Positions 1-64,000 of a stretch of 64,000 bases of DNA are shown one piece after another. A model generated the notes under the pieces. That model worked only from the letters and a program-made list of their open reading frames with translations. It was not told the origin of the DNA and did not search any database. Both the position numbers and the translations under genes were made by a program. The stretch comes from Octopus vulgaris (lineage: Eukaryota): contig OX597814.1 of assembly GCA_951406725.2 (NCBI GenBank), forward strand, positions 102,610,001 to 102,674,000, written 5' to 3'. Numbering within the stretch: the first letter of the stretch is position 1; each line of letters begins with the position of its first letter.

Positions 1-469
1 TTCGCCATCAATTCAGTGCAGGATGGCGACAGGTTAGGTGTTTGTTTATTTATCAAAAGAATACCCACCCATCCACCTACCTACCGTCAAATATAAATCA
101 AAGAGTGGCTTGGGTAGGTGATACGGTATGTCATCCATTCATTAATAATACATCACTTCATTTTACCAACATCCTTCATGTGTTTAACAATTTGTCGTTG
201 AATTATTTACGCAGCTTGTTAATTAATCCATCCATCTACGTACACTCTTACCTTCGTCTGCATCCATTCATACCATTTTCCTCTTACACACACACACACA
301 CACACACTCGAATATTTACATATATATACATACACATTGATGCAAGAACATAAAGGTAATTGTGTTGATTACATTGGTCACAGTTAGTCATCTATCTGAA
401 GCGCTGTTTTTCTTTTGCTTTTCTTTTCCTTTAGTTTTACTTTTTTTTTCCTTTCATCTCTGCGCACAC

Positions 470-1050
470 TTTGTATGTATGTATGTATGTATGTGTGTAT
501 GTAATGTATGTATGTATGTATGTATGTATGTATGCATGTATGTATGTATGTATGTATGTATGTATGTATGTATGTATGTATGTGTGTATGTGTGTGTGTG
601 TATGTGTGTATGTTTGTGTATATGTGTGTGTGTATGTATGTATGTATGTGTGTATGTATGTATGTATGTATGTGTGTATGTATGTATGTATGTATATATG
701 TATGTATGTATGTATGTATGTGTGTATGTGTGTATGTATGTGTGTATGTATGCATGCATGTATGTATGTGTGTGTATATGTATGTATGTATGTGTGTGTA
801 TATGTATGTATGTATGTACGTGTGCATAAACTATGTATTCTTTTACTATTCTGTATTCCGTATGCTCTATGTAAATATGTGTGTGTATGTGTGTATGGAT
901 GTGTATGTGTGTATATTCTTACCTTCATAAATATATATAGTTGCATGTATGTATGTATGTATGTATGTATGTATGTATGTATGTATGTATGTATGTATGT
1001 ATGTATGTATGTATGTACGTATATATGTATTATGTATGTATTGTATGTGG
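470..1050. repeat. (TATG)n/(TG)n compound microsatellite
   Basis: Direct tandem repeats; they explain the YVCM/HTYI ORFs. Confidence 0.95.
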
Positions 1051-1061
1051 GTGTATATATA

Positions 1062-1277
1062 CGAGGGGGTGCTGAAAAGTTCCTGGCTTTAAGGGTGTTG
1101 CGAAAGGCCTGATTGGAGACCCAACCTTCCGAGTTCTTTTAACGGGCTTTGAAAAACTGAAGGACCGTTGCAATAAGTGTGTGAATCTGAGAGAGGACTA
1201 TGTTGAATTAAATCATAATTAACTGATCCTCTGTATTTTCTTTTACTCGTAGCCAGGAACTTTACAGCACTCCCTCC
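1062..1277 (+). mobile_element. Mariner-derived MITE
   Basis: TA-flanked TIRs CGAGGGGGTGCTGAAAAGTTCCTGGCT...AGCCAGGAACTTTACAGCACTCCCTCC; interior encodes a mariner C-terminal relic (GFEKLKDRCNKCVNLREDYVE). Confidence 0.85.
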
Positions 1278-1467
1278 TAATATATGTGTGCAATGTGCAT
1301 ACATACATTAGATGTGTGGCAGTGTGTATGTAGATGCGTGTATTAGAGCAGTCACCCCAGAAGCTATACCTCACTATAACCGAGGATCTTGCCTGGTGAA
1401 AGTACACCCTTAAAATAGCTAGAACCGCATCCTAAAGCCTGGCCCTTCTCTTCAGGGCCAGGAAACA

Positions 1468-1684
1468 TTGGTTTCAATTTTTGGCACCAGGCCAGCAATT
1501 TTGAGGGCGAGAGGGAATTAATTACATCGACCCCAGTGCTCAACTGGTACTTATTTTATCGACCACGAAACGATAAAAGGCGAAATGGACCACTGCGGAA
1601 TTTGAATTCAAAACATAAAGACGGGTGAAATGCCACTGATCATTTTGCCCGGCATGCTAACGATTCTGCCAGCTCGCCACCTTA
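1468..1684 (-). mobile_element. tRNA-derived SINE (family A)
   Basis: Reverse copy of the 35706-35940 SINE (GGCGAGCTGGCAGAATCGTTAGC head; ATAAAATAAGTACCAGTTGAGCACTGGGGTCGATG body). Confidence 0.85.
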
Positions 1685-3244
1685 GGGTCAGGAATTATTA
1701 CATCCCTCAATAGTTTACTGACAATGTCTCTCTACAAGGTTCGGTGAGGCTCACAGTATTGCTCCCACATCTGAAATTGTGCAGCTACAACGAACACAGA
1801 TATTCTGAACCGCTGCACCCAAAGAAGGGTTTCTCGACTAATTGGTATTCAACCACTTAGGGACACGCTACTGTCTCCTCTCTTGTATTTTCTGTAATGG
1901 TCTCTGATCTTCGGAGCTAGACAGTCTCGTACGTCCACTACTTAGACACCCTGACCAGTTCATCTTTTCACGTCTTACCATTCTTGGTGCATCCAATACC
2001 TTCGGTCCCACGCTAGTCATCATTCAAAGTCCTTTGTATCCAGATCACCAACCTTCCTAAATCTTCTCCCTGCTCACTTCTTTCCTACAGGTGTTGGTTT
2101 GCATTAACAACCTCGAACTTACCGGTCTCAGACGCCCTGCACACGTCTTGGACAACGCCCCTTCCTTTAAGCTCAACAAATAAGATAAAATGGATATATG
2201 TATGAGAGAGTATATATGAGTATAGGTATATATGTATGAATATATGTGTGAGTGGATGTGTGTGTAGATATATATGTGCCTGTGTGTGAGTGTGTGTGTG
2301 TGTGTGTGTATGCGTATATATATATATATATATATATATAAGAATGAGATCTATCATCATTGTATATTTATGTGTGTGAGTGTATTTTGTGTGTTTGTAA
2401 ATATGTGTACATATGTGTGTGTCTATGTGTGAACATAAACATGCACGCATATACACCGACACACACATACATATACGCACAAATTCACACTCAGTCTGAC
2501 ACACTCCCTTTCAAATGTATTGTTTAAATCATCCCACACGCCTCCTAACACACAAACCCATTGTTTATTTAAGTCTAAACACACTCCAAAAATAAACATT
2601 AAAAAAATCCACTACACTTTAATCACATACATTACCACATTACACAAGTCAAAAGGAAAACTCCAACTTCTATTAACACACGCATACACACATACAAATA
2701 TACACAGATGTATTATAGACATCTCACATAGCTACGAATGCAAACGCGCGCTCGAACACATACACCACAAATGCCCATAAACATATTGTTAATTTAAATA
2801 ATTCCACACTTTTACTAACATAAACGCACACATACACACAGATTTATTCGTTTATTTAAGAGACAACGTATACAGAGACTTTACATTTTATCCTCCTCCC
2901 ATTTTACCTCGACTATGTTTAAATCAAATCCGGTAGTTCTGCTGATCAAACTTTAGAGCTTTTCCATCGTTAAGTTAGTTCTCTAGTGAAATGTTATAGA
3001 TCTGTTGACTGTTGAATACGAGTGAGGGACAAACAAAAAAAATCTGTTTATTCAAGCAAACACTCCGGTAGCGCAATCGATAAAATCTCGTTTAACCCAG
3101 AGATCAAAGAGGAAATTTTGCACATGTGCGTAAGCTCACAGATACAAACACACACATACACATAAATGTTTATATAAAATGAATGTTGCTTAATATTGTG
3201 ATATTAGTAGACCCCGTGCCGTCAAAGATGACGGCAAATTGTAG

Positions 3245-3450
<206 letters not shown>

Positions 3451-3456
<6 letters not shown>

Positions 3457-4334
3457 ATATATTAAAAGTCAGATTGAATCTTGCTTGCAATGTTACTCAG
3501 CCAAACTGGCGCATAATGTGAAATCACTATGAATTACGTTTACCTTGAAATGTAAATACGAACGAAATGAAACAAATTTCGCGTAAATCTGATAAGTAGT
3601 TGTGAAGGTATTAAGGGTTTCAGGGTATAAATACCCAAAACGGTGGATAATAGGAAAAATCTCCGAAATTAACTTAATTCTGACAAGAAAGTAACTCTTA
3701 CCTTTCGATTAGACACTGACTTGACAACGAAAAAATACAATTTGCTTCTTTACAGTAAATAATCATTTGGAAATATTTTTAAGTCAATGTGATTTCAAAA
3801 ATGTAAGTTGTTTGTCCAATAAGTATTTATATTTTAGCTTTCTTTAGACAGACAATATTTTAATGTTTTTTTTTTAAATTATTTTCAAGTGAATACCATT
3901 ACAAAAATTTTTTGGGCATATCTAAAATATATTTTAAAGTGAAAATGACTTTAAAAATACGGTAAATATTTCGTAAAAGACCCGTTCGTAACCTCGGTGT
4001 GAAATAGTTTTTTTTTCCATAGGGTTTTTTCGAGAGAATTCAACGTTTCTCACCTCCAAAGATTTGGCTGCCATTTCTAGCACGCCTTGCTACCGCGTAA
4101 CAGCTATTTGCGATAAAGGACCCGAAATACCTGTTACGTGGTAGCAGGGCATGCAAGAAACAGCAGCCAAACCTTTCCTTTTCTGGAGAAAGGATCTGCT
4201 TACGCGTGATTTCGATGTCACATTCGTTGAAAGCATGTAAAATAACCTGGGAAAGAAAAAAAAATACACCAAAATAAACTTCGTTGCGGGGAAAATCAGT
4301 TTCACTGTGACAAAACTGGTCATGGGTAATCTAG
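3451..4334 (+). mobile_element. Non-autonomous Helitron-like unit 1
   Basis: TC-like start; 3' hairpin GTGACAAAACTGGTCAT followed by GGGTAATCTAG|T; homologous to 4335-5213 and 21448-22374. Confidence 0.65.
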
Positions 4335-5213
4335 TAATACATTAAAAGTCAGATTGAATCTTGCTTGCTTATAATGTTACTCAGCCAAACTGGTACATAA
4401 TGGGGAAATACTATGAATTACGTTTACTCTGAAATGTTAATACGAACGGAATGAAACAAATGTCGCGTAAATTGGATAATGGTTGTGGAAATATTAAGAG
4501 GTTTCGGGGTATAAATACCCAAACCGGTGCATAATGGGAAAAGTCTCCGAAATTAATTTAATCCTGAAATTACCATTCGATTAGACACTGACTTGATAAC
4601 GAAAAAATACGATTTTTTTTTAACAGTAAATGTTTTCTATTTTCCCTTTTGTTAAACACGATATTTTAATCATTTAGAAATATTTTAAAGTCAATGTGAT
4701 TTCAAAAATGTAAGTTGTTTGTGCAATAAATATATATTTCAGCTTTCTTTAAACAGACAATGTTTTAATGTTGTCTTTTTTTTATTATTTTCAGCAAATA
4801 CCATTGCAAAAATTTTTTTGGCATATATACAATATATTTTAAAGTGAAAATGTCTTAAAAAATACTGTAAATATTTCATAAAAGACCCGTTCGTAACCTC
4901 GGTGTGAAATAATTTTTTCCATAGGTTTTTTTTTCCGAGTGAATTCAGCGTATTTCACCTTCAAAGATTTGGCTGCTACTTCTAGCACGCCCTGCTACCA
5001 GGTAACTGCTATTTGCGATGAAGGACCCGAAATACCTGTCACGTGGTAGCAGGGTGTGCAAGAAATAGCAGCCAAATCTTTCCTTTTCTGGGGAAAAGAG
5101 ATGTTTACGCGTGATTTCGATGTCACATTCGTTGAAAGCATGCAAAATAACCCGGGAAAGAAAAAATATCCACGAAACAAATCTCCGTTGATGGAAAACT
5201 CAGACGTTTCCGG
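4335..5213 (+). mobile_element. Helitron-like unit 2 (tandem copy, 3' end missing)
   Basis: Colinear diverged repeat of 3455-4300 that starts immediately after the CTAG of unit 1. Confidence 0.65.
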
Positions 5214-5250
5214 AGTTTGTGTATGTGTGTGTGATTGTAATATTTATTTT

Positions 5251-6521
5251 GGATCTTTTCATTTTCGTCGCCAGGACCCCAGATCTTTCTAGTTAACTAA
5301 ATAATTTGAAACTTCGTGTGCTGGTAGAGTGTCTCAAAACAAAAGACTAGTTCCAACTTGTTTATTTGAGAAAATTCTATTTTATGACTTTAATCGTAGA
5401 TTAAAACTGCGAATTTTAACCAATCAGGTTGTTTGTTTTCATATCTAATACTTTACTGCATTCTGTTAGTGTGACGTAGAAAGCTATTTTGTGACGTAGG
5501 CAACTGTGCACATTTTTGCTAATAAGCACGTGTGTTAGTCTGGCTATTTTCTTCTGTTTAAGACGAACTAATTAATTAGACCACTTCACGATCATTTTAT
5601 AAATTAAGACGAGCAAATTATATTACTGTAACATCGAACCGTAAGTCTGACTATTTTCTTATTTAATTTCTGTTTAAGACGAACTATCGATATTTCATTT
5701 TGGAAGTGTGTATGTATGGCCGATTCAGTGTAATTTTTTACTCAGTTTATGTGTATATGTATGTCTGAATGTATGTGTGTGTGTGTATGTGTGTGTGTAT
5801 GTGTGTATATATGTATGTATGTATGGCCGATTCAGTGTAATTTTTTACTCGGTGTATGTGTATATGTATGTCTGCATGTATGTGTGTGTGTGTATGTATC
5901 TATGTATGTGTGTGTGTAAGTATGTGTAAAAAATTACACTGAATCGGCCATACATACATACATACATACATACACACACACACATACATACACACACATA
6001 CATACACACACACATACATACACACACATACATACATAGATACATACACACACACACACATACATATACACATACACCGAGTAAAAAATTTCATCGTTTT
6101 AACTCGAAATAAACTAAACACTGAATCGGCCATACATACATACACACACACACACATACATTCACACACACACATACATAGATACATACACACACACACA
6201 CACATACATACATATACACATACACCGAGTAATAAAAAATTTCAGTTGTGTTTACATTTCACATCCCATGTGTTTACTACGTCACCAAATTGGTGGTCAC
6301 GTCTATTGAGACGGAGTAAATAATATCAAGCCGAAAGATAGAATACTATTGGTTAAAATTCTAATTATTAAACAATGTTAAACTTAGAAGTTACAATTCC
6401 GTTTTCATTCTGGTTTACAATTAAGTTTACTTTTGACACATTCTACCAGTATACGAAGTTTCAAATTGTTTGGTTCAGTAGGAAAAATTTGAAAAAATTG
6501 GCTACGAAAATGAAAAGATCC
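5251..6521. mobile_element. Foldback/long-TIR non-autonomous element with microsatellite-rich centre
   Basis: GGATCTTTTCATTTTCGT...ACGAAAATGAAAAGATCC termini; TTTATTTT on both flanks (5243-5250, 6522-6529); internal GGCCGATTCAGTG subrepeats in both orientations. Confidence 0.75.
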
Positions 6522-6904
6522 TTTATTTTTAACAAAACAGACAGAATATGTATAGTAAATCAAATTAATACACTTGTAAATGTTCTCTAGTGGTTGTCTT
6601 TTGAGATGTGACATCGATCATCGTTTGTTACTGAAAGAACGCTGATTCACTCATACAATCATTCACATACTTCCCTTGTACACGCACACACATACACACA
6701 TATACTCACAGAGTTGAAACGCTGTTTGATTTTTTTCACCGTAGAATTTCCATCATCTTACTACCAGTTTGCCATCACCCCTTCCTTCCTTATTCATCTA
6801 TCACCCCCTTCCTTTCTCATTCATATGTTGTGACGGAGAAAAACACAAGAGTATTATTATACTAGATATTTTCCTCAACTGGAGGGATAGCTAGCTTGTT
6901 AGGT

Positions 6905-7045
6905 AGGTGTAGAAACAAATGCACACACACACGACGGGTTCCTTTCAGTTACCAAATCCACTCACAAGGCTTTGGTTGGCCCAAGGCTATTGAAAGTTGC
7001 CCAAGGTGTCACGCTGCGGAACTGAACCATGTTGTTGAGAAGCGT
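6905..7045 (-). mobile_element. Partial SINE (family B)
   Basis: Reverse match to 31919-32087 (CCTTGGGCAA, AAAGCCTTGTGAGTGGATTTGGT, ACTGAAAG). Confidence 0.7.
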
Positions 7046-7254
7046 CCCTATTCATGACTACTGAAGTCACTGCCCTTGCCGAAAGTACCTGCTGCCATTG
7101 AAAGATTCACAAAAACACGGTCGAGAATCTTTCTCGCTTGGAATTGAAGGCGGAACGATTGTCTGTATTACAGCAAACAAATTTGGCTTGTCAATCTGGC
7201 ATTCCAATTTGTGTGTGTGTGTGCGTGCACGCACGCGTGTGTGTTTACAACCTG

Positions 7255-7440
7255 CCGCATGTTCGGGCCATCGGCCATTAAACCGGTAACCTTATGGAAA
7301 ATGACAGACATCAAGAGGCAGAGATCAAACTTCAAAGACGCAAAGAGCGACTCGCACTTCTTCGTTCCCCACCAACTCTTCCCTGCGATAAATGCCTCCG
7401 GCTCATCAATACCGCCTTTGGCCTGAAAGGCCACCTCTTA
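7255..7440 (+). mobile_element. RTE-like LINE 3' fragment with C2H2-like finger
   Basis: Translation ...RRKER...PTLPCDKCLRLINTAFGLKGH, resembling the end of 12340-13075. Confidence 0.5.
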
Positions 7441-7479
7441 ACTTCTGTCACTTGTGAAGAAATTATGGTATCATCAGTG

Positions 7480-8350
7480 GAGATTGTCATGGATGATTTG
7501 CTGATTGTGTCAAGGCAAGAATAGCAGGGAGAAGGTTTGAGAAAGCTTGAGGAGTTGATTTCATGGACTGGGATGGAGTTTAAGGAAAAAAGTTTAATGT
7601 GTGTGAAGGAAAGGCGAGTTCATGCAAACGAAGATGACATCCCATGTGTTTCAGAGCAAGGAGTGAAGCGTCTAGGACCGTGGTAGGAGGTCAATCTGAA
7701 TGACAAACATTATGATGTAAGGCTTCCGGAGAAGGTAAGCGAGTGGGTGATGCTTATTGATGAGGCATTGATTACGGAAAAAGCAAAGCTATAGTGTTGT
7801 CGATTTGAGTTGTTACTAGGAGTTAGGTAGCAGTTGCTTATATATGAGGTAGCAGTTACATGGGTTGGGTAGACGCAGCAAATGATGAATGTTTATGATA
7901 GAATGTGGTTGCGAGTGTGAAGAATGTTGTCCAATGTCGTTTGATTAGGCCTCTCAGGGAAATTGCGACTGCTTATGACAAAGGTGGTCGAAGGATTTAA
8001 AGCAACCAAGGTTCACTCGGTTATGATAATGAAGGAGTCTGCGGAGTGCAGAATAAGGCTTCAGTTCATATTGGGCACAAGTGGAAGACGATAGAAACCG
8101 CAACGAAGTCGGTGCACATGTGAAATGAAAAGAGATTTGGAATTCATTGCAAACTAGCAGAAAAAGTGTGGGTTTCTTGTCTACTGATTAGCGTATAGGA
8201 TGGTATGGACAGACGGAATTTAGTGGTAGAAGCTGTCAGAAACAAGAAGGGTAAAGTCACAAAGGTAGTTCAGCTGGAAGTTCAATATTTACAGATAAAG
8301 TGAAATGAAGTGGGTCAAAAATTCATCTCTTGGAAGATGTCATTGTCAGT
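7480..8350 (+). mobile_element. Highly degraded RLE-type non-LTR RT relic (Hero/NeSL-like)
   Basis: Motif remnants MDDL, ELISWTGMEFK, LLIYEVAVTWV; many stops. Confidence 0.45.
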
Positions 8351-8474
8351 CGAAACATTAATGAGATCTGGTGTACTCGTAAAAATCATCCGGTATTGGC
8401 AGAGATGGCCTTCGCAAATTATATTTTATAAATAGTAAGATTTGTTGTTGTGTATGTGAAGTAATAATCTTTTC

Positions 8475-8682
8475 TACTAAAGGCACAAGGCTTGAAATTT
8501 TGAGAGAGGGGACTAGACAATTACATCGATCCCGGTGTTCAACTGGTACTTATTTTATCGACCCCGAAAGGATGAAAGACAACGTTGACCTTGGCGGAAT
8601 TTGAACTCAGAACATGAAGACGGACGAAATGTCGTTAAGCATTTTACCCGGCTTGCTAATGATTCTGCCAACTCGCCGCCTT
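8475..8682 (-). mobile_element. tRNA-derived SINE (family A)
   Basis: Reverse copy of the family A head and body. Confidence 0.85.
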
Positions 8683-8861
8683 CATGTGTAGTAATAATAG
8701 TTGTTGTTAGTTTTCTAATATAGATATGGACGAAGATGGCATTTTTTATTTAATGAGTTTTTAGATAATGTTTAAATAATCTGTAATGTCTTATACATAT
8801 TACCAGAGGGTCCAACATGGCTGTCTATGCTAGTATCAATAATGTAGCCTAAATATGAATG

Positions 8862-8862
<1 letters not shown>

Positions 8863-8912
<50 letters not shown>

Positions 8913-8966
8913 TGATGATGATGATGATGATGATAATAATAATAACATCAACAACAACAACAACAT
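8863..8966. repeat. (AAT)n/(GAT)n/(CAA)n microsatellite
   Basis: Direct tandem repeats. Confidence 0.95.
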
Positions 8967-9619
8967 CTAAGAAAATAGCATTTGTTCATTGTTCACGGGG
9001 GCGTGTGATAAAGTGACATTTTAAATCTAATGTATTAATACAACATAATTTCCATAGTATCGACCAATTAGTAAAAGTTATTGTTCTCGAAACTAATAAC
9101 CGGTTTTATTAAAAATTTATAATAATAGTAATAATAATAATTTCTTTTATTGGCCACTAGGGTGACGGGTAATGGGAAATTGCAAAGACAAATTAGAAGA
9201 CTAATGATAATAAAAAAGGAAAGGGGAGAAGCGGATGGGAAATGGATAAAGTTTGAGAATATTCTACTGTGTTATGTCTTACTGACATGATTTCAGAATT
9301 TCTGTATTAAAATAGGCCGGCAACTTATTGTTATATTGCATGACATTGCGCGCGCGCGCACACACACACACACAACTAAGTACATAAATGCAAAACATGG
9401 TGGAAAAAATAGTACTCGAATACCAAAGGTAGAATAATGTACTTTTTATTAAAGCTGCAAAATTATCGCAGAACTGTTGCTCAGAGTTTTACGTTACCGT
9501 TTGTTGGATAGCTGCGGTAAATATTTATTACAACTGTCCGACGAAACTCTGAGTAATAGTTGTGTGATAATTTTGTAGCTCATATATATGCGTGTGTATG
9601 CGTGTATACACACACACAA

Positions 9620-10562
9620 TCTCGAGTATAACCAGCCGAAACTGCAAAGATAATCTAGAACTTGACTGAGGATAGAAAACTCCGAATGATCCGTCCTTGT
9701 TTTCCTTCGATCGTCTGTCTGGATATTTTGTTTTCCTTTTTTTGTTTCACCTAACTGTCTGGATGTTTTGCGTTCTTGTCCCATTTTTGTATTTTTATAT
9801 ATAAAATATTGCGGCGTACGTACACTTTGGTCTCTTATATGTAAGTATATATATCTAAATTTTGTACGACTTTATTGTTCTTTGAATTCTTTCTTTCTTT
9901 CCTTCTTTCTTTCAGCTCTTTCACACTTCGTTCATTCCACTCTTCGTTCTTTCGTTCCCCCTCTCTCACATTTTCTGGCCTTCTCTTCATGCTCACTTTC
10001 CCTCTTTCACTTCACTGTGTCTCATTCATTTTTCTCTCGCCCCTCCTTAATTCTTCTATCCTTCTGCCTCTACCTCTCTCTCTTCTCTCCCCACGTGTTC
10101 GGCCAGGCCTGACCTTTCTTTCTTGGTTGGACTACTGTCCGTGCAACATCTATATTCCTTCATGTGCTTGTTAAATCTTATGTCCCTGCCGTAAGGCTTT
10201 ACTTCCACACACGCCAGCTTAATTTAATTCGTCCTTAATCGAAAGACACCTGTTGTTATGTCCTGTTATTTATATTTGTGTAACATTTCTGTTGTTTTTT
10301 TTTATCGTCCTTGCTTCGTATGCATTCGCTGCTTTCTTCCAAGGAATCTAATGCTCTTAGCTTATTTTTCCTTGTGGCTGGCCAGATTGGAGCTATCTTG
10401 AGTATAACCATCCGAAATTGCAAAGATTATCTGGAACTCGACTGAGGATAGAAAACTCCGAATGATCCGTCCTTGTTTTCCTTCGATTGTCTATCTAGAT
10501 ATTTTGTTTTCTTTTTTATGTTTCACCTGTCTGGATGTTTTGCGTTCTTGTCCCATTTTTGT
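9620..10562 (+). repeat. Element with ~165-bp direct terminal repeats (9620-9790, 10398-10562)
   Basis: GAGTATAACCA...GACTGAGGATAGAAAACTCCGAATGATCCGTCC...CGTTCTTGTCCCATTTTT occurs twice; ends in (TA)n; Penelope pLTR-like organisation. Confidence 0.6.
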
Positions 10563-10563
10563 G

Positions 10564-10607
<44 letters not shown>

Positions 10608-11195
10608 GTATACTTGTACTATAAAAAATTACGGTAAGTAAGAAATAAGTTGAATCTGGTATTTTATAGATGCATCTACATTACATGAACTCTACATGTT
10701 TGATACAGACTTTTTGCCACACATCATATGTTACCAAGACTAGATTCTCACCAAAGTTCAATTCCCAAAAGTAGTATATTTTGTTAATAATCGATGTAGC
10801 TTACATTTCAGAACTGTTACGGTGAAACAAGCCATCATAATTCAAAACTTTTACTCAAAATACGTTCACTGCATATATTTCTTGTGTTTAATATGAACGA
10901 TGTATTTTAGTATAAAATACATCCCAACTTGCATGTACTAAAATATACATATTTGCTGTACATTTTTTCATACATCATCCTGTGATGCTCCTAGACACAT
11001 ATTCAGTTATGTTTCCTTGGAGTGATTAGGTGTTTCGGGTCTTTCAACATCAGACACCCTCATCCAGGCGACCCAGCCATGGTTGATCATGTTCTGGTTT
11101 GTGTCCTGTTAGTACTACCCTGGTAGCACTGACCTCACCTCCTGACCCACAACCACCTCGAGGCAACCAATGCTACCTCTACAAGTGCCTCCCCT

Positions 11196-11419
11196 CAGGG
11201 CCGGCGCTAGGAAGTGCAAGCCCCAATTAGAGAATTGTCAGTGAAGCCCTCTATTCTACAAAAGCTGAAGATTGGAACCTTATGCTTCGTGTGGTACGCC
11301 AATCCCGGCCAAAAAGCGTTAAGGGATATACTAAAAGTTCATCATATCGTCCTCCGCTCGAGCCTGTGCGTGGGGCTCATTTTGAATACATCTGTATAAT
11401 TGGTTTAAAACCAGCCCTG
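11196..11419. mobile_element. Small TIR element (hAT-like MITE)
   Basis: CAGGGCCGG...CCAGCCCTG termini; no clean TSD. Confidence 0.4.
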
Positions 11420-11668
11420 CTCTCCCAAGAGAGCACTGGGTATGTCGAAAAGAGCTTTAAGCATTAGGGGGCAGTGAGGTAACGTAATTAACATACTAAT
11501 ATTACCTATAGTAGTAATTGTATTATACATGATAAAACTAGTAATGGTAATTAAAATAAAATGAGAGATAAGTATATATCGTGACTAAGAACATGTTTGA
11601 ACAAGAATAATTAATTTTTAATGTTATATTTCTGCCTTGAATAGTATTTTTAGGTTAGCAGTCTTGCT

Positions 11669-11707
<39 letters not shown>

Positions 11708-12248
11708 GAAAGACATTTGAGTAAAATCTATAAATTTAGTTTAGTCATGAGATCTCACTTGCCACATCGGTGGGCGCTAGGCTTAACAACTGCTTAAAAA
11801 AAGTGGGATACAACCCCCCCACCCAAAGGTTAAGAACTACTGCTGTTGGCTCTGTAGAGGGATGATCTTGCAAACCCTCTCATCCCACCTCGATGGAATC
11901 ACACCTGTCTCACCTCCCACTGCACATATATAATTATACCATTTTAATATTGCACGTATGGATTGTACACTGCATCATACATTATTGAATGTAGCTTTCA
12001 CGCTCCTTCTTTGAGTCTGTTCTGTGAACGTAGATGGGAAGATGTACTCTTGATACTTTTTACTATATATACAGTGGCTTGTATATATAGTTAAATAGAT
12101 CTTTTATTGCAGCATTTCTTTGTTGTTGTGAAGAATGTTTCCATTCAGATTTCCTTGATCCTCACTCCTTTCAATGCTCAACCTTAGATTATTCATATTT
12201 CTAGTATATATACAATTAATGCTCAGCGAAGTTTATTATGGAAGAAAC

Positions 12249-12297
<49 letters not shown>

Positions 12298-12339
12298 CGT
12301 GTATACACATCAACTGAAACATGTATATATTTTCAATAT

Positions 12340-13075
12340 CTAAACAACCTTTTAGAAGCGCACCTCAGAAAAGGATGTGGTACATAGAATTGGAGCTGCA
12401 CACGGGACATTTGGAAAGCTAATCAAACGCGTATTCAATAAGAAAATTATGGTCTATAATGTTGTCATTTCACCCTTGATATATGGTTGCGAAGCCTGGA
12501 CTTTACATCGTCGTGACAGCCTAAAATTAGGGCGCTTTCAACAGCAAAAGCTTCGTTCAATATTGAGCATTAAATGGAAACACTATGTGACTAACAACGA
12601 AGTCCTGGAAAGATGCAACAGTCAAAGCAGCCAATCACCGATCATGAAACATTGTCTCCTATAGTCAGGACATGTCGCAAGAATGGAAACGTCAAGGTTT
12701 CCACGCCAAGTCTTATTTAGCGAACTCACTTCAGGGAAAAGACTACGGAATTGTTCTCTTCGAAGGTGCAAGAACCAACTCAAAACAACACTGAAAGCCA
12801 TTGGACTTGAGCCTAAATCGTTTGAACCACAACCCCGAGATCGTACCACGGGGCGGTGTCCCATCACCATCGGAACAAAAATCTTCGAAACCACCATAAG
12901 AGAAAAGGAAGTAATCAAACGACAGGAGAGAAAGGCTCGAGAAAATCAACCTTGTTCTCCACCAAATTTACCATGCAGCCAATGTCATCGACTCTTCTAT
13001 ACAAGAATTGGTCTACATTGTCATCAATGCCATCACTATAAAGGAAGCGTTCAGCAAAGAAGAAACTAAATTCTC
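12340..13075 (+). mobile_element. RTE-clade LINE 3' fragment (pseudogenised)
   Basis: LIYGCEAWTLHRRD, LRSILSIKW..VTNNEVLER, FPRQVLFSEL, C-terminal CSQCHRLFYTRIGLHCH. Confidence 0.85.
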
Positions 13076-13141
13076 GGCGACGGCAGGTGCGATAGGTGAA
13101 AACTGTGCATAATGTATAATGTATTACACTCGTCTGTTAAA

Positions 13142-13187
<46 letters not shown>

Positions 13188-13215
13188 ACACACAAGTATA
13201 TACACATACCTGCGT

Positions 13216-13263
<48 letters not shown>

Positions 13264-13599
13264 CATACGCATATGTGCACTCTATGTTTTATACACGTCT
13301 GTTAAAATATTTCTTCTTGGGTATTTTAACATACCCAAGTAAGCATGCATGTAAATTCATACGTTTGTGTTTTCATCTGTGTAAATGCTGTAGCTTTTGA
13401 TGTAGGTGGGCTCTCACTGCTACCCAATAAGTTTGTTTATATAACAGGTCTAAACAATTGTTATAGAGTGCGATCGCTATATGGTCACAATATTTTTCAA
13501 AACAGTGAGTCAATAGTTTTGGGTACAGTATACAGGGTATTATGCAAATAAAGATGTGGATGGTGGGTGGGAAGGATAGAGTGCCATAAGGTCACACCC

Positions 13600-16000
13600 A
13601 ACCACTTGTTTTTCGTTGTTAATATAAGCATATTAGTTCTCAAAATACTTTATGTATTTGTATACATGCAATTTCTGTTATAATGAACAAACTTTAAATA
13701 AAGCACGGTGTAAAATATAATTTATAAGATACAAAGTATTTTTTTTTTCATTATAACACAGTGATGATAAAGTGGGGAATATCTGATGGATTGTGCCTTC
13801 ATGTTAGTATAATTGTAAGGTAGCAAGTATGTATTGTGGCATTATTCTATGGCTGAAAGTAATGTATAAAACTTGAGCATTAGTATACGGTTTACCCAAG
13901 TGTTAAAAATGTAGCGATTTTAGTGGTGTCTATGCTGGGGTTCATATTGGAGTTTATATATTTAAGTTGAGTGGAAGTCATTGTTGTATTATTATGGTCT
14001 TGTGCGGGAGTTTTCATATATAGTTCTTCAGATGAGTGACTGCTGTTGGTGGGAAACGTTTAGGAGATTATGACGTTTGAATGTGGTGTAACGAAATGCT
14101 TAAGCTACTGTTGTGCTGCTTTGTGTTGCAGCGGATGATTGACTGGGGGAAAAGGCAATAGGTTGGAGAAAATATCCAAGGTAACCAGGTTGGATTTGTG
14201 GTTCGGTTGGGATCTGGATATGTTCGAATTTATGTAATTTAAAGTGCTTTGTTTGCAGGCAAGGGGTGGGGAAATGTTTCTTTCTTTATATTGACTGAGT
14301 TTACTGGCAAGGTGGTGTGGCGGACAACCCCAAGTGAGAAGTGGGCTGTTCCACTACTGATAAATAGTGGACAGACACAGCAAGCAGCGTCAGTCAGCGC
14401 GGTACGCTGTACGGGCCAGTCACGCAGACGACGAAGTTACGTCGTCATAATGCGGGACATATCAATGGTAACGAAGAGTCGAACTACACGCAGTGGCAGA
14501 TAAGTCTAACACAACTGAACTACACACAGTGAAAAATAATATAAATGCGTTTGTAGGATTTCTTTCAGGTCACTATGTGTTAGTAGCGTTACAGGTAAAC
14601 AATGTAGACTGGTACTACCTGCGGCACTCTGAATAGAAAAATAATTCTGTGGGAGGAAAAAAATAATAAAGCCCTTGTGAAGGATTTAAGTCAAGCCGCT
14701 ATGTGTTCGTGACGCTACCGGTAAACAATGTAGGCTGCTCCTACCTGCGGTATTCTGAATAAAAAAAATTCTGAGTGAGGAAGAAAAAGAAATGGAAAAA
14801 AAATAATGTTGTGTGAAAAAAAATCTCAAAGGGGTGGTGTTCTGGCGGATAAACCCAAGTGAGAAGTGGGCTATTCCACTACTGATAAGTAATGGAGAGA
14901 TACAGCAAGCAGTGTCAGTCAGCGAGGTATGCTGGACGAGCCAGTCACGCAGATAACGAAGTTACATCGTCATAATGTGAGACATATGACAAGGTCAATA
15001 TGGTTAAACAGAAGTTGTACTTGCTGTGTCGTCTATTATATTTCTTGGTTTTAGTAACAGTGTTCTAGATTAGAGTTGAATTATCCACACTTGCGCCCTT
15101 TAAATTCCATAAAAATTTGGATAGTGATTTAACATTCTTCTTGCCTCTACATCTGAATAAAACCGTACGCTGTGTGAAGCTTTCTTTAAATGTATTTTCC
15201 CTACGGGTCCATTGCAGGTCTTTGTTTTGCCATCTATTTCAGAGATGTCACTTCTATGTCCCAGTACTTTTTCAAGGCATTCGTTGTTCAGAGTTTTTTG
15301 CAGGATCCACGGTTGTATAGTTGTAATGTGTTGTTACTTGATTTGGGTTTTTTTTTGTGTTCAAATATGTGTGAACCTATGTTTGGAGGACAACTATAAC
15401 TAACTTCGATAGTGTTTCCTTTGAATATTTTGTGATATGTGATTATGAGAAGGGACTATCAACAAATGAGAGAACGTGCGTAGCCAAGTTTGTTGCATAT
15501 TTATACTATAGGGTGGATTGAACCACGGGATTTTCCTACTCTTACGTCTGTATGGTCTAGCTGGAGTGGATTTGGTATTGATTGATGATGTTTTCCTGAA
15601 AAATTGGACTTCACTAGTGCATTATTGCAGTACGAAGCAGCTTTATTGAGGGTTATTTCATCTGAAGATTGGCTAGCGATATGTCTACTAATGCTATTTG
15701 TAATTTATTTGGTTACTGAGGGTGGGCGATTTGAGATCCTTTTAACGTAAGTTGTTGCTTCGGTTTAAGGAAGTGTCAGCATTTATCTGTGTTAAGGGTC
15801 ATGTTAATATTTAGGCAATTGATAGTTTTGCGGTTGGCGTTGACTATGATTTTTAGGTTGTGTAAATGTCTTAGTTAGATTTTTCCTAATGATGTCCGTT
15901 TCCTGTCCATTTTTTGCTATGTGTCACTCTTAGTTCGTCTTCATACATTGGCACCCTTTACTTCTTTGCTAAGCTTATTTGGATAAATAGTCCAACTAGA
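13600..16000 (-). mobile_element. Degraded Penelope-like element (RT + GIY-YIG relic)
   Basis: Minus-strand remnants: HNLKIIVNANRKTINCLNINMTLNT, SNRPPS, and an LC.NEK-like GIY-YIG C-terminus; many lesions. Confidence 0.6.
14311..14987. mobile_element. Non-coding insertion with ~155-bp direct terminal repeats nested in the Penelope relic
   Basis: 14311-14462 ~ 14833-14987; possible TSD TGGCAAGGT/TGACAAGGT; internal ~110-bp duplication. Confidence 0.65.
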
Positions 16001-17080
16001 TCTGGAATCTCGGTCCTGTCATAGCTCACCATCCCGCCATAAAAGAATTCATCGCCGATTTTATTTGCCCGATCGGAATTGTTGTGAAATATCAACTATT
16101 TTCATGCATTCATGATAATATTAATTTCCGAAGCGGTGAGAGGGAGCGAGTGGGTGAGAGAGAGAGAGAGAGAAAGAGAGAAAAGAGAGAGAGAGAGATA
16201 ACCATTGTAAATATTTTTCTTTAGAAACTTAATATTTATCTTATCGCTTGCATAAGCAACGATAAATTTAATAACAGTTGAATTGTAATAATTCCTGGTA
16301 TTACCCATGGCGGAACAAAAACTACCCATTCTATACATATATATATTATATTATATTATATATACACTCACACACGCACTCACGCTCACTCCCTACACAT
16401 AGGCACATATGTATGCATGTCTGTCAGAGTAAATATAAGAGGGGGAAAGAATCCATTTGGCGTTGTTTGAAGGCAAACGATAATTGATGAACCACTTATA
16501 ATCTGCTTGTTAAATAGTTTTTGTTTATATGTGTACGCGCGTGAGTATGCACCCCCACTTGTAATGTGTGTGTGTAAGTTTTATTATGTGAATATATGCG
16601 TATGTGTATTATATAACAAGATAATACCAGTTACTAATAGCATTTTCTATTTGGAATCCAAACTAACCGGATATTCATGCCAAGCCATGCCAATATCTAT
16701 AAACTACTTCCGTTTTCATAGCTACACAATGAGATGCTAAAATATAGACATGAAAACAAAATAAGGTATATATAAAAAATATTATAAAAAAAGCAACTTT
16801 ATAAAAGGAATGTTGCTTGTATTATTTTCACAATCATCGGAGCATACTTGGTTATGAGCAGAAATGTGAATGATGTTGAAATCTATGTACGTATATCCTC
16901 CTCCCTGGCTATTTTTTTTTATGTATTTAATTTGGTTTTGAAAACCACTTAAAACACCACTGCATCAAACACGTGCATGACACAAGTTCATTTCCGGGCC
17001 TGATTTGACGCAATCTCCTGTTTTAGAGATATTTCTAAAGATGGGCTGGAAGTACCGTACGGCCGGCCAACCTGTAAGCT

Positions 17081-17114
17081 TCACAAAGTCACATTGACGG
17101 TTTTACATCCACGA
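17081..17114 (-). CDS. Candidate terminal coding exon of an unidentified host gene
   Basis: Strong acceptor (T-tract...TTTTTCTCAG|); gives a short open C-terminus in either phase offered by the 30321-30387 exon; followed by AT-rich UTR-like sequence. Confidence 0.35.
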
Positions 17115-20100
17115 CTGAGAAAAATACGAGAACCAAAAAAAAAAATAATAATAAATAACATAGAGTAACGATATTTTTCAATGCAACACTGATTATAAAA
17201 ACCGTTTTTTTCCCCTTTTTTGTTTTTAGTGATATGCTGCTATGGTTCAAGCTATAAATTAAAAGATGAATCCGGTTTATGATGCCTTTTGTTGAAATGG
17301 CTGCCTAAAGAAAACAATAGAAAAAAGAAGTCGCTATCATATCGACTTAGTCTTTTCGAGTGACTGCTTAATGTTTTTGGTTATAAATTCTAGATAAGGC
17401 TTAGGTGTTCTGTAATAAAATACTTGCCAACTATTTTATAATCATACTTTAAACATACTTCAGATATATATATTATATTAAACTCCTCAAATTATAAAAA
17501 AAGAACCCCAGAAAACAAACGGTTTCATGGTAACCAGTTACACTTATAAAAGTCGACAAGTATAATCGCGAAAATCAAATAACTAGTTATATTGGTTTAT
17601 AATACTGGATTAACAATCTACCAAGATTTCATGCTGGCTAATAAATGTCAATCTCTCTGAATATCGTAAACTGTAATTTTTTATTTTCATTTTTTATAAA
17701 TCAGTAAAGATGTTATGATCTCCTTGTAATAAATCTAATCGAGTCACCACCGGGAAAAAACAAAAAGCAAATCTTATTTCAAGGCTTCCTCAAAGACGAA
17801 GGAATGTATAATCAAACCATATCCACACTTTGCTTTTAAATTAAAGAAAGTGTTGTTAAAGCACATAAAATTTTAGAATAAGATAGAACTAAAGTGGATA
17901 CACGTTAAAATGAGGAGCTATGGAGTCAGTTTGTTCGAATTTTCTTGGTAACAAGTTAATTAAGTAATCCAGTCGTCTACAATAACAATGGTTATAGAGT
18001 ATTGTCTAATTGTAGTCGATTCGCTGTAAGACTTTACATTGTCGAATACACTGCGGGTATCTTGAAAACATTGTAACCCGACTGCTTTCATTATCTTTTT
18101 AGAAGAATGCATTGGAGATGGTGTACTTTCTCTACCCTAAACTGACTTGAATATAACATATGTTATTCCCTTAATCTTCGCACCATAAGTAGCCTCTGAA
18201 ATTTGCATTCATTCAATAAATCTCTTATATGGTTCATTTTACGACACTGAAGCTGGCGAGTTTAGCAGTTTTCAGAACCAAATTCGTTTTCTTAATGCGT
18301 TTTCCCGCTTCTTTGATTTTGGTTCATTTTAGAAACTTCACATATTACATGATCTTGAAATGATTTTTTGTGTTCATTTATTTCGATCCTTTTTACCTCG
18401 GTGAGGTGCATTGATCCCATCGCTAAAAACGTTTCTACTGCTCTGAAGAGACTCATGAACTGAACAAATCTTCCGTTGATAACATTATTTCAATGACACA
18501 CTGAGTAGAGACTCTTATTTAACCCCTGTTCTATTTAATGACAGGAAACGAGGAATGAAAGCTAAGTCAAATTGTTATAATAAAGAGATCTCAATTAAAA
18601 ATGTTACACTTAAATTTCTTTTCTAACTGTAAGATTTTTTACGTATCATTAACGAAAGTTATAAGGTGTATGCATGCTAGCTTCTTGAAATTTAGTTATG
18701 ACTGGGAAAATATGCATATTTAAAGGATCTGTAGCGTACACTCGAGTGAAATAACCTCTCCCCTTTATTATGTATGCATATATTTGAACGTAGCAGATAA
18801 CAGCTAGCCTTTGACCGCTATTTGGACCCCGTTGTGTTCATTACCCTGATTGGTTGGTATTGGCGCAATTTGCCACTTACTCTGTCGCGCCAATAAGCAG
18901 CAATCGAAGTCTTTATATAAGATCACGTGAGACAGCCTTTTCATAATCCCATTTGAGTCTATTGTCCCTCATTAAAACTCACCTTCTCGTCTCGAAGTCT
19001 TTGCTTCCAGACCTTTTAAGGTCTAGCCACTGACCACATAAGACACAGCCAATTCCAGCGACAACGCCAGACGCCCAGGTTTCAACACAGCACTGTTCGG
19101 TAATTACTTTACCCTGGATCAACAGCAAATATACAACCTGTGAGCCAGACGACAACACTCATCCAACAGCATTACGGCAATCTCTTTCTTCGTCGCTACC
19201 ATCATCTTCTTAACGTCGTCAACAACAACATCTCTACGTACACAGCAACCAATAACTAGCACAGGTTCTAACATCGCACTGTTTGTGAATTACTTCACCA
19301 TGGTTGACAGCGAATATACAACATGCGAGAACTCCTGTACAAGTGACCCAGGCAGCAGCATTACAGCCACAACTTCACACGACACATACAGCAACCGGCT
19401 CTGCATCATCGCCGCAAATTCTTGATACAGTATTTCAACTACAGTGTACAATTGACTACGAACTGGTATCTCTCATTCTTGTGTCAATGAACATTCGTCT
19501 AACTTCTCATTGTAAACTATTTCACTGTTTCTCCTTCATTGTTATTCTTACATGTACTTAACGCACACGCATATATACATTCATATACACACACTTTGTT
19601 CTCATCACGGCCTGTCTATTATTCTGTATACATGACGTACACAGAGATACATACGTTAAGCTATCAGCCTTTTAGCTGTGTAACGGGAGACGTAAAGTCC
19701 TGCAGCTGGAGAGACGATTTCTGGTCCGATCCAAAATTCCAAACAATTTAATACACTTAACTGGATGGTGGAAAAAATTGCATTCAGTATCATGCCGGTG
19801 TGTAACACCGACAAGGTTCCTCCGATTAGTGAAAATCTGGCGCATATGAGCAGTGCGACAGGTTGGCCACTTTTTGTCAAATATTCTTTAATTTTTTTTT
19901 TTTTTTTTTTTGGTACAAGCCTGACTGTCATTGATGGATCAAATATTGTTTCGAGGCTTTACGTTGTACGTGATACCGAATATTAAAAACTTTGACTCTC
20001 ATATGCCCCATCAGAAGGTTGTGACGGTATATTTGCATAACCAATATGACTCTCCACTGAATCGTCTCATAATTCATTAAGATATCTTATTGAGAGCCTC

Positions 20101-21447
20101 AGACAAAACGAGAAATGAGGCTCAGGAGCCAACATGTTTAAGCATGATTTTTGGTTTATTTTTAAGACTTGTAGTGGTCTATGTAGCTAAATAGTTCAAT
20201 GATCTCCCGTGCAAGAAGAATTATAAAGTAACCCCTTTTTACTAAGTTTCTCGAAGTATCTGAGACGTAATTCTTAATTATTTAAGAAGCTTAGCGCTTC
20301 TCTTGGAAGTTTCTAGAATGTCTAGCGTTCCATTAATAGAAACATCTTTCTAACCCTGCTCTTTGCTTCTTAGTCGATTAGACTTAGAGCGATTCACGTC
20401 ATTGCTATGTCCATCTATTTCTCTACGCCACATAACTGAAATCCACCACTTAGCTGTTATTTCTATATTTCCTATCTCTGAATTTTCTTGAATTTTCATT
20501 CAACTAGATTCTACATGTTGATTATGTATCATCATCGACCAGTAGATAAAAAATATTTTTAATGTAGTAAATATATAGTTCTTGAATTTATTCTTCATCG
20601 CTATATGAACTCTAGTAATAATATACACGCAGCAACATCAACATCTGGTACTGAATATATATTCCCACTACAAACTGAATCTATCGAAACTGATTCGTGC
20701 AAGCCTGTAATCTGATTCAACAACTTGTATTGTTTGAAAAAGATTAATCACTCCTTAAATGAGTACATCTGATCTGTCAAGGTGAAACTGTTAATTAGCC
20801 TATAACTATGGAGATATTTCCTTTGCTCACCTTTCGAAAGATGAATTGTTTAGTTCCTCTTACCTAAGACAGGGTGTTATCCGAATTGTTATATAGGAAG
20901 TAAGCCAATTTATGAAAGAATTCAGTCAGAAATTTTGGAATTTTATCCCCAAGACTTTCATTTATGCAACTTACATATAAACATTTTTGGAATCTTGCCA
21001 GTTTAATATCATTTTAATTCTGTTTTATCGTCGTAGTTGCATTATATATGTTGACTTTTACAGTACTCATACTCCCTCGTACCCTGCGTTAATTTAACTT
21101 TCTGAATGGTCAAGCTCTGAGAGCGTATGAAAAAGGCATGTCCACACAAAATCAGTTTTCTGTGCAATAAATATAAGACAGTTTCAGGTCTGCAAGGTTA
21201 CCTGAAAGACAGACAGGAAAATATAACAACATTAACACAAATAAACAAAGAAAGAAATGACAGCGAGAAGGGGAGGGAGGAGAGATAATAGGAAGTCAAT
21301 ATTTAAACAATTTGTACAGAGATAGATGGAGTGATGGAGTAAAGAAAATGTCGAGAACAGGAGGATGTATGCATGTATGTATGTATGTATGTATGTATGT
21401 ATGTATGTATGCATGCATGCATGCATGCATGCATGTATGTATGTATA

Positions 21448-22369
21448 CTAGACTACCCGTGACCAGTTGGGTCACCGGAAAAGTTTGAGTTTCCCAGCAA
21501 CGGAGCTTTGTTTCGTGCTTTTTTTATCTTTTCCAGGTTATTTCGCATGCTTTCAACGAAAGTGACATCGAAATCACGCATAAACGGCTCCTTTCCCCAG
21601 AAAAGGAAAGATTTGGCTGTTATTTCTTGCACGCCCTACTACCACGTAACAGGAATTTCGGGTCCTTTATTGCAAATAGCAGTTACGTGGTAGCAAGACG
21701 TGCTAGAAATTGCAGCCAAATCTTTGGAGGTGAGATACGTTGAATTCACTTGGAAAAAACCTATGGAAAAAAATAAACTATTTCACACCGAGGTTACAAA
21801 CGGGTCTTTTATGAAATATTTGCCATATTTTTAAAGTCATTTTCACTTTAAAATATATTTTAAATATGCCCAAAAAATTTTTGTAATGGTATTCACTTGA
21901 AAATAATTTTAAAAACATTAAAATATTGTCGGTCTAAAGAAAGCTAAAATATAAATACTTACTGCACAAACAGCTTAGATTTTTGAAATCACATTCACTT
22001 AAAAATATTTCTACGTGATTAAAATATTGTGTTTAATAAAAGCGAAAATAGAAACATTTACAGTAAAAAAAACTCGTAGTTGTTCGTTGTCAAGTTACTG
22101 TGTCTAATAGACAGACAGGTTTCTTCTCTTTCAGGATGAAGTTTATTTTCGGGATATTTTCCCATTATGTACCGTTTTGGGTATCTATACTCGAAAACCT
22201 CTAACATCTTCAAAACCGCTTGTTCGATTTACGCGAAACTTGTTTTTCCCGTTTGTATTAAAATTTTACGGTAAACTTAATTCATAGTATTTTCCCATTA
22301 TGCGCCAGTTTGGCTGGGTAACATTGCAAGCAAGCAAGCAAGCAAGATTCAAACTGATTTTTAATGTAT

Positions 22370-22374
<5 letters not shown>
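21448..22374 (-). mobile_element. Helitron-like unit (same family as 3451-5213)
   Basis: Reverse-colinear; minus-strand 3' end GGTGACCCAACTGGTCACGGGTAGTCTAG|T (hairpin + CTAG). Confidence 0.7.
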
Positions 22375-22419
<45 letters not shown>

Positions 22420-23299
22420 TTTGTAACAAAGTAAGTAAACTTTCGCGGAAGCGCAATCTTTTTGAGGAATTGGTCTCAAGCTGCATGGGTTCTTCGATAA
22501 TAACATGAAGGCCTTGAATGTAGTAACAATGAAGAACGTATATTTACAGTAGGAGGAAGAGGTTTTTTAATTCACGGTTAGAGTCTCGACTGAGAGTTAA
22601 TTTCTCTCCTCTATCTCAAATTGGTTCTTACAAATTTCTTACAGACTTTGTAATGAGAATCATGGTAGTTAATTCATTCATAATTTAAACCATTGGAAGA
22701 AAATTTTCTCCTTTGCTTTTTCCTAGTAATGTATCTGTTGCTAGCGCGGCAATTATTTTACGGGTAAAATAATATCATTATAGAGCGTAACATTACTGTG
22801 AAATGTAATGAATAAAAAAACAGAAAGCTATCCGGCACATTAAAACAATTTATTTTGCTATAACATGGCGACAACTTGAGAGGAGAGGACAGATTGTAAC
22901 AAAAGAATGTTTTTATATCACAGCAACGCGTGACCTCAAATGAAATTTTCGCCATTGTAACAAAAAAGATGTTGCTTAACAACAATACATCTCTCTCAAG
23001 TTGACGCAGTTTTATAGCAAAATAAATTTAATGTACTGGATGACTCTTTTATTTATTAATTTAATCATTTGATGATATTTTTACGCTCCATAATTTTATA
23101 TGAATTACAAATATTCGTTGAGCCAGCGAATTTCTTTTTGTAACACAAAAAGAAATTAAAGAAATTTTTCTTCAACTATGAACGAATTAATTGCTAAAAT
23201 TTCCAGCAGCGAGTCCATTCGTGCTCGAGACTCGAATTACTTATTTTTTTAAGACTCATATAACACAGAATTATTAGATCACTAATAATTTTTTCCAAC

Positions 23300-23438
23300 T
23301 TTAGCACAAGGTCAGCAGTTTTGGAGGGAGGGGTAACTCGATTACATCGACTCAAATACTTGACTGGTACTTATTTTATTGACACCAAACTCAGAACATT
23401 TTGTCCCACGCGTAACGATTCTGCCCGATCGCCGCCTC
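23300..23438 (-). mobile_element. Internally deleted SINE (family A)
   Basis: GACTGGTACTTATTTTAT and TAACGATTCTGCC...CGCCGCC segments. Confidence 0.65.
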
Positions 23439-23727
23439 CGTATGATCACTTCTGGTATATTAACTTTGGAAAGAGCAAAATATAAGAAACTCCGTCTGAC
23501 GCGATTAATTCGTTCTTTGATATCTCTGCACTTATCAAATCTGTGATGATTCAATATATTTGAGCTGCGGTCAAAAAGAAACTGAACATTTGAAATAGCG
23601 TCGTGTCAATCAGTGAGTGTAACGTATTCGCATCTGTAGTGCTGTGTATGGGGAACTTTGACCTTCAGTCTAATAATAACCACATCGCCAATAATAACCA
23701 CTACGTCACCAAGTCAACGACTAGAAA

Positions 23728-23766
<39 letters not shown>

Positions 23767-23782
23767 ATATATATATATATAT

Positions 23783-24051
23783 ATATCAAAAGGACTGAGA
23801 TATATTTAAATATTACAAAAGCACATTTATACAAATTAAACTATGCACTACAATGACACCCTAATTTAGGACCACTTCATATATACACATAGTAGACTGA
23901 ATGCATGGTTCAGTGCACTTTGGCAGTTCAAGAACTTAGCTGAATAGTTACTATATGAAGTGGTCCTAAATTAGGCTGTGATGGTAGTGGATAGTCTAAT
24001 TTGTATAAATGTGCTTTTGTAATATTTAAATATATTTCGATCCTTCTGATA
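23783..24051. repeat. Inverted repeat (~100-bp arms) next to (TA)n
   Basis: ATATTTAAATATTACAAAAGCACATTTATACAAATT...CCTAATTTAGGACCACTTCATAT and its reverse complement. Confidence 0.85.
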
Positions 24052-25115
24052 TGGGTACTATGCTGTATATAAAATATCTATTGTTTATTTGATGAAGAGT
24101 CAACTCCCAGTCCTCCAGAGACAATAAAGCGCGTGCCGGTCAAATACTAGACAGATTCAATTGCGAACAATATTTTCCCTTCAACTGACGTGAAAAATCC
24201 CTCGTAACAATCTGCCCCCTTGAACTGATGTGAAGAATATTTGTTGTTGTTATTTAACTACTGGTCCGCCTTGATCATGCTCAAAGATGTTCTAACCATG
24301 ACCATCTTGTGGTAGATTCAGACATTTCGTATCTATAACTACGCTATGTGACCTGAAAGTATTATTTGACGGGTATTTGGTTACTATTAGTAGAAGCATT
24401 ATGTACTGGTAAAAGACGGTGGAAATGGGAGTATGTAGTAGATGGGCACAGGATACATGCATGTTTTTACATTATGAGCTATGTTGATGCAGTCACACGG
24501 TCTGTATGTTTAGGTTTGCAGAAGACCATCTCCGCATGATGGGTTGTCAGAAAGAACGATTCTGTATTTTTTAATTGTACGAAAGATCAGGTTGGTGCAT
24601 GTAGTATAAAATAAGCAAACTTGCGAATGTTCAACCATATTTTATTGATAGAAAACTGTTCATGTTAATACGCAAGTTATCACTGATTCACTGATTATCA
24701 GAATAGCAAATAGGGAAAGATTTACTGCGTTAGCGTAGACATTAACTGTGTGGAAAAGAGAAAAACGCAGATACAAAATCCGCCACTCATTGTTGAAGTT
24801 TGAAGAAGAGGACCGCAATATTTTTTGTCTGAATGCTAGCTGCAGTCTGTAGTGATTTAGGTGCCAAACTGTTTAACTTGGGTAAAAGGGCATGAATCTC
24901 GAGAATATTCGAGAAGCCGCCTACGCCACAGCTTCAAGCTGATTGGTAAATTTTTAGATCAGTCACATGAAACTGTTATGGCTTACTCATGATCGCGAAC
25001 TGATGATTCCGTGGTTTGTGTTCGAATCCCTACAATACCAACATCAGCTATATAGATGCCAATGCTACCAATATATTTGCAAGTTTCTCGAGAACAACAT
25101 TTACCGAACAGTGTA

Positions 25116-25329
25116 TGAGGGGATGCTGAAAAGTCCCTGGCTGTGAGTAAAAGAAAATACCGGAGGATCAGTTAATTATGATTTTATTCAACATATTCCC
25201 CTCTCAGATTCAAACACATGTAGCAGTCCTTCAGCTTTTCTAAGCCCTGTAAAAGAACAAGGATGGTTGGGCTTTCAAACAGGCCTTTCGCGATGCCCTT
25301 AAAACCAAGAATTTTTCAGCACCCCCTCG
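25116..25329 (-). mobile_element. Mariner-derived MITE (second copy of 1062-1277)
   Basis: TA-flanked TIRs; same interior in reverse. Confidence 0.85.
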
Positions 25330-25391
25330 TATTTTGCAGAAATATACCAATATTAACAAAAAGCGAAAACAAAAAAGGCAAAAAAAAAAAA

Positions 25392-26048
25392 GGAACTTTA
25401 CCTTTTGACCGACAGATTTAAAAAATAATTTTTTGTAACTAAACACTTTCAAACTTCGGACACTGGTAGAATGTCATATAAAACATCTTTTACTCTTAGC
25501 GTTTTTGAGAAAAGCTTATATTTAGGAAGTTATTTCACATTAAAGTTCTCGTATTTCAGTAATTTCAACCAATCAATGACGTGTATTCAGCTGAATAAAA
25601 TTACTGCCGATGTTTGTCAACAACAACTATCGGCGGTGTATTTTTCGTTTGTCACTGTTATTTATGACATCGTTCGTGCGTTTGTACTGGTTTTAGCTTT
25701 AGGGTTTTAGGGTTAGGGTTTTAGGGTTAAGGTTTTAGGGTTAGGGTTAGGGTGTTAGGGTTAGGGGTTGTCATAAATAACAGTGACAAACGAAATATAC
25801 ACCGCCAGAAGTTCTTGTTGACAAACAACAGCAGTAATTTTATTCAGCTGAATACACGTCATTGATTAGTTGAAACTACCGAAATAGGACAACTTTAACG
25901 TGAAATTACTTCGTTAATATAAGTTTTTCTCAAAAATGCTAAGAGTAAAAGATGTTTTGTATGACACATTCTACTAGTGTCCGAAGTTTGAAAGTGTTTA
26001 GTTACAAAAAATTATTTTTTAAATCTGTAGATCAAAAGGTAAAGATCC
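25392..26048. mobile_element. Foldback element with (TTAGGG)n centre
   Basis: ~280-bp inverted arms GGAACTTTACCTTTTGA...TCAAAAGGTAAAGATCC; telomere-like repeats at 25698-25768. Confidence 0.85.
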
Positions 26049-26668
26049 AAAAAGACAGCAAAACCATCAAACAACACAATCTTAAGTTTGTGTAACACTG
26101 TTGGCGAAGAAAAGAGGTTAAGTCGTACGTCAACTCATACAATGGGAACCAATAAATGATAAAAGAAGAGGCAGATTTCGTTGAACATATTATGTGGCAG
26201 TTACTCTTGGATACAAACTTTGAAATTTGATGGAGAAGAGGGTAACATGAAGGAAACTAGTCAGTGGGATCTGATTGCGTTTGACATGACATAACATATA
26301 TAAGTACCAGTAACATACTACTTTAATTCAAGCTTCTTCATGATATCCTTTATCTTTTTTTCTTTTATTCTTATTTACTGCCTTCTTTATCGGTATTTTG
26401 AATGATAAATACTAGTGAAATAATTGGCTAATTTCATCGACTGTACACTTCATTCCAAAATATTTGTGGTATTTTCTTCCATCTATCAATTTTCTGTATC
26501 TTTCCTTCTCCTCCCTTCTCTGCTTCTCTCTGTCTATTAATTTGTTTTCAATTTTTCCTCTCGTTCTCCCTTTCTCATTGTCTCTGTCAATCTATCTTTC
26601 TAATAAAGTTCTTTTATTCTCTTCACTTTCCATGTTCTTTTTGTCTTTTCTCTCCAGCATTTATTTAC

Positions 26669-26802
<134 letters not shown>

Positions 26803-28033
26803 GTGTCTGTGTGTGTCTTTTTTGTTGCTATTGTTAATACACAGTACTGACAACTTAATTATTAACCAGGCCGTTTTTGAAGTGGTAGCTACCTCCGTGT
26901 GCTCAGCCATAATTAACAGGTATATTTAATAATATTTCATGTAGAAACCTCTCATAGTTGACATAGTCACTCCATTTTAGTTATCGCTTCTTTAATGATT
27001 GGCCAATATTGTTACTTCAACAGATTTCAGTAGTGAACCGGTAAATGGGTTGGCGTTTAATTCACCAATTGACCCTCTATTCATAAATTGCATACTAGTT
27101 CCCGTGAATGAATGAATAAATAATGATTTTTAAGACTGAAACAAAACCACAAATTTGTGAGGAGGACAACACAGTCGATTAAATTAACTCCCATATTAGA
27201 CTGCTTTTATCGGTTTCGCTTTATCAGAGTTAGTGTGATTTTGAATTCAGTGCAAAAAGGGACATACCTGCAATACATCTTATCTGGCACCCCATCACTT
27301 CGTTATCCATCGCCCCTTCTCAGGCTAAAAATGTACGTATCCTTTGTGAATATTTCCATGCTGATCTCTTTTTGCAACACTTCATACTCTTTATTACAGG
27401 CGAGCATCCCAGAATTAGGTGACAGTAAAGTATGGGATTTGAAATCAGAACGTAGCTGCACATAACGAAATACTATTAGGCATTTTATTTTGTTTGATGT
27501 TGTATCCGATTCGGTCATTCACCTTCCTCTCAACAGACAAACAATGTAATAAAACAGGTTATTTCCTTCAAAGTAAAATGTATGAAACACGGTGTGTGTC
27601 TGGTAGTGAGTTTCAGCCTCCTCTCACCAGTTTATTACGTCTGTCATCATGACCTGTATCTACTCCATCACTAACAACTCTCTCTTCCTCCTTACATTCC
27701 TTTCTGCCGCCTGACCTCTCCAGCGTACCCATATTACAAAAACGTCCATCTCCTCCAGTCCAACCCTGCTATCTTCCTCATCTTTCCTGAACACCTCCTT
27801 TCTTTGGATGTAACCGCAACCTGGATGAGCTGCTGATCTATATAGTTCTTTCATCCTCTCGCTGCACCCGATCTGGATATTTTATCTGCTTCCGCTCTCA
27901 CTATAAAACCTATCCTTTCGTCTAGAACTTCTCTACCTACACGGACCTAGGTCCATGTCACGTATCTTCATGACGTGGACCTAGATTCACTTCGCTTCAC
28001 TTGCACCACCAAAAATGTCATCAACTGCATTAC

Positions 28034-28240
28034 CGTATTTTCCAGTATGCAGGTCAATGTAGTATATATTATAAGCATATAGTGTAAACATTCAAACATA
28101 ATCACTATCTTTCCAAAGCTGGTTGCATTTCGCATGGAATTTTTGGTCCCGCAAAGTCGTCATCTTGGTGTATAAGTCGACCTGCCTTTTTTGGCTGCAA
28201 TTTTTATCTGAAAACTCAACTTTTATGCTGGAACATACAG
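28034..28240. mobile_element. Tc2/pogo-type MITE
   Basis: TA|CCGTATTTTCCAGTAT...ATGCTGGAACATACAG|TA imperfect TIRs; GTATAAGTCGAC subterminal motif. Confidence 0.55.
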
Positions 28241-30320
28241 TAAATGCTAACTCTGTAGATTATTATATATTGGTGCAAATTGGTCAAAAGGCTGTCTGAT
28301 AGTTTACACGTTGAAATGGCGAGTTACAAGTCAGTAAAAAGATATTGTTATCTAAGGCAGCAACACCTTTTCTAAGCATGGAAAATTCTCAACGCTACTT
28401 CCACCCACATCTCGCTGTTAGTGGGATTATGCAATCCCATGATACGTCCGTTCCCGGATTTGTCCTTGACAGTTAGTCTTCTTAAGCACATCTGTTCTTG
28501 CTGGTATCTGTAACTGACTTGTTTTCTCCTAATATTCGCAATATACATCTACTGATAAATACTACACATGCACTTCACACAACCACCTCTCTACCCGGAT
28601 ATTCACTACGATGCTTTGTTCATACAATCCACACAACATCACATCATACTCATACAATCATACATTATTCCCTACTATTGTATGCACACAATGACATACA
28701 ACCTTACTCATACACACATATATAAACACACTCACGCATACTAAACTACACTTCCCCGCTCTTATCATACTTATTTCTCTTAGTACCCGTTCGCTCTTCC
28801 CTGTTCAGACACTACTCAGACTCTTCTCGTTTCCTTTCAACCATTCAAACATTTTCAACACTACATTGTCTTTTTTCCTTCCGGAATATCTTCTCTTCTC
28901 CCGTCTTCTAACTTGACAAAGAGCAACTGTTCGAAACGCCGACTTATTTTCCTTTCCTTTCATTATGACTTAATTGTATTGGCTTTGTACTTGTGGGTTT
29001 TTGTTTTACTTTGCTTTTGCTCGTGTCGCATACAATTAACACATTGACACTAACTCAAATAAGCTTGCCGATGCTGGATTTAATGGATTACTAATTCCTT
29101 TTTATTTTTAATTGGTTATCTATCAATGTCTATATAACACGCGAACTATTCATAGTAACAGACCAACTTTGCAAAGAATAAACTGTTGGTTGCACAAGCA
29201 ACATTGTTCAAGTCCTTTATATCTCACACAACTAAATGTATTGAGTCCAACGAAATTTATTCATATTTTTATGAGAAAAGCATCATTAAAGGCCTTATTT
29301 TTTTATCCACAACTGTTTTCTTTCATAAACTTCACTTTATTTTCTGTTAACCCGACTTACTTTTTCTCTTTTAAAGAACCCGCCGGTGAATACTAATTTT
29401 ATAGCAGTATTTTGAGCTAATTTTTTAGAAACACTTTCATCGGATTGCGTACTGTTGCGGTGATTACGCTCTCAACTCGAGTCCTCTTTGTTGCAAACAT
29501 TCAAGCCAGATCTATCTCCGATTTGAAGACATCCCATCCCTTCTCTACTACTAATCTTGAAAACCCTGTAATGGATGGTGAGCACTCTTTTCCCGAACTG
29601 TAATATTTGCAAAATGTAGTTTTTATTGTGATGAAAAGAAATGCAAAACTATTTGAAACTTTTTCAAAGGCACCTCGATTCAGTTAGCCCTCACTTAAAT
29701 CCAAAGAATACTGTAACGTTTGTCATACTCGGAAAATTCAATAGTAAACTAAACTTTATTTTAAACAGTTTACTTAACATCCCTCCAAAAAAAAAAAAAA
29801 ACAGACCCTGTGAAAGTATACGTTTATTATTAAAAAAAACCTAATTATTTAGGAAAAGCGGGATGGCCTACTGAATAAGCCGAAGAAGCTCTCCGACCGT
29901 TCAAAATATACTTTGATTTCATAATAGGATTATTTCAGTTTATTCAAGAAGGAAATAGGCAGTAATGAGTGAGCTACTTCGTAGTTACTCGACCTGATTA
30001 AAAATGACAGCCTAATCACCCTTGAAGCATATCCTACTGTCTGTCAGGATCAGATAATGCAATCTTGCATATCTTTAGAATAATGAGGTGGTCATGGCTG
30101 GAATGCATTTGCTTATAGTTATTCTGGATGTCAGTGTTGATAGGAATCTAAACGACCAAGTCTCTGCTTCTTCACAGCAAAATTGCCTGTGGCAGACTAA
30201 TGTTTTGTCCAAGTAGAAATTTTGTCTCTCATATAGTAAATGTCAGAGAAACCGATGTTGAATACTGTCTCTGTGGACACTTGCTAGTTTGAAATGACTA
30301 ACCAAGTTAAAATTACATAC

Positions 30321-30387
30321 CTTCTTGACTCCGGGTCATTTTCATTTGAAATGTCATAAATCCTTTCTCCATTGGCTTTGTTAATGG
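30321..30387 (-). CDS. Candidate internal 67-nt exon of an unidentified host gene
   Basis: Acceptor TCTTGTTTTTATTGCAG|, donor AAG|GTATGT; two open frames (PLTKPMEKGFMTFQMKMTRSQE or INKANGERIYDISNENDPESR). Confidence 0.55.
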
Positions 30388-32089
30388 CTGCAATAAAAAC
30401 AAGACAGGGAAATTAGATATAGCTGTGACACAATATATTCATTAGAACGAACATGTCCAAGTCTATTCAGCATCCAGAAGTGACGGTTTTATATCGTGTG
30501 TATTATCAACTAATCGCCAACAAAATTATAATATAAATATTAATATGAAAGGAAATTGATTCTGAACAGAACTTGCTCTGTTCTATGGTCGATAAGTTAG
30601 TTGTTTGTAGTTTCCTAAGTATTAATCTTTTACTAACAGATGTAATGTAATGTCACTGCTAGACATATGAGGAACATATACAAATTGGCAATCTATACAC
30701 TATGTACGTGTTTGACAACGACGATGATGATGGTGGTGGTGGTGGTGATGACAATAATTATGATAGCAATAGTGGTTGTAGTTTGGTGAAAAAAATGTAT
30801 TGTTTCCATGGTTACTAACTGTCGTATCATAAAATCGGTTGTGTGTGTGTGTGGGGGGGTATTGGTGTGTGTTCTGAAACAGAAAAGGAGGAAGCATAAG
30901 AGGAGAGTGAAAATACGTGTGATGAAAGAGAAAGTGAGAACTATGTCTAAAGAATATCCCTATATCTGGTAATTAAAACTGTAATTTCGAACGATAATTT
31001 GTTTGGAGAATTAATCAAGCTTAGCATTCAATCTACGTGTAAAAAATAACACTAAGAACTTGCTCTTGGTAAGCAATTCCATCCAAGATGTGTTCACCCA
31101 CATCGAAGATGATCAAACGCTGAAATCTATTTTGTCAACCTCTATCAAGTCTTAGTTCTCGTTGAACAGATAGCAAATGTTGGGTTTGAATTTCGTTCTG
31201 TCACTTAAAATTAGGAAGTTTATTAAATTGATACATTAAAGAAGGTAGTTGAGATCTTTTTTCTAGTAATAAATTATATTGCTCAAGGTTAGTGAATTTC
31301 TTCTTTCAATGCCTTATTTTCTTTCAGTTCAAGAATGACTACCATATTACAAGTCTGTGACATTTCCTGAACGAATCCAGTAAAATTCTCTCCTTGAGTA
31401 GTGGGTTCTCTTTTACGAAAATCTTTACCTCGTCTAAGCACAAATCTCTACCGTCAGTCCCAAATCTGTTTTCGGATGTACCACACTTGTCCTCCAGGAA
31501 GAAACTAAATGAAAAATTAATCTATTGAATTCTAGTAGCAACCCAAGGGATTTGTTAAATATATTCTGAATTTGTGAGTCTTCATCATCATGTTTACGAA
31601 CTGCTTATAGAAATTATTACAGATAGGATATTATTACAGATAGGACCAGAAACAATCTATACTCATGCTTTCCAGACAGGAAGAAGCACCATCGAATAGA
31701 TCGGCTGCCTCGAACGTTTAATCTAAACACCAATAGAATTCAATAGACCTTTGCAATAGACCTTTCATTGATTTCATTAAACCTTTGACTGTGTAAAATT
31801 ATCTTCCTTATAGTCACTTATTGAGATGAATCTAATAGCTCTGATAATCATCTACTAAAAGTAACATATGAAGGTTCAAAATCTTCGAAATGTTTGCATT
31901 TCATAGTCTATGAATATAGGCACAGACGTGACTGTGTGATAAGAAGTTTGCTTTCAAACCACAAGAATCCAAGTTCAGTCCCACTATGTGGTACGTTGGG
32001 CAAGTATCTTCTAATATAGCCCCGAGATGATCAAAGCCTTGTGAGTGGATCTGGTAGATGAGAACTGAAAGAAGCCCGTCCTGTATGTA

Positions 32090-33374
32090 CGAGGGACGTT
32101 CAATAAGTAATGCCTCTGATCCACTTGCAGTTGTTTGATCTAGCTGAAATTTTGCATGTGCAATCATTTATATCTCTATAGAGTAAGTGGCAAATTACAG
32201 CTCTGAATGGTTTCTGATTTACAGGTGTTTGAACCGAGTCAAGTGTGAAATGGAGCCTGTTGAGTGTCGAGCAGTGATCCGGTTTTTGTATTTGAAAGGA
32301 CGCACACCACGGGAGACTTTTGATGAAATGAAAGTAACTTATGGTGATGATGCCCCATCATATGACCTTGTAAAACGCTGGCATCGTGAATTCAAACATG
32401 GTCGGAACTCTGTGGAAACAGCTCCCAGATCTGGTCGCCCCCCTTCTGCCATTGATGAGGCATCTGTCCGTCAAGTTGAGGCTGCCATTTTGGAAGATCG
32501 ACGCATAATTATTCGCCAAATAGCCCATGAGGTCAAGATTAGTACCGGGTCTGTGTAAACTATCATTCATGACCATTTGCATATGCAAAAGGTGTCTGCC
32601 AGATGGATTCCCAGGTTGCTCACGCCTTTCCAGAAGCAAGAACGCGTCGAGTGCTCGAGGGTGAATTTGGAGATGTGCCAAGTAGATGAGTCAAAATTTT
32701 TCAAAAGACTGATTACACAGGATGAAACCTGGGTCCATCACGATGATCCAGAGACCAAAGCCCAGTCAATGCAGTGGAAGCACCGTGACTCACCCCCTCC
32801 AAAGAAGGCAAGGGTGCAGCCCTCCGCTGGCAAGGTCATGCTCACAGTCTTCTGGGACCAGGACGGAGTAGTGATGACAGATTTCCTGGCAAAGGGTACC
32901 ACAATTGCAGGAGCCTATTATGCTTCACTTTTGAGGAAATTAAGAGAAGTTATCAAAATCAAGAGGCGGGGCAAGATCAGCAAAGGCATCCTCCTCCTGC
33001 AGGACAACGCTCCGGTCCACAACTCGCTTGTCGCCAGATCAGAAGCACAGGCGTATGGCTATGAAATCCTCCCCATCCCTCCTACTTTCCTGACCTTGCA
33101 CCCTCTGATTTTCACCTCTTCCCAATCATGAAGTTGTTTTTGAAAGGAAAGCGTTTCTCAGATGATGCAGCCTTGATTTCTGAAGTCACGTTGAGGTTGG
33201 AGGACCAAGCTGGGTTCTTCTACAAAAACGGTCTCCAGAGCCGCATCAAACGATGGGAGAAATGCGTAACTCTGGGTGGTTCCTATGTAGAAAAAGACTA
33301 ATAACTATGCCAAGTTTCGTTGCTCTACTGCTATGGGAAGTGGGTCAGGGGCATTACTTATTGAACGCCCCTCG
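32090..33374 (+). mobile_element. Full-length mariner DNA transposon (~1285 bp)
   Basis: TA TSD; TIRs CGAGGGACGTTCAATAAGTAATGCC / GGCATTACTTATTGAACGCCCCTCG. Confidence 0.97.
32250..33301 (+). pseudogene. Mariner DD34D transposase, one premature stop (32556-32558) and one frameshift (~33075)
   Basis: HTH N-terminus, WIPRLL, TQDETW, LQDNA, PDLAPSDFHLF (after the shift), RWEKCV..GGSYVEKD*. Confidence 0.93.
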
Positions 33375-33892
33375 TATGTATGTATGTATGTATGTATGTA
33401 TGTAGGGTGTGTGTGTGTGTGTGTGTCCCAGACCACCGGTGATAGTTTGTTTGCATCCACATAATGTAGCAGTTCGGCATTAAGAGACCGATAGAATAAG
33501 TGCAAAATCTTTCATAGTGGTACTCCACTATGGTCGCAGTCCAATGACTGAAACAAGATAAAAGATAAAAATACCGAAAAGAGAGTAAAGCAGTGAAATA
33601 TACTTGCCCCTTTGTTGTTTCGTATTGTAATATCGACTTTGATGTACGAAATAAAGAAAGAATTATGGGAGATTGTAAACTCTGAGAATAGAAACGTGTA
33701 AGAAGAAATTAGGTTATTCCATAAGTACTTAGCGATTTCGAATTACAGCTACGCTAGCTATACAACCGATCGCCAACATCAGATTGTAAGATTGTAAGAA
33801 CGGACGAAATGCTGCTAAGCATTTTGCCCGGCGTGCTAACGGTTTTGCCAAATCACCTCTTTATCAATTATTAATATAGTAAGCGCATTTGA

Positions 33893-34095
33893 GGCGGCGA
33901 GCTGGCAGAATTGTTAGCACGCCGGGCAAAATACTTAGCGGTATTTCGTCCGACCTTACGTTCAGAGTTCAAATTCTGCTGAGGTCGACTTTGCCTTTCA
34001 TCCTTTCGGGATCGATTAAATAAGTACGAGTTGAGCATTGGGGGTCGATGTAATCGGTTTACCCCTCGTCGAAATTGCTGACCTTGAAACCAATA
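33893..34095 (+). mobile_element. tRNA-derived SINE (family A), preceded by an inverted partial copy at 33797-33860
   Basis: A box TGGCAGAATTGTTAGC; B box GAGTTCAAATTC. Confidence 0.85.
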
Positions 34096-34799
34096 TATTA
34101 CAAGTATTTATTTTGAAATCAGAATGTAAATAGATGTTTCCCTCGGTCGCTGCTTTATATAGTTTTTAGTTGTCAATCACAGGCCAATATGATCTAATAG
34201 TTTGTACCACTCTTTCGCTAATTATTTTAGATACCTATATAATTGCTAGCAGGCATAGATGTTCTCGCAGTCCTCTTACATTTTGTCCAGCGTAATACCG
34301 AGGAATTGGCAGCTGGAGGGAGAAAAAGCTGTACCAGCACTAAGCTATGCTAGCACTCAATTACAGGCTGAGTAGATTGGAAAAACGTGAAATGAAGTGC
34401 CTTGCTCAATGACTCAATGTGTTGCCCGGTCTAACCATTAAGCTACACGCCTTCACATTGCTTTGCATACAAGTAAAACTGAAATAGTGATTTGGATTGA
34501 AATGACAAAGACTGAAGATGGGCATCTAAAGGCTTTAAAAAAATTAATCTAAAGACAGTATGTTTATTGCCGTGCCATTAAGCTAAATGCTGATTTTGAT
34601 AAGGACACAACGCTTCAAATTTGGGAGAGAGTAATCAATTATATCAACCTCAGTTCATGACCGGTACTGTGTTTTATCACTCTCTTAAGTACGAAAGATG
34701 TAGTTGACCCTAGAGGAACTTGTATTCCGAACATTAAACAGTTTGTATGATGTTCTGTTTTTTCTAATTTAGGTGCTTTTAAGAGGAGTTTTCACTGGC

Positions 34800-34848
<49 letters not shown>

Positions 34849-35073
34849 GAAAGTTATTCCACATGGAATAAAATATTTAAAAAAACAGAAGTTGAAAATG
34901 TACTGGGGGTCTTTTAGACGGTATATTTTTAAAGGCTTAACCGGTTTCACAGATGTTTATGATTTTCACAAGGTGAGATAGAAAGACGTGGTTCTATGCC
35001 ACAAGACAGTTGCGGCATAGCACCAATATACCGTCTAAAAGACTTCCAGTGCATTTCCAGCTTCTTGTATGTA

Positions 35074-35161
35074 TACATACATACATGCATGCATACATAC
35101 ATACATACATACATACATACATACATACATACATACATACATACATACATGCATGCATGCA

Positions 35162-35233
<72 letters not shown>

Positions 35234-35245
35234 TGTGTGTGTGTA
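35074..35245. repeat. (TACA)n/(TGCG)n microsatellite
   Basis: Direct tandem repeats. Confidence 0.95.
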
Positions 35246-35385
35246 TATAGAGAGAGAGGTAGACATACAGATTATGATTTCGCTTAGGCACAGCGATACT
35301 AATAAATTGTTGTCAGAACTCAATAGACTTATGCTGCAAAATAAAACGTTAATCGAGTACAGAGTGTATTATGAAATAAATTAAA

Positions 35386-35610
35386 TGAATTACGTAATCA
35401 ACTTCATTAGCTTACAGCTGTTTCTACTATACGAAGCTGTGCACTCAGAGCCGAGTGCTTGTGCATCACCTCATAGCTTCCTCGGTGCCTTTAAATTGAA
35501 GAGTATGTTTATTTGGGAAAGTATTTAAATGCACAAGCACACGGTTCTGAGTGCATTGCTTCTTATCGCAGAAACAGCTGTAAGCGAATGAAGTTTATTA
35601 CGTAATTCAT
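35386..35610. repeat. Inverted repeat (~80-bp arms), Penelope-terminus-like
   Basis: TGAATTACGTAAT...CTTACAGCTGTTTCT...GTGCTTGTGCAT and its reverse complement; GAAACAGCTGTA resembles a hammerhead stem III. Confidence 0.7.
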
Positions 35611-35705
35611 GTACACTTCTTATTCCATATTTTTCGTGTGTGTGTGGGTGTTTACTTAAGTACTTAAATTTTGATAAAGTGAAAATTACCTTACGGTATC
35701 CAAAT

Positions 35706-35940
35706 AAAGGCGGCGAGCTGGCAGAAACGTTAGCACGCCGGGCGAAATGCTTAGCAGTATTTCGTCTGCCGTTACGTTCTGAGTTCAAATTCCGCCGAGG
35801 TCGACTTTACCTTTCATCCTTTCGGGGTCGATAAATTAAGTACCAGTTACGCACTGGGGTCGATGTAATCGACTTAATACCTATGTCTGTCCATGTTTGT
35901 TCCCCTCTATGTTTAGCCCCTTGTGGGTAATAAAGAAATA
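35706..35940 (+). mobile_element. Full-length tRNA-derived SINE (family A) with TSD
   Basis: A box TGGCAGAAACGTTAGC, B box GAGTTCAAATTCC; 11-bp TSD GGTATCCAAAT (35695-35705, 35941-35951). Confidence 0.92.
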
Positions 35941-36382
35941 GGTATCCAAATCTTGTTACTCAATGACCATAAATGTTGTCCAGAATAAGGGGAAAAAACT
36001 GATGTAGACGATTTCATTTAAATTCAAGGAACTGATAACATTTTAGATTAAATACTCGTTAAGGAAAATTTAATCGAGACGGCGGAAATTGATCCGCCTC
36101 ATCATCCGTGTTTTTGTGAAACGAGTGCCAGCATATTGCATGCTAATTAATCATCTTCAAACGACTTATGCTTATTTGATATCGCTATGACTCAACATCT
36201 TTGCTTAGTTTGCAACTGAACGGATTTGATGCAGATAAAAAGAGGTGTAGTGTTTCTCTTGCAATCGTTATTAAATTGATGATCAAGACTTGTTCAGTTT
36301 TTTTGTTTTTTAGTAGCAATGGAAAGAAAGACTTATATGATCATAAGCACGCACAGATATGAATGTATGTAGAATATTATCG

Positions 36383-36445
<63 letters not shown>

Positions 36446-36569
36446 ACACACATGTACACGCATACACCACACCATACTATATAATATAAATTTATATATG
36501 AAAAGAAGTTAAAAAATTTACAATATATATATAGTTAAACACGTGCGCGCGCACACACACAAACACACA

Positions 36570-37126
36570 TCAGAACCGACACCAAAATGATCGTGGCAGT
36601 GGTAATCTCAACACTCTTGTGCGCTTCTGAAACCTGGACAGCGTACCGTTGCTATCTAAAAAATGTTGGAAACGTTTCATTAAAGATGTCTTCGAAGTGT
36701 CTTGAACATCGGCTGGGAAGATAGAACAAACGTCATCGTCTTGAAAGCAGTCAAAACAACAAGTATCGAGGCTCACATCATCAAGAGTCAATTGAGATAT
36801 AGGGGGTTTGTTATTCGGATGTCCGATGACCGTTTACCAAAACAGAACTATTCTCAGCTGAAAAAGGAAAAGGAAGAAAAGAGAACAGAAGAAGAGATAC
36901 AGGGATCTGTCGAAAGCCAATTGAAAAAATGCAACATTGACTAGGAAGAAAATGCATATGACCGAAATCTCTGGAGATCCATCATCTGTGAGGGAACAAC
37001 TCGCCCAACTTGCAGAAGATCCTTCACAGCCCGAATTGGATTCATCGGCTACCTTCGCGTGCACCAACAACCCAACATGGTCTAGAACGAAGACCATCAT
37101 CCTATAGAGGGATAGCCACGCCGACG

Positions 37127-37130
<4 letters not shown>
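36570..37130 (+). mobile_element. Degraded RTE-clade 3' fragment
   Basis: ETWT, LNIGWEDRTN, RMSDDRLPKQ remnants. Confidence 0.7.
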
Positions 37131-37168
<38 letters not shown>

Positions 37169-37172
<4 letters not shown>

Positions 37173-37435
37173 AAAGGAAAAATATTAAGGCAGAATGCTA
37201 AACTGAAAGCTAATTTTAATATACATGGGTGTAAGAAAAATTAAAAAAGGAAATCAAACCAGCTCTCATTGCAAGGCAAATTTTCAAGATGAGGAGGGGG
37301 AAAAACACCTCATCTTGAAAATTTGCCTTGCAATGAAAGCCACCTTGATTTCCTTTTTTAATTTTTCTTACACCCATGTATATTAAAATTTGCTTTCAGT
37401 TTACCATTCTGCCTTAATATTTTTTTCCTTTCCTA
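37169..37435. repeat. Near-perfect palindrome (~115-bp arms) embedded in (TA)n
   Basis: TAGGAAAGGAAAAATATTAAGGCAGAATG...CAAGATGAGG / CCTCATCTTG...CCTTTCCTA. Confidence 0.9.
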
Positions 37436-37478
37436 TCATTTCTCCACGTGCGGTTAACACAAACCCACCATTTACTGA

Positions 37479-37518
<40 letters not shown>

Positions 37519-37520
<2 letters not shown>

Positions 37521-37990
37521 GTAAAACCTCGAGTATAGTCCGCCCTTGAGTATGATACACAGGGGATTTTTAGGGGGCTGTACCTCTGAAAAACCTAAAC
37601 CTTGTGTATTATACGCACCCCTTCTCTAACTTGAGTCAAGGAGGTCTATATAACGTCCTTGGTTTGTAAAAATGTATACGGTAACATCCTTTATTATTGC
37701 CTTCTTGCCTTCTTTATCTTTGGCATCTGTTTAATTTCATTTTTATTTCTTCTCCATAACCTGACATTGCTTTTGTCAACATCAAATTTTCTACCGGTGG
37801 CCCTATTACCATGGTCTTCAGCATATGATATAACTTCAAGTTTAAACATAACCGAAAAATATCTACGAGGCATTTTATGGGCATGTAATGTATAAAATGT
37901 TTTGTTGGAGATTAATGTACATGTTTAAGTCCCCGCTTATAAAAACCCCAGTAAAGACCCACAGTAGTTCAAACATTTAATACTGGTATA
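37519..37990 (-). mobile_element. Internally deleted pogo/Tc2-like transposon
   Basis: TA|CCGTAAAACCTCGAGTATAGTCC terminus; minus-strand FKLEVISYAEDHGNRATGRKFDVDKSNVRLWRR (Brinker-type HTH). Confidence 0.7.
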
Positions 37991-38549
37991 TAATTAAGTT
38001 TTTAATTAAGTTTGCCACTGACAATACAATACAAACAGCAGGATGAACTATTTAGTGCTAAACTATTAAGCACAATCCGTGCGTAATAAAACCAGCGGCA
38101 CCTAGTTGAACAAACACTTCCGCGCATGCGTAATACAATAATGGTGATGTTCTTAACTGTTATATGGGAATGTAAATATGTTTGCAAATGGTTTTGCCTT
38201 ACGATTAGGAAGTGCTAGACGCTTCTTGTGAAGCGCTGCATTTAACTTGCCCAACAGTACACATCCGAATTGAAGATCCTGTCACTTGAAAGAAGCTCAT
38301 AAAAGATAACACCCTTTCACTTCCACAAGATTTTTTTTGTGGGCACCGCCAGTTGGGAAGCATTCCGTCTTATCGTTAAAGGTGCGAAACTGAATATTAC
38401 CAATTGGTCGATAACTGATGAAGAATTACGAACCTTCTGTTTGTCTCCCGTTCGTTTTTATATTCAGTATACGCTGCTTCGTTCATTTGTTTATACATTT
38501 ATTTGTGTGTGTATATATATATATATAATATATAAATTTATATTATATA

Positions 38550-38955
38550 TCTATAATATAAATTGGACATGGCCGAGCGTTGTATTCTTTCTTGTGTTGA
38601 GGTTCACAGCCAAACGGTTGGGTGGATTCGCGTGAAAAATGCTTACAAAAATAGGGATTAATGTATAATTTCTTTCTATGTTCATAATTAAATAAATGTT
38701 TTAATGGTTAGACAGAGGTCCAATACAATAGCTCTCAGAAACAGACTACGTACAAATTCTTTCTTCACAACTCCTGAAGCTGTTTTTTTATGGGGGTGGG
38801 GTGGGGGAGAAATTTTCATACAGCTGGAGGCTCCAATCGAAACAGGGGACCTGAAATGATAAGGTTGAGAAACGCTGTTATAGATTATGCCTAACCGAAA
38901 ACGATCACAACCACATCATTCAAACAGACCGAGATAAACCGGGCTTAACTGCTAG
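38550..38955 (+). mobile_element. Non-autonomous Helitron
   Basis: A|TCTATAATATAAA start; ...CCGAGATAAACCGGGCTTAACTGCTAG|T end. Confidence 0.55.
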
Positions 38956-39243
38956 TATATATATATATATATATACATAATTTAAAATAATAAGGGTGAA
39001 AAATTGAATATTAATTTGATTAATTTCAATTTAAAACCAGTGGTCTAGCATATTAAAATCTTAAGATACAGAAAAATTATATTACATACATATAAGAGGG
39101 ATGACCACTATGTGGACATCCATTATGATTGAAGTAGATCCACTATGGTCTTACCTCTAAGAAAGGAATGTTCTCAAGAAAATTTTAGCAAACGTCAGAA
39201 TGTAAGCAAGCAAGACAAATGAAAAGAAACAAAACATAGATTA

Positions 39244-39314
39244 ATCACAAACTAGTTTTGCTATTACCACTTACGTAATTACTTACGTAATTGTCCGTAG
39301 CTCATCAGTGTGAT
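39244..39314 (-). ncRNA. Degenerate type I hammerhead ribozyme motif
   Basis: Minus strand: ATCACA-CTGATGA-GCTA...TAGC-AAAA-CTAG-TT-TGTGAT; stems I and II intact, core G12 mutated to A. Confidence 0.6.
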
Positions 39315-40750
39315 CATCTTTGCAAATATAATTTGCAGAACTATACACGAGACGTCCACATGAGATTGAACATGTATACAGTTCTACCAATTACACTTGG
39401 GGGTTATCTTTCAGAAATCCTCATTCTGGCGCACTAAAATACTAGAAATAATTCTGCAAAAAATTAATTTCTGCAGTGAATTTTGCCGGTTAGAGAACAT
39501 AATTATTTAAATTTAAATTTAAAATTAAAATTTTCTGCAGTGAATATTGAATAATAATAGATGAGTGTACAGATACAAATCACTTATGGCTGTTTCTACC
39601 ATGAAGCCTCAGAATCTTCCAAGTCATCCTCGTCACGTCAGTGATATACAGGGATGGACAAACATTGGACAGAGATTGGGTAATGGTTAAGCCTCAAGGC
39701 TTCTTCAAAGCGTACGGATGTTAGGAAACTAACATGTGGAAAATTCAGTTAGAATAATAGAGTAGGATAAACAAGATAAGATAAAGTAAAATAGGTAAAA
39801 ATAAAAATAGCGTAAGAACTTCATTTTAAGGTGTTATTATAATCCATGGCATTCCATCCTGTGGTAAGTAAGTAAAGTCACTCTCAGGAGATATATCCAT
39901 AGGCTGCAGTTTGCATCGTGTTTCCATTATGCCAAGGGAAATAATGAAGGTAGTATGCTATGTGGTGGGTTTAATGGTATGGTAAGTACATAAATTGAGT
40001 AATTACGCATACACTCGAATGTCTACACAATCATATATACATTTTAATTCCCATAGGACCACACACACATTCCAATGTTTACCCAACTATGTGAAATTTA
40101 CAGGACATGCATACATGCTACGTGTCATAAACGTAGCAAAAACAAAAAAGACAAAACAAAACAAAATTTTATTTTTCGAACTAATACAGACAAAGTGAAC
40201 AATTCATAAATTTGAAAACACCTCAAAGAACTATGCCGGAGATACATTTATCAAAAAAAAAATACAGAAGAATTCAGATCTGTTAGCCTTAAAAAGCTAT
40301 GTTATGAGCAATGTTTACATGCCGAGAACTCGGAGGCAGTGTTGTCTCAAAAACTTAACCCTAAACAAACAGATCTGTCCCATAATGTCAACGTCCAAGC
40401 TCGTCATGCCTCAATGATAACTATAGTGTGATGGAGGAAAATGACAACAAAAAAGAAGCAAAAAGGAGAAAGAAATTCAGAGACCTTACCTGTTGACCTA
40501 GGCGGGATGAGCGATCACTGTCAAGAAAAAACATGTTCTTGCACGCTGCCGTCTCTCATCGAACTGCCCGCATGTGCTTTTTGCCCATGCATGCCCCCCG
40601 TGGCTCTTCTGCCGGCCCCTGCAGTCTTCACTTCCATTTACCTTATCTGCAATCCTCTCCACCAACACCACATAGCTTATCACAACCCATAACACCACAA
40701 TAATAAAGCAAAATACAAAGCAGATCAATCATCAGCCGGAACATCAAGGA

Positions 40751-43110
40751 TTGCGTAATCGAGTGTTGAACCAGATTCGATACGAAAAGTCAGCTATTTG
40801 TTCAAATCTTCCCGAAACGCAGGAGCAGGAAGTAACCCACAACCGGCATATTCCAACAGATGACCATCAATGCTCAACATCAAATAGCCAAAAGACAAAG
40901 AATGAAAAATGGTCTAGGGGAGATAATAATGAAGTTCTTATAGCCTTTTATCATGCCATATATTTCCCCACAAATAAATCTAATACTAAACAAACCTACT
41001 TAAACTGGAGACAGAAACACCTTGAAGTAAGATCCTACATAGACAGTAACAAACTTGCCAACATCAGAAGAAACATTATGAGAAAGAAATTAATAATTGA
41101 ATTAGAGATTGACCAAATTAAACAATCAGTAAGGGATAAAATGAACGAAGTTGCAGCTAAAGAAGATACTACAGAGGAAATAATTATAGACCAGCCCAGG
41201 GCTGATGTAAACGCAATAATGATTGAAAGGATTAATGTAGCTGATAATCAAAGTGAAATACTCTCTGAACCAACCATAAACACTAAGGCAGATGAAAATC
41301 AAATAGATGAAGAAAGTCACACAGAAATTGACCCAACAGAACTACATGATATAAAAAAATCAAATCATGATTGAATGGTTGAAAAATAAAAAAACTAGTA
41401 TGAATGAACACAACAATCTCCCAAAAATTTACAATTCTAACCAAAACCTGAAAATAATTGGTAAAATCTGCCTTGTACTTAAGGATATAATTTCAGCTAA
41501 TGATGTTGATATTACAGATCTCAACCACCTGTACTATGCATCTGCAATTCTATGTGGTGAAAAGATTAGAAAACGACAACATTCCCACAAAAAGCCTGCT
41601 TGGCAAGAGCATATTCAACATCAAATTCAGCTACTTATGTCTGACATAGAATGTTTAAAAAAAACCTTAAGTTTGACAAGACTATCAAACCAACAAAAAT
41701 CCGAAAATTAAAAAATATAATATGAAAACCATATTTGACATCGATACCATCATAAAAACCATCAAGCAAAAGGTATGTGCTAAAGCAAAGTATGAAAAGC
41801 ACGTTAGATTCTTCAAGGACAACAACATGTTCAAAAATAGCTCCAAAAATTTGTACTGGAAGATAAGGAAAATACCAGTAAAGTCTGTTCTATCAAAAGA
41901 AGAAGTGCAGGAATTTTGGAATAAAATTTGGGCAGAAGAAAAAACACACAAAGAAAAGACCCTTTGGATTGATAGAATATCTACATATTTAGACTCCTTA
42001 GAAGAGCAAAAGTGGGAGGGTATCAAGGTAGAGGATGTAAGATTTGCTCTCAGGAAGTCAAGCAAATGGAAGTCTCCAGGAAAGGATAAAATTCCTAACT
42101 TCTGGCTGAATCCCTTCCCAGAGAGTCATGAACTGCTAACAAAACTTTACAACAATGTTTTGCAACAACCTAGTATGATTTCCTCTTGGCTAGTTAATAG
42201 TGTAGCATTCCTACTTCCAAAAAATGAAGAAACAAATGGACCAAAAAATTATAGACACATTACCTGCTTAACAACAATGTATAAAATGCTGACATATGTC
42301 TATACCTATAGTTTCTTAAGAGAAAGTGGCATATTCCCTAATGGTTGCAAAGATCAGCTGCTCATCAATAAGATGATCTTGGAAGATTGTCACAAATGAC
42401 ACAAAAACTTGTGGATAGCCTGGATAGACTATAAAAAAGCTTTTGATAGTCTACCAAATAGCCGGATTAAGAAATGTCTGGAAATGTATAAAATAGCACC
42501 TACTCTGTGAAACTTCTTGTCTGTAAGTATGAGATCATGGAGAACAACACTGACTTTGAACAGTGACAATGAATCTCTTAATGCTGTAGATGTAAGAATT
42601 TCATGTGGCATTTTCTAGGGGGACTCTCTATCACCACTCCTCTTTTGTCTAGCCTTAATATCTCTCTTGAAATTGCTCAGTGATGTACAGTACGGTTATA
42701 AAATGTTTGATAAAAATATAAATCATCTCATTTACATGGATGATCTAAAGCTTTTTGCAAAAAGTGACCAACAACTACAAAGCTTACTAGTGATTGTTAA
42801 ACAATTCAGCGATGACATCAGGATGCAATTTGGCCTCGATAAATGTGCAAAGGCTACCTTTATCAAAGGAAAAATGACAGAAACATCCAATGTTAATCTT
42901 GACCAGCAGAGTGTGGAGAGCTACAAATACCTAGGGGTATGTGAAGGGGATGGAATCAAACATTCAGTGATGAGGGAAAGGATCAGAAGAGGATGTTATT
43001 GCAGAGTAAGGGCAATACTCAAGATAGAGCTGAATGCAAGAAACAGGATTGACGTGGTCAATACTTTAGCCATACCAGTCGTGACTTACAGTTTCAATAT
43101 CATTAACTGG
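40751..43110 (+). mobile_element. R4/Dong-clade non-LTR retrotransposon, fragmented, 3' truncated
   Basis: Myb-like KWSRGDN; WKSPGKDKIPNFWL; NYRHITCL; IDYKKAFDS; NHLIYMDDLKLFA; FGLDKC; YKYLG. Confidence 0.85.
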
Positions 43111-44589
43111 TACTCAATTTATCAACCCTGAAAGGATGAAGGCAAAGTGGACCTCGGTAAGTGCGGCTGTTCTATATCAGTCGAAATAAATCACTGCACC
43201 CTACTATGGTATCAAGTCCTTTGTCTATCGCTCCTTAATACCAAGGCATGTCTGTTCTCTTCTATTTTTAATTCTATTTTCAAGTCTTCCAGTAAGGAAA
43301 GAGTTGGAATGTAGATGGGAAAAAAAAATAGATGTTGAAATTGAGAAAAGTCTTGTACATATTTACTGTTGTGCTTACAGATTGTATATGTAATGTGCAT
43401 GTTAGCTTACTGATTTCTCCATTTGAAAACCCCAGCTTTTCCAGACTCTCACCTAAGCACTTACGAACAAAACCAGGTGCACCAATTATGGTTGATATAA
43501 AGGTGAATTTATAATCTGGGTATAGAAGTTGAAAGTTTCGAAGTAGTTGACCATTATATAGTATAATTAACTGAAATTATTCGTGAAATTAGTTGGAAAA
43601 AAATTTCTTTAGGTGCGTTTAAAATCTAGAAATAAATAAATAAATGAATAAATAGATAAATAAATAAAGAAAGAAGGAAAGAAAGAAGGAAAGAAATCTC
43701 AGTAATTAATTATAATTTGCAGATGGAAGTATTAAAGGAACAAACATGTGTCCAATCTTATTAACACTCCTCAGAGCAGGCTATTACATTTAATTGGCAG
43801 GATCAAGATAGAGCAATGTAGATATACACACATTCAGACATACAAACATATGTACACACACACACACACACACAAATAGAGTGTGTAATGATACTGATTT
43901 ATGAATGCCAGCAATGTGAGTGAGGGTAAACACCTCAGGGGAAACTATTGCATTCTACATACAAGTACGGTAGTCTCACATATGTAATATAATAAACTGA
44001 AAAACATATATTACCTCAGATTGTCTATAGAACTAGAGAAACGAACAAGGACAAACATGCATAATACACACAAGCACGCACAACTACATACAAATGTGCG
44101 CGCGCATGTGCGTGTACACGCAGGCCTATGCCACCCACTTTCTCTTTCTCTATATATATATATAATATATAAATAATATATAAATATATGCATATATACA
44201 TACATATATGTACATACCTACATATATATGTATATTCGCCATGGTAGATCGGTAGCCACTACACACATTTTATCTCTCCTTGTTTCTCTCGTTTCTTTCT
44301 GTGTTCCTTTCTGTTGAAGAGCGTAGGCTCGAAACGTTAAAGACTTTTTTTCAATTCCCGAGCGTTATACTAATCCATCTGTTTGTTTTCTACCACAGAT
44401 ATATTTTAGATATATAAACAAGGCTAACTTAGCTATTTCTCCGTAGACTGTGGTCAACCTTAATCGATTTTCGAATCTTATTGTTATCTCATCCAGGGCT
44501 ATTACATACTCAACATTTCCAGTAGCTATCGAAAACTGGGGCTACTAATTTGGACAACCTAAGTGTTAACACTTAGATATTCCTCATAA

Positions 44590-45394
44590 AGTTTTTCTTC
44601 CCATAACTAAGTTGGAAGAAAAACTTTATGAGGAAGTAGAAAAAACTTTTGATCAGGAGTACAAGAAATATATCATTAAAAAGTGGCAACGCTCTCTTGA
44701 TGATTGCTTCATCTTCTGGGACAGATCGAATGAAGTTCTAAGTATATTTAATAATATACTGAACACACTTCACCGATCCATCAAATTCACGACAGAATCC
44801 AGTTGCAATGAATTACCATTCCTGGATATCCACGTAAAAATACAGAAATCCACAGTCACAACAGACATATTTTACAGAAAAACTGACACACACCAATATT
44901 TAAATTTCTACTCTTGCCATCAAAAGAGACATCCCATACAATATGGCGAGAGGCATCCGTGCTATATTGACTGACCACAAAATACGTGAAATCTGATTAA
45001 AAGAACTCAAAGGCTTCCTCATAATGCAGAAATACCCCTTAGGATTAATTAATGAGGGAATTAAAAAGGCGATGAAACTGAACATCACCCAACGGCGGAC
45101 ACCTAAGGAAAAAGTTAATGAAAACACGATTCCGTTCACTAACACACACAGTCCTGGAATAACCAACATCTTTCATGCTATAAAATGGAACTTACCTATT
45201 ACTCCTACAACTCACCAAAATAAAAAATCTGATTGAAAAAGAAAACACCTTACGGAATAGTAGTAGATGCCAACCGAAAAATCTTTAAGAAAACTTTACA
45301 TAGGGCAGTATTCAAATCAGAGTATGAATCAGAATTCTTAGTGAAAGAATGTGGAGAGAGGAGATGTGGAACATGCAGCAACAGCGGCGGCGGC

Positions 45395-45437
<43 letters not shown>

Positions 45438-45750
45438 ACAACAACAACAACAACAACTTCAAATACTTAGAAAGTGGTCTCCACAAAATTCAAGAGAGGG
45501 TCCTTTTTCAAAATAAATGCAGATATGAACGCAAAACTTCATATACTGCATTACCTGCCCAAACTGCAAAGAAAATTACATTGGCAAAACAAATAATTCC
45601 CTCCGCCGATGTGCAAGAATCCACAGGCAACATATCCGACAAGAAGAATTATGCAAGATTCCATTAAGTAAGCATCTGGAAATATGCAGCGATGGGAAAA
45701 TTCAATAATTTTCCCTTTTACAAATGTGCACGGAATGATCCGCAATACTG
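44590..45750 (+). mobile_element. Penelope-like element fragment (RT + GIY-YIG), interrupted by trinucleotide tract 45375-45457
   Basis: RSLDDCFIFW, IKFTTE, LPFLDI, FYRKTDTHQYLNFYSCH; FIYCITCPNCKENYIGKTN. Confidence 0.88.
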
Positions 45751-45869
45751 AAAGGCAATACTGAAGGTAAAGCGAGATCTCGAAAGCACGCCGAGGGTCA
45801 ATGTAATCGACTTAACCCCTCTCCCGAAACTGCTGGCAAAAATTTGAAATCAATATGTTAGGAGTATTT

Positions 45870-46055
45870 AAGGTGACGAGCTGGCAGAATCGTTATCTCG
45901 CCGGGCAAAATGCTTCGTGGTATTTCGTTCGTCCTTACGTTCCGAGTTAAAATTCCGTCGAAGTTGATTTTACCTTTCATCCTGACCACTGGAGTGGATG
46001 TGATTGACTTAACCCCTTCCCGAAATTGCTGGCTTTGTGCCAAAATTTGAAATCA
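45870..46055 (+). mobile_element. tRNA-derived SINE (family A)
   Basis: GGTGACGAGCTGGCAGAATCGTT head. Confidence 0.8.
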
Positions 46056-48427
46056 ATATATATCTGTATATTTATACATGAATGTTCATCGCCTGAATAT
46101 CCTCAGTCTTTATTTCTCTTTATTTTCATGTATATATGTATGTATATCTTATATATCTAGCCCAAGCGGTTTTATTTGTATATTTGCATTATTATCTCCA
46201 TATTCTGTTCACCTGGATTCCTCTTATAGCCATTCCTTACTCCGCGGACTTGGCCCTCGGTAAGATTTTAGAGTATAAGTTAAAATCATTTGAACACTAT
46301 TGAATAATATTATTAAAGTCTCACATTGACAGAATACCTTGGAATTTTATAAGAGTCAAAATGAAGTAGTGGAGTTCATAACGTTTTCCTTAATATTAAC
46401 GATGTAAATTCATATTTTAAGTCGCCGACAAAATACTGCGTAAATTTTCCGCAAATCACCCTCTTATCGTCTTAGAAAAAAGTGTATTCCTTTGCGCACA
46501 TTGCCAGAGAAAAAAGATGCGATCGTTACGGTTAGAATGCACTGGTCATCTGTCTAACTTACCTGGGAGTAAAGAAGAACACCACAGCATATACCATAAT
46601 GTCAGAAAATATTAATTTAATTTTTATTTTATTCGTAACAGAATTAAAAAGTACAAGATTCGAGTATTTTGTAATATTAGTGCATGTTAAATAGTTTCAA
46701 TAGAAATTTGAAACAATAACGCACATATTTTGTACAAATGCTATCTCATGAAAAAAAGTATACGTTAAGCTATGAATTGTAAGGGACTTAACTGTTGTTA
46801 AATCCATAATAGCCTCCCTTGGATCGAATAGTAAATGCTTGAAAAAAGTTAACTCAGTACTAGGTTGTCCCCAATTCTCTCTTTCTCTCTCTCTCTCAGT
46901 CACACACCCATACATACATACAGACAGACAGACATACACACATACACACATACAAACATACACACAGAAACACATACATACACACACACATACACACACA
47001 TACGTACAAAAGCAACAGAAAATGATGAGTGTTCTCCAAATGCAATCCATTAGTCGCTCAGTGAAAATTTTTAAGACATTCCAATGATTCTCTGAGTTTT
47101 TTTAGGTGAACAGACGTATATACTTCTGTGTGTACATCAACAGCTCAACCAACACGCCCACTCAACCACATATGTACTAACACCGGGAAATCTCTTAACT
47201 CAAAATGTCTTCTTTCTCGTTATTTATTTTTCCTATTACCTAAATATATTCGCAAATTTTAGTATTTAGTTCACTTTTTTTCTATTCCATGGCATTCACT
47301 TCTTTCCTCTTCCATTCACATCACTTCTGGTCTGATCCCTTTGCTCTCGTATTTGACTCTCACATTTTTGCAGCATAAAATAGGACGACAACCGGTGCAC
47401 GGCTGCACTACACTGTACTAGCCTTGCATATTCTTGCTCTCTCCTTTTTGTATTGCTCAGGCACTGGCTTATCTTTGGAGTTTTCTGACCAAATGCCATT
47501 CAGAAAATAGAAAATTAATTCATTTTCAAGAAATTAAGAAAAAAAATGATAAAAACGTTTCATACTTTATCATGTGAGATTTGGCTGTTGCTTCTAGCAG
47601 GTGCAACCACAATTGAGGCTGTGTGACGATTGCAGGGAGGAGTGAAGCTAAAGGGTAAGAATCGTAATATTAAAAAAAAGCGAAATTTTTAGATGTCAAA
47701 CGAAAAACTAATTAGTGATGAAGAGAAGTGTTCGATATTTATTGATAATATATTATAAACACTTCGATCTATTATTTGCATTAAATCATATTTGGAATTC
47801 TTCACAAACTGCGCAGTAAAACAGATTTTATTTTGCATAAAAGAAAATAATACAACGTAAAGTATACTAGCCATCTCAACATGGCTAACCACTAAGGGTG
47901 GGTGTTACTGTAGCTTTTAGCCCCAGGAGATCATTGTCTCCAGCTGGCTTTAGGCACACTTTCTGTGCTCTTATGGTATTTGCAAAGGGAGGTCATCCCT
48001 CTCTCGTCAACCTAAGTGATACGCACGGACTGCAGTTTCTAGGTATTTGCCTGTCTTCGACGTACGGCAATCACCGGTTTTCGATGAATTTATCTTTATT
48101 ATGATCAAGTGATCTAACATAGAATTGGGACATTACAGAACAAAACAATTACAAAAATGCTATGCAAATTCGAATGAAATTATAAAAATTACAAAAATAA
48201 AATTTTACGTAACTTGAACGAACACTTGGCTTACTTTGCCTTGAAACGAAACCTTGGCTTACTTTTGCCTTTATCACGAGAACTTTTAGTGCGTATGTTT
48301 TCTTTTTTTTTATTATTTTTTTATTTTAAACAGTTATGTACAGTGAAAGGGAATGGGAGGTACCAGTTTCAATTTTGAACCCGGCAGTCTATAAATCCCA
48401 GCAGCTGATTTTTCCTTTCCTCGATGA

Positions 48428-51400
48428 TTAAGCTGGGTTACTCTCACCCACCTTTCTCATCACATCCTTCCAACGTTCCATATACTCTTTCTGTGGCAGG
48501 CTCCTCTTCTCCAACCCCATCTTGCTCTTCAGATGATATCCGAAGTATTTTAACAAACCGGGGCCAGAGATAAAGGACCCTTTCACTAGACCTTCCAATC
48601 TAGTTCTCCATACACATTCTTTCAATACTGCCACCGTACAGTAAAAACAAGCCTTACCTTCCTTTGAGTGTCCAGTTGGCGGTATCATCTTAATCATAGA
48701 TCCAGCCGACAGCTGTACTCGTCCCAGATGCGACAACACGTGTTCAACGTAACTTATCAAGCCTGACAGCTCCCGTCATTGTACAAAAGCGTGTTGAACG
48801 GTTTCATCGTCCAACCCACATCTTGGACACGTCGGTGGCACTAACATTCTGTGCCTGGATAACTTCTCGCGAACAGGTAATGCATTCCTATAGCACTGCC
48901 AGGTCAGGGATTTTTGGTAATTATCCAAATACCCTGACCTGAAAGTCTTCTTAAACAGGTTGGAGAGTTGATCCTCATCGAACCCCAGAGCCCCTCCTAG
49001 GACGTCGTCATTTTTTTCCTTCTACCAGCCCTTTATAGAACACCGAGGTGGTATTCCCGTTGCCGGCCTTGCCCATCTTGTGGATCAGCCAGAGTGCCTG
49101 TCGGCACTCCTTCTGCCATGAAGTCAGGTTACGTCCTTTAATGAGACCGGGTGTAAATCCCTCCATAGAGGCCGGTCGCGGGAAGAATTCCTCTGCCAGC
49201 GAACTCCACACCTTATCATCCTCCAGGTAACACCAGAGGTGTCTCAGCCTCAACGCATGCTTGCGCATCATTAGCCAAGGCATCCCCAGTCCACCCTTTA
49301 GCGGTTCCTGGCAACACACGGAGCGCCTCACAAGTGGCTTTCCTCCTGTCCACAAAAAGCGGAAAAGGAGTCGTTCCAACTTGTTTAACCACGAATCGGG
49401 GCAAGGCACGACGGTCAGGCGGTAGGTGACGACAAAGGCTATAAACATCTGTGCCACCTCCGCCCTCCCTTTCAAGGAAAGATGCCTTCCGGGCCACTTC
49501 CGTACTATGGCATCCACCTTGCTCGTTACCTCGCTCCAATTCTTCTCCGTCTGGGAGTCTGGACCAAACCAGACTCCGAGCAATTTAACGGGACCATCCG
49601 TCCAGTGTCCAACAACACTGGACGGTATCGGCTTGTTCCTCCAGGTGCCGAGGCGCAAACCGATGGACTTGTCCCTGTTAACTTTTGCCCCTGCCACCGC
49701 TTCGTATCTATGGAGAGCACCTGCTACCCGAGGTAGCTGTGTTTCGTTGGACACGATGAGGGTGACGTCATCCGCATAGGCAGAAACAGACTTACCGCAG
49801 CAATGGCTCAAGAGCCAAAACATACAGGAGCGGGGACAAGGGGCACCCTTGACGAACTGAACGCTTGATCGAAAACGGCTCCGTTAGGTAACCGTTTATC
49901 TGGACTGTGGACTTGATGCCGCTGTACATAGCTGAGATCCACCCGCAGAAGCCAGGGCCCAGCCCAGCCGCTTCGAGGACCGCCGCCAAGTACCGATGGT
50001 CTACCCTATCAAACGCTTTACTTTGGTCTTAATGGCCCAATGCCCCTCCTTTGCCGTCTAATTTCCCGACCCTATCTATAGTGTAGTGGAGAAGGTGAAG
50101 ATTCTCCTGGATCGATCTGCCTGGGATTGCACATGTCTGTGCCTTCCCGACAAGTTTCTCCACGACAGCCGTCAACCTTTTTGCTAACACCTTGGCCAAA
50201 ATCTTAAACTCTACATTAAGTAGAGTTATGGGCCTGTAATTACTAATACTGTCCCCCTTGCTCGGGTCTTTCTGGACCAGCGTCACCACTCCGACTCACA
50301 GAGTTGGGAATCCTCCCATTCTGTTGCCAGTTTGCATAGACGCTTACCAGTATGTCCCCGAACAAGTCCGGTATACAACAATAAAATACATAGGGCAGAT
50401 CATCCAGCCCCGGCGACTTTTCCCCGGCGCACTCGGCCATAACCCCTCTTACCTCCGCAGGAGAGATCGATCCTTCACAGCACTCCGCCTCACCAGCCGA
50501 GAGCCGAGGCCCACCAGCTAGGAAGTCCTTTAAGGTCTCCCCACGCTCGAGCGGACCACCGCCCCCAAACAGCCGTGCGAAATGCTGGTGAAGGACCTTC
50601 TGCATCTCCTCCTGTCCATAGATCTTGCGGTCCTGCTCGTCAGTTAAGGACATAATACAGGACTTTTTGCCCTTCTGACTCTCCTCACGACGGGCCCATC
50701 CGGCAACGTTAATACCTTCTCGTTTTCCTGCACATAACTTAGCTCTGACTCTACACCCCTCGTGCTTGGCGTTGAGGTGACAGTACAATACCGCTCTCGC
50801 TGCCAACACTCCAGATGCACAGCCAGATTCCATAGCCTCGTCTAAGTTCTTAACTAATTCGCCCTCTATTCTAGTCCTATCTAAACTTAGCTGTTTGCTA
50901 AATCTAATGGACTCCAAACGGATGGCTCTTTTGAGGGCGAGCCACCATCTATTATTAATGATGGTGCCACATAATGCCCTCTGTACTAATTCCTTAATCC
51001 GGGTACGGAAAGCTTCACAAGTCAAAATAGACTTGTTCATTTTCCAGTACCCGGGACCTTGTCTATGGCATTTATCTACCTGTACCTCACACGTCACAAG
51101 TTTGTGATCCGTGTAAGGCACAACAGAGAATTGTGGACAGCTAACACTATTCCTATCTCGTTCCTTAACAAATACTCTATCTATGTACGATCTGCGTGAG
51201 CCGTCGTTATTACTCCACGTCCACTGTGGAACGTTCGGCTCATCCAGTCGAAAACGGTCTACTAGATTAAAGCTCGCTAGTAGAGCCTTGAGGCCAGGAT
51301 TCCCCTTCCTATCGCTCGAACCTACACTATCCACCCGCGCATCGAGAATGGTGTTGAAATCCCCTACCAAGACTACCGTTTTGGACGTCACTAGAAAGTG

Positions 51401-51772
51401 CTCCAGTTCCCGAAAAAAACCGAACTGCCCACGTCCATTAGGAGCGTAGACAGCCACCAACCTGAAGGACTGCTTACTCACGTGCGTCACATCTAGGACA
51501 ACCAGCCTACCTTCTGGGTCCAGAAAGACAGTACTTACCTGTAAGTCTAAGTTCTTCCTGAAAAGAACTGCCACGCCTGCACCTCCCTCTCGGCTAGGAG
51601 AAATAAATTTCTCGTAACCATTGAGAAGTGGTGAGAACGCTTGGGGTCCTTTCAACTTGGACTCGGTAACAATAGCTACATCGATTCTATGTGGAATGAG
51701 GTCGTCCCGAAAACAAGCATGTTTCCATTTCGACCCCATTCCACGCACATTTATACAACCTAACTTAATCAT
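48428..51772 (-). pseudogene. Tx1 A ORF2 (APE endonuclease, RT, zf-RVT), frameshifted
   Basis: INVRG, VYAPN, GDFN, SYIDR, TDHK, SPGLDDLP, NYRPITLLN, RQGCPLSPLLY, AYADD. Confidence 0.92.
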
Positions 51773-52186
51773 CGAAAAAAAGAAAATTATTTACTCACGG
51801 TTGCAAGAGGGAGCCTGACAGATTCCTTCTGCCTGTCTTCCCCCCCACTCGCCGTTGCTGCTGGGCGTTTCACCGGCGTTGCCACCGGGCTCTGGGTTGG
51901 TGTGGCTGCCGGGCTGACGTATAATTTCCCAGTTGTCACTTCCTGGGTGACATCCTTAATGAAGCCGGCTTTTACGAGGTCTTGTAAGTTTTTTCCTTTC
52001 CATCCTTCTTCGCCGACCCTTGCATATCGCCACTCCGCTTCCTTCTCGGTCGCTTTGTAGCCCTGATCAGCATACTTGCTTGCACAAATTTTGCTACTCT
52101 CTCGTTCCTTGTGGTGTATGCTATAATTTTTTCATTGGGTTTAAACCCTTTTACAGTTGTGGGGTGGGATTTGTTAAAGTGCTGGC

Positions 52187-53311
52187 CTATAAATGTAGGA
52201 CCGCCGGGGTGGGATTGGAGAATATTTTTAATTTGTTCGTCTGCGTTGTTTTTTGTTTTTTTTTTGTGACAGGTGGGGAGTCAGGGGTGATGGATTTTTT
52301 TCCTTTTGTTCGACACGTTCGTGAATTCCATATATTTGTTTTTGTTGTATTAATTTCCTCCTCCTTTCCTTTCTCATTTTGCATTCCGTTCTTGTCTTCC
52401 TCCTTTTTGGAGTTCGACCTGTTTTTTTTTTTTCCTCCTTGCTTTCGCCAGTCGTTACATTGTTCTCCACTTTGCTGCTTTCTGCGTTCTTCACAGCGGT
52501 TTTTTTTTGGGGGGGGGGGGGCGTTGCCTGTATTATTTTTCTTTGTGCAAACGGAGCGAACGTGGCCCTTTTGCTCGCACTTAAAACATCTGGGCCTGCG
52601 TCCTTCCACCGAAACTCGTATGGAGTGCCCCTCCCCCACGAAGACTCTGTCTGGTAGGCTTTCCAGCGTCGCATTTTCCGCCTGAATAATCATCTCCAGC
52701 TGCTGGCCTCTCCAGTGTTTTGCAATTTTCCTCTTCATACTCAAAATTGTCAATTTTGATTCAACATCAAAAATGACCGCTGTTGCCGCCCACATCACGT
52801 CGTAGCCCCTTGGTATATCTTCTAGGGTCACTTTTGCTGTTCTGCACCCTAAATATAAGGGTAGTAGTATTATATTCTCGTTTTTCAACGTTTGCGTCGA
52901 AATTTGCCTTGCTTCTTCCGCCGTCTCAAAATGCGCCTCCACTGTAGCGCTTCTTGCACCTCGGTTGACATGACGAACTTTACTCCATATTGGTGCCATA
53001 CACTTTTCGACCATTTCGTTTTTTACGTCGGTCATTCGTTTTTCTTTTATATTGTACACCTTGTAGGTGACCATTTTTTCCTTTATTGCCTGTATAGTTT
53101 CAGGGGGCGGTACCAACCGTGTTTCTTCACCACTTTTTTGCACCAGCGGTCTGAACTTGAATAGTCTTTCCATTGACACCTCCATTTCTCCCACTTCGCC
53201 ACCTACGGCGTCTGAAAAACTGGGTTTTGCCTGTGTTTCCTTTTGTTTAACAGTTGTTATACCTTCTCCCATCTCGGGAAAGTCTTTTTTTGAACTTAAG
53301 TCTAATTCCAT
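52187..53311 (-). CDS. Tx1 A ORF1 (gag-like, CCHC zinc knuckle)
   Basis: CFKCEQKGHVRSVC; homologous to the copy B ORF1; C-terminus possibly frameshifted. Confidence 0.85.
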   Translation of the reverse strand: MELDLSSKKDFPEMGEGITTVKQKETQAKPSFSDAVGGEVGEMEVSMERLFKFRPLVQKSGEETRLVPPPETIQAIKEKMVTYKVYNIKEKRMTDVKNEMVEKCMAPIWSKVRHVNRGARSATVEAHFETAEEARQISTQTLKNENIILLPLYLGCRTAKVTLEDIPRGYDVMWAATAVIFDVESKLTILSMKRKIAKHWRGQQLEMIIQAENATLESLPDRVFVGEGHSIRVSVEGRRPRCFKCEQKGHVRSVCTKKNNTGNAPPPPKKNRCEERRKQQSGEQCNDWRKQGGKKKNRSNSKKEEDKNGMQNEKGKEEEINTTKTNIWNSRTCRTKGKKSITPDSPPVTKKKQKTTQTNKLKIFSNPTPAVLHL

Positions 53312-53820
53312 ATTAGACAACACAAACTTGTCACAAATGACAAGAGAATTTTTTTCAAAAATAACCTATGCAGGTTAAGAGTTCACACAAAAAAAAACAC
53401 ACAGAAATTTTCTACCCCGAAGGGCGAAAATTACTGGGTCAAAAACAGTTCAACAATTATATTACGTGTAACACAACAAAGTAGACAAACGGAAACGAAC
53501 TCACACAACGATTTGCAGCAACAGAAAGATATTTGATATACTCCGAGGAAAATTTCAAAAAACACCGGTTTTCGATGATAATTCTTTATTATGATTATAA
53601 AATCAGTACATAGAAGAACAATACAGAACATACATACAAAAAACAGTTAAGTGGTTCGTTTAAAAATTTCCAAAATATATGGATTATTCATTATACAAAA
53701 AACTGTATATAAATTGTCCTTTGCATTGACTAATATAACATTACATTGGATTGAAATCTTACCGATATATTTTAAACCCCGGCAACCCCGCAGCTTTCCT
53801 TTCCTCTTCTCCATCCATAG

Positions 53821-56800
53821 TTAAACTGGGTTTTTGACACCCACCTTTTTCGCCACTTCCTTCCATCTTTTTCCATACACACCTCGTGGTAAGGTCTTCT
53901 TTTCCAGCCCCATTTTGCTCTTCAGATGATATCTGAAGTAAGTGAGCAAGCCGGGGCATGAGACAAAGGATCCTATTGCGACTCCTTCCATTCTTGTACG
54001 CCACATGCATTCTTTTACTACTGCAACCGTGCAGTGAAAACATGCCTCACCTTCCTTCGAGAGTCCAGTTGGCGGTATCATCTTAATCATAGACTCAGCC
54101 GACAGCTGTACTCGTCCCAGATGCGATAACACGTGTTCTGTGTAACTTATCAAGTCTGACAACGGCCGACAGTGTACAAAAGCGTGCTGGACGGTTTCAT
54201 CGTCCAACCCGCATCTTGGACATGTCGGTGGCACTGAAATTCCGTGCCGCGATAACTTCTCGCGAACAGGTAAAGCATTCCTATAACACTGCCAGGCCAA
54301 GGATCTTTGGAAATTATCCAAATACCCCGTCCTGAAAGTCTTTTTAAACAGGTTGGTAAGTTGGTCTTCGTCGAACCCCAGAGCCCCTCCTAGAACGTCG
54401 TCGTTCTTTGCCTCTACCAGCCTGCTATAAAATACCGAGGTGGTATTTCCGCAGCCGGCCTTGCCCGCCTTGTGGATCAGCGTGAGTGCCTGTCGACACT
54501 CCTTTTGCCATAAAGTCAGATTCCGTCTTTTGATGTAACCGGGTTTAAAATTCACTAAGGAAGCCGGTCTCGGGAAAAATTCCCCTGTCAGCGGACTCCA
54601 CACCTTATCACCCTCCAGGTGGTGCCAGAGATGCTTCAGCCTCAGCGCATGTCTGCGCATCATCAACCAAGGCATTCCTAACCCACCCTTTAACGGTTCC
54701 TGGCAGCAAACGGAGCGCCTCACAAGTGGCTTTCCTCCCTTCCACAAAAAGCAGAAAAGGATTCGCTCCAACTTGCTAAGCCATGAATCGGGGCAAGGGA
54801 CAACGGTCAGGCGGTAAGTGATTACAGATGCAATAAACATCTGTACCACCTCCGCTCTTCCTTTCAAGGACAGAAACCTTCCGGACCAGGTCCGTACTAT
54901 GGCCTCCACCTTGCCCGTCACCTCACTCCAATTACTCTCGTTTGGGAGTCTGGCCCAAACCAAACTCCTAGCAACTTAACAGGACCGTCTGTCCAGTGTC
55001 CCACGGCACTGGACGATATCGACTTGCTCCTCCATGTGCTGAGGCGTAAGCCAATCGACTTGTCCTTGTTAACTTTTGCTCCTGCCACCGCCTCGTATCC
55101 TCTGATAGCATCTTCTACACAAGGTAGCTGAGCCTCATTGGACACGATGAGGGTGACGTCATCCGCATAAGCAGAAACCGTCCTCCTGCCTCCGATCTCA
55201 TCCGGGTTACTTCCCAGCCTCTCCAACTTTCGCAGCAATGGCTCGAGAACCAACACGTACAAAAGTGGTGACAAGGGGCACCCTTGACGAACTGAACATT
55301 CGATCGAAAACGGTTCCGTTAGGTAACCGTTTATCTGGACGGTGGACTTGATGCCGCTATACATTGCGGAGATCCACCCGCGAAATTCAGGGCCCAGTCC
55401 AGCCGCTTCGAGGACCGTCGCCAGGTACTTATGGTCTACCCCATCGAACGCTTTACTTTGGTCTAAATGGACCATTACCCCGCCCTTGCCGGTTAATTTA
55501 CCCACCCTATCTAAGGTGTAGCGTATAAGGTGAAGATTGTCCTGGATCGACCTGCCTGGAATTGCACATGTCTGTGCTTTCCCTACAAGTTTCTCCACGA
55601 CAGTCGTCAACCTTTTTGCTACATTAAGTAGAGTTATGGGCCTGTAATTACTAATGTTATCCCCCTTGCTAGGGTCTGGATTAGCGTCACCACTCCCCGG
55701 CTTACATTACTGGGAATTCTCTCGTTCTGCTGCCAGTTCGCGTAGACGCCTGCCAGTATTCCCCCGAACAAGTCCGGTATACTTTGATAAAACTCGTAGG
55801 GCAGACCATCCAGCCCCGGCGACTTCTCCCCGGCGCATCCGGCCAGTACCCCCTCTATCTCCGCGGGAGTGATCGCTCCTTCACAGCACTCCACCTCACG
55901 CCCCGAGAGCCGCGGTCCGCCGGCTAGGAAGTCCTTTAAGGCCCTCCCCCGCTCCAGCGAACCACCACCCCCGAACGCGCAGGCGAAATGCTGGTGAAGA
56001 AACTTTTGCATCTCCTCCTGTCCATAGATCTTGTGTCCCTGTTCGTCAGTTAAAGACTTGATTGAAGCTTTGTTGCCTCTCTGACTCTCCACACGGTGGG
56101 CCCATCCGGCAACGTTAATACCTTCTCGTTTCCCTGCGCGTAGCTTAGCTCTACAACCTTCGTGTTTGGAGTTAAGGTGATGGTACAATACCGTCCTTGC
56201 TGCCATCACTCCGGATGCAGAGCCAGATTCCATTGCCTCGTTTAGATTCTTAACTAAATCGTCCTCTATCCTAGACCTATCTAACCTTAGCTGATTGCTA
56301 AATCTAATGGACTCTGAACGAATGGCTCTTTTGAGGGAGTGCCACCATCTATTGTTAATGATGGTGCCACATAATGCCCTCTGTACTAACACCTTAATCC
56401 GGGTACGGAAGTCTTCACAATTCAAAATAGACTTGTTCAGCTTCCAGTACCCGGGTCCCTGTCTATGACACTTATCTAATTGCACCCTACAAGTCACAGA
56501 TTTGTGATCCGTGTAAGGCACAATGTGAAACTGTGGACAACTAAACGTATCCTTATCTCTTTTCCTAACGAATATCCTATCTATATACGATCTGCGTGAG
56601 CCGTCGTTATTACTCCACGTCCACTGTGGAACGCTCGGCTCATCCAGTCGATAACGGTCTACTAGATTAAAGCTCTCTAGTAGACCCTTGAGGCTAGGGT
56701 TCCCCTTCCTATTGGTTGAGCCAACACTGTCGACCCGCGCTTCGAGGACAGTGTTAAAGTCCCCTACTAAGACTACCGTTTTCGACGTCACTAAAAAGTG

Positions 56801-57172
56801 CTCCAGATTCCGAAAAAACCCCGACTGCCTACTCTCTTTCGGAGCGTAGACAGCTACCAACCTGAAGGACTGTTTACTTACGTGGGTCACATCCAGAACG
56901 ACCAGCCTGCCTTCTGGGTCCAGAAAGACAGTACTTACCTACAAGTCCAAGCTCTTCCTGATAAGGACTGCCACGCCCCTTCCTCTTCTTCGGCTAGGAG
57001 AAATAAATTTCTCGAAACCATTTAGAAGAGGCGAGAACGCTTGGGCCCCGTTCATCTTGGACTCGGTTACAATAGCTACGTCCACTCCGTGTGTCGTGAG
57101 GTCGTTCAGGAGACAAATTTGTTTCCATTTCGACCCCATTCCGCGCACATTCACACAACCCAGCTTTGCCAT
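53821..57172 (-). pseudogene. Tx1 B ORF2 (APE, RT, zf-RVT), frameshifted
   Basis: VNVRG, GDFN, TDHK, SPGLDGLPYEFY, DQSKAFD, AYADD, CPRCGLDDETVQHAFVHC. Confidence 0.92.
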
Positions 57173-57555
57173 TGTCGGAGAGAGAGAAAAAAAAATAAAC
57201 TTACGGTTGGGACAAGGAGCATGACAGTTTAAATCTGCATGCTTCCCCTTCTTCCTCCCTTGTGGTCGTAGCTGCAGGGCTCTTAACCGGCGTTGCCATC
57301 GGGCTCTGGGTAGGTGTGGTTGCCGGGGTTATAGTAAGTTTACCCTCCAGTATTTCGTTAGTAACGTCTCTGATAAGGTTATTTTTTAAATGTTATTGGA
57401 GTGTTTTTTCCTTCCACTCGTCTTCCTTTATTTTTGCAAAACGAGTGGTCGACTTAGTGTCTGCAGACTTACTGAATAATTTCAGTTTTGAAAATTTAAA
57501 ATACTTGAACACTCTTTCGTTTTTCTCGTCGAATGCTACAACCTTTTCATTTTTT

Positions 57556-58635
57556 TTAATCAATTTTTTCCAATCTTGTTTTATGGGGAGGGGCTTGGCG
57601 AACTGTGTTCCAATGAATAGTGCCGTGGGGGTGGGGCTGGGGAATTTGTTTTGTATGCATCTCTGCGAGGTTTGCAGATTTTTTCTTTGTTTGGGGAGGG
57701 GAGTCCAGGGTATTTTCTTTTTTTCTTTTGTGTGTTACCTGTGTAAATTCCATTTGTTCATTTTTATCTTCCGTTTCGGTTCCCTTCCTTGTCGCAGTCT
57801 TGGGGTCTTTTTCCGCCTTTTCTTTTTCTGTGTTTGAAGCACTTTGAGGAGGGGCTTCGCTGTTTTTCTTTTTTTTTATGCAGTTCGAGCGGACGTGACC
57901 CTTTTCACCACATTTGAAACACCTACGTCTGCGCCCCTCCACTGACACTCTCATTGTAATTCCCTCCTCAATAAATACCCTATCGAGTAAGTTTTCTAGC
58001 ACATTATTTTCTGCTTGAACGAGGAGTTCGAGCGCTTGTCCCTTCCAGTTTACCTCCTCTTTCCTTTTCATCTGCAGAATTGAGACTTTCTGCTCTACGT
58101 CGTGCAGAACCACCGCTGCTACCCACATTATATCATATCCTCTTGGAATGTCTTCCACATATAGTTTCGCAGTTCTTTTTCCCATATATGTAGGTAGTAA
58201 CATGATGTCCTCACTTTTTAAGGTCATCGATGAAATCTCTCTTGCCACATCAGCCGAGTCGAAATGTGCTTCAACGGTAGCGCTGCGGGCACCTCGACCG
58301 ACGTGGCGAATTTTGCTCCACACTGGGGTCAAGCACTTCTCTACTATTTCGTTCTTCACGTCCATTATTTTTTTCTCTTTGTTACTGTAAACCTTGTATA
58401 CGACTATCTTAGCCTTTATTTCCTGTAATTTCGCTTGCGGCGGTACCAGTTTAATTTCATTGCCTTCCTTTTTTACCAAGTTCCGGTATTCGAATAACTG
58501 TTCAATTTTAAATTCTACTTCCGTTATGTTTCCGCCACTGCGGCCGAAAAAGACTGTTTTTTTAACCTCGATATCCTTCTGTTCGCCTTTTCCCATCACG
58601 GGAAAGTTGCTCCTCGACGCCAAGTCGAACTCCAT
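57556..58635 (-). CDS. Tx1 B ORF1 (gag-like, CCHC zinc knuckle)
   Basis: CFKCGEKGHVRSNC; RGARSATVEAHF shared with copy A. Confidence 0.85.
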   Translation of the reverse strand: MEFDLASRSNFPVMGKGEQKDIEVKKTVFFGRSGGNITEVEFKIEQLFEYRNLVKKEGNEIKLVPPQAKLQEIKAKIVVYKVYSNKEKKIMDVKNEIVEKCLTPVWSKIRHVGRGARSATVEAHFDSADVAREISSMTLKSEDIMLLPTYMGKRTAKLYVEDIPRGYDIMWVAAVVLHDVEQKVSILQMKRKEEVNWKGQALELLVQAENNVLENLLDRVFIEEGITMRVSVEGRRRRCFKCGEKGHVRSNCIKKKKNSEAPPQSASNTEKEKAEKDPKTATRKGTETEDKNEQMEFTQVTHKRKKENTLDSPPQTKKKSANLAEMHTKQIPQPHPHGTIHWNTVRQAPPHKTRLEKID

Positions 58636-59026
58636 TTCTCAAATTATGAGAACCAATTTTTCAATAAAAAAAAAATTACCCCGAAGGTAATAACAATGTT
58701 TATACACAGAATTTTCAGCCCCGTAGGGCGAAAATTACTATCACACAACGGACAACTGTTCAATTCACGAGCAAACACAAACAACGACGAACAAAAAACG
58801 AACTCACTCAACAAAATAGGCAGCTAACTTCTCAATACGCAGATGAAAGAGGGGTCCCTAGACGAGTCAAAACACCGGTTTTCGATGAAGTGAGACCGTT
58901 TGCAAATCCTTATTTATGGTTTTTCCAGTAACTTTTCGTCACTGATTTCGAAAAACTGTCTGCAAGCAATAATAAATCTCTGAACGAGATGTAAACAGTA
59001 ACTGCACTAGCCATCTCAATATGGCT

Positions 59027-59835
59027 CTTAGTCAGTGTCTTAGTCAGCTGAGTACTTGACAGACACTGACTTTGCTGACGACATCGCTCTTATCAGTGAT
59101 TCTCTCTCCAATGCCCAGTCTCTTTTACAATCTCTTGAACAAGCCTCAAATTGTGTAGGTCTTTACCTCAATGAGGCCAAGACTGAATACATAAACAAGT
59201 GCCTGTCCAACAGTGATTGCAACAGCCATACTCTCAACAATGCGCCCTTAAATATGGTTTCTGATTACAAATATCTTGGGTCATACATATCATCATCTGA
59301 AAAAGACTTTCTAACTAGAAAGGGTATGGCCTGGTCAGCCTGTAATGACATGCATAAGATCTGGTCATCAAATCTAAGTAGAGACTTCAAACTTGAAATA
59401 TTCAAAGCCACAGTCGAACCAATTCTACTATATGGCTCAGAAACCTGGACGTTATCAAAGAAGCTTGAGAGGCGGTTGGATGGAACCTACACTCGCCTCC
59501 TTATAAGAGCTCAAAATCTCTCGTGGAAGCGCCATCCAACCAAAATGCAAATATATGGGAAACTACCACCTGTGTCATCTCTTGTGAAAGGTAAGAGAGT
59601 CCAGTTTGCTGGACATTGTTGTAGAGCTGAAAAAGAGGTAATTTCTACTCTTCTCCTCTGGAAGCCATCTACTCGCAATACCAGAGGGCGCACACTCTCC
59701 TACCCTGATGTAATCTCCAGGGATACAGGCATCCAGCAACAGGACCTCCGTAATGCCATGATGGACCGTGAAGTCTGGCGTAGCATGGTAAATTCCATTG
59801 TCTCGACCACGGTCGAACAATGATGATGATGATGA
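59027..59835 (+). mobile_element. 5'-truncated RTE-type LINE with open RT C-terminal frame
   Basis: DFADDIAL, YKYLGS, LLYGSETWTL; (TGA)n tail; 11-bp TSD TCAATATGGCT (59016-59026, 59836-59846). Confidence 0.9.
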
Positions 59836-60318
59836 TCAATATGGCTAACCACTAAGGGTGGGTGTTACAATAGTTACTATTCTTACCGTTTCAACGTTGA
59901 CGCCTCCCACTACATCGTATACTCTTGCATGTCTCCGCCCATTTTTGCTTCCTTCATTAACTCATACTCTTCCTCTATTGGTAAATATATTTATTATTCT
60001 CTCGCGCTCTCTCCCTCTTTGTATGTCTCTCTCTCTCTCTTTCTCTTCGCCTCCATCTCTCATCTCATCATAAATTACTGAATGCTTCCCCCCCCCTCCC
60101 TTGCTTTCTGTCTTAACTCCCCTGTTCTCTTTCTTATTAAACACAAATAGCATTTTCTTTCTCCCGCCCTCAAAACATATCCACCCAATTCTCCCTCTTT
60201 ATCTCCTTTCTCTCGGTACTTCATTATATATTCATTTTAACCACTCTGGCTACCTTACTATATCGTTCACCTCATCCTCTCCCTCACTTCCTAAACGTAT
60301 ATATATATATATATATTT

Positions 60319-61538
60319 TTACATTATATAAAAGGGCTTAGTAAAATAAATTACTTTGCCGCATACTGAACTCATTAGAAATAGCAGCTGAAAAACTTTT
60401 TTAAAGCTATCTCTAATACTTAAAGAAAATCTCTCTCATATATAGCGTTTGCTTAATTCAACTCACAAAAGTTTGGGGGTAAGGACATTAAAAAATCAAA
60501 TGCTAAGGTTATTTGAGAACGTACGTTTCAAGATTAGTCAAAACAACACTTCTATCATCAGCTCAGAAACTCCTTGGTTTGGATTTGGAAACACTGAAAG
60601 TAAGAACATACCCTTTCGAAGATCCGCTCGTAACTAACAGTGCCAACAAACCCAAATAAGCAAGCGAAGAATTTCTGTTCTCCCCTTTCCACCAGCGTGG
60701 GTTAAAACCATCAAACGCTATGCTTATTTCGGTAAAATCCGAAGCATTAATTAGAGGGAGATTAATTATAATTTCAACAATTGAGGGTAAAATTAATTAA
60801 TTATTAATCAATTTCACCAAGTGTTCAGTATGCAAAGGGACCTTTTATATAATGTAATATATAAATGTAATATATAAAGCCCTTTTATATAATGTAATAA
60901 TTTGAATTCGCCTTAAATGGTCCCTTTGCATACTGAACACTTGGTGAAATTGATTAATAATTAATTAATTTTACCCTCAATTGTTGAAATTATAATTAAT
61001 CTCCCTCTAATTAATGCTTCGGATTTTACCGAAATAAGCATAGCGTTTGATGATTTTAACCCACGCTGGTGGAAAGGGGAGAACAGAAACTCTTCGCTTG
61101 CTTATTTGGGTTTGTTGGCACTGTTAGTTACGAGCGGATCTTCGAAAGGGTATGTTCTTACTTTCAGTGTTTCCAAATCCAAACCAAGGAGTTTCTGAGC
61201 TGATGATAGAAGTGTTGTTTTGACTAATCTTGAAACGTACGTTCTCAAATAACCTTAGCATTTGATTTTTTAATGTCCTTACCCCAAACTTTTGTGAGTT
61301 GAATTAAGCAAACGCTATATATGAGAGAGATTTTCTTTAAGTATTAGAGATAGCTTTAAAAAAGTTTTTCAGCTGCTATTTCTAATGAGTTCAGTATGCG
61401 GCAAAGTAATTTATTTTACTAAGCCCTTTTATATAATGTAATAATTTGAATTCGCCTTAAATGGTCCCTTTGCATACTGAACACTTGGTGAAATTGATTA
61501 ATAATTAATTAATTTTACCCTCAATTGTTGAAATTATA
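60319..61538. mobile_element. Young non-coding Penelope/retrozyme-like insertion: inverted copy + 1.2 tandem 544-bp monomers in (TA)n
   Basis: 60319-60842 is the reverse complement of 60919-61441; 60877-60994 is repeated at 61421-61538; (TA)n on both flanks. Confidence 0.8.
61192..61250 (+). ncRNA. Putative minimal type I hammerhead ribozyme (mirror copy 60511-60570 on minus)
   Basis: TGAG-CTGATGA-stem II-GAAA-CGTACG-TT-CTCA; palindromic stem III; atypical U.U at 10.1/11.1. Confidence 0.55.
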
Positions 61539-62499
61539 TATATATATATATATCAGTTCCCCCCTCTCTCTCTCACACACTCTCTCTTTCTTTCTCAGCA
61601 CCCCATACATTTCTGTATCCCTCCCCCTCCCGTAAATTTCCCTATCTCTCGTTTTTCTTTCTTTCTCCCCCTCTCTCTCGTTCCCTTTCTTTCTCTTTTT
61701 CTCTCCTCCCCCACCTCCTTATATCTTACCCTTTCCCTCTTCCTCTCTTTTTATTTTCCAAATAAATTATATTTTCAGATTTACCTTAAAATTTCTCTCT
61801 CGCTAATTATTTTACCAGAAGCTAATTATTTAACTAACGATTAATTACATAATTACTGTGTAGTTCTTAAGTGAGGAAATTAAATATTAAGCCATTTACG
61901 GACAATTTAAGAAGCATTTATTCAAAGAATCGTCCTACACATGGTTTGACATCATGCTAGAAATAACCGCCCACTACCCTCAAATTGGCGTTGTTTTTCA
62001 TACAAAATTGAAAGACAATTTAAGAAGCATTTATAAAACTTTTCCCGAATCTGGTCGGACTTATTGCTCGAATGAGAAACCAAGTGAAGAAGCGTCTATA
62101 AAACTTATTGGTGGTCTGGTATTTTACTAGAAATAACAGCCCATCACGCTATACTTTACATTGTTTTCATGAAGAACACTTTAAGAAGCTTCTGGAGAAA
62201 TATAGTCCATTTGGGGATTTAATGTGATGCTAGAAATAACAGATCCTCAATAACTATTGTATTTGTTTCCATGGTGATTTTCTATTTCATATGCAAGGAA
62301 TATCGACAGTAAACTGTTACTCTATGCTATAAAAAGCAGGGAAGAGGTTGGCGTCAAGAAAAGTTATTAAACTATAAACACTTTAAAGAATGGAGCCAGA
62401 ATGAATGAACTAATTGTTGCTGTGGATAAAACCTACAAATCAATATAAAGGGAGATAATTAGATTTAACTGTTCGTTACAGTAAATACTTCAGGAGAGG

Positions 62500-62552
62500 A
62501 AATACGCATGCGCATTGAATGTGCTTCCTACTTGATGTTTGACTTCCGGTTA
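62500..62552. promoter_or_regulatory. NRF1-like + ETS-like motif pair (possible promoter)
   Basis: CGCATGCGCA (62505-62514) and ACTTCCGG (62542-62549) in AT-rich unique-looking DNA. Confidence 0.3.
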
Positions 62553-63085
62553 AATGTCCTTTGAATGAATTTTATTTAATCAGCTGATAATAATAATACG
62601 TTTATAATTCTTTTAATGTATTTCTCAACCAACACATACACACATATATAAACAACACTATCCTTTATGAAACATTTGCGTAAGTATTAAACAATGAAAA
62701 TATTCAATGTTTTTAATTCTGGAGACTTTCGGTTTTTGGTGCATCAATTCGTTGTTCCTCTTCCGTGTTTTATGAACGAGAGATGTGCTTGATTGTACAG
62801 GATTTGGCTGCTATTTCTTGCTACGAAAAACATATTCAATGATTTGTGCGATATTTGGTTGATATTACTAGCTATGGAAGTGAAATGTTTATTAATTGTT
62901 CGAGCTTTGACTGCTATTTCTAGCTATGGAAGCTACCTTATGCACTGTCCGCCGTTGCCTGGTTAGTTTGTTGTGTGTTTTAGCTGAGAAATATTCTCAA
63001 ATACACTCCAACCACTGAAATGTTTACAATATTACCTGGAAACGAAATACAAAGTAGAGAGTGCAACGGGTGTAAGAAAAAAATG

Positions 63086-63320
63086 GGATCTATTCCATTT
63101 GACGGACAGATTTTTAAAATCATCATTATTTATTTTTGAACTAAACACTTTGAAACTTCGGATACTGGTAGAATGTGTCACATAGAACAGGGTTTACTCT
63201 TAACGTTTTTGACAAAACTATGTATTTTAGAAGTTATTTTGTGTTAAAGTTGTATTTGGGTAATTTTTAAGCAATCAATGACGTATATTCAGTTGAAGAA
63301 AATTACTGCTGCTGTTTGGG
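63086..63320 (+). mobile_element. Left arm of the GGATC foldback family
   Basis: GGATC...ACAGATTT...AACTAAACACTTTGAAACTTCGGATACTGGTAGAATGT matches the arm at 25392. Confidence 0.7.
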
Positions 63321-63469
63321 AAGAAGAACTTCGGGGTCTATTAACAATAAAGGAAAAAAATGGAGGGGGTGGGGGCAAAATGTCTTTCAGGAAAAAAAAA
63401 ACTAAAAGCAGTAGAAATGCACGAAGGATTATGGAGGAAACATGCTTCAGATACACTCGTTGATTCATA

Positions 63470-64000
63470 CAAACGTAACTGAGATGAAATGCAGCAGTGG
63501 ATCATGGACTGGCAACTCAAGCTGGCTGTGGACAAATGTACCACCATGCATTTTGTGAGGAAAAACCGAGCATCTGCTTACTCCCCTCACAACACTAATC
63601 TCAAAAAGTCTTCTTGTGAACGTGACCTGGGCGTTATTGTCGACAGCGATTTGCGTTGAACAAAACACATCGCCAAGAAGGCTGAGGGTGTCTTGGCATC
63701 ACTCACCAAGTCCTTTATGACCCTCTTTCCTGCTATCTATCTGAGGCTTTATATAGCTATGGTGCAGCCTCACCTGGAATTTGTATCACCGGTCTGGAAC
63801 ACCTATCTTGCCCAGGATATTAATTGTCTGGAAACTGTTCAGTGACGTGCAACTAAGAGAATACCCTCCATCAGACATTTGCCATATTCTGAACACCTTA
63901 CTTCCTTGGGCATGGATACATTGAAACTCCAACTTCTGGCGGCTGACTTGGCAGATACCCATAAAATTATTAACCATCTTACAAACAATAACTCTGAGCA
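63470..64000 (+). mobile_element. CR1-clade LINE RT C-terminal relic
   Basis: WQLKLAVDKC, ERDLGVIVDSDL, MVQPHLEFVSPVWN, LETVQ*RATKRI. Confidence 0.85.

Follow-up and report, generated by a model that had tools for sequence, protein, structure and literature searches.

The window analysed here comprises 64,000 nucleotides of the Octopus vulgaris genome (GCA_951406725.2, contig OX597814.1, positions 102,610,001 to 102,674,000). It contains a short non-coding repeat on the minus strand, which is interrupted by two long LINEs and by a truncated RTE-type element. The features are arranged as follows (window coordinates):

47852..48085, minus strand: 3' portion of the putative retrozyme unit, covering reference positions 278 to 45, with the target +1 at 48085 and a 3' end of the tail-less type; 97% identity to the natural monomer of locus L004
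48016..48074, minus strand: candidate type I hammerhead motif, placed by alignment and pair counts; canonical CUGANGA cores in other copies
48072..48085, minus strand: copy of the 14-bp target, located downstream of LINE A
48086..53562, minus strand: Tx1-like LINE A, full length, frames broken; Pfam EN and RT; 90-95% to five full-length-matching relatives
53563..53576, minus strand: 14-bp target-site copy between LINE A and LINE B
53577..58872, minus strand: Tx1-like LINE B, full length, frames broken; ~82% to A over ORF2
58873..58886, minus strand: copy of the 14-bp target that coincides with the predicted start of transcription (+1 = 58886)
58887..59026, minus strand: upstream part of the putative retrozyme; monomer junction at 58964/58965, 17-nt deletion at 59005/59006
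58940..58946, minus strand: PSE-like core ATCAGT, from -60 relative to the target +1; same hexamer in U1/U2 promoters, invariant in 28/28 occupied units
59027..59836, plus strand: young LINE of the RTE type, truncated at its 5' end, with a (TGA)n tail and flanked by a 10-bp TSD
59837..59868, minus strand: what is left of the second, incomplete retrozyme copy (reference positions 69-101; 5' truncation point), without a second hammerhead

Removal of the inserts rebuilds a unit of 339 bp (47866-48087 plus 58889-59005), as proposed in the initial annotation, and the 43-bp terminal repeat described there matches at 42 of 43 positions once the RTE and its 10-bp TSD (59017-59026 / 59837-59846) are taken out, which also places the RTE inside the second repeat. 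The unit length of ~340 bp holds for this locus, whereas the true monomer measures ~356 nt (natural monomer from locus L004). Both the 340-bp and the 43-bp figure are local values because 17 nt are absent at the head-to-tail junction of the window; in a public contig set, three letters separate 59005 from 47852. By alignment, the locus amounts to ~1.16 monomers, covering reference positions 45-356 and after them 1-101, and the "terminal repeat" reads as a monomer followed by part of a second one. The left end lies at ~47852, not at 47866, and the minus-strand CTAG is not the end of the element, since other copies finish either ~10-14 nt or ~60 nt past it. No TSD of at least 7 bp was recognized by eye around the whole insertion. 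With a single, non-canonical hammerhead and broken LINE frames, the locus is probably inactive.

The main feature that had been missed is the minus-strand type I hammerhead motif at 48016-48074. At the family level, the motif comprises three stems, a C3-U4-G5-A6-N7-G8-A9 / G12-A13-A14 core, a NUH site, and an open stem I. Among 24 hand-picked copies, with the structure set by the analyst, 93.9% of the stem cells are paired and eight pairs show two-sided changes; none of 500 shuffles equalled this covariation, and slid controls were only 18-50% paired. Core positions 3 and 8 also covary across 59 distinct copies (C-G 42, U-A 10, U-G 6, C-A 1), and loop III is palindromic in most copies (TGCA 41, TATA 6, TA 4, CCGG 1). 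The core in the window (48060-48054, minus strand) has U3, C4, and G8, and thus deviates from the canonical form at positions 3 and 4; the predicted cut falls between 48028 and 48027. U4C is the commonest core near the subfamily of the window (31 of 122 rows), and passages of PMC3088659 describe that it reduces hammerhead activity in vitro. The Rfam hammerhead models scored the motif neither in the window nor in unit-bearing loci and gave no other meaningful match; the Rfam miRNA matches are microsatellites and a palindrome. One chimera (L273) terminates exactly at GUC, a hint of self-cleavage and nothing more.

The unit is multicopy, with candidates in the thousands at first look (3154; 2567) and 615 exact matches to the hammerhead motif; about 5% of the unit loci are occupied by LINEs. 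The picture of a multicopy monomer with a partial second copy, into which nested parasites land again and again, therefore stands: the unit is not single-copy, and LINEs are present in its other copies. With a non-coding monomer within 170-400 nt, a type I hammerhead, and head-to-tail repetition, it has the attributes of a non-LTR retrozyme. Copies exceed one monomer in 25 of 80 loci, L043/L044 holds two hammerheads 354 nt apart, and the predicted fold of the monomer RNA is stable (z = -5.4). The circular intermediate proposed earlier is compatible with such an element. Public contig sets, three of them presumably derived from RNA, include the unit as well as its LINEs and the RTE; start, strand, and level are unreadable in them, so that they provide no evidence on expression.

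The ends of the copies point to the mode of mobilization. In the 80 loci, 116 of 137 3' ends fall into two clusters ~47 nt apart (56 of the 137 segments have the tail-less type), whereas 5' ends scatter, and their breakpoints form no sharp cluster around the cut site or +1. The outer segments are inverted in 47 loci, 32 of which have one end of each type, and TSDs of 10-15 bp are common. Partial tandems, an inverted 5'-truncated copy, a tail of ~47 nt at one end, and a preference for microsatellites make it likely, judged from the copies themselves, that the unit is mobilized by a Penelope-like element (PLE), and the assignment to the non-LTR retrozymes is based on these Penelope-type ends together with the hammerhead. 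A search for an autonomous partner, covering the best 30 of 148 scored GIY-YIG matches (6136 candidates), revealed no similarity between the unit and the 30 loci, either in blastn comparisons or in local alignments judged against shuffles. PLE fragments occur in seven of the searched unit- or LINE-derived loci; the three that were checked by coordinates lacked the geometry of a partner.

Both long inserts are APE-RT LINEs (Pfam Exo_endo_phos and RVT_1), with LINE-1 ORF2p as the best PDB match (E 2e-14) and a homolog in Argonauta at 59%. A zf-RVT match and a weak zf-CCHC match just below the cut-off are present in LINE B only. By their predicted proteins the LINEs are classed as Tx1-like, the traits of that clade being a zinc-knuckle ORF1, an ORF2 with APE, RT, and zinc finger, and similarity to the L1 group. 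The 14-bp target occurs three times in the window (48072, 53563, and 58873). In family B, all 3' junctions (30/30) and all 5' junctions (30/30) are located at this one site. Among 30 3' ends of family A, 20 lie in the unit, four at +1 of U2 snRNA genes, five in tandem behind another LINE, and one elsewhere; the U2 sites were identified with the Rfam U2 model (164-185 bits). The site of Keno is internal to U2. The 14-bp TSD is identical on both sides in 13 of 19 paired copies, and the LINE is always co-oriented with the unit, just 5' of the hammerhead. B copies resemble each other at 95-97%, but their host units reach just 74-95% identity with the reference, so the B insertions must have occurred repeatedly and independently. 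PMC4494074 calls a LINE target-specific when over 20% of its flanks lie in a single target, and both families surpass this threshold. The RTE does not, as none of 29 other RTE loci is near a unit, and its presence in the window is a chance insertion outside the targeting system. Literally, there were three insertions, as the initial annotation had counted, but only the two LINEs were targeted; likewise, the "multicopy safe harbour" is apt as a recurrent multicopy target but incomplete, since U2 genes, at their first base, are a further target of family A.

Several observations suggest that an snRNA-type promoter likely has its start at the target site in the unit. In this genome, 17/17 U2 and 15/15 U1 promoters have the hexamer ATCAGT (one variant ATTAGT) at -57 to -61, and the same hexamer lies at -57 to -62 in 28/28 occupied units. 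Its column conservation is 1.00, compared to 0.78-0.79 across -53 to -1 (chance ~0.001 for a 5-base window), although the unit copies share common ancestry and count as one lineage; the stretch upstream of the hexamer core is likewise conserved (0.89-0.91). The unit matches just a 6-9-bp core of the U1/U2 element and not its 3' half, and its promoter-matrix scores are mostly 6-10 versus 18-24 for real promoters. The monomer of locus L004 has a mutated hexamer. In each of the four full-length A copies at U2, the U2 14-mer precedes a second 14-mer of the retrozyme type that begins with the same ATCG, and this leftover starts exactly at the +1 A. Because the extra 14-mer is identical in all four, they record a single event. 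The 14-mers at +1 of retrozyme, U2, and U1 have AT-N7-YGG in common.

Taken together, we consider it probable (roughly 0.78, for all parts jointly) that the short repeat is a dispersed, hammerhead-bearing non-LTR retrozyme of ~356 nt, likely moved by a Penelope-like element, and that the two related LINE families insert at one 14-bp site in it, which is likely where its predicted snRNA-type promoter starts transcription. Pol II transcripts would begin with the A of the target 14-mer, and 58 nt after that start the hammerhead would cut; tandem copies would release monomers, which may circularize, and a Penelope RT/GIY-YIG enzyme would copy the retrozyme RNA into new sites, often (TA)n. The LINE endonuclease would nick the AT-N7-YGG-like start sequence common to retrozyme and U2, placing the LINE behind a host promoter, with an RNA that would begin with the target 14-mer. 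Every insertion would regenerate the target, hence the stacked LINEs as in the window. More tentatively, and at somewhat less than even odds, a Tx1-like lineage may have specialized on +1 of SNAPc-type promoters, with the ribozyme parasite as a renewable promoter supply, a switch between retrozyme and U snRNA leaving a 14-mer fossil at the LINE 5' end, and target choice combining endonuclease recognition with pairing of the first 14 nt of the RNA.

An alternative explanation, which we regard as unlikely, is that the endonuclease reads a 14-mer resembling the 5' ends of U2 and U1 by chance, at a site that is not a transcription start, and that the LINE has its own promoter. The shared AT-N7-YGG would suit it, as would one A copy (L133) at an unrelated ATCG and the entry of tandem LINEs into target copies without the hexamer directly upstream, but it leaves unexplained that ATCAGT is invariant at snRNA distance and that the leftover 14-mer starts precisely at the +1 A. 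It is quite improbable that the hammerhead processes the LINE RNA, either by making the LINE 3' end 58 nt downstream or by rendering unit and LINE mobile as a composite: the constant orientation of the LINE immediately 5' of the hammerhead and the end of chimera L273 at GUC are in line with this idea, but downstream unit sequence stops at the cut site in none of 27 unit-flanked B loci, TSDs enclose only the LINE and in most cases agree with the host sequence at the site, and the U2 sites have no hammerhead.

The initial annotation had named a satellite or a rolling-circle element among its options; read as such a (Helitron-like) DNA mini-element, the unit would be a passive safe harbor for three retrotransposons. 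Its hairpin and CTAG near one end and its partial head-to-tail copies recall such elements. This origin is largely refuted by copies that are dispersed, often inverted, and 5'-truncated, with scattered 5' ends, two fixed 3' ends, and frequent TSDs, and by the covarying hammerhead and the untargeted RTE. Helitrons and Helentrons have hairpin-CTRR ends and no TSD, whereas the unit ends beyond CTAG and commonly has TSDs of 10-15 bp.

The preferred reading, a LINE-targeted retrozyme, would add a class of targets to those of site-specific LINEs, namely a retro-element with a ribozyme, hit apparently at its transcription start. It implies a three-tier dependence, of the LINE on the retrozyme and, likely, of the retrozyme on a Penelope-like element. 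LINE copies that are nearly identical but occupy either the retrozyme or U2 +1, and that retain the trace of a switch, render target switching directly testable. The LINE junction also marks a likely promoter of an invertebrate retrozyme; no such mapping was found in the retrozyme literature covered. We found no published report of LINE targeting of retrozymes; subscription papers, Repbase, and the supplements of PMC4494074 and of a retrozyme preprint (bioRxiv 10.64898/2026.07.22.740005) may list such cases.

Each component has precedent: retrozymes, Tx1 in other transposons, and an snRNA-type promoter in a hammerhead repeat. Metazoan non-LTR retrozymes, as described in parts of PMC7229834 and of the preprint, likewise have a non-coding monomer of 170-400 nt (350-400 nt in mussel), a type I hammerhead, head-to-tail copies, a stable fold, and a proposed Penelope origin; the octopus unit, described here from DNA sequence, differs in being mostly dispersed as 1-2 monomers with inverted Penelope-type ends. 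The preprint mentions neither octopus nor cephalopods, Tx1, or a promoter. PLEs and their pLTRs share with the unit partial tandems, inverted 5'-truncated copies, a tail at one end, a (TA)n preference, and the hammerhead (PMC8557442, in part); unlike PLEs, the unit has no ORF, its tail is ~47 nt instead of 30-40 bp, and it does not match the 30 GIY-YIG PLE loci. Newt satellite 2, also a repeat with a hammerhead, contains an snRNA-type Pol II promoter within its sequence (Coats et al. 1994, cited in PMC2220036), whereas the promoter in octopus is predicted; we found no report of LINE targeting of satellite 2. Target-specific Tx1 LINEs, according to sections of PMC4494074, include Xenopus Tx1 in Tx1D (piggyBac), crocodilian Tx1-Mar in Mariner-N4, Tx1-9_AMi in Harbinger, Tx1-8_Crp and Tx1-4_AMi in LTR elements, and Keno in U2. 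Like families A and B, they are APE-RT LINEs with a fixed site in a mobile element or snRNA gene and with tandem insertions that sandwich a TSD; the octopus families are set apart by a ribozyme retro-element as target and, in family A, by the use of both the retrozyme and U2 +1.

The unit that the inserts split in the window is a dispersed, multicopy repeat. Two genome searches returned 3154 and 2567 first-look candidates, and a 24-mer of the unit has 615 exact matches in the genome (none for the reversed control). Its pieces lie where the initial annotation had placed them: 339 bp of unit bases, a partial repeat matching at 42 of 43 positions, three copies of the 14-bp target, and a 10-bp duplication flanking a 5′-truncated RTE. 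The proposed 340-bp length, 43-bp repeat, and left boundary are local values, because a natural head-to-tail copy has a monomer of 356 nt, of which the window contains reference positions 45–356, then 1–101, with 17 nt deleted at the head-to-tail junction.

Features in the window
48016–48074, minus strand: type I hammerhead of the unit
48072, 53563, and 58873, minus strand: the 14-bp target copies (lower coordinate of each)
48086–53562, minus strand: LINE A
53577–58872, minus strand: LINE B
58946, minus strand: start of the hexamer ATCAGT, at −60 from 58886
59027–59836, plus strand: RTE

A and B are APE-RT LINEs with broken reading frames and ORF2s about 82% alike; the closest solved structure to both is LINE-1 ORF2p, and they are provisionally called Tx1-like. 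Their target specificity is evident from LINE-only queries, for which the best 30 of 40 scored loci, including that of the window, were examined. All 30 B copies have the 3′ end at the target (27 in the unit, 3 in tandem behind another LINE), as do all 30 at the 5′ end (28 and 2). The A copies divide into 20 of 30 within the unit, 4 at the +1 base of U2 snRNA genes, 5 in tandem with another LINE, and one at a different place. The host units are 74–95% similar to the reference and the B copies 95–97% alike, which indicates repeated insertions rather than amplification of one composite. Among the matches listed, A or B occupies 2/80 and 3/13 loci, about 5% of 93. The idea of a landing pad holds for the two LINEs but not for the RTE, as no unit was found near any of 29 other RTE loci.

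Of 19 paired B copies, 13 have identical 14-bp duplications at the two ends; in the other six (e.g., L242/L082, L244/L090, and L257/L101) the 5′ and 3′ target copies differ, and some of these may have been templated by donor RNA. U2 snRNA clusters (L267–L270; C3, 20.77–20.84 Mb; C23, 43.31 Mb) carry several A insertions at +1, and within the C23 array a retrozyme fragment of 62–64 nt is present in each of two U2 repeats. A third Tx1-like family, whose ORF1 is about 25–33% similar to those of A and B, occurs in tandem with A at L271, L272, L273, and L274; L274 and L313 suggest another target with a different start sequence.

The anatomy of the unit was read in 80 of the 93 loci represented by the first 100 listed 24-mer matches (all 93 entered the occupancy count). 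These 80 loci contain 137 segments: 60 run to the monomer end, 56 stop about 47 nt before it, and 5′ ends are scattered. The outer segments are inverted in 47 loci, of which 32 show both end types, and 25 loci contain more than one monomer. Target-site duplications of 10–15 bp are common, as are flanks of (TA)n. Penelope-like elements have the same anatomy of partial tandem, inverted copy, and tail (PMC8557442). Together with size and ribozyme, this anatomy places the unit among the non-LTR retrozymes (PMC7229834; bioRxiv 10.64898/2026.07.22.740005), which corrects its earlier reading as a satellite or rolling-circle element; the suggested circular intermediate would fit a retrozyme. A Helitron reading fails because the copies do not end at CTAG. 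For an autonomous partner, none of the best 30 of 148 scored GIY-YIG matches showed any likeness to the unit. Many open frames of 781 aa are among the GIY-YIG matches; abundant Penelope-like families (L175, L177–L185, L187, L189, L190, L193–L197, and L200) have, close to the 3′ end, a U3-A8 hammerhead-like motif of their own, detected by regular expression, and often terminate in (TA)n.

In 24 hammerhead copies hand-picked to span subfamilies, 93.9% of cells pair in a structure fixed by the analyst, with two-sided changes at 8 pairs; this pairing was reached by 0 of 500 shuffles, a test inflated by kinship among copies, and slid controls were only 18–50% paired. Core positions 3 and 8 covary across 59 distinct copies (C-G 42, U-A 10, U-G 6, C-A 1), and loop III is mostly palindromic, as in repeat-type dimeric hammerheads (PMC3088659). 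The monomer fold has a z of −5.4; Rfam models gave no score for the motif. The core in the window is U3-C4-G8, and U4C lowers activity in vitro (PMC3088659). The window locus could not release a monomer, because its partial second copy lacks the hammerhead.

The site is likely the start of a predicted snRNA-type promoter. With duplicates and two U2 sites that hold a LINE set aside, each of the 17 U2 and 15 U1 promoters examined has ATCAGT (in one case ATTAGT) starting between −57 and −61. In all 28 occupied units the hexamer starts at −57 to −62 from the target, where it is invariant against a conservation of 0.78–0.79 across −53 to −1 (chance about 0.001 for a 5-base window). Moreover, each of the four full-length A insertions at U2, which span two contigs and two promoter types, shows the U2 14-mer followed by a retrozyme-type 14-mer starting at the same ATCG; this is most simply read as a founder that was transcribed from the target A in a retrozyme host and later moved to U2. 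Against an snRNA-type start, the four copies record a single event, and the unit matches the U1/U2 element in its core only, with matrix scores mostly of 6–10 versus 18–24 for real promoters; the retrozyme and snRNA +1 sequences are alike enough for recognition by sequence alone.

With an snRNA-type start, transcription by Pol II would begin at the A of the target, and the hammerhead would cut 58 nt downstream; tandem units would yield monomers or circles, reinserted by a Penelope enzyme. The LINE endonuclease would nick the start site, placing each new copy downstream of its host's promoter, and duplication of the 14-mer would let LINEs stack. It is less likely that the unit's hammerhead processes the 3′ end of the LINE, because downstream unit sequence stops at the cut site in 0 of 27 B loci. 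In a single case (L273, identical to L139; C16, 20.78 Mb), the target 14-mer and 5′ hammerhead half stop exactly at GUC, where they join a slightly 5′-truncated copy of the third Tx1-like family; the cleaved leader RNA may have formed a chimera with LINE RNA or, alternatively, a microhomology deletion may have made the junction.

To the right of the locus lies a palindrome of about 1.1 kb (60315–61445; arms 94–99% complementary); a Pfam Transposase_1 fragment and another RT fragment occupy 32559–33131 and 42619–43131, respectively. The 2.8-Gb genome comprises about 30 large contigs and is rich in microsatellites; the nearest named protein relative comes from Argonauta, and the genome is probably that of an octopod cephalopod.

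No LINE with either a retrozyme or the +1 base of an snRNA as its target was found in the openly accessible literature, a scope that excludes Repbase, subscription papers, and supplements. Tx1 elements are already described with targets in DNA transposons, in LTR elements, and in U2 (PMC4494074), and newt satellite 2 provides a precedent for a hammerhead repeat with an snRNA-type promoter (cited in PMC2220036); the promoter of the unit is predicted from sequence. The targeting of a retrozyme by LINEs is real, and its components are of known kinds.

What the first reader, a model, noticed from the sequence alone, without database searches (positions are those of the whole stretch)
60319..61538. 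Young 544-nt circularly permuted unit with a hammerhead motif (retrozyme/Penelope-like)
Seen: 1.2 head-to-tail monomers (period 544) preceded by an almost identical inverted copy (only a few mismatches), inserted in (TA)n, with no ORF. Each copy carries CTGATGA...GAAA-CGTACG-TT closed by TGAG/CTCA. Also, GTTCAGTATGC(GG)CAAAG at the monomer end can pair with CTTTGCATACTGAAC just across the junction. Established: Penelope-like elements and retrozymes carry minimal type I hammerheads with palindromic stem III that work as dimers, and they produce tandem/inverted insertions. Inference: a recently active non-autonomous element copied from a circular or multimeric self-cleaving RNA.
Basis: partly seen in the sequence, partly recalled or inferred. 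Interest (0 to 1): 0.75.

Follow-up and report, generated by a model that had tools for sequence, protein, structure and literature searches.

The report
Retrozyme with shared Penelope priming cassette
This is one young copy of a widespread non-coding jumping repeat that carries a predicted self-cutting RNA motif, a known kind of element, and its two fixed ends and a terminal RNA cassette shared with otherwise different repeat families suggest how a borrowed Penelope-type enzyme likely pastes such RNAs into TA repeats.

Summary
Observation confirmed: an inverted arm (60315-60847) joins a 1.2-unit arm (60877-61538, period 544), each with a type I hammerhead (0 of 1000 shuffles match). It belongs to a 545-565-nt family (2,170 exact hammerhead 16-mers; 325 marks of the 545 subfamily). 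'Variable permutation' fails for the outer ends: arms stop at two fixed points ~97 nt apart, one per arm (71 of 73 classifiable two-armed insertions; 13 of 15 in a second set), as do the genome's autonomous Penelope-like elements (27 of 29). Both arms share a haplotype found nowhere else, so one RNA likely templated both; arms run through the cut site, so a circle or uncut multimer. Some arrays are mosaic (one period-4), against a pure monomer ring. New here: the end cassette is shared, with a covarying stem, by families of 529-644 nt (1,496 further matches), not by five autonomous families sampled; one relative is fused to a Hydra-clade tail. Cleavage, circles and the partner enzyme are untested. 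The scan reported this same 544-nt family and architecture before on other DNA of this genome. Verdict: non-LTR retrozyme, useful for testing the mechanism.

The parts
60298..60316 (.). left (TA)n target
60315..60847 (-). inverted arm, 533 nt, unit positions ~40 to ~22 of the next round; outer end at fixed point E2, lacks the tail
60504..60575 (-). hammerhead of the inverted arm (CTGATGA at 60561, predicted cut after 60518)
60848..60876 (.). head-to-head junction: CC/GG microhomology followed by two short re-copies of the E2 sequence (slippage or re-priming, inferred)
60877..61538 (+). forward arm, 1.2 units (period 544); outer end at fixed point E1, carries the ~97-nt tail
61186..61256 (+). 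type I hammerhead: stem I 61196-61199/61244-61247 with distal extension, CTGATGA 61200-61206, 25-nt stem II with U-U base, GAAA 61232-61235, palindromic stem III ACGTACGT, GUU triplet, predicted cut 61243/61244
61389..61482 (+). cassette stem (61389-61399 with 61472-61482) enclosing end point E2; covaries within and between families
61424..61443 (+). E2 site CCCTTTTATATAAT..., internal TA-like stretch where one arm of an insertion ends
61487..61519 (+). tail hairpin GGTGAAAT...ATTTTACC, kept in related families
61527..61538 (+). E1 site GTTGAAAT(TATA), where the other arm ends
61535..61553 (.). right (TA)n target

Best explanation
The element is a two-armed insertion of a 545-nt non-coding repeat with a predicted self-cleaving hammerhead (a non-LTR retrozyme), likely written into a (TA)n tract by a borrowed Penelope-like reverse transcriptase/endonuclease that would prime both cut DNA ends on one RNA, probably a circle, at two fixed TA-like sites about 97 nt apart. 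Inferred cycle: tandem copies are transcribed, the hammerhead cuts after GUU, pieces are closed into rings (mostly monomers, sometimes multimers when cuts are skipped); a Penelope-like protein, more likely of the Hydra clade, binds the conserved end cassette, nicks (TA)n, and starts one cDNA at E1 and the other at E2; each runs round the template for a variable distance and the two are joined head to head by short microhomology. Shown: anatomy, fixed paired ends, shared haplotype of the arms, conserved cassette. Inferred: transcription, cleavage, circles, priming, identity of the enzyme.
For: Family: 183 matches in 40 of 1,111 candidates, full-length ones at 97-100%; 2,170 hammerhead 16-mers (control 3), 3,463 tail 20-mers (control 0), 325 marks of the 545 subfamily (control 0). 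Ends: of 122 events, 78 two-armed: 71 E1+E2, 1 E1+E1, 1 E2+E2, 5 with an unclassified end; 39 of 44 one-armed events end at E1 or E2; 180 of 190 such ends abut TA-rich DNA; second set 13 of 15 two-armed E1+E2, none like-with-like. Autonomous Penelope-like families with intact, 99-100% identical ORFs exist and show the same rule, 27 of 29 classifiable two-armed loci read by eye; tails ~30 nt in Neptune-like A and B, ~67-80 nt in Hydra C, D, E. One template: divergence 0.21% within an arm, 0.32% between arms, 1.6% between insertions; the window's two-variant haplotype occurs exactly twice in 2.8 Gb, once per arm; L255 has 11 identical full units and L198 7 of 8 full units identical. Not a cut linear monomer: 146 of 212 segments cross the cut site, 61 twice or more. 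Two primings: in 33 of 64 simple two-armed events the E2 arm reaches further than the E1 arm allows for fold-back (hand count). RNA-level constraint: hammerhead variation sits at N7 (T24/A22), N17 (T42/A5) and 10.1; 99% of stem cells paired in 24 variants; sense strand folds better in 10 of 10 subfamily units. Cassette: 1,496 matches of the G-C version of the stem (control 0) in families of 529, 616-618 and 642-644 nt, 12 of 30 loci with a same-strand hammerhead. L293 joins such a relative to a Hydra-D hammerhead and tail at a 4-nt microhomology, outer ends E2 (repeat) and E1 (Hydra D). Literature proposes PLEs as mobilisers (PMC7229834 discussion; Li et al. 2026).
Against: Nothing was shown on RNA. 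The unit and cassette share no clear sequence with the five autonomous families sampled (only 21-28-nt look-alikes to C, E 0.05-0.13), and the 97-nt tail matches none of their tail lengths, so the partner is unidentified. Several arrays are mosaic (L034 period 4 at three sites; L036, L044, L046, L083, L219, L236, L256, L261), which a single monomer ring does not give. 16 of 64 inner ends coincide within 15 nt (4.3 expected, 0 of 20,000 permutations), 10 at the same physical point, which fits fold-back or a shared broken end. The hammerhead fold is not the MFE (-1.4 against -10.4 kcal/mol for the isolated 79-mer); 8 of 9 Xenopus retrozyme dimers did not cleave in vitro. Absence of polymorphism in the 13 core positions is not significant alone (0 seen, about 1 expected from 46 polymorphic sites) and covariation in the ribozyme does not beat shuffles (97 of 500); the cassette stem change inside the family is 1-2 events. 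Loci were chosen by best score or by exact motifs, which favours E1-bearing and cut-site-crossing arms.
Confidence: 0.6

Rival explanations
1. Same Penelope-driven two-ended priming, but the template is a linear, uncut read-through transcript of a genomic array; circles play no part and the hammerhead is slow or serves only to trim ends.
For: Weak predicted ribozyme (GUU, 2-bp stem III, alternative MFE). Mosaic arrays; in L044 both arms carry the same variant at the same physical distance on a multimer (761 nt from E1, 660 from E2). 10 events share one physical inner end. Axolotl multimeric RNAs run as linear sizes (PMC7229834 passage).
Against: Most arrays are homogeneous for haplotypes found in no other sampled insertion (15 private or near-private variants in both arms); the window's haplotype has no source array in the assembly; L034's four-unit pattern runs twice and exists only there; arrays of up to 12-13 units would need equally long source arrays of the same haplotype.
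Confidence: 0.25
2. One end is primed; the inverted arm arises by fold-back self-priming of the first cDNA (or of an antisense RNA), as proposed for Penelope palindromes.
For: 16 of 64 inner ends coincide within 15 nt, 10 with a length difference equal to the tail. Self-priming was proposed from palindromic junctions in Adineta Penelope (PMC3846280 passages). It also explains the shared haplotype.
Against: 48 of 64 inner ends do not coincide; in 33 of 64 the E2 arm is longer than a copy of the E1 arm could be (e.g. L250: 3,307 against 133 nt), and the E1 arm holds tail sequence absent from the E2 arm.
Confidence: 0.1
3. The unit is only the truncated terminal repeat of an unsampled autonomous Penelope-like element, or a satellite amplified and homogenised at the DNA level.
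For: Penelope-like elements here are many (9,204-34,994 first-look candidates) and only five families were examined. Animal retrozymes are often pLTR-related (Li et al. 2026). Gene conversion could homogenise arms.
Against: In 122 + 23 events no arm continued into coding sequence; arms wrap from unit to unit; the three C24 copies that looked linked to other DNA sit in a mariner remnant of a segmental duplication, and the copy inside Hydra C is an internal passenger. Dispersal over many chromosomes with fixed ends in (TA)n is not satellite behaviour.
Confidence: 0.05

Closest known systems
Metazoan non-LTR retrozymes (Cervera and de la Pena 2020, PMC7229834: passages and Discussion seen; Li, Clavereau and Pollet 2026, bioRxiv 10.64898/2026.07.22.740005: parts 1-3 of 5 seen)
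   Same: Non-coding tandem units, one type I hammerhead each, GC about 33%, no LTR features, co-occurrence with PLEs; ribozyme like axolotl HHR_Amex2 (2-bp stem III with tetraloop, U-U at the base of stem II).
   Different: Unit 545-565 nt (170-400 nt in the 2020 paper; 51-972 in the 2026 preprint); two-armed insertions with paired fixed ends and a cassette shared between families are not described in the text seen; no pLTR parent found; expression, cleavage and circles untested.
Endonuclease-bearing Penelope-like elements, Hydra and Neptune clades (Craig et al. 2021, PMC8557442: passages and section 11; Arkhipova et al. 2013, PMC3846280: passages)
   Same: Partial tandems plus an inverted 5'-truncated copy, a tail at one end only, (TA)n targets, type I hammerhead near the 3' end.
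   Different: No ORF; tail about 97 nt against 30-40 nt in print and 30-80 nt in this genome's five sampled families; arrays of up to 12-13 full units; no shared terminal sequence.
Non-autonomous Chlamys PLEs such as MRC1 (PMC8557442 passage)
   Same: Non-autonomous, multicopy head-to-tail insertions made by PLE machinery.
   Different: Those generally resemble their autonomous family at the 3' end; this unit does not resemble any sampled one, and it carries a hammerhead.

Membership tests
Metazoan non-LTR retrozyme | Tandem non-coding units of a few hundred nt, low GC, no LTR/PBS/PPT | tested here: met
   (545-565 nt, GC 33-35%); PBS/PPT not searched explicitly
Metazoan non-LTR retrozyme | Complete type I hammerhead motif in each unit, two or more in tandem | tested here: met
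   in the window each arm has one, tandem hammerheads occur at other loci
Metazoan non-LTR retrozyme | Self-cleavage in vitro | not testable with these tools
   only folding predictions
Metazoan non-LTR retrozyme | Expressed as linear and circular monomer RNA | tested here: inconclusive
   no RNA holder on record; contigs only
Metazoan non-LTR retrozyme | Dispersed, recently mobile copies | tested here: met
Metazoan non-LTR retrozyme | Target-site duplication | tested here: inconclusive
   insertions sit in (TA)n, a duplication cannot be read
Autonomous EN+ Penelope-like element | ORF with RT and GIY-YIG endonuclease | tested here: not met
   no ORF in the element; no arm continues into coding DNA in 145 events
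Penelope-type insertion product | Tandem plus inverted 5'-truncated copy, tail at one end only, (TA)n target | tested here: met
   same rule in autonomous families
pLTR-derived non-autonomous PLE | Sequence shared with the 3' end of an autonomous family | tested here: inconclusive
   not found in five families; other families unsampled
Minimal PLE hammerhead | Vestigial stem II | tested here: not met
   25-nt stem II with two 3-bp helices kept in 24 variants; the definition of 'minimal' is recalled

The most novel reading that the evidence does not exclude
The genome holds a long-lived superfamily of ribozyme RNA rings (529-644 nt) with no coding parent, unified by a conserved ~200-nt structural cassette that presents two priming sites to a Hydra-clade Penelope enzyme; both cut strands copy one ring, and rings may be multimers in which dead ribozymes ride along (L034). 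The cassette would be the first defined cis signal for retrozyme mobilisation and a portable module for writing circular RNA into DNA.
Probability: 0.3. Interest if true: 0.75.

Novelty: new variant of a known kind. Interest (0 to 1): 0.52.

Why it matters
How animal retrozymes get back into DNA is proposed (PLE enzyme, circular template) but, in the texts seen, not shown. Here the ends, the shared haplotype of the two arms and a cassette conserved across families give exact predictions: where cDNA starts (E1, E2), which structure the enzyme should need, and which young intact enzymes to try. The same data bear on the open question of how Penelope's inverted copy and one-sided tail arise.

Tried and rejected
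Rfam: no hammerhead family matched the window or 8 related loci, including autonomous elements, so silence there says little. RNA evidence: no RNA holder listed; contigs of guessed-RNA runs cover the unit but cannot show expression; a contig end at 61244 in one run is explained by a T/A variant at 61243 and was dropped. Empty-site test with four contig sets gave no usable joint. Link to other DNA on C24: mariner remnant in a segmental duplication. Hydra C as parent: first read as a shared 3' end, then rejected: it is an old, short two-armed insertion inside C's 3' UTR, seen in 7 of 9 C loci, absent in L143 and L144. L132, L134, L275: separate neighbouring insertions. Pile-up of 5' ends at the cut site: weak (5 against 1.8 within 2 nt, 7 against 4.0 within 5 nt). 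RNA-editing bias: none (A>G 9, T>C 10, G>A 10, C>T 3 among rare event-wide variants). Source locus for L034's dead-ribozyme units: none, 4 matches all in that array. One search used a mis-registered structure and a faulty descriptor; both were redone. Paper searches listed no paper on cephalopod retrozymes or on two-ended priming of retrozymes; the library lacks most subscription papers, and supplements were not read.

Full report
Observation. The window holds (TA)n, an inverted arm 60315-60847, a short junction, a forward arm 60877-61538 of 1.2 units with period 544, and (TA)n. The arms differ at 4 of 533 columns plus one gap. There is no ORF. Each arm has a type I hammerhead: stem I TGAG/CTCA, CTGATGA, a 25-nt stem II with a U-U base, GAAA, palindromic stem III ACGTACGT and a GUU triplet; a descriptor of my own finds these 2 places only in 64 kb and nothing in 1,000 shuffles of the unit. 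Rfam does not detect it. The unit folds far better than shuffles, but the ribozyme fold is not the predicted minimum for the isolated motif.

Family. The own genome (2.8 Gb, 227 contigs; earlier scan notes call it a cephalopod, which I did not test) gave 183 matches in the 40 of 1,111 candidates scored. Exact motifs count 2,170 (hammerhead 16-mer, control 3), 3,463 (tail 20-mer, control 0) and 325 for the 545-nt subfamily. 47 full units fall into 10 clusters of 545-565 nt, 81-96% alike; the hammerhead strand folds better in 10 of 10. Among 46 young insertions the ribozyme varies at N7, N17 (U to A) and the base of stem II; no core position has a variant in two or more insertions, which alone is not significant. 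In 24 variants 99% of stem cells stay paired, with covariation no better than shuffles. Runs of five coded organisms hold the sequence, none on record as RNA.

Ends. E1 lies at unit position ~111-115 (61538) and E2 at ~12-24 (60315 on the inverted arm), about 97 nt apart. Of 122 events (L202 dropped as a duplicate of L201; L243 and L244, copies of L242, not entered) 78 are two-armed: 71 E1+E2, 1 E1+E1, 1 E2+E2, 5 with an unclassified end; 39 of 44 one-armed events end at E1 or E2; 180 of 190 such ends abut TA-rich DNA. A second set of 23 events gave 13 E1+E2 of 15 two-armed, none like-with-like. Loci were picked by best score or exact motifs, not at random. Inner ends are spread over the unit and often joined by 1-6 nt overlaps. 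This is the Penelope pattern of an inverted copy and a one-sided tail (PMC8557442 passages; PMC3846280 passages), with a longer tail.

Candidate enzymes. Starting from remnants I found five families with long intact ORFs: A and B (775 aa; RVT_1 and GIY-YIG; CX2-5CxxC linker, Neptune-like) and C, D, E (722, 727, 717 aa; C and D tested for the RW[KR], DKT, CxxC and CxH marks of the Hydra clade; E is 40-45% identical to them). A, D and E copies are 99-100% identical. All insert in (TA)n with the same rule, 27 E1+E2 of 29 classifiable two-armed loci read by eye, tails about 30 nt (A, B) and 67-80 nt (C, D, E). None shares its terminal sequence with the unit beyond 21-28-nt look-alikes in C. C carries an old short two-armed copy of this family inside its 3' UTR (7 of 9 loci), a passenger, not a parent.

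Template. In the young subfamily, units differ by 0.21% within an arm (199 pairs), 0.32% between arms (97) and 1.6% between insertions (13,752). The window's two private variants occur together at exactly two places in the genome, the two arms. 146 of 212 segments run through the predicted cut site and 5' ends pile up there weakly at most, so a cut linear monomer is not the usual template. In 33 of 64 simple events the E2 arm reaches further than fold-back on the E1 arm permits (hand count), which argues for two primings; 16 of 64 inner ends coincide within 15 nt (4.3 expected), which keeps fold-back or a shared broken end alive for a minority. Homogeneous arrays (L255, 11 identical full units; L198) fit a monomer ring. 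Mosaic arrays do not: L034 repeats a four-unit pattern twice at three sites, two units in four with a G8A core change found nowhere else; L044 has one variant at the same physical place in both arms. Multimer rings, linear multimers, later duplication or conversion, and assembly error are not separated.

Cassette. Inside the family it is C-G in 62 and U-A in 25 insertion-level votes of 94, 1-2 events on a tree of 20 units. Chance hits in fetched loci showed other repeats with the same layout. A pattern with the G-C form of a second pair finds 1,496 places (control 0); because the pattern demands both arms, the count shows co-occurrence, not independent covariation events. The 30 loci examined include tandem units of 529, 616-618 and 642-644 nt, 60-80% alike to the 545 unit over the cassette where aligned, with E2-like site, stem, hairpin and (TA)n end in order; 12 of 30 have a same-strand hammerhead, 11 with an 81-84-nt stem II; none had PLE coding DNA joined to the cassette. 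In L293 a relative's forward arm runs, through a 4-nt microhomology and no (TA)n run, into 163 nt of a Hydra-D end (95%), so the outer ends are the repeat's E2 and D's E1: one event with a template switch, or two nested events. It is a single case and only a lead towards Hydra enzymes. A word search of earlier findings returned no note on a shared cassette.

Comparison and verdict. It meets the sequence-level definition of animal non-LTR retrozymes (PMC7229834, passages and Discussion; Li et al. 2026, parts 1-3); cleavage and circles are untested. It is not an autonomous PLE but is inserted like one. Five paper searches listed nothing on cephalopod retrozymes or paired fixed ends in retrozymes; supplements were not read. 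Earlier scan notes describe the same 544-nt family and the same two-point architecture in other families of this genome; they are not independent support. Best reading: PLE-driven two-ended priming on one RNA, probably a ring (0.6); linear multimer (0.25); fold-back (0.1); pLTR fragment or satellite (0.05). New variant of a known kind; interest 0.52.

Noticed in passing
window 44570-45667: Broken Neptune-like Penelope remnant (RT thumb region and CX4CX2C linker); used as query to find families A and B.
   Followed up: partly
window 48428-58638 (minus strand) and 59044-59823: Several broken LINE-like ORFs (endonuclease plus RT, upstream ORF with a zinc knuckle) and an RTE-like RT fragment; labels recalled from motifs, not tested.
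   Followed up: no
window 9620-9790 and 10396-10560: Two copies of a repeat with CTGAGGA...GAAA that does not pass the hammerhead descriptor; also seen in L119.
   Followed up: partly
window 25689-25766: Interstitial TTAGGG-like repeat.
   Followed up: no
L137-L142, L190 (about 340-570 nt after the ORF): Hydra family C carries an old two-armed retrozyme insertion inside its 3' UTR and spreads it as a passenger.
   Followed up: yes
L293 (G000:C1:7808683-7811790): Cassette-bearing repeat fused to a Hydra-D hammerhead and tail; the repeat's own hammerhead has a UUGACGA core.
   Followed up: partly
L034 (G000:C3:21721425-21725933): Eight-unit array with period-4 variants, two units in four with a G8A core change unique in the genome.
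   Followed up: partly
L289-L309: 616-644-nt tandem family with a hammerhead whose stem II is 81-84 nt long; an array of 12 lies at C1:120155844-120162729.
   Followed up: partly
L127-L135, L275-L288: Autonomous families B and E have CCGAAGA in place of CTGANGA in their hammerhead-like motif (E did not pass the descriptor).
   Followed up: no
L031-L033, L242-L244 (C24) and L201-L202 (C1): Segmental duplications that multiply single insertions.
   Followed up: yes
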